From an uncultured bacterium (GTDB lineage Bacteria > Fidelibacterota > Marinisomatia > Marinisomatales > UBA1611): DNA of 16,979 nt. How positions within the stretch are numbered: position 1 is the first letter of the stretch; every line of letters starts with the position of its first letter. This document shows positions 1 through 16,979 of the stretch, in pieces. The DNA lies in assembly GCA_965660855.1 (NCBI GenBank), contig CBFIBM010000015.1:1-16979 (forward strand), read 5' to 3'. The translations under genes and the position numbers were made by a program. Below the pieces are notes generated by a model that searched no databases, was not told where the DNA came from, and saw only the letters and a list, made by a program, of their open reading frames with translations.

Positions 1-2177
1 TAATCATATGCTGTGTAATACATAGAATTAAGATCAACTAACTGAGAAAAACGACCATAATATCCGTATACATTTGTTTTATCTGTAAAAGGAAAGGAAA
101 TACCAATTCTAGGCTGAATTTCAGTATATGGTTCGATTTCTTTCCATGAAGATGGATCAATGTATTTTGATACTTCATAAAAAGTTAAAGAATCCGCTCT
201 TTCTGGAGCTGTTTCAGAAGGGTCTAGCTGATCTATTCTTAGACCAACATTTACAATTATATCATCAAACTCCATTTTATCTTGAAGATAAAAACCAATT
301 TCTGTTGGTGTTTTAGCACCATCAATATAGGAAATATCTTCACCGTCTTGCCCGTCTGGAGTTCCTCTATATTCTTTTCTTTCGTCTATTTCATTACCAT
401 CTTTGTCATACCCAAAACCATCAATATATGGACGCCATATCCACGCTGGAATATTTTCAAAAGACCCATAAGTTGTATACCCATAGGAACCTTCTACATC
501 CTGCGCAAATTTCATAACGGTTGGATTAGCAAAGTAATTCCTCATTGTGTGCTGGCTGTAGTCAAAACCTGCTTTGATATCATGGTTCCCCATGACATGT
601 TGTAAGCTGGCTGAAAAACCAGTCTTAGAGTACGCACCTTTATAATAACCACCTGGCATAGTCCCTGGTCTTGTTACAGTCATACCATTAATTAAATAAT
701 CTGCTTTTTCCACAAATCTGCTTTGAAATGGTGTATAACCATAGCTGGTAGTTTCATAGCCAGTTGTGTCACCATCATCATTAAGAACGGGTACTGAGAC
801 ATTTGCATCATTAAACCCTAGTTTACTCTGAACTGCAGATGAGTCAGCCCATAATTTCCAATCAGTACCTAGAAGATTGTCTTTTGCATTATACTCTAGG
901 CCGAAACTACTAGCGTTCGCTTTCAAAATTGTATTGCTACTCAAAGCATAGGTTAACTCAGCTATTACCATATTACTAGAATATTCATTTGTTCTGTATC
1001 TTTCAGAAACATCAAAAGAATTTGTGTATGCTCCTGTATCATCTAGAGTACTAACCATTGCGCCGCCCCATTGAAGCTGAGACATGATCCCACCGCCCTG
1101 ATTAGTTGTACCAGTGTTATTTACAAGACCTAGTGTTGCTCTTAATGGTCCACCACTGTAGGATAAAGAACCAGTAAAATTAACGAACTCATCCTGACGT
1201 CCAGGTGTTGATCCATCTTTCCAGGTTAAATCAAACTGATCAACATAAGCAGCATTATCTGTTCTTTCATCAATTTGCCCTAAAAACTCAAAACCATTTG
1301 CAATTTTCACATAAGAATCTTCCTCTTTACTGCTTTCAACTGCACCATAAAATTTTATACTTTCATTTCCGGGGATTACCGGACCACCTACGGAAGCAAC
1401 GATAGTTTGATGACCGTAAGAATATCCATCTCCAAAAGCGCTGCTTTCACCAGTGCCTCCTCCATCATTTTGCACTGAAAAGGAACCGGAATAATCAGAT
1501 GTTCCTTGTTTAATGGTACGTTTAATCACACCTGAATTTGCGCCACTAATTTCAGCATCATATCCGCCAACTTGTACCTGAAGTTCTTCAACGGCTTCTT
1601 GAGGAACGTATACTAGATTAGACCTATCACCAAGGTTTGTAGTACCTGCTCCATTTAAATAATAAGCAACCTCATTATTACGCCCACCTCTAATATAGAC
1701 TTCATCATTCTGAACTACAACACCTGGAACAGTGGCAAGAACTGAATTTAAATCTCTGATAGGCATATTTCTTAACTGCTCGCTTGTAACTGTGCTAACA
1801 GAAGAAGTTTCATCTTTTTGAATAAGGGGCTTTTCTGCAGTTACTTGAACAACTTCTCCTTCGATCGAGCTTGTTGAAAGAGAAAAATTAATTTCAGTAC
1901 TCAATCCAGAGATTACTTGAACATTAGAAATCTCTTGCGAAGCATATCCTATATAACTTGCCATTACAGTGTAGGACCCAGCCGGAATATTTAAAATGGT
2001 ATAATCACCAGTTTCTCCTGCAGATGCACCAGATCCTGTGCCGAGAACTATAATATTCGCACCGACCAAAGCTGAACCGTCATCACCTTGAACAAGGCCG
2101 GTTAGCTTACCAGTAGTTTGAGACCAACCAACAGATAAAAATGTTGATAGGTATATTAAATAGACAATCCGTTTCAT
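1..2177 (-). CDS. TonB-dependent receptor (N-terminal carboxypeptidase-regulatory-like domain, plug, beta-barrel); 3' end outside window
   Basis: Manual translation from ATG at 2177 (GGAGG SD at 2189..2185) is open for 725 codons to the edge. Signal peptide MKRIVYLIYLSTFLSVGWSQ, then TTGKLTG..LVGANIIV..YTILNIPAGSYTVMASYIGY, EVVQVTAEKPLIQKD, plug YIRGGRNNEVAYYLNG and QVQVGGYDAEISGANSGVI, barrel motifs FYLQDKMEFDDIIVNVGLRID and QPRIGISFP. Confidence 0.93.
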   Translation of the reverse strand, partial: MKRIVYLIYLSTFLSVGWSQTTGKLTGLVQGDDGSALVGANIIVLGTGSGASAGETGDYTILNIPAGSYTVMASYIGYASQEISNVQVISGLSTEINFSLSTSSIEGEVVQVTAEKPLIQKDETSSVSTVTSEQLRNMPIRDLNSVLATVPGVVVQNDEVYIRGGRNNEVAYYLNGAGTTNLGDRSNLVYVPQEAVEELQVQVGGYDAEISGANSGVIKRTIKQGTSDYSGSFSVQNDGGGTGESSAFGDGYSYGHQTIVASVGGPVIPGNESIKFYGAVESSKEEDSYVKIANGFEFLGQIDERTDNAAYVDQFDLTWKDGSTPGRQDEFVNFTGSLSYSGGPLRATLGLVNNTGTTNQGGGIMSQLQWGGAMVSTLDDTGAYTNSFDVSERYRTNEYSSNMVIAELTYALSSNTILKANASSFGLEYNAKDNLLGTDWKLWADSSAVQSKLGFNDANVSVPVLNDDGDTTGYETTSYGYTPFQSRFVEKADYLINGMTVTRPGTMPGGYYKGAYSKTGFSASLQHVMGNHDIKAGFDYSQHTMRNYFANPTVMKFAQDVEGSYGYTTYGSFENIPAWIWRPYIDGFGYDKDGNEIDERKEYRGTPDGQDGEDISYIDGAKTPTEIGFYLQDKMEFDDIIVNVGLRIDQLDPSETAPERADSLTFYEVSKYIDPSSWKEIEPYTEIQPRIGISFPFTDKTNVYGYYGRFSQLVDLNSMYYTAYD

Positions 2178-2320
2178 TTTATAGCCTCCAAAATAGAGTT
2201 TATTAAAAAATTGGTAGGGAACAAAAAAAAGTTTCCGACGTTAACTAATATATTCTGAGTCAAATATTTAGATATCATTAAAAATTAGTCAGTTCAGATC
2301 CTTTATATCCCAAAAAACAA

Positions 2321-2334
2321 TTAGGTAAACCTAA
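2321..2334. promoter_or_regulatory. Palindromic operator candidate TTAGGT-AA-ACCTAA (DtxR/MntR/SirR-box-like)
   Basis: Perfect 6-bp arms with a 2-nt centre; covers the predicted -10; resembles the TTAGGTTAACCTAA core of DtxR-family boxes. Confidence 0.45.
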
Positions 2335-2356
2335 AAGCTGAATCGTTATGAGTCAA
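2328..2356 (-). promoter_or_regulatory. Putative sigma70-type promoter of the TonB-dependent receptor
   Basis: Minus strand TTGACT (2356..2351), 17-nt spacer, TAGGTT (2333..2328, TAnnnT), about 150 nt upstream of the ATG. Confidence 0.5.
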
Positions 2357-2433
2357 GATAAATGTTTTGATTGATATTTCCCGTGTTTTCATTTTCATTG
2401 ACCCAAAAAAACCTGATAGAAAACCCTTCAATT

Positions 2434-3264
2434 TTATTTTTTTACGCCCGCCCACTGCAATTCAATAATAGGAACCCAACTTTCCATTAAAGGAAGATAG
2501 GGCAAAATCCTGGTTTGCTTACCAAAGGGTAATTCTGCACGAACCAACTTGTATCCAGTTGTTACCCTGAAATTTTTTGATTTTTCCCAGCTTAATAAAA
2601 ATTTGTGCTCTAATGAAAATAGTCCTCTTAAATCTTTGAAACTAGGATCCGATTGCATTTTTGCTATTTTAGGTAAAATTAAAAAATCCAGATCCACCAG
2701 AAAGGAAAAGTTTTTGTTAATTGATTTTTGAATATCAATACCATTGTGATACCCCCAACCATTACTATATAAGGCAAGACGATGATAAACTAAAGGTAAA
2801 TCAATTGTTAATCTTTTATCTGGAGCTTCAGAAACCAAAGCAAAGTCGATTCCGTTCTTTATAGTAATATCAAAACCATTCAAGGGTTTAGTCATTATCC
2901 AAGAGTATGAGAACCCAACCATAGGAGGGGTTTTTAAATTTGGATCTATTACTCCACCTATTCCTTCTTTTGAAATAATATTTAAAAGTGGGGTTGGATA
3001 TCGAAAAGAAATTTTACTTGCGCAATTAAAACCCCAAATCCTCTCTTCTGCTCTCTTTACGGAAACATTAGGCATCACAAAAAACAATAAGGGGTGAGTG
3101 CTAAATTCAGTTTTATCAGAGTAACCGTATCGAAATGGCTGAAACAAACCAATCTCCCATCTTTTTTTAGCTATTACTTCAGCAGAATTAGAGCTCCACG
3201 AAGTGTTCATCGAAAATAAAGTCTTTATAGAAAATAATAATACTATATAATAAATATGTTTCAT
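2434..3264 (-). CDS. Hypothetical exported protein, possibly outer-membrane beta-barrel (276 aa)
   Basis: Signal-peptide-like N-terminus MKHIYYIVLLFSIKTLFS; amphipathic strand-like segments (FSFLVDLDFL, FRVTTGYKLV, IIELQW near the C-terminus); abuts the upstream gene with no gap; GGGAG upstream of the ATG. Confidence 0.7.
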   Translation of the reverse strand: MKHIYYIVLLFSIKTLFSMNTSWSSNSAEVIAKKRWEIGLFQPFRYGYSDKTEFSTHPLLFFVMPNVSVKRAEERIWGFNCASKISFRYPTPLLNIISKEGIGGVIDPNLKTPPMVGFSYSWIMTKPLNGFDITIKNGIDFALVSEAPDKRLTIDLPLVYHRLALYSNGWGYHNGIDIQKSINKNFSFLVDLDFLILPKIAKMQSDPSFKDLRGLFSLEHKFLLSWEKSKNFRVTTGYKLVRAELPFGKQTRILPYLPLMESWVPIIELQWAGVKK

Positions 3265-4404
3265 CTATCTTCTCCCACTTATAGATATATAAACTGCACT
3301 TACTGGCATATGATCGCTAAGTTTCCAAGCCGCTTGATGAGTGTACCCAGACCCTTCTAACCAAGATCCATTTGTAAATAAGTAATCTAGTTTTCTATCA
3401 TGCTTTGTATAGGTGCTGTCATTTATCATGCTGGTAGAGGGAGCATGTGTGTGATTCTCAGGTAATAATATAGATCCATCATCAGCGGGTATTGCAGAAC
3501 TATAACTATTGTATAAAGGAAGCAAGATATCCGGCTCACCATCAAAATGCGAAAAATAAGAGCCTTGATAAGCATCGTTGTTCTCGAAATCTCCATCACA
3601 AATCTCATCATCGCATTTGTCGCTTTCGCAAAAGTCTATTACCGATCCCGGTGGGACAGAATTTAGATCGCCGCCACTTACAAAATCTCCATTCTCTGCG
3701 ACAATCTCATCTAAAATTTCTGAATATTGTTCTATATGCTTTTCTTTTGTATCATCAGTTGCAAAAGCAGTAGCGTGTATATCAACAGCAAAAAAATCTC
3801 TTCCATTTTGAGACAAACTTGGGATTTTTACCTTCAAAATATTTCTTCTTAAGTAAAAGTATTGTACGAGATCATCTTGATCTGTTCTTAATTGTAATTG
3901 AACTCTTTCAGCATCCGTAAGTTCATACTTAGATAGGATAGCGTTCCCCGTATTTATTTTACCGATTCCATCTGTTGGTATGAAATCAGCTTCCCACATG
4001 GATGCATAACAAGCGTAATTGTAATAAGTATTATCTAGCAAATATTGAACCTGATCTAGATACCCCGTTCTTTTAGATGAAACATCAACTTCTTGTAGCA
4101 GAACTATATCTGCGTCAATCATATTTAACGTATCTGCGATACCCTGCATAATTGAATTGATATGATTCTGATCTGCTACAACATCATCACCGCAAGAATC
4201 TCCAAAAAAAGGAAACCTTCCCGATCCAAACCTTATATTCCAAGTAACTACTTTTATGGGTCCATCATCATAAACACTTAATGAGTCTGGAATTTCTGTA
4301 GCTTTATACATAACAGCATCACTTTTCTGGGAAAACTCAGTAACGAATGGATCACAGCCGCTTAATATAATTATTGAAAACAATATTAGGTTTAGAAACT
4401 TCAT
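3265..4404 (-). CDS. Endonuclease/exonuclease/phosphatase (EEP) family lipoprotein
   Basis: Lipobox LSG-C after a hydrophobic leader; EEP motifs VVTWNI, DIVLLQEVD, GNAILSKY, GGDLNS, KLDYLF, LSDHMPV; AAGGAG SD; ATGA overlap with the arsC stop. Confidence 0.9.
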   Translation of the reverse strand: MKFLNLILFSIIILSGCDPFVTEFSQKSDAVMYKATEIPDSLSVYDDGPIKVVTWNIRFGSGRFPFFGDSCGDDVVADQNHINSIMQGIADTLNMIDADIVLLQEVDVSSKRTGYLDQVQYLLDNTYYNYACYASMWEADFIPTDGIGKINTGNAILSKYELTDAERVQLQLRTDQDDLVQYFYLRRNILKVKIPSLSQNGRDFFAVDIHATAFATDDTKEKHIEQYSEILDEIVAENGDFVSGGDLNSVPPGSVIDFCESDKCDDEICDGDFENNDAYQGSYFSHFDGEPDILLPLYNSYSSAIPADDGSILLPENHTHAPSTSMINDSTYTKHDRKLDYLFTNGSWLEGSGYTHQAAWKLSDHMPVSAVYISISGRR

Positions 4405-4769
4405 TTTGACTCCTTCTTTTTCAATAAAGTTAATACTTTTTCAGGGGGACGACACACAAGTGCTTTGTTTTGAACCACAACAATAGGACGCTCCAAAATT
4501 TTTGGATATCTAGAAATTGCTTTTGCCATTTTTTGGTCATTAGAAATAAACTCTTCTAATTTGTTTTCCTTAAATTCCGCTTCATTTTTCCTAACAAATT
4601 GTCCAGGAGCAAGCCCAAGTTCTTCCGAAATATTTAGCACCTCAGTTATGGACAACGGATTTTTTAAATATTCTCTTATTGTAAAATTCACGCTCTTTTC
4701 TCTAAGGAGCTGCACGGCTCCTCTGCTTTTTTTTCAACGAGGATTATGATATATGATTATATTTTTCAT
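4401..4769 (-). CDS. arsC: Arsenate reductase, glutaredoxin-type ArsC family, probable selenoprotein (122 aa, Sec12)
   Basis: From ATG 4769: MKNIIIYHNPR-TGA-KKSRGAVQLLREK, in frame with the track ORF 4401..4715. The TGA (4736..4734) is codon 12, the catalytic Cys of the IYHNPxCxxSR motif. Conserved arginines in FVRKNE, ILERPIVV and VCRPPE. Confidence 0.88.
4704..4723 (-). promoter_or_regulatory. Putative bacterial SECIS element
   Basis: GAGGAGC-CGUGCA-GCUCCUU hairpin (7 bp including one G-U). Stem starts at the 11th nt after the UGA; loop starts at the 18th nt, with GU at loop positions 2-3. Confidence 0.72.
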
Positions 4770-4909
4770 TTAATTATACTCATTTTTATATTTTCAGAAA
4801 CTTAATATAGCACTCTTTGATTTAATTTTTTTAAAAAAACCCATTAGATTCATTCTTATTTTTTAAAAATAAAATTTTTTGTATATTTTAGCTAATAAAA
4901 TAAAAAAAT

Positions 4910-5359
4910 ATGAAACTAGACGAAACCGATATTCAAATTCTTAAAGCTCTTCAGAATGATGGTCGAGAATCAGCAAGCCACATAGCTGAAAGAGTAAATG
5001 TTTCTGTTCCAACTGTAACTGAGCGCATTAGAAAACTTCAAGAGAGCGGAATTATTTTGGGATTTCAAACTGTCATAGACCCCAGCTCAATTGGCTTAGA
5101 TGTTGCCGCAATAATCACTATTATTTCAGGTTCATCTCAATATTATAGAGAAGTTACAATTGCTGCTGAGGAAACACCGGAAGTTGTTCAATGCTTTAGC
5201 ACAACTGGAAATGGTTCACATATGCTGTTTGTTATCACAAAAAATTCAAATACACTTGAAGAGCTTTTAAGAAAAATTCAAAGCTGGCCAGGTGTTGTTA
5301 GAACAGAAACTCAAATAATTCTTTCTTCTTATAAACTTGGATCTACTGTACCTTTATAG
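4910..5359 (+). CDS. Lrp/AsnC family transcriptional regulator
   Basis: N-terminal LDETDIQILKALQNDGR..IAERVNVSVPTVTERIRKLQESGII HTH; C-terminal RAM domain with PEVVQCFSTTG and GVVRTETQIIL. Confidence 0.95.
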   Translation: MKLDETDIQILKALQNDGRESASHIAERVNVSVPTVTERIRKLQESGIILGFQTVIDPSSIGLDVAAIITIISGSSQYYREVTIAAEETPEVVQCFSTTGNGSHMLFVITKNSNTLEELLRKIQSWPGVVRTETQIILSSYKLGSTVPL

Positions 5360-5536
5360 CAAACACTAACTCCCCTAAACTCCACTGTCGGACTAGCTAA
5401 AAACCTTAAGTTTTAAAAAATTGTTGCATTAAACAAAAATAATATTTTTTATAAAATCTTAATTTTTTTATATTATTGTGTTATATATTGAATTTTTTAA
5501 ACTAATTTAGACAATAAACATTAATAAGGTAAGTAA

Positions 5537-6547
5537 ATGAGCAAAATAAGATTAGAGTATATTTGGATGGATGGCCATGCCCCAACCCAAAAATTAAGAT
5601 CAAAAACAAAAGTTTTAGAAGGCCCAATTAAATCTATTGAAGATTTACCAGATTGGGGCTTTGATGGATCCAGTACAAATCAAGCTGAAGGTAACAACAG
5701 TGATTGCCTTTTAAGGCCGGTTTATAAGGTCCCTGATCCAATCAGAGGTGGGGATGATTTGCTAGTGATGTGTGAAGTAATGAATGCGGATGGAACAGTT
5801 CATGATTCAAATACAAGAGCTCATTTAAGAGAAATTTCTGAAAAGTATAAATCTGAAGAAGCTTGGTTTGGTATCGAACAAGAGTACACTCTTTTTGATG
5901 GGCGGAACCCATTGGGATGGCCCGAAGGTGGCTATCCAGCACCTCAAGGGCCTTTCTATTGCGGGGTAGGAGCAGACGAAGTATACGGTAGAGATATTGT
6001 TGAAGAGCATCTTCAATTATGTATAGATGCTGGTTTAGAAATTTCTGGAATCAATGCTGAAGTAATGCCTGGACAATGGGAATATCAAATCGGTCCACTC
6101 GGTCCTTTAGAGTCTGGAGATCAAATGTGGTTATCTAGATGGCTTTTATATCGAATTGCAGAGGACTATGGTGTAAGTGCTACCTTACATCCAAAACCTG
6201 TTAAGGGCGATTGGAATGGAGCTGGAGCCCATACGAACTTTAGCACCAAATCTATGCGCGCATCCGGAGGGATCAAAGTCATAAAGGCTGCTTGTGAAAA
6301 ACTCAGTAAAAAACATGATGATCATATTGCAGTATATGGTGCACATAACGAAGAAAGGCTAACAGGATTACATGAAACCTGCAGTATAAAAGAATTTAGA
6401 TATGGTGTGAGTGACCGAGGCGCATCAATTCGTATACCAATGCAAACTGCAAACGAAGGCTATGGATACCTTGAAGATAGAAGACCTTCTGCGAATATGG
6501 ATCCATACCAAGTTTGTGCAATTCTAATTAGTACAACCTGTAGTTAG
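5537..6547 (+). CDS. glnII: Glutamine synthetase type II
   Basis: 336 aa; LEYIWMDG, LRSKTKV, WGFDGSSTNQAEG, WFGIEQEY, PQGPFYCGVG, GINAEVMPGQWEYQIGP, DWNGAGAHTNFST, RLTGLHET, DRGASIRIP, YLEDRRPSANMDPY. Confidence 0.95.
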   Translation: MSKIRLEYIWMDGHAPTQKLRSKTKVLEGPIKSIEDLPDWGFDGSSTNQAEGNNSDCLLRPVYKVPDPIRGGDDLLVMCEVMNADGTVHDSNTRAHLREISEKYKSEEAWFGIEQEYTLFDGRNPLGWPEGGYPAPQGPFYCGVGADEVYGRDIVEEHLQLCIDAGLEISGINAEVMPGQWEYQIGPLGPLESGDQMWLSRWLLYRIAEDYGVSATLHPKPVKGDWNGAGAHTNFSTKSMRASGGIKVIKAACEKLSKKHDDHIAVYGAHNEERLTGLHETCSIKEFRYGVSDRGASIRIPMQTANEGYGYLEDRRPSANMDPYQVCAILISTTCS

Positions 6548-6564
6548 AAAAACGATTTTATTAT

Positions 6565-6604
6565 AAACAATGGAAGCAACCTAAAATATATGCTTCCATT
6601 GTTT
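6565..6604. terminator. Bidirectional intrinsic terminator between convergent glnII and asparaginase genes
   Basis: Perfect 14-bp inverted repeat AAACAATGGAAGCA (6565-6578) / TGCTTCCATTGTTT (6591-6604) with a 12-nt loop and AT-rich flanks. Confidence 0.75.
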
Positions 6605-7089
6605 TAAATTTTTTCAAAAACACCTGTTTCTTTATTTTTTTTAACAGCATCCCAGTCAAAATACTTCCCGTTCATAGCAATATAAACACCGACTGGTAAG
6701 GCTTGAGAAAATGCAAGAGCACTGCCAACATTAAACAGGCCATCGCTACTTCCAAAGTTATAGGGGATCATTGCCCCTGTTAAAATTATCGTTTTGTCTA
6801 ATTTTTCTTTCGCAAGAACTCTTGCGGTTTTTGTCATCGTGTCTGTCCCGTGGGTAATCACAATTTGCTTTTCATCAACTTTTTTACAAGAATTTTTAAT
6901 ATATAACCTCTCTTTATTTGACATTGTCAAACTATCAATAAGCATCAAGGTAGTAATGTTTACTTCAAGTCTACACCTCCCCAACTTCAACAATTCTTCA
7001 ATATGAGTTTTATCAAAGAAAAGCTTTCCCTTTATTTCGTCATACTCTTTATCAAACGTACCACCGGTAATTAAAATCCTTACAGACAT
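6604..7089 (-). CDS. Short-chain (single-domain) L-asparaginase family protein
   Basis: 161 aa; ITGGTFDK, LIDSL, ITHGTDTM, ILTGAMIPY and SDGLFNVG motifs; no C-terminal asparaginase domain. Confidence 0.9.
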   Translation of the reverse strand: MSVRILITGGTFDKEYDEIKGKLFFDKTHIEELLKLGRCRLEVNITTLMLIDSLTMSNKERLYIKNSCKKVDEKQIVITHGTDTMTKTARVLAKEKLDKTIILTGAMIPYNFGSSDGLFNVGSALAFSQALPVGVYIAMNGKYFDWDAVKKNKETGVFEKI

Positions 7090-7095
7090 TTTATT

Positions 7096-7767
7096 TTATA
7101 ATGTATTGCATATTTCATGAAACGACTTTTTCTTTAGTTCTGGAATTTCAGCTTTTTTTGAAGGAAAGCCAACTGGTATTAGTAAACTAGCTTTTTCATT
7201 CTTAGGTCTTTCTAGTAATCTCTCTAAAAATCCCATTGGTGATGGAGTGTGGGTAAGGGTGACAAGCCCGGCACAATGAAGCGCTGATAATAGAAACCCC
7301 GAGGCGATACCTACAGATTCATTAACATAATAATTTTTACTTTTATTGTTTTTTAATAAATCATATCTCTTTTTAAAAACAACGATTAAAAACGGTGCTT
7401 CCTCTAAAAAAGGCTTGTTCCATGTCGTTTTAAATTTTTTTAAATCTTGTAACCAATAACCTGGAGCTCGGTCTTTATAAAATAATTTTTCTTCAGCTTC
7501 TGCAGCTTTTCGTATTTTTTCTTTCAGTAAATTATTTTTTACAATCGTAAAATGCCAAGGCTGTTTATTTGCTCCAGATGGAGCTGAATTTGCTACTTTT
7601 ATTGCATCTTGAAGTAATCCAATCGGAACCTTCTCTCTAGAAAATTCTCGTACTGATCTACGCAGCAACATCTTGTCATGGAATTTTCTTGATTCTTTTT
7701 CCATCATATCAAAAGATGTTTTTTTAAAAATCAACTTTTTAAATTTTTTACTAGTATTTTTTTCCAT
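7096..7767 (-). CDS. Nitroreductase superfamily flavoprotein, iodotyrosine deiodinase (IYD) subgroup
   Basis: RRSVREFS, APSGANKQPW, lid region IRKAAEAEEKLFY..WNKPFLEEAP, YYVNESVGIA, GLVTLTHTPSPMGFL, RPKNEK, LLIPVGFP, C-terminal PELKKK. Confidence 0.85.
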   Translation of the reverse strand: MEKNTSKKFKKLIFKKTSFDMMEKESRKFHDKMLLRRSVREFSREKVPIGLLQDAIKVANSAPSGANKQPWHFTIVKNNLLKEKIRKAAEAEEKLFYKDRAPGYWLQDLKKFKTTWNKPFLEEAPFLIVVFKKRYDLLKNNKSKNYYVNESVGIASGFLLSALHCAGLVTLTHTPSPMGFLERLLERPKNEKASLLIPVGFPSKKAEIPELKKKSFHEICNTL

Positions 7768-7800
7768 AGTTTATAAACATCACTTGTAAGGTTATTTTTT

Positions 7801-9174
7801 ATGAGACCACTTGAGCTAATTAGTCTTGTTTTTATTGGTATATCAATTTATCTATTAATCTATAAAAAAGATGAAAAAAACTTTTTACCAGCTTTATTTT
7901 TTTCAATACTACTTATTATTTTTCAATATTATTTTGAAGGTTTTCGTTGGCAACTAAATTTTGCTCTTTTTTTACTACCATTTTTATACTTTCAATATAA
8001 ACTCTCATTCCATCGCTTTCTTTTTTTTAAAATATTAACAAGTATCTGGTTTCTAACCTCTTTAATAGTTCCGGTGTTAATTCCTGTTTTTTCTTTACCT
8101 GAGCCAGCTGGAGCTCATGACATTGGAACAGAAACCTTTTATTGGAAAGATACGACAAGATTAGAGTGGTTTACAGAAGAAGATTCTCTGGATGTTCGAA
8201 AACTAATTGTACAGGCATGGTATCCTGGTAAAAAAGAGCCCCAGAGCCAACCTGAACCTTATTTAGACTACATAAAATTACGATCAAAAACAATGGCACA
8301 AGCCGGAAAAATCCCATCATTTTTCCCAACGCATTTAGAACATGTAAAGACTAATAACTTTAGAAATATTAATATTGCAAAACAAAAAGACGAAAAACTA
8401 CCTGTCTTGATTTTTTCCCATGGGATTACTGGTTCAAGACTCTTACATCAAATTCTGTTTGAGAGCTTAGCCAGTAAGGGTATTGTTGTATTTGCTTTAG
8501 ATCATAGTTATGATGCAAATATTTCAATTTTCCCCGACTCTACTATTGCAGACTACCGATCTGATTTGACTGGTAATACTGACAGTTTACAGTTACGAAA
8601 AAAACAAATAAACACGCGCGCAGAGGATATCAGTTTTGTATTTGATCAAATAGAGAAAATTCAAAAAAATAAGATAATCTCTAAATTAAACAATAGCTTA
8701 GACCTTAATAAAATTTCTGTTGGTGGGCACTCATATGGAGGAGCAACTGCAATATATGCTTCAAGCTTAGACAACAGAATAATTAGCTGTATTGCATTAG
8801 ATGGTTGGTTTAGTCCCCTCCCAGATGAAGTATTATCTTCGGGAATCAATATACCTATTCTTTGCCTGGGGAGGCCCTCTTGGGAAAATTCAGACTACCC
8901 ATTGAATTATGATAAATTGACAGCCTTAATTAAGAACTCAAAATCAGATAAGTTTAATATTTTTATAAAAAATACTTTGCATTTAGATTTTACAGATATT
9001 CCTGTTTTTTCACCATTGATAAAATATGTAATGGATGTGGGTTCAAACCCCCGTCATCTTTCTACTAACTTAGTAAATGATATCTCTTTTTTATTTCTAG
9101 AAAGAACAATAAATCATCGATATTCTGAAAATCTAGAAAATTATTTAAATGATAAAATTTTTATTCGAAAATAA
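7801..9174 (+). CDS. Membrane-anchored alpha/beta hydrolase (PAF-acetylhydrolase/chlorophyllase-like)
   Basis: About four N-terminal hydrophobic helices; LPEPAGAHDIGT, VQAWYP, PVLIFSHG, ALDH, nucleophile elbow GHSYGG, ALDGW, HLDFTD. Confidence 0.88.
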   Translation: MRPLELISLVFIGISIYLLIYKKDEKNFLPALFFSILLIIFQYYFEGFRWQLNFALFLLPFLYFQYKLSFHRFLFFKILTSIWFLTSLIVPVLIPVFSLPEPAGAHDIGTETFYWKDTTRLEWFTEEDSLDVRKLIVQAWYPGKKEPQSQPEPYLDYIKLRSKTMAQAGKIPSFFPTHLEHVKTNNFRNINIAKQKDEKLPVLIFSHGITGSRLLHQILFESLASKGIVVFALDHSYDANISIFPDSTIADYRSDLTGNTDSLQLRKKQINTRAEDISFVFDQIEKIQKNKIISKLNNSLDLNKISVGGHSYGGATAIYASSLDNRIISCIALDGWFSPLPDEVLSSGINIPILCLGRPSWENSDYPLNYDKLTALIKNSKSDKFNIFIKNTLHLDFTDIPVFSPLIKYVMDVGSNPRHLSTNLVNDISFLFLERTINHRYSENLENYLNDKIFIRK

Positions 9175-9372
9175 ATGTTTAGATCTATTTTTAGAATTAG
9201 TCTTGGGGTTGCCTTAGTAATAATTGGATTAATAGGAGGACTTATTCCTCTTTTTCAAGGATGGGTTTTTGGACTTCCAGGATTAATTATCCTTTCAGAC
9301 TACTTTCCTCCATTAAAAAAAACAATATCTTGGTTAAAGGAAAAATATTTAAATAAAACTAAAAATATTTGA
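9175..9372 (+). CDS. Small membrane protein (PGPGW/DUF454-like), 65 aa
   Basis: Starts immediately after the hydrolase stop; GVALVIIGLIGGLIPLFQGWVFGLPGLIILS helical hairpin followed by a basic tail. Confidence 0.7.
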   Translation: MFRSIFRISLGVALVIIGLIGGLIPLFQGWVFGLPGLIILSDYFPPLKKTISWLKEKYLNKTKNI

Positions 9373-9476
9373 TTATAGCCTTTTTATCTGGTTTTGATTG
9401 AATATAATTTCGGACTTCAATTTTTAAGATTTTGACATCATTAACTTATTAAATAGAAATTAAACTATGGCTTTGA

Positions 9477-10768
<1,292 letters not shown>

Positions 10769-10769
<1 letters not shown>

Positions 10770-13108
10770 TGGCATTTACAAAAGAAATTGTTGATTTTAG
10801 CGATCTTAATGATCGAGAAATCCAAGAAACTCTTGCAGGCCTAAACATATCTCTATCCTCAGAAGAAGTAAAAAAAATTCAAAACAAAATGCTGGGCAGA
10901 GCTCCCTCTATCTCCGAGTTGGTTTTATTCTCCATACAAGGATCAGAACACTGTAGCTATAAAAGTAGTCGGCCCTATTTAAAACAGTTTATTACGGAAA
11001 GCCCCGATGTAGTTCTTGGTGCGAAAGAAGATGCAGGAGTTGTTGCCGTTACAACAGATAATAGTGGAAAGCGCTGGTGTATTGTTATGAGCCATGAATC
11101 TCATAACCACCCCTCACAAATTGTTCCTTATGAGGGAGCAGCAACAGGAGTTGGGGGTAATGTAAGAGATGTTATGTGCATGGGTGCAGAAGTTATTGCT
11201 TGTACGGACTCTCTTCGCTTTGGAGAGATAAGCAAGAGCAAAACAAAATGGATCCACGAAGGTGTAGTATCAGGAATCGCTGGCTATGGAAACCCACTTG
11301 GTATTCCCAATATTGGAGGTGATTTGTACTATAATAAAGGGTATAATGAAAATTGCCTTGTGACACTAGTTACTTTAGGAATTGTCAGAGAAGATAATAT
11401 AATACATTCTTATGCACCTAAAAATGCCAATGGCTATGATTTAATTTTAATTGGGAAGCCCACTGATAATAGCGGATTTGGCGGTGCTAGCTTTGCTTCT
11501 GTTGAATTAGAAGAAGAAAAAAAAGAAAAAAACAAAGGTGCGGTGCAAGAACCAAATGCGTTTCTTGAAAGACATCTCCTTAAATCAACCTATGCTCTTT
11601 TTAATATATTAAGGAGTAAAAACTTAATTGACCAAGTTGGGTTTAAAGATTTAGGAGCCGGTGGTGTCGCCTGCGCAAGCGTAGAACTGGCAGAAACCTC
11701 TGGTTATGGTTCAGAAGTTTGGATGGATAAAGTACACAAAGGGATGGATGGCTTACACTCCTCTGTTTACCTGTGTAGTGAAACACAAGAACGATTTATG
11801 TGGGTTTGCCCACCATCCATAACAGAACTTATTGTTAATCATTATAACAAAACATTTGATCTCCCAAGTGTAAGTAGTGGTGCCAAAGCATCGGTAATAG
11901 GGAAAATTAGAGAAGATGGGCAATATATTGTTCATGATAAAAATGAAGAAATAGTTAATGCTGTTGCATCAGAAGTAACAAAAGGATTTTTATACAATCG
12001 ACCTTATGAGAATCCAAATAATGTTTTTTATGAACCTGAATTAAAAACACCTGCCAACTTTAATGAAATATTAATCAAAATAATGTCTCATGAGAATATG
12101 GCAAGTAGAAAGCCAGTTTTTGAACAATATGATAAACAGGTTCAAGGTAGAACATACACAGAATCTGGGATATCAAATTCTGGAATGCTCTCTCCTTTTA
12201 ATTCTTCAGATTATCCTCCTGAGATAAGAAATATTGGTGTTGCGCTTTCAACGGATCAAAATCCAAGATACGGATTAATAAGCCCTTATTGGGTTGGCGT
12301 TAATGCAACTGTTGAGTCTATGAGAAATGTTGCTTCATCAGGAGCTACACCCCACGCAATAACAGATTGTTTGTGTTTTGGTAACCCTGAAAAACCTAAG
12401 CAAATGTGGGAATTTGTTGAAAGCACAAAGGGGATTTCTGATGTTTGCAAAGTTATTACTTTAAAAGACCATCCTGGAATGCCGACTCCAATAATTGCAG
12501 GAAATGTTAGTTTTTATAATGAGTCAAAATCTGGTGCTATTCCTCCAAGCCCTATTGTTAGTTGTCTAGGTAGAATAAAAGATGTTAACAAATCTATCAG
12601 CATGAGTTTTAAAAAAAATAATTCTTTAATTTTAATGGTTGGAAAAAGAAAAAATGAACTTGGAGGCTCCATTTATTATGAACTTTTTAATGAACTTGGT
12701 GCAAATGTTCCAAAACCAGACTTAGAAGAAGTGAAAAATGAAATTTTTTCTTTAACAAGTTGTATAGATAATGAACTTATTATATCATGCCATGATATAA
12801 GTGATGGCGGTTTATCAAGCACTTTATCAGAAATGACCTTTAAAAATGAAATTGGCTGTACGATCAATTTTAAAAATCATAACCTTTCGTCAGAAGCTTT
12901 TTTATTCAGTGAAACAGGTGGGTTTATTCTTGAAGTTGAAGAAAAAAACTTGAAGGTTGTTGAACAAAAATTTAAAAAAAATAATATTGCTGTTATTTCC
13001 ATTGGGGAAACAAACTCCAGCAAAAAAATAAAAATAAATAACGAAATTAATATCAGCTTAATTCACGTGAAACAAGCATGGGAATCAGGTTTGCGAGACA
13101 AGCTTTAA
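10769..13108 (+). CDS. purL: Phosphoribosylformylglycinamidine synthase subunit PurL (small type, 779 aa)
   Basis: SEHCSYKSS, EDAGVV, ESHNHPS..PYEGAATGVGG, DLGAGG, SETQERF, QYDKQVQ, TDCLCFGNPE, GNVSFYNE, HDISDGGL; no fused glutaminase. Confidence 0.97.
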
Positions 13109-13127
13109 CCTTTGATGAAATTTAACT

Positions 13128-14165
13128 ATGAATAAAATTGATTATAAGTCTGCGGGTGTAGACATTGATGCCGGAAACGAAGCTGTTGAAAAAATTAAAG
13201 ACGGTGTAAAATCAACTTTTTCTAAAAATGTTTTAACAGGTTTGGGCAGCTTTGGCTCTCTTTATGATTTAAAGCCTCTTTTAGAAAACTATAAAAACCC
13301 TGTTCTAGTACAGAGTATTGATGGTGTTGGTACAAAAACAATTATTGCGCGAAAATTAAATAAATTTGATACCATTGGAATTGATTTATTAAGCGCTTGT
13401 GCTAATGATATCTTAGTTATGGGCGCAAGACCACTTACTTTTCTTGATTATATTGCAAATGACAAGTTAAAGCCAAATCGTATTGAAGAAATTGTTTCTG
13501 GAATGATTAAAGCTTGTAAGGAATCTAACGTTTCTTTAGTTGGTGGAGAAACTGCTGAAATGCCAGATACCTATTTACCAGGAGAACATGATTTAGTTGG
13601 AGTGATTACCGGTGTTGTTGATAAAGATAAAATTATCACAGGTGATACCATTATGCCTGGAGACGCTATTTTAGGCCTTCCTTCTAATGGTCTACATACA
13701 AATGGCTATTCCTTAGCTCGAAAACTTTTTTTTGATGTAGGAAAATATAATGTCAATGATACTATTGATGAACTTCCAAAATCAGTTGGACTTACCTTAT
13801 TGGAGCCTCATGTTAATTATACAAATCATGTGTTTACAGTATTAGACAATGGTATCCCTATAAAAGGAATTGCACATATAACGGGTGGTGGATTAATTGA
13901 AAATATTCCCCGCGTAGTTCCAGGCTCTTATGGAATTTTTATAGAACAAAACTCTTGGCCAAACCTTTCTGTTTTTGATATTATGAAGAGGATTGGAAAT
14001 ATAAGCGACGATGAAATGTTTCGCACCTTCAATATGGGGATAGGGATGGTCCTTATTGTTGAGAATAAACATATAGAATTAGCGAGAGAGTCGCTTAAAA
14101 ATATTTGCAATGTTTATGAAATTGGTGTTGTTACTGATAAAACTAATAGTGTGAAAATCTTATGA
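13128..14165 (+). CDS. purM: Phosphoribosylformylglycinamidine cyclo-ligase (AIR synthetase)
   Basis: YKSAGVDIDAGN, DGVGTK, FLDYIA, GGETAEMP, SNGLHTNGYSL, AHITGGG, EMFRTFNMGIGM. Confidence 0.98.
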   Translation: MNKIDYKSAGVDIDAGNEAVEKIKDGVKSTFSKNVLTGLGSFGSLYDLKPLLENYKNPVLVQSIDGVGTKTIIARKLNKFDTIGIDLLSACANDILVMGARPLTFLDYIANDKLKPNRIEEIVSGMIKACKESNVSLVGGETAEMPDTYLPGEHDLVGVITGVVDKDKIITGDTIMPGDAILGLPSNGLHTNGYSLARKLFFDVGKYNVNDTIDELPKSVGLTLLEPHVNYTNHVFTVLDNGIPIKGIAHITGGGLIENIPRVVPGSYGIFIEQNSWPNLSVFDIMKRIGNISDDEMFRTFNMGIGMVLIVENKHIELARESLKNICNVYEIGVVTDKTNSVKIL

Positions 14166-15421
14166 ATCCAAAGATTGCAATAATTCAATTTCCTGGTTCA
14201 AATACGGAAAGAGAAACTATCATGGCTTGTGAACGTGTAGGTCTAACACCAATTGAATTTTTGTGGAATGAGGACCCAAAAAAACTTTCTTCTTTTGATG
14301 GTTATATTATTGTGGGTGGTTTTTCATACGAAGATCGTTCAAGGTCGGGTGTCATCGCATCTTTGGAACCTATAATTGATCAATTAAAAATTGAGTCTGT
14401 AAAAGGCAAAGCAGTTCTTGGTATTTGTAATGGAGCACAGATTTTAGTAGAGTCTGGATTAATTCCAGGGTTTAAGGATTATGCTCTTGGCGTTGCACTT
14501 ACTGATAATAAAAGAATTAAAAATAATAATATTGTTGGAGTGGGTTATTATAATACATGGTCAGATTTAAAAATGGATATACGACCTAATCGATGTGCTT
14601 TTACAAGACATTTAAAAAAAGAAGAACTGATCAATATCCCTTTAGCTCATGGAGAAGGGCGCTTCATAATGAGCGATGAAGTTTTAAAAGATTTGGTAAA
14701 AAATGAACAAGCCGTTTTCCGCTACTGTAATAAACAAGGTGAAACTCTTGATGAATTTCCCGTTAATCCAAATGGATCCTTGTATAATATTGCAGCATTA
14801 TGTAATTCAAAGGGGAACGTTATGGCAATAATGCCCCATCCTGAAAGAACAAAAAATGGAGATCCAATTTTTTCTTCCTTGAAAGAATATATTCAAGAAA
14901 AAATCAATTTGCCTAACTCTGAATTAAGTTCTTTTGTCCCAAAGTCTCATATATCTTCTTTCTCACCTAGGGAAGGGGCAACAGAGTGGGTAGTAGACCA
15001 AATAATAACAGACAATGAAGCCTCTTCTGTTCAAAAAGCATTACAGAAAAAAGGTTTTAATGTTACGATAAAACGACAGGATCATTGGGAAATCTCTGTT
15101 GTCGGAAATACAAAGTCTATCCTACAATCCATTGACTTAAGCGGGGAGCTTTATAACTCAAATAAAGAGTTTATAAGCAAACTAACTAATGAAGAAAATA
15201 CAATATCTTTTCTAGTAAGAAAAAAAGAAGATATTTTGGCTCGATCTAAAACAGAGTCACTTAAAGAACGATTTAAAATAGACGGAATTACTAAAATAAA
15301 TTACGGTGTTGTCTGGAATGTAACAGTAAATAAAGGTAATTTTGAATCTATTATAACTGAATTAATTAACACTCAAATACTTTTTAATAAAATATCACAT
15401 GAATGCTATAGAATCAACTAA
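14162..15421 (+). CDS. purQ: FGAM synthase glutaminase subunit PurQ with C-terminal extension of about 170 aa (tandem PurS-like)
   Basis: FPGSN, GGFSYED, LGICNGAQILVESGL (catalytic Cys), AHGEGRF, NPNGS, MPHPER. The PurQ domain ends near aa 245 but the ORF is 419 aa. Confidence 0.95.
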   Translation: MNPKIAIIQFPGSNTERETIMACERVGLTPIEFLWNEDPKKLSSFDGYIIVGGFSYEDRSRSGVIASLEPIIDQLKIESVKGKAVLGICNGAQILVESGLIPGFKDYALGVALTDNKRIKNNNIVGVGYYNTWSDLKMDIRPNRCAFTRHLKKEELINIPLAHGEGRFIMSDEVLKDLVKNEQAVFRYCNKQGETLDEFPVNPNGSLYNIAALCNSKGNVMAIMPHPERTKNGDPIFSSLKEYIQEKINLPNSELSSFVPKSHISSFSPREGATEWVVDQIITDNEASSVQKALQKKGFNVTIKRQDHWEISVVGNTKSILQSIDLSGELYNSNKEFISKLTNEENTISFLVRKKEDILARSKTESLKERFKIDGITKINYGVVWNVTVNKGNFESIITELINTQILFNKISHECYRIN

Positions 15422-16385
15422 ACACTACAAAGATCGAATTAAATCGGAATTAAAAAACACTTTAACAGATACAAATTTAAGAGCTAAAGTAAAAAGAACT
15501 GGTAAAGTAAGAGATCAATATGAATTCGATAATAAAATCGTCCTTATAACAACAGACCGACAGAGTGCCTTTGACCGCGTCCTTGCTTCGATCCCATTTA
15601 AGGGACAAGTACTGAACCTTACGAGTGCATGGTGGTTTGAACAAACAAAACATATTATTGAAAATCAAGTTATTGAAATACCAGATCCTAACATTACCTT
15701 GGCTAAAAAATGTACTGTGTTTCCAATTGAATTTGTTGTGAGAGGTTTCATTACCGGTAGTACGAGCACTTCTCTTTGGACTGTCTATAGAAATGGAGAT
15801 CGCGAATACTGTGGAAATAAATTAGAAGAAGGCTTAGTGAAAAATCAAAAGCTAGATCAAAACATGTTAACTCCAACCACAAAAGAAGTAGAACATGATC
15901 GACCTATCTCCCCAAAAGAAATTGTTAGTGAGAATTGGATGACACAAGAAGACTGGGATTATTGTAGTAAAAAAGCTCTAGAACTCTTCTCTTTTGGTCA
16001 AAAAAAGGCAGCTGAAAATGGAATGATATTGGTAGATACCAAATATGAGATGGGTAAAGATGAAAATGGAAATATTGTTTTAATTGATGAAATACATACA
16101 CCGGACTCAAGTAGATACTGGGTTGCAGAATCATATGAAGAGCGTATCCATAAAGGAGAAGAACCTCAAAATATTGATAAGGAGTTTTTACGACTATGGT
16201 TTGTAGATAATTGTGATCCGTATAATGATAAAGAGCTTCCAGAAGCCCCTGATGATTTGGTTATTGAACTTTCAAGTAGATATATTTATTTGTATGAAAC
16301 AATAACTGGAGGCCTCTTCCCTTTTCCAGATTCAAAAAATTCAATAAATGATAGAATTAAAAACAACTTAAAGGACTTAATATGA
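15399..16385 (+). CDS. purC: SAICAR synthetase (long type)
   Basis: GKVRDQY, TDRQSAFD, IPFKGQVLN, PIEFVVRGFITGS, LTPTTK, ILVDTKYEMG, DEIHTPDSSRYW, DKEFLRLWF. Confidence 0.97.
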   Translation: MNAIESTKHYKDRIKSELKNTLTDTNLRAKVKRTGKVRDQYEFDNKIVLITTDRQSAFDRVLASIPFKGQVLNLTSAWWFEQTKHIIENQVIEIPDPNITLAKKCTVFPIEFVVRGFITGSTSTSLWTVYRNGDREYCGNKLEEGLVKNQKLDQNMLTPTTKEVEHDRPISPKEIVSENWMTQEDWDYCSKKALELFSFGQKKAAENGMILVDTKYEMGKDENGNIVLIDEIHTPDSSRYWVAESYEERIHKGEEPQNIDKEFLRLWFVDNCDPYNDKELPEAPDDLVIELSSRYIYLYETITGGLFPFPDSKNSINDRIKNNLKDLI

Positions 16386-16768
16386 AAGCAATCTTAATTA
16401 TGGGCTCAACTGCAGATGAACCACATGCAAAAAAAATAACTGATAAACTTGATGAGTACAATATAAAATGGGAGCAGCACGCGGCTTCCGCTCATAAACA
16501 ACCTTTAAAAGTCTTAGAAATATTAGAAAATAATAAAAGTAATAATGATATTATTTATATCACAATTGCCGGAAGATCTAATGCTTTATCTGGATTTGTT
16601 GCTGCAAATTCTCAATTTCCAACGATCGGATGCCCTCCATTTTCTGATAAGGCGGACATGCTCGTAAATATTCATTCTACACTTCAAATGCCTAGTAGCA
16701 CTCCCGTTCTCACAGTAATTGACCCAGGAAATTGTGCATTAGCTGTTAAACGGATATTTGGTGTATAG
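16382..16768 (+). CDS. purE: AIR carboxylase PurE, class II-like (128 aa)
   Basis: IMGSTAD, SAHK, YITIAGRSNALSGFV, PTIGCPP, STLQMPS; ATGA overlap with purC. Confidence 0.92.
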   Translation: MKAILIMGSTADEPHAKKITDKLDEYNIKWEQHAASAHKQPLKVLEILENNKSNNDIIYITIAGRSNALSGFVAANSQFPTIGCPPFSDKADMLVNIHSTLQMPSSTPVLTVIDPGNCALAVKRIFGV

Positions 16769-16979
16769 TAGACTTGGAGCAATTTCTCCTCTTGATGGTC
16801 GTTATGGAAAAAGCGTAAAACTTCTATCACCTTATTTTTCCGAAGCTGCATTAATACGGTATCGGATTTATATTGAAGTCGAATACTTAATTGCTCTAAG
16901 TAATGAGAAGAGCATTAAGGAATTAAAAGTTTTTACACAAAAAGAAATAAAAAAACTCAGAAACCTTTACCAAGACTTT
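16761..16979 (+). CDS. purB: Adenylosuccinate lyase, 5' part (runs off window)
   Basis: GTG 16761 (or TTG 16758) gives MYSRLGAISPLDGRYGKSVKLLSPYFSEAALIRYRIYIEVEYLIAL..., open to the edge. AISPLDGRY and YFSE are typical of E. coli-type PurB. Overlaps the purE stop. Confidence 0.92.
   Translation, partial: MYSRLGAISPLDGRYGKSVKLLSPYFSEAALIRYRIYIEVEYLIALSNEKSIKELKVFTQKEIKKLRNLYQDF

Follow-up and report, generated by a model that had tools for sequence, protein, structure and literature searches.

An arsC-family gene with a conserved in-frame UGA codon, predicted to encode a selenocysteine-containing reductase in a Marinimicrobia-type bacterium

Gene content and reading frame of the arsC locus

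The window (the whole stretch of DNA that was analysed, 16,979 nucleotides in length) originates from an uncultured bacterium of the SAR406/Marinimicrobia type. Among named genomes, the closest is a single-cell genome of Candidatus Neomarinimicrobiota, which NCBI now places in the phylum Fidelibacterota. On the minus strand, the window carries an arsC-family gene, a gene for an EEP-family protein and a third gene in immediate succession. The features of this locus are as follows:

4401..4769, minus strand: predicted selenocysteine (Sec)-containing ArsC coding sequence of 122 codons, followed by the stop TGA at 4403-4401 (PF03960 and TIGR00014)
4734..4736, minus strand: UGA codon 12, predicted to be read as Sec, in the place of the catalytic Cys12 (orthologue alignment, contigs)
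4704..4723, minus strand: SECIS-type hairpin, with 5' arm 4723-4717, loop CGUGCA 4716-4711 and 3' arm 4710-4704
4713..4715, minus strand: GTG at which ORF finders start a shortened 104-aa ORF, within the SECIS apical loop
4401..4404, minus strand: ATGA overlap, in which the arsC stop TGA (4403-4401) shares letters with the ATG (4404-4402) that starts the next gene
3265..4404, minus strand: EEP-family gene, 379 aa, with a lipoprotein-like N-terminus (PF03372, E = 2e-16; synteny)
2434..3264, minus strand: third gene of the unit, 276 aa (synteny at 20 of 29 loci)

Read on the minus strand from 4769, the arsC gene begins ATG AAA AAT ATA ATC ATA TAT CAT AAT CCT CGT TGA AAA AAA AGC AGA. When 4401-4769 is translated with TGA as U, the product is 122 residues long, starts with MKNIIIYHNPRUKKSR, followed by GAVQLL, and ends at a second TGA. 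The initial annotation had proposed this ATG start with a UGA at codon 12, and every detail of that reading was matched by the minus-strand letters and their translation. It had also stated that the 104-aa ORF listed for this gene lacks the active site, and this is indeed the case: the ORF obtained with translation table 11 (4401..4715) starts at GTG 4715 and is missing the HNPRU segment, because its start lies 3' of that segment.

The arsC stop codon is itself a TGA and overlaps the start of the EEP-family gene, on which basis it had been argued that UGA is not globally reassigned here. Two further window genes (13128-14165 and 15399-16385) also end at TGA, and read-through of these stops adds just 4-6 codons. 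As at least two other genes of the window end at TGA with so few codons to be gained, TGA can be considered an ordinary stop in this organism. Following a re-listing of the window ORFs with TGA as U, the arsC frame was the only one to gain a homologous N-terminal segment.

Similarity to glutaredoxin-coupled arsenate reductases

When the protein was read with C in place of U, it matched PF03960 (Pfam ArsC; E = 4e-14, 53.1 bits against a cut-off of 24) and the equivalog TIGR00014, "arsenate reductase (glutaredoxin)" (115.7 bits against a cut-off of 106.05). Among the NCBI family models, Spx/MgsR reached 38 bits against a cut-off of 75, and Spx-type and YffB-type models in general scored far under their cut-offs. 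The window arsC is the sole PF03960 gene of the host assembly. The best matches among solved structures are arsenate reductases: 3rdw (6e-21), and 1jzw and 1i9d (2.5e-17), the latter two of which we take to be the plasmid R773 enzyme. The alignment with 1jzw and 1i9d runs without gaps over residues 1-118 of both proteins, so that U12 faces C12, and R60, R94 and R107 face R60, R94 and R107. All three arginines had been noted to have counterparts in the window protein, and they are in register with both structures. The R60/R94/R107 triad of ArsC binds the oxyanion.

Residues H8, N9, S15, R16, R60, R94 and R107 show no variation across all 30 sequences compared (the window protein and its 29 orthologues in related genomes, described below). 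Compared with the solved glutaredoxin-coupled enzymes (1i9d, 1jzw, 3rdw and 3f0i), the window protein is alike in fold family and length and has the HNPxC/U..SR motif in register. It differs in three respects. First, the nucleophile at position 12 of the HNPxC motif is encoded by UGA (Sec, a chalcogen analogue of Cys) and is not a literal Cys as in 1jzw and 1i9d. Second, it is 122 aa in length, while the chains of 1jzw and 1i9d are 140-141 aa. Third, the window arsC is without an arsRBC-type operon context. Taken from the sequence, the product of 4401-4769 is probably a glutaredoxin-type ArsC-family reductase with Sec as its nucleophile.

Conservation of the in-frame UGA

Six-frame searches were made of 40 related genomes, with the matches read through at the aligned codon. 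An orthologue was found in 29 of these genomes, with 36-60% identity to the query. Alternation between TGA and TGY among orthologues had been suggested as a check on the UGA, and this was observed: codon 12 is TGA in 24 of the 29, well beyond what chance would give, and TGT or TGC in five (G014, G025, G030, G037 and G040). Within the window's own family, the gene is present in 21 of 24 genomes (20 TGA, 1 TGT); among the order's other families, it is present in 8 of 16 (4 TGA, 4 TGY). The YHNPR segment 5' of codon 12 and the KSR segment 3' of it are conserved as protein among the orthologues. At loci from other phyla, the motif was found in 11 of 16 cases, all with Cys codons (TGT/TGC), and 10 homologues from other phyla add to the Cys side of the comparison with the 29 orthologues; the closer Sec forms came from the related-genome search alone, while the search of loci from other phyla gave Cys forms.

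The read pile-up proposed for 4734-4736 was made with assembled contigs instead of raw reads, such that rare variants drop out; in it, the TGA was kept in three other studies. Logan contigs of runs X4, X7 and X15, each from a different study, have no other letter over these three positions, and these contigs do vary at sites nearby. X4 and X7 are labelled as possible DNA (the kind being guessed by the tool) and X15 is an RNA library. An X15 variant at 4707 converts a G-C pair of the hairpin stem to G-U and is synonymous. Run X19, a marine RNA library, had no contig over arsC.

As a side observation, the X15 contigs covering this gene originate from an RNA library, though DNA carry-over is possible.

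Based on these results, it is extremely improbable that the TGA is a nonsense mutation or marks a pseudogene, that 4734-4736 were wrongly sequenced or assembled, or that the true product is the 104-aa protein starting at GTG 4715. The short product has two points in its favour, in that table 11 yields this ORF alone and most of the gene calls in public records of the nearest relatives have lengths of 98-104 aa, but a protein of this kind would be missing H8, N9, residue 12, S15 and R16. A nonsense mutation is excluded by the retention of TGA in the great majority of orthologues at 36-60% identity with protein-level conservation of both the YHNPR and KSR flanks, and the contigs of the three other studies concur in arguing against an error.

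A SECIS-type hairpin downstream of codon 12

Beginning shortly after the UGA, the arsC mRNA is predicted to form a hairpin with a 7-bp stem and a 6-nt loop (CGUGCA), in which the second loop position is G and is followed by U. The centroid fold has an energy of -10.7 kcal/mol and the spacing between the UGA and the loop is 17 nt. According to the criteria for bacterial SECIS elements set out in a recent review (PMC13188914), the stem should be 4-16 bp, the loop should be 3-9 nt with a G at one of its first two positions, the distance from the UGA should be 16-37 nt and the minimum free energy should be -7.5 kcal/mol or lower. As these criteria are worded there, the window hairpin agrees with four of four.

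The hairpin was then compared across an alignment of 25 Sec forms. Paired cells make up 82.9% of 175, as opposed to 38-63% when the partners are slid, and none of 500 shuffles matched the observed pairing or covariation score, although these shuffle statistics are inflated by the relatedness of the sequences and by coding constraint. Compensatory switches between G-C and A-U occur in 5 sequences at pair 19-34 and in 7 at pair 20-33. Spanning the junction of stem and loop, the sequence GCCGUG occurs unchanged in 21 of the 25 Sec forms and in none of 15 Cys forms, and the median energy of the local fold is -8.3 kcal/mol for the Sec forms versus -1.6 kcal/mol for the Cys forms. The pattern is not uniform: the outermost pair (17-36) is formed in just 8 of the 25, and four Sec forms (G003, G017, G032 and G005) have other hairpins in place of the GCCGUG hairpin. 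Folding of the whole 71-nt segment was unremarkable for its composition (z = -1.24, with 23 of 200 shuffles folding as well). Because of this low whole-segment value, we rely on the local hairpin, the covariation and the contrast between Sec and Cys forms. When the whole window was scanned against Rfam at gathering thresholds, there were 0 matches, hence none to a bacterial SECIS family, which weighs neither for nor against the hairpin.

A scan of 2300-5000 for promoters and terminators found 13 promoter-like sites (11.8 expected) and 1 terminator-like site (1.5 expected). This terminator-like site, on the plus strand at 4705-4722, corresponds to the complement of the SECIS hairpin together with the complement of the A-run encoding Lys-Lys; since the orthologues do not conserve the A-run, it was not accepted as a terminator.

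Selenocysteine machinery and decoding of codon 12

If codon 12 is read as Sec, the host should encode the corresponding machinery, and a search for selA, selB, selD and tRNA-Sec had been recommended for this purpose. All four were found over their cut-offs in the host assembly (G000), which consists of 81 contigs and is 84% complete. The selA match scored 494.2 bits and is directly adjoined by selB (303.4 bits). The selD gene (388.9 bits) has one in-frame TGA of its own. The tRNA-Sec match scored 63.3 bits against a gathering score of 47, and ARAGORN identified it as tRNA-SeC with anticodon tca (UCA).

These components suggest how the two TGA codons of arsC might be told apart. SelB carrying Sec-tRNA(Sec) would bind the hairpin at 4723-4704 while the ribosome arrives at UGA-12, and because of this binding Sec would go in at codon 12 with no termination. 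At the second TGA (4403-4401), where a hairpin of this kind is missing, translation would end.

Alternatively, the UGA might be read as some other residue, either as Trp or Gly under a reassigned code or as Cys or Trp by near-cognate read-through. Support for this may be found in public cluster P0005 (84 members), in which the Sec position is occupied by W. We consider this alternative highly improbable for three reasons. First, TGA terminates arsC itself and at least two further window genes. Second, codon 12 alternates with Cys codons and not with those for Trp or Gly. Third, the full Sec machinery and the SECIS-type hairpin are present. The proposal in the initial annotation that this gene encodes a Sec-containing ArsC is therefore supported by the Sec machinery, the TGA/TGY alternation, the SECIS-type hairpin and the contigs of three studies. 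On sequence grounds, UGA codon 12 is almost certainly decoded as Sec, and we infer that selenium is in fact inserted at residue 12 of ArsC.

Arsenate reduction and the arsenic context of the host

Arsenate is likely to be the physiological substrate of this protein. Sec12, standing beside the conserved H8, N9, S15, R16, R60, R94 and R107, would attack arsenate, and the resulting Se-As adduct would then be resolved by a thiol or glutaredoxin system with release of arsenite. Both the chemistry assigned to Sec12 and the reductant are predictions made by homology. Three glutaredoxin matches were found in the host assembly; for glutathione synthetase (gshB), no match there was over the cut-off (18.7 bits against 299).

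The wider arsenic context is sparse. A genomic link to arsenite export is typical of glutaredoxin-type ArsC, though not strictly a defining feature, and none was seen here. No ars operon surrounds the window arsC. Neither ACR3 nor ArsB had a match in the host assembly (84% complete), and arsenite methyltransferase (ArsM) had none over the cut-off there, the best scoring 35 bits against 263. Across 41 genomes, ACR3 was found over the cut-off in five and ArsB in three, the latter weakly (42-52 bits). The 24 Sec-form relatives include two with ACR3 (G017 and G028), two with an ArsB-like protein (G010 and G029) and 20 with neither; when the nine listed as at least 95% complete are considered, eight are without ACR3 and ArsB. 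These counts come from draft genomes and from a pump search comprising ACR3 and ArsB; aquaglyceroporins, ArsP, ArsK and ArsJ are further possible exits for arsenite. Because arsenite may leave by routes beyond the two pumps covered and absence from a draft genome is no proof, arsenate reduction is kept as the likeliest function. Stand-alone arsC genes are common.

A conserved three-gene unit

In the window, arsC is followed by the gene for the EEP-family protein and that for the 276-aa protein. The latter matched no Pfam or NCBIfam family, its atlas neighbours are mostly from Fidelibacterota, and it may be an outer-membrane beta-barrel. Based on tblastn synteny, the three genes are contiguous at 20 of the 29 relatives' loci, and these 20 comprise every Sec-form locus in the family to which the window belongs. 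The only Cys form of this family (G014) is without the arsC-EEP-276aa neighbourhood.

It is conceivable, though unlikely, that the protein is a true ArsC-fold selenoprotein with a physiological job other than arsenate detoxification, acting on another oxyanion or on a thiol or selenol substrate jointly with the putatively co-transcribed EEP lipoprotein and the 276-aa protein. The contiguity of these genes and the ATGA overlap in the window are consistent with such a role, as are the lack of ACR3 and ArsB in eight of the nine most complete Sec-form relatives, the host assembly being without ACR3, ArsB, ArsM and gshB over their cut-offs, and a TIGR00014 score that is a mere ~10 bits above the cut-off. 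This cut-off, which is that of an equivalog, was nevertheless passed, and every arsenate-binding residue of the solved ArsC enzymes is invariant. Furthermore, the restricted pump search and the 84% completeness of the host assembly weaken the argument from missing genes, and adjacency is no proof of common function.

It is a more speculative and quite unlikely proposal that, in this family of marine Fidelibacterota, the Sec-ArsC acts as the first gene product of a conserved three-gene envelope unit (arsC, EEP lipoprotein and a 276-aa probable outer-membrane protein) in genomes with neither ACR3 nor ArsB detected, and not as a resistance enzyme tied to export. If this were true, arsenate handling might be coupled to the scavenging of phosphate esters, or the enzyme might have a non-arsenate substrate, and a Sec-ArsC family that has been catalogued but is uncharacterised would gain a different physiological role. 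With arsenate reduction retained as the preferred function, there is a modest question over the purpose of the enzyme, given that no arsenite pump was detected and that its partner genes are conserved.

Relationship to known Sec-containing arsenate reductases

The Sec-ArsC family is already known and was published as early as 2005. The analysis of Sargasso Sea sequences from that year presented a new selenoprotein family, "arsenate reductase", with 14 listed sequences belonging to COG1393 with a UxxS motif and a predicted SECIS (PMC1088965). The GOS survey of 2008 counted 77 Sec sequences of arsenate reductase, or ArsC 1 (PMC2398784), and the list of predicted families in a 2026 review includes "Arsenate reductase, TIGR00014, UxxS" (PMC13188914). 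The same review states that the functions of such selenoprotein families are largely uncharacterized and that nearly all are known by bioinformatics only (PMC13188914). As the family was published in 2005 and 2008, the window Sec-ArsC is not new, in line with the view of the initial annotation that its class had been predicted before.

As ArsC 1 (UxxS) is described in these sources, it has in common with the window gene the assignments COG1393, pfam03960 and TIGR00014, Sec in place of the catalytic Cys and a marine origin. The SECIS reported for ArsC 1 has a G in a small apical loop, as does the window hairpin, and the published descriptions drawn on here indicate no difference in kind. Since it has U-K-K-S and passes TIGR00014, the window gene can be classified as a plain ArsC 1 member. 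The other listed family, "Arsenate reductase 2" (UxxC, cd03032, NF041106; PMC2398784, PMC13188914), is similar to the window protein in belonging to the ArsC/Spx superfamily and having Sec near the N-terminus; however, as characterized in those papers it has UxxC and is recognized by Spx-like models, whereas the window protein has UxxS.

The additions made here are descriptive and concern the lineage, the 24:5 split between Sec and Cys forms, the conservation of the arsC-EEP-276aa unit and the fact that no arsenite pump was detected. Judged by titles and the opening lines of abstracts, the listed papers linking Marinimicrobia with selenoproteins do not deal with this gene. With the functions of these families described as largely uncharacterized (PMC13188914), the 24 Sec and 5 Cys orthologues with a defined SECIS could serve as material for Sec-versus-Cys enzymology.

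Representation of the gene in public databases

The significance of this Sec-ArsC lies mainly in annotation, as the gene is called as a 104-aa fragment without an active site. Standard gene callers had been predicted to truncate genes of this type, and the public records bear this out: of the 11 closest public proteins (at least 57% identity), nine are 98-104 aa in length with a query coverage of 80-85%. Four of these short proteins were inspected, and all begin at the GTG-encoded residue in the SECIS loop. Cluster P0005 (125 aa), with its W at the Sec position, was evidently called under a code in which TGA specifies Trp. As a result of such shortened or Trp-read records, counts of arsenic-cycling genes and of selenoproteins in abundant deep-ocean bacteria are biased. 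Another public cluster begins in a different frame.

Variation of the SECIS among Sec-form orthologues

The hairpin carrying the GCCGUG hexamer is absent from four of the Sec-form orthologues, namely L036 (in genome G003), L041 (G017), L045 (G032) and L047 (G005). Three of these (G003, G017 and G032) encode SRKTLQLL and have alternative hairpins, one of which lies farther downstream and has the loop CGUGA. The fourth, that of G005, has its own 9-bp hairpin in the same place as the GCCGUG hairpin of other Sec forms. These four cases suggest that, within one family, one SECIS has taken the place of another. At the strain level, an RNA-library contig (X15) differs at window position 4707, where a G-C pair of the SECIS stem becomes G-U and the Leu codon is synonymously changed. 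Contig comparison placed two further variants, at positions 4694 and 4696, outside the hairpin.

Sec machinery and public record

The following Sec machinery genes are found in the source genome (G000):

G000:C19:7427-8353, + strand: selD (L001; 388.9 bits)
G000:C16:35003-38210, minus strand: selA and selB (L003 and L004), head to tail

A gap of approximately 20 nt separates selA from selB, and the tRNA-Sec gene is on another contig, C25. As the selD match contains one in-frame TGA, the selenophosphate synthetase of this genome is probably a selenoprotein as well. In public protein cluster P0005 (125 aa, 84 member sequences), the ArsC orthologue is 64% identical and has Trp at the Sec position; this residue evidently derives from a gene call on a short contig under a code in which TGA specifies Trp.

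Genomic context of arsC

The window contains the following features:

2434-4769, - strand: tightly packed unit of arsC, an EEP-family gene and a 276-aa gene
4910-6547, + strand: Lrp/AsnC regulator, then a short glutamine synthetase (336 aa)
6604-7089, - strand: 161-aa ORF matching the N-terminal domain of asparaginase
9477-16768, + strand: purine-synthesis cluster (right half of the window)

The arsC unit, whose genes are spaced first by an ATGA overlap and then by a stop with ATG directly after it, is conserved in the relatives at 20 of 29 loci. The EEP-family product is a lipoprotein-like protein of 379 aa. No known family was found for the 276-aa protein; judging by its neighbours in the Atlas, it may be a beta-barrel of the outer membrane. 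The gene for the Lrp/AsnC regulator and arsC are divergently transcribed, and the regulator and glutamine synthetase genes also adjoin arsC as a pair in five to six relatives. The match of the 161-aa ORF is confined to this N-terminal domain (profile positions 2-163 of 193), and the ORF may represent a short form or fragment of asparaginase. The purine-synthesis cluster encodes adenylosuccinate synthetase, parts of FGAM synthase, SAICAR synthetase and AIR carboxylase.
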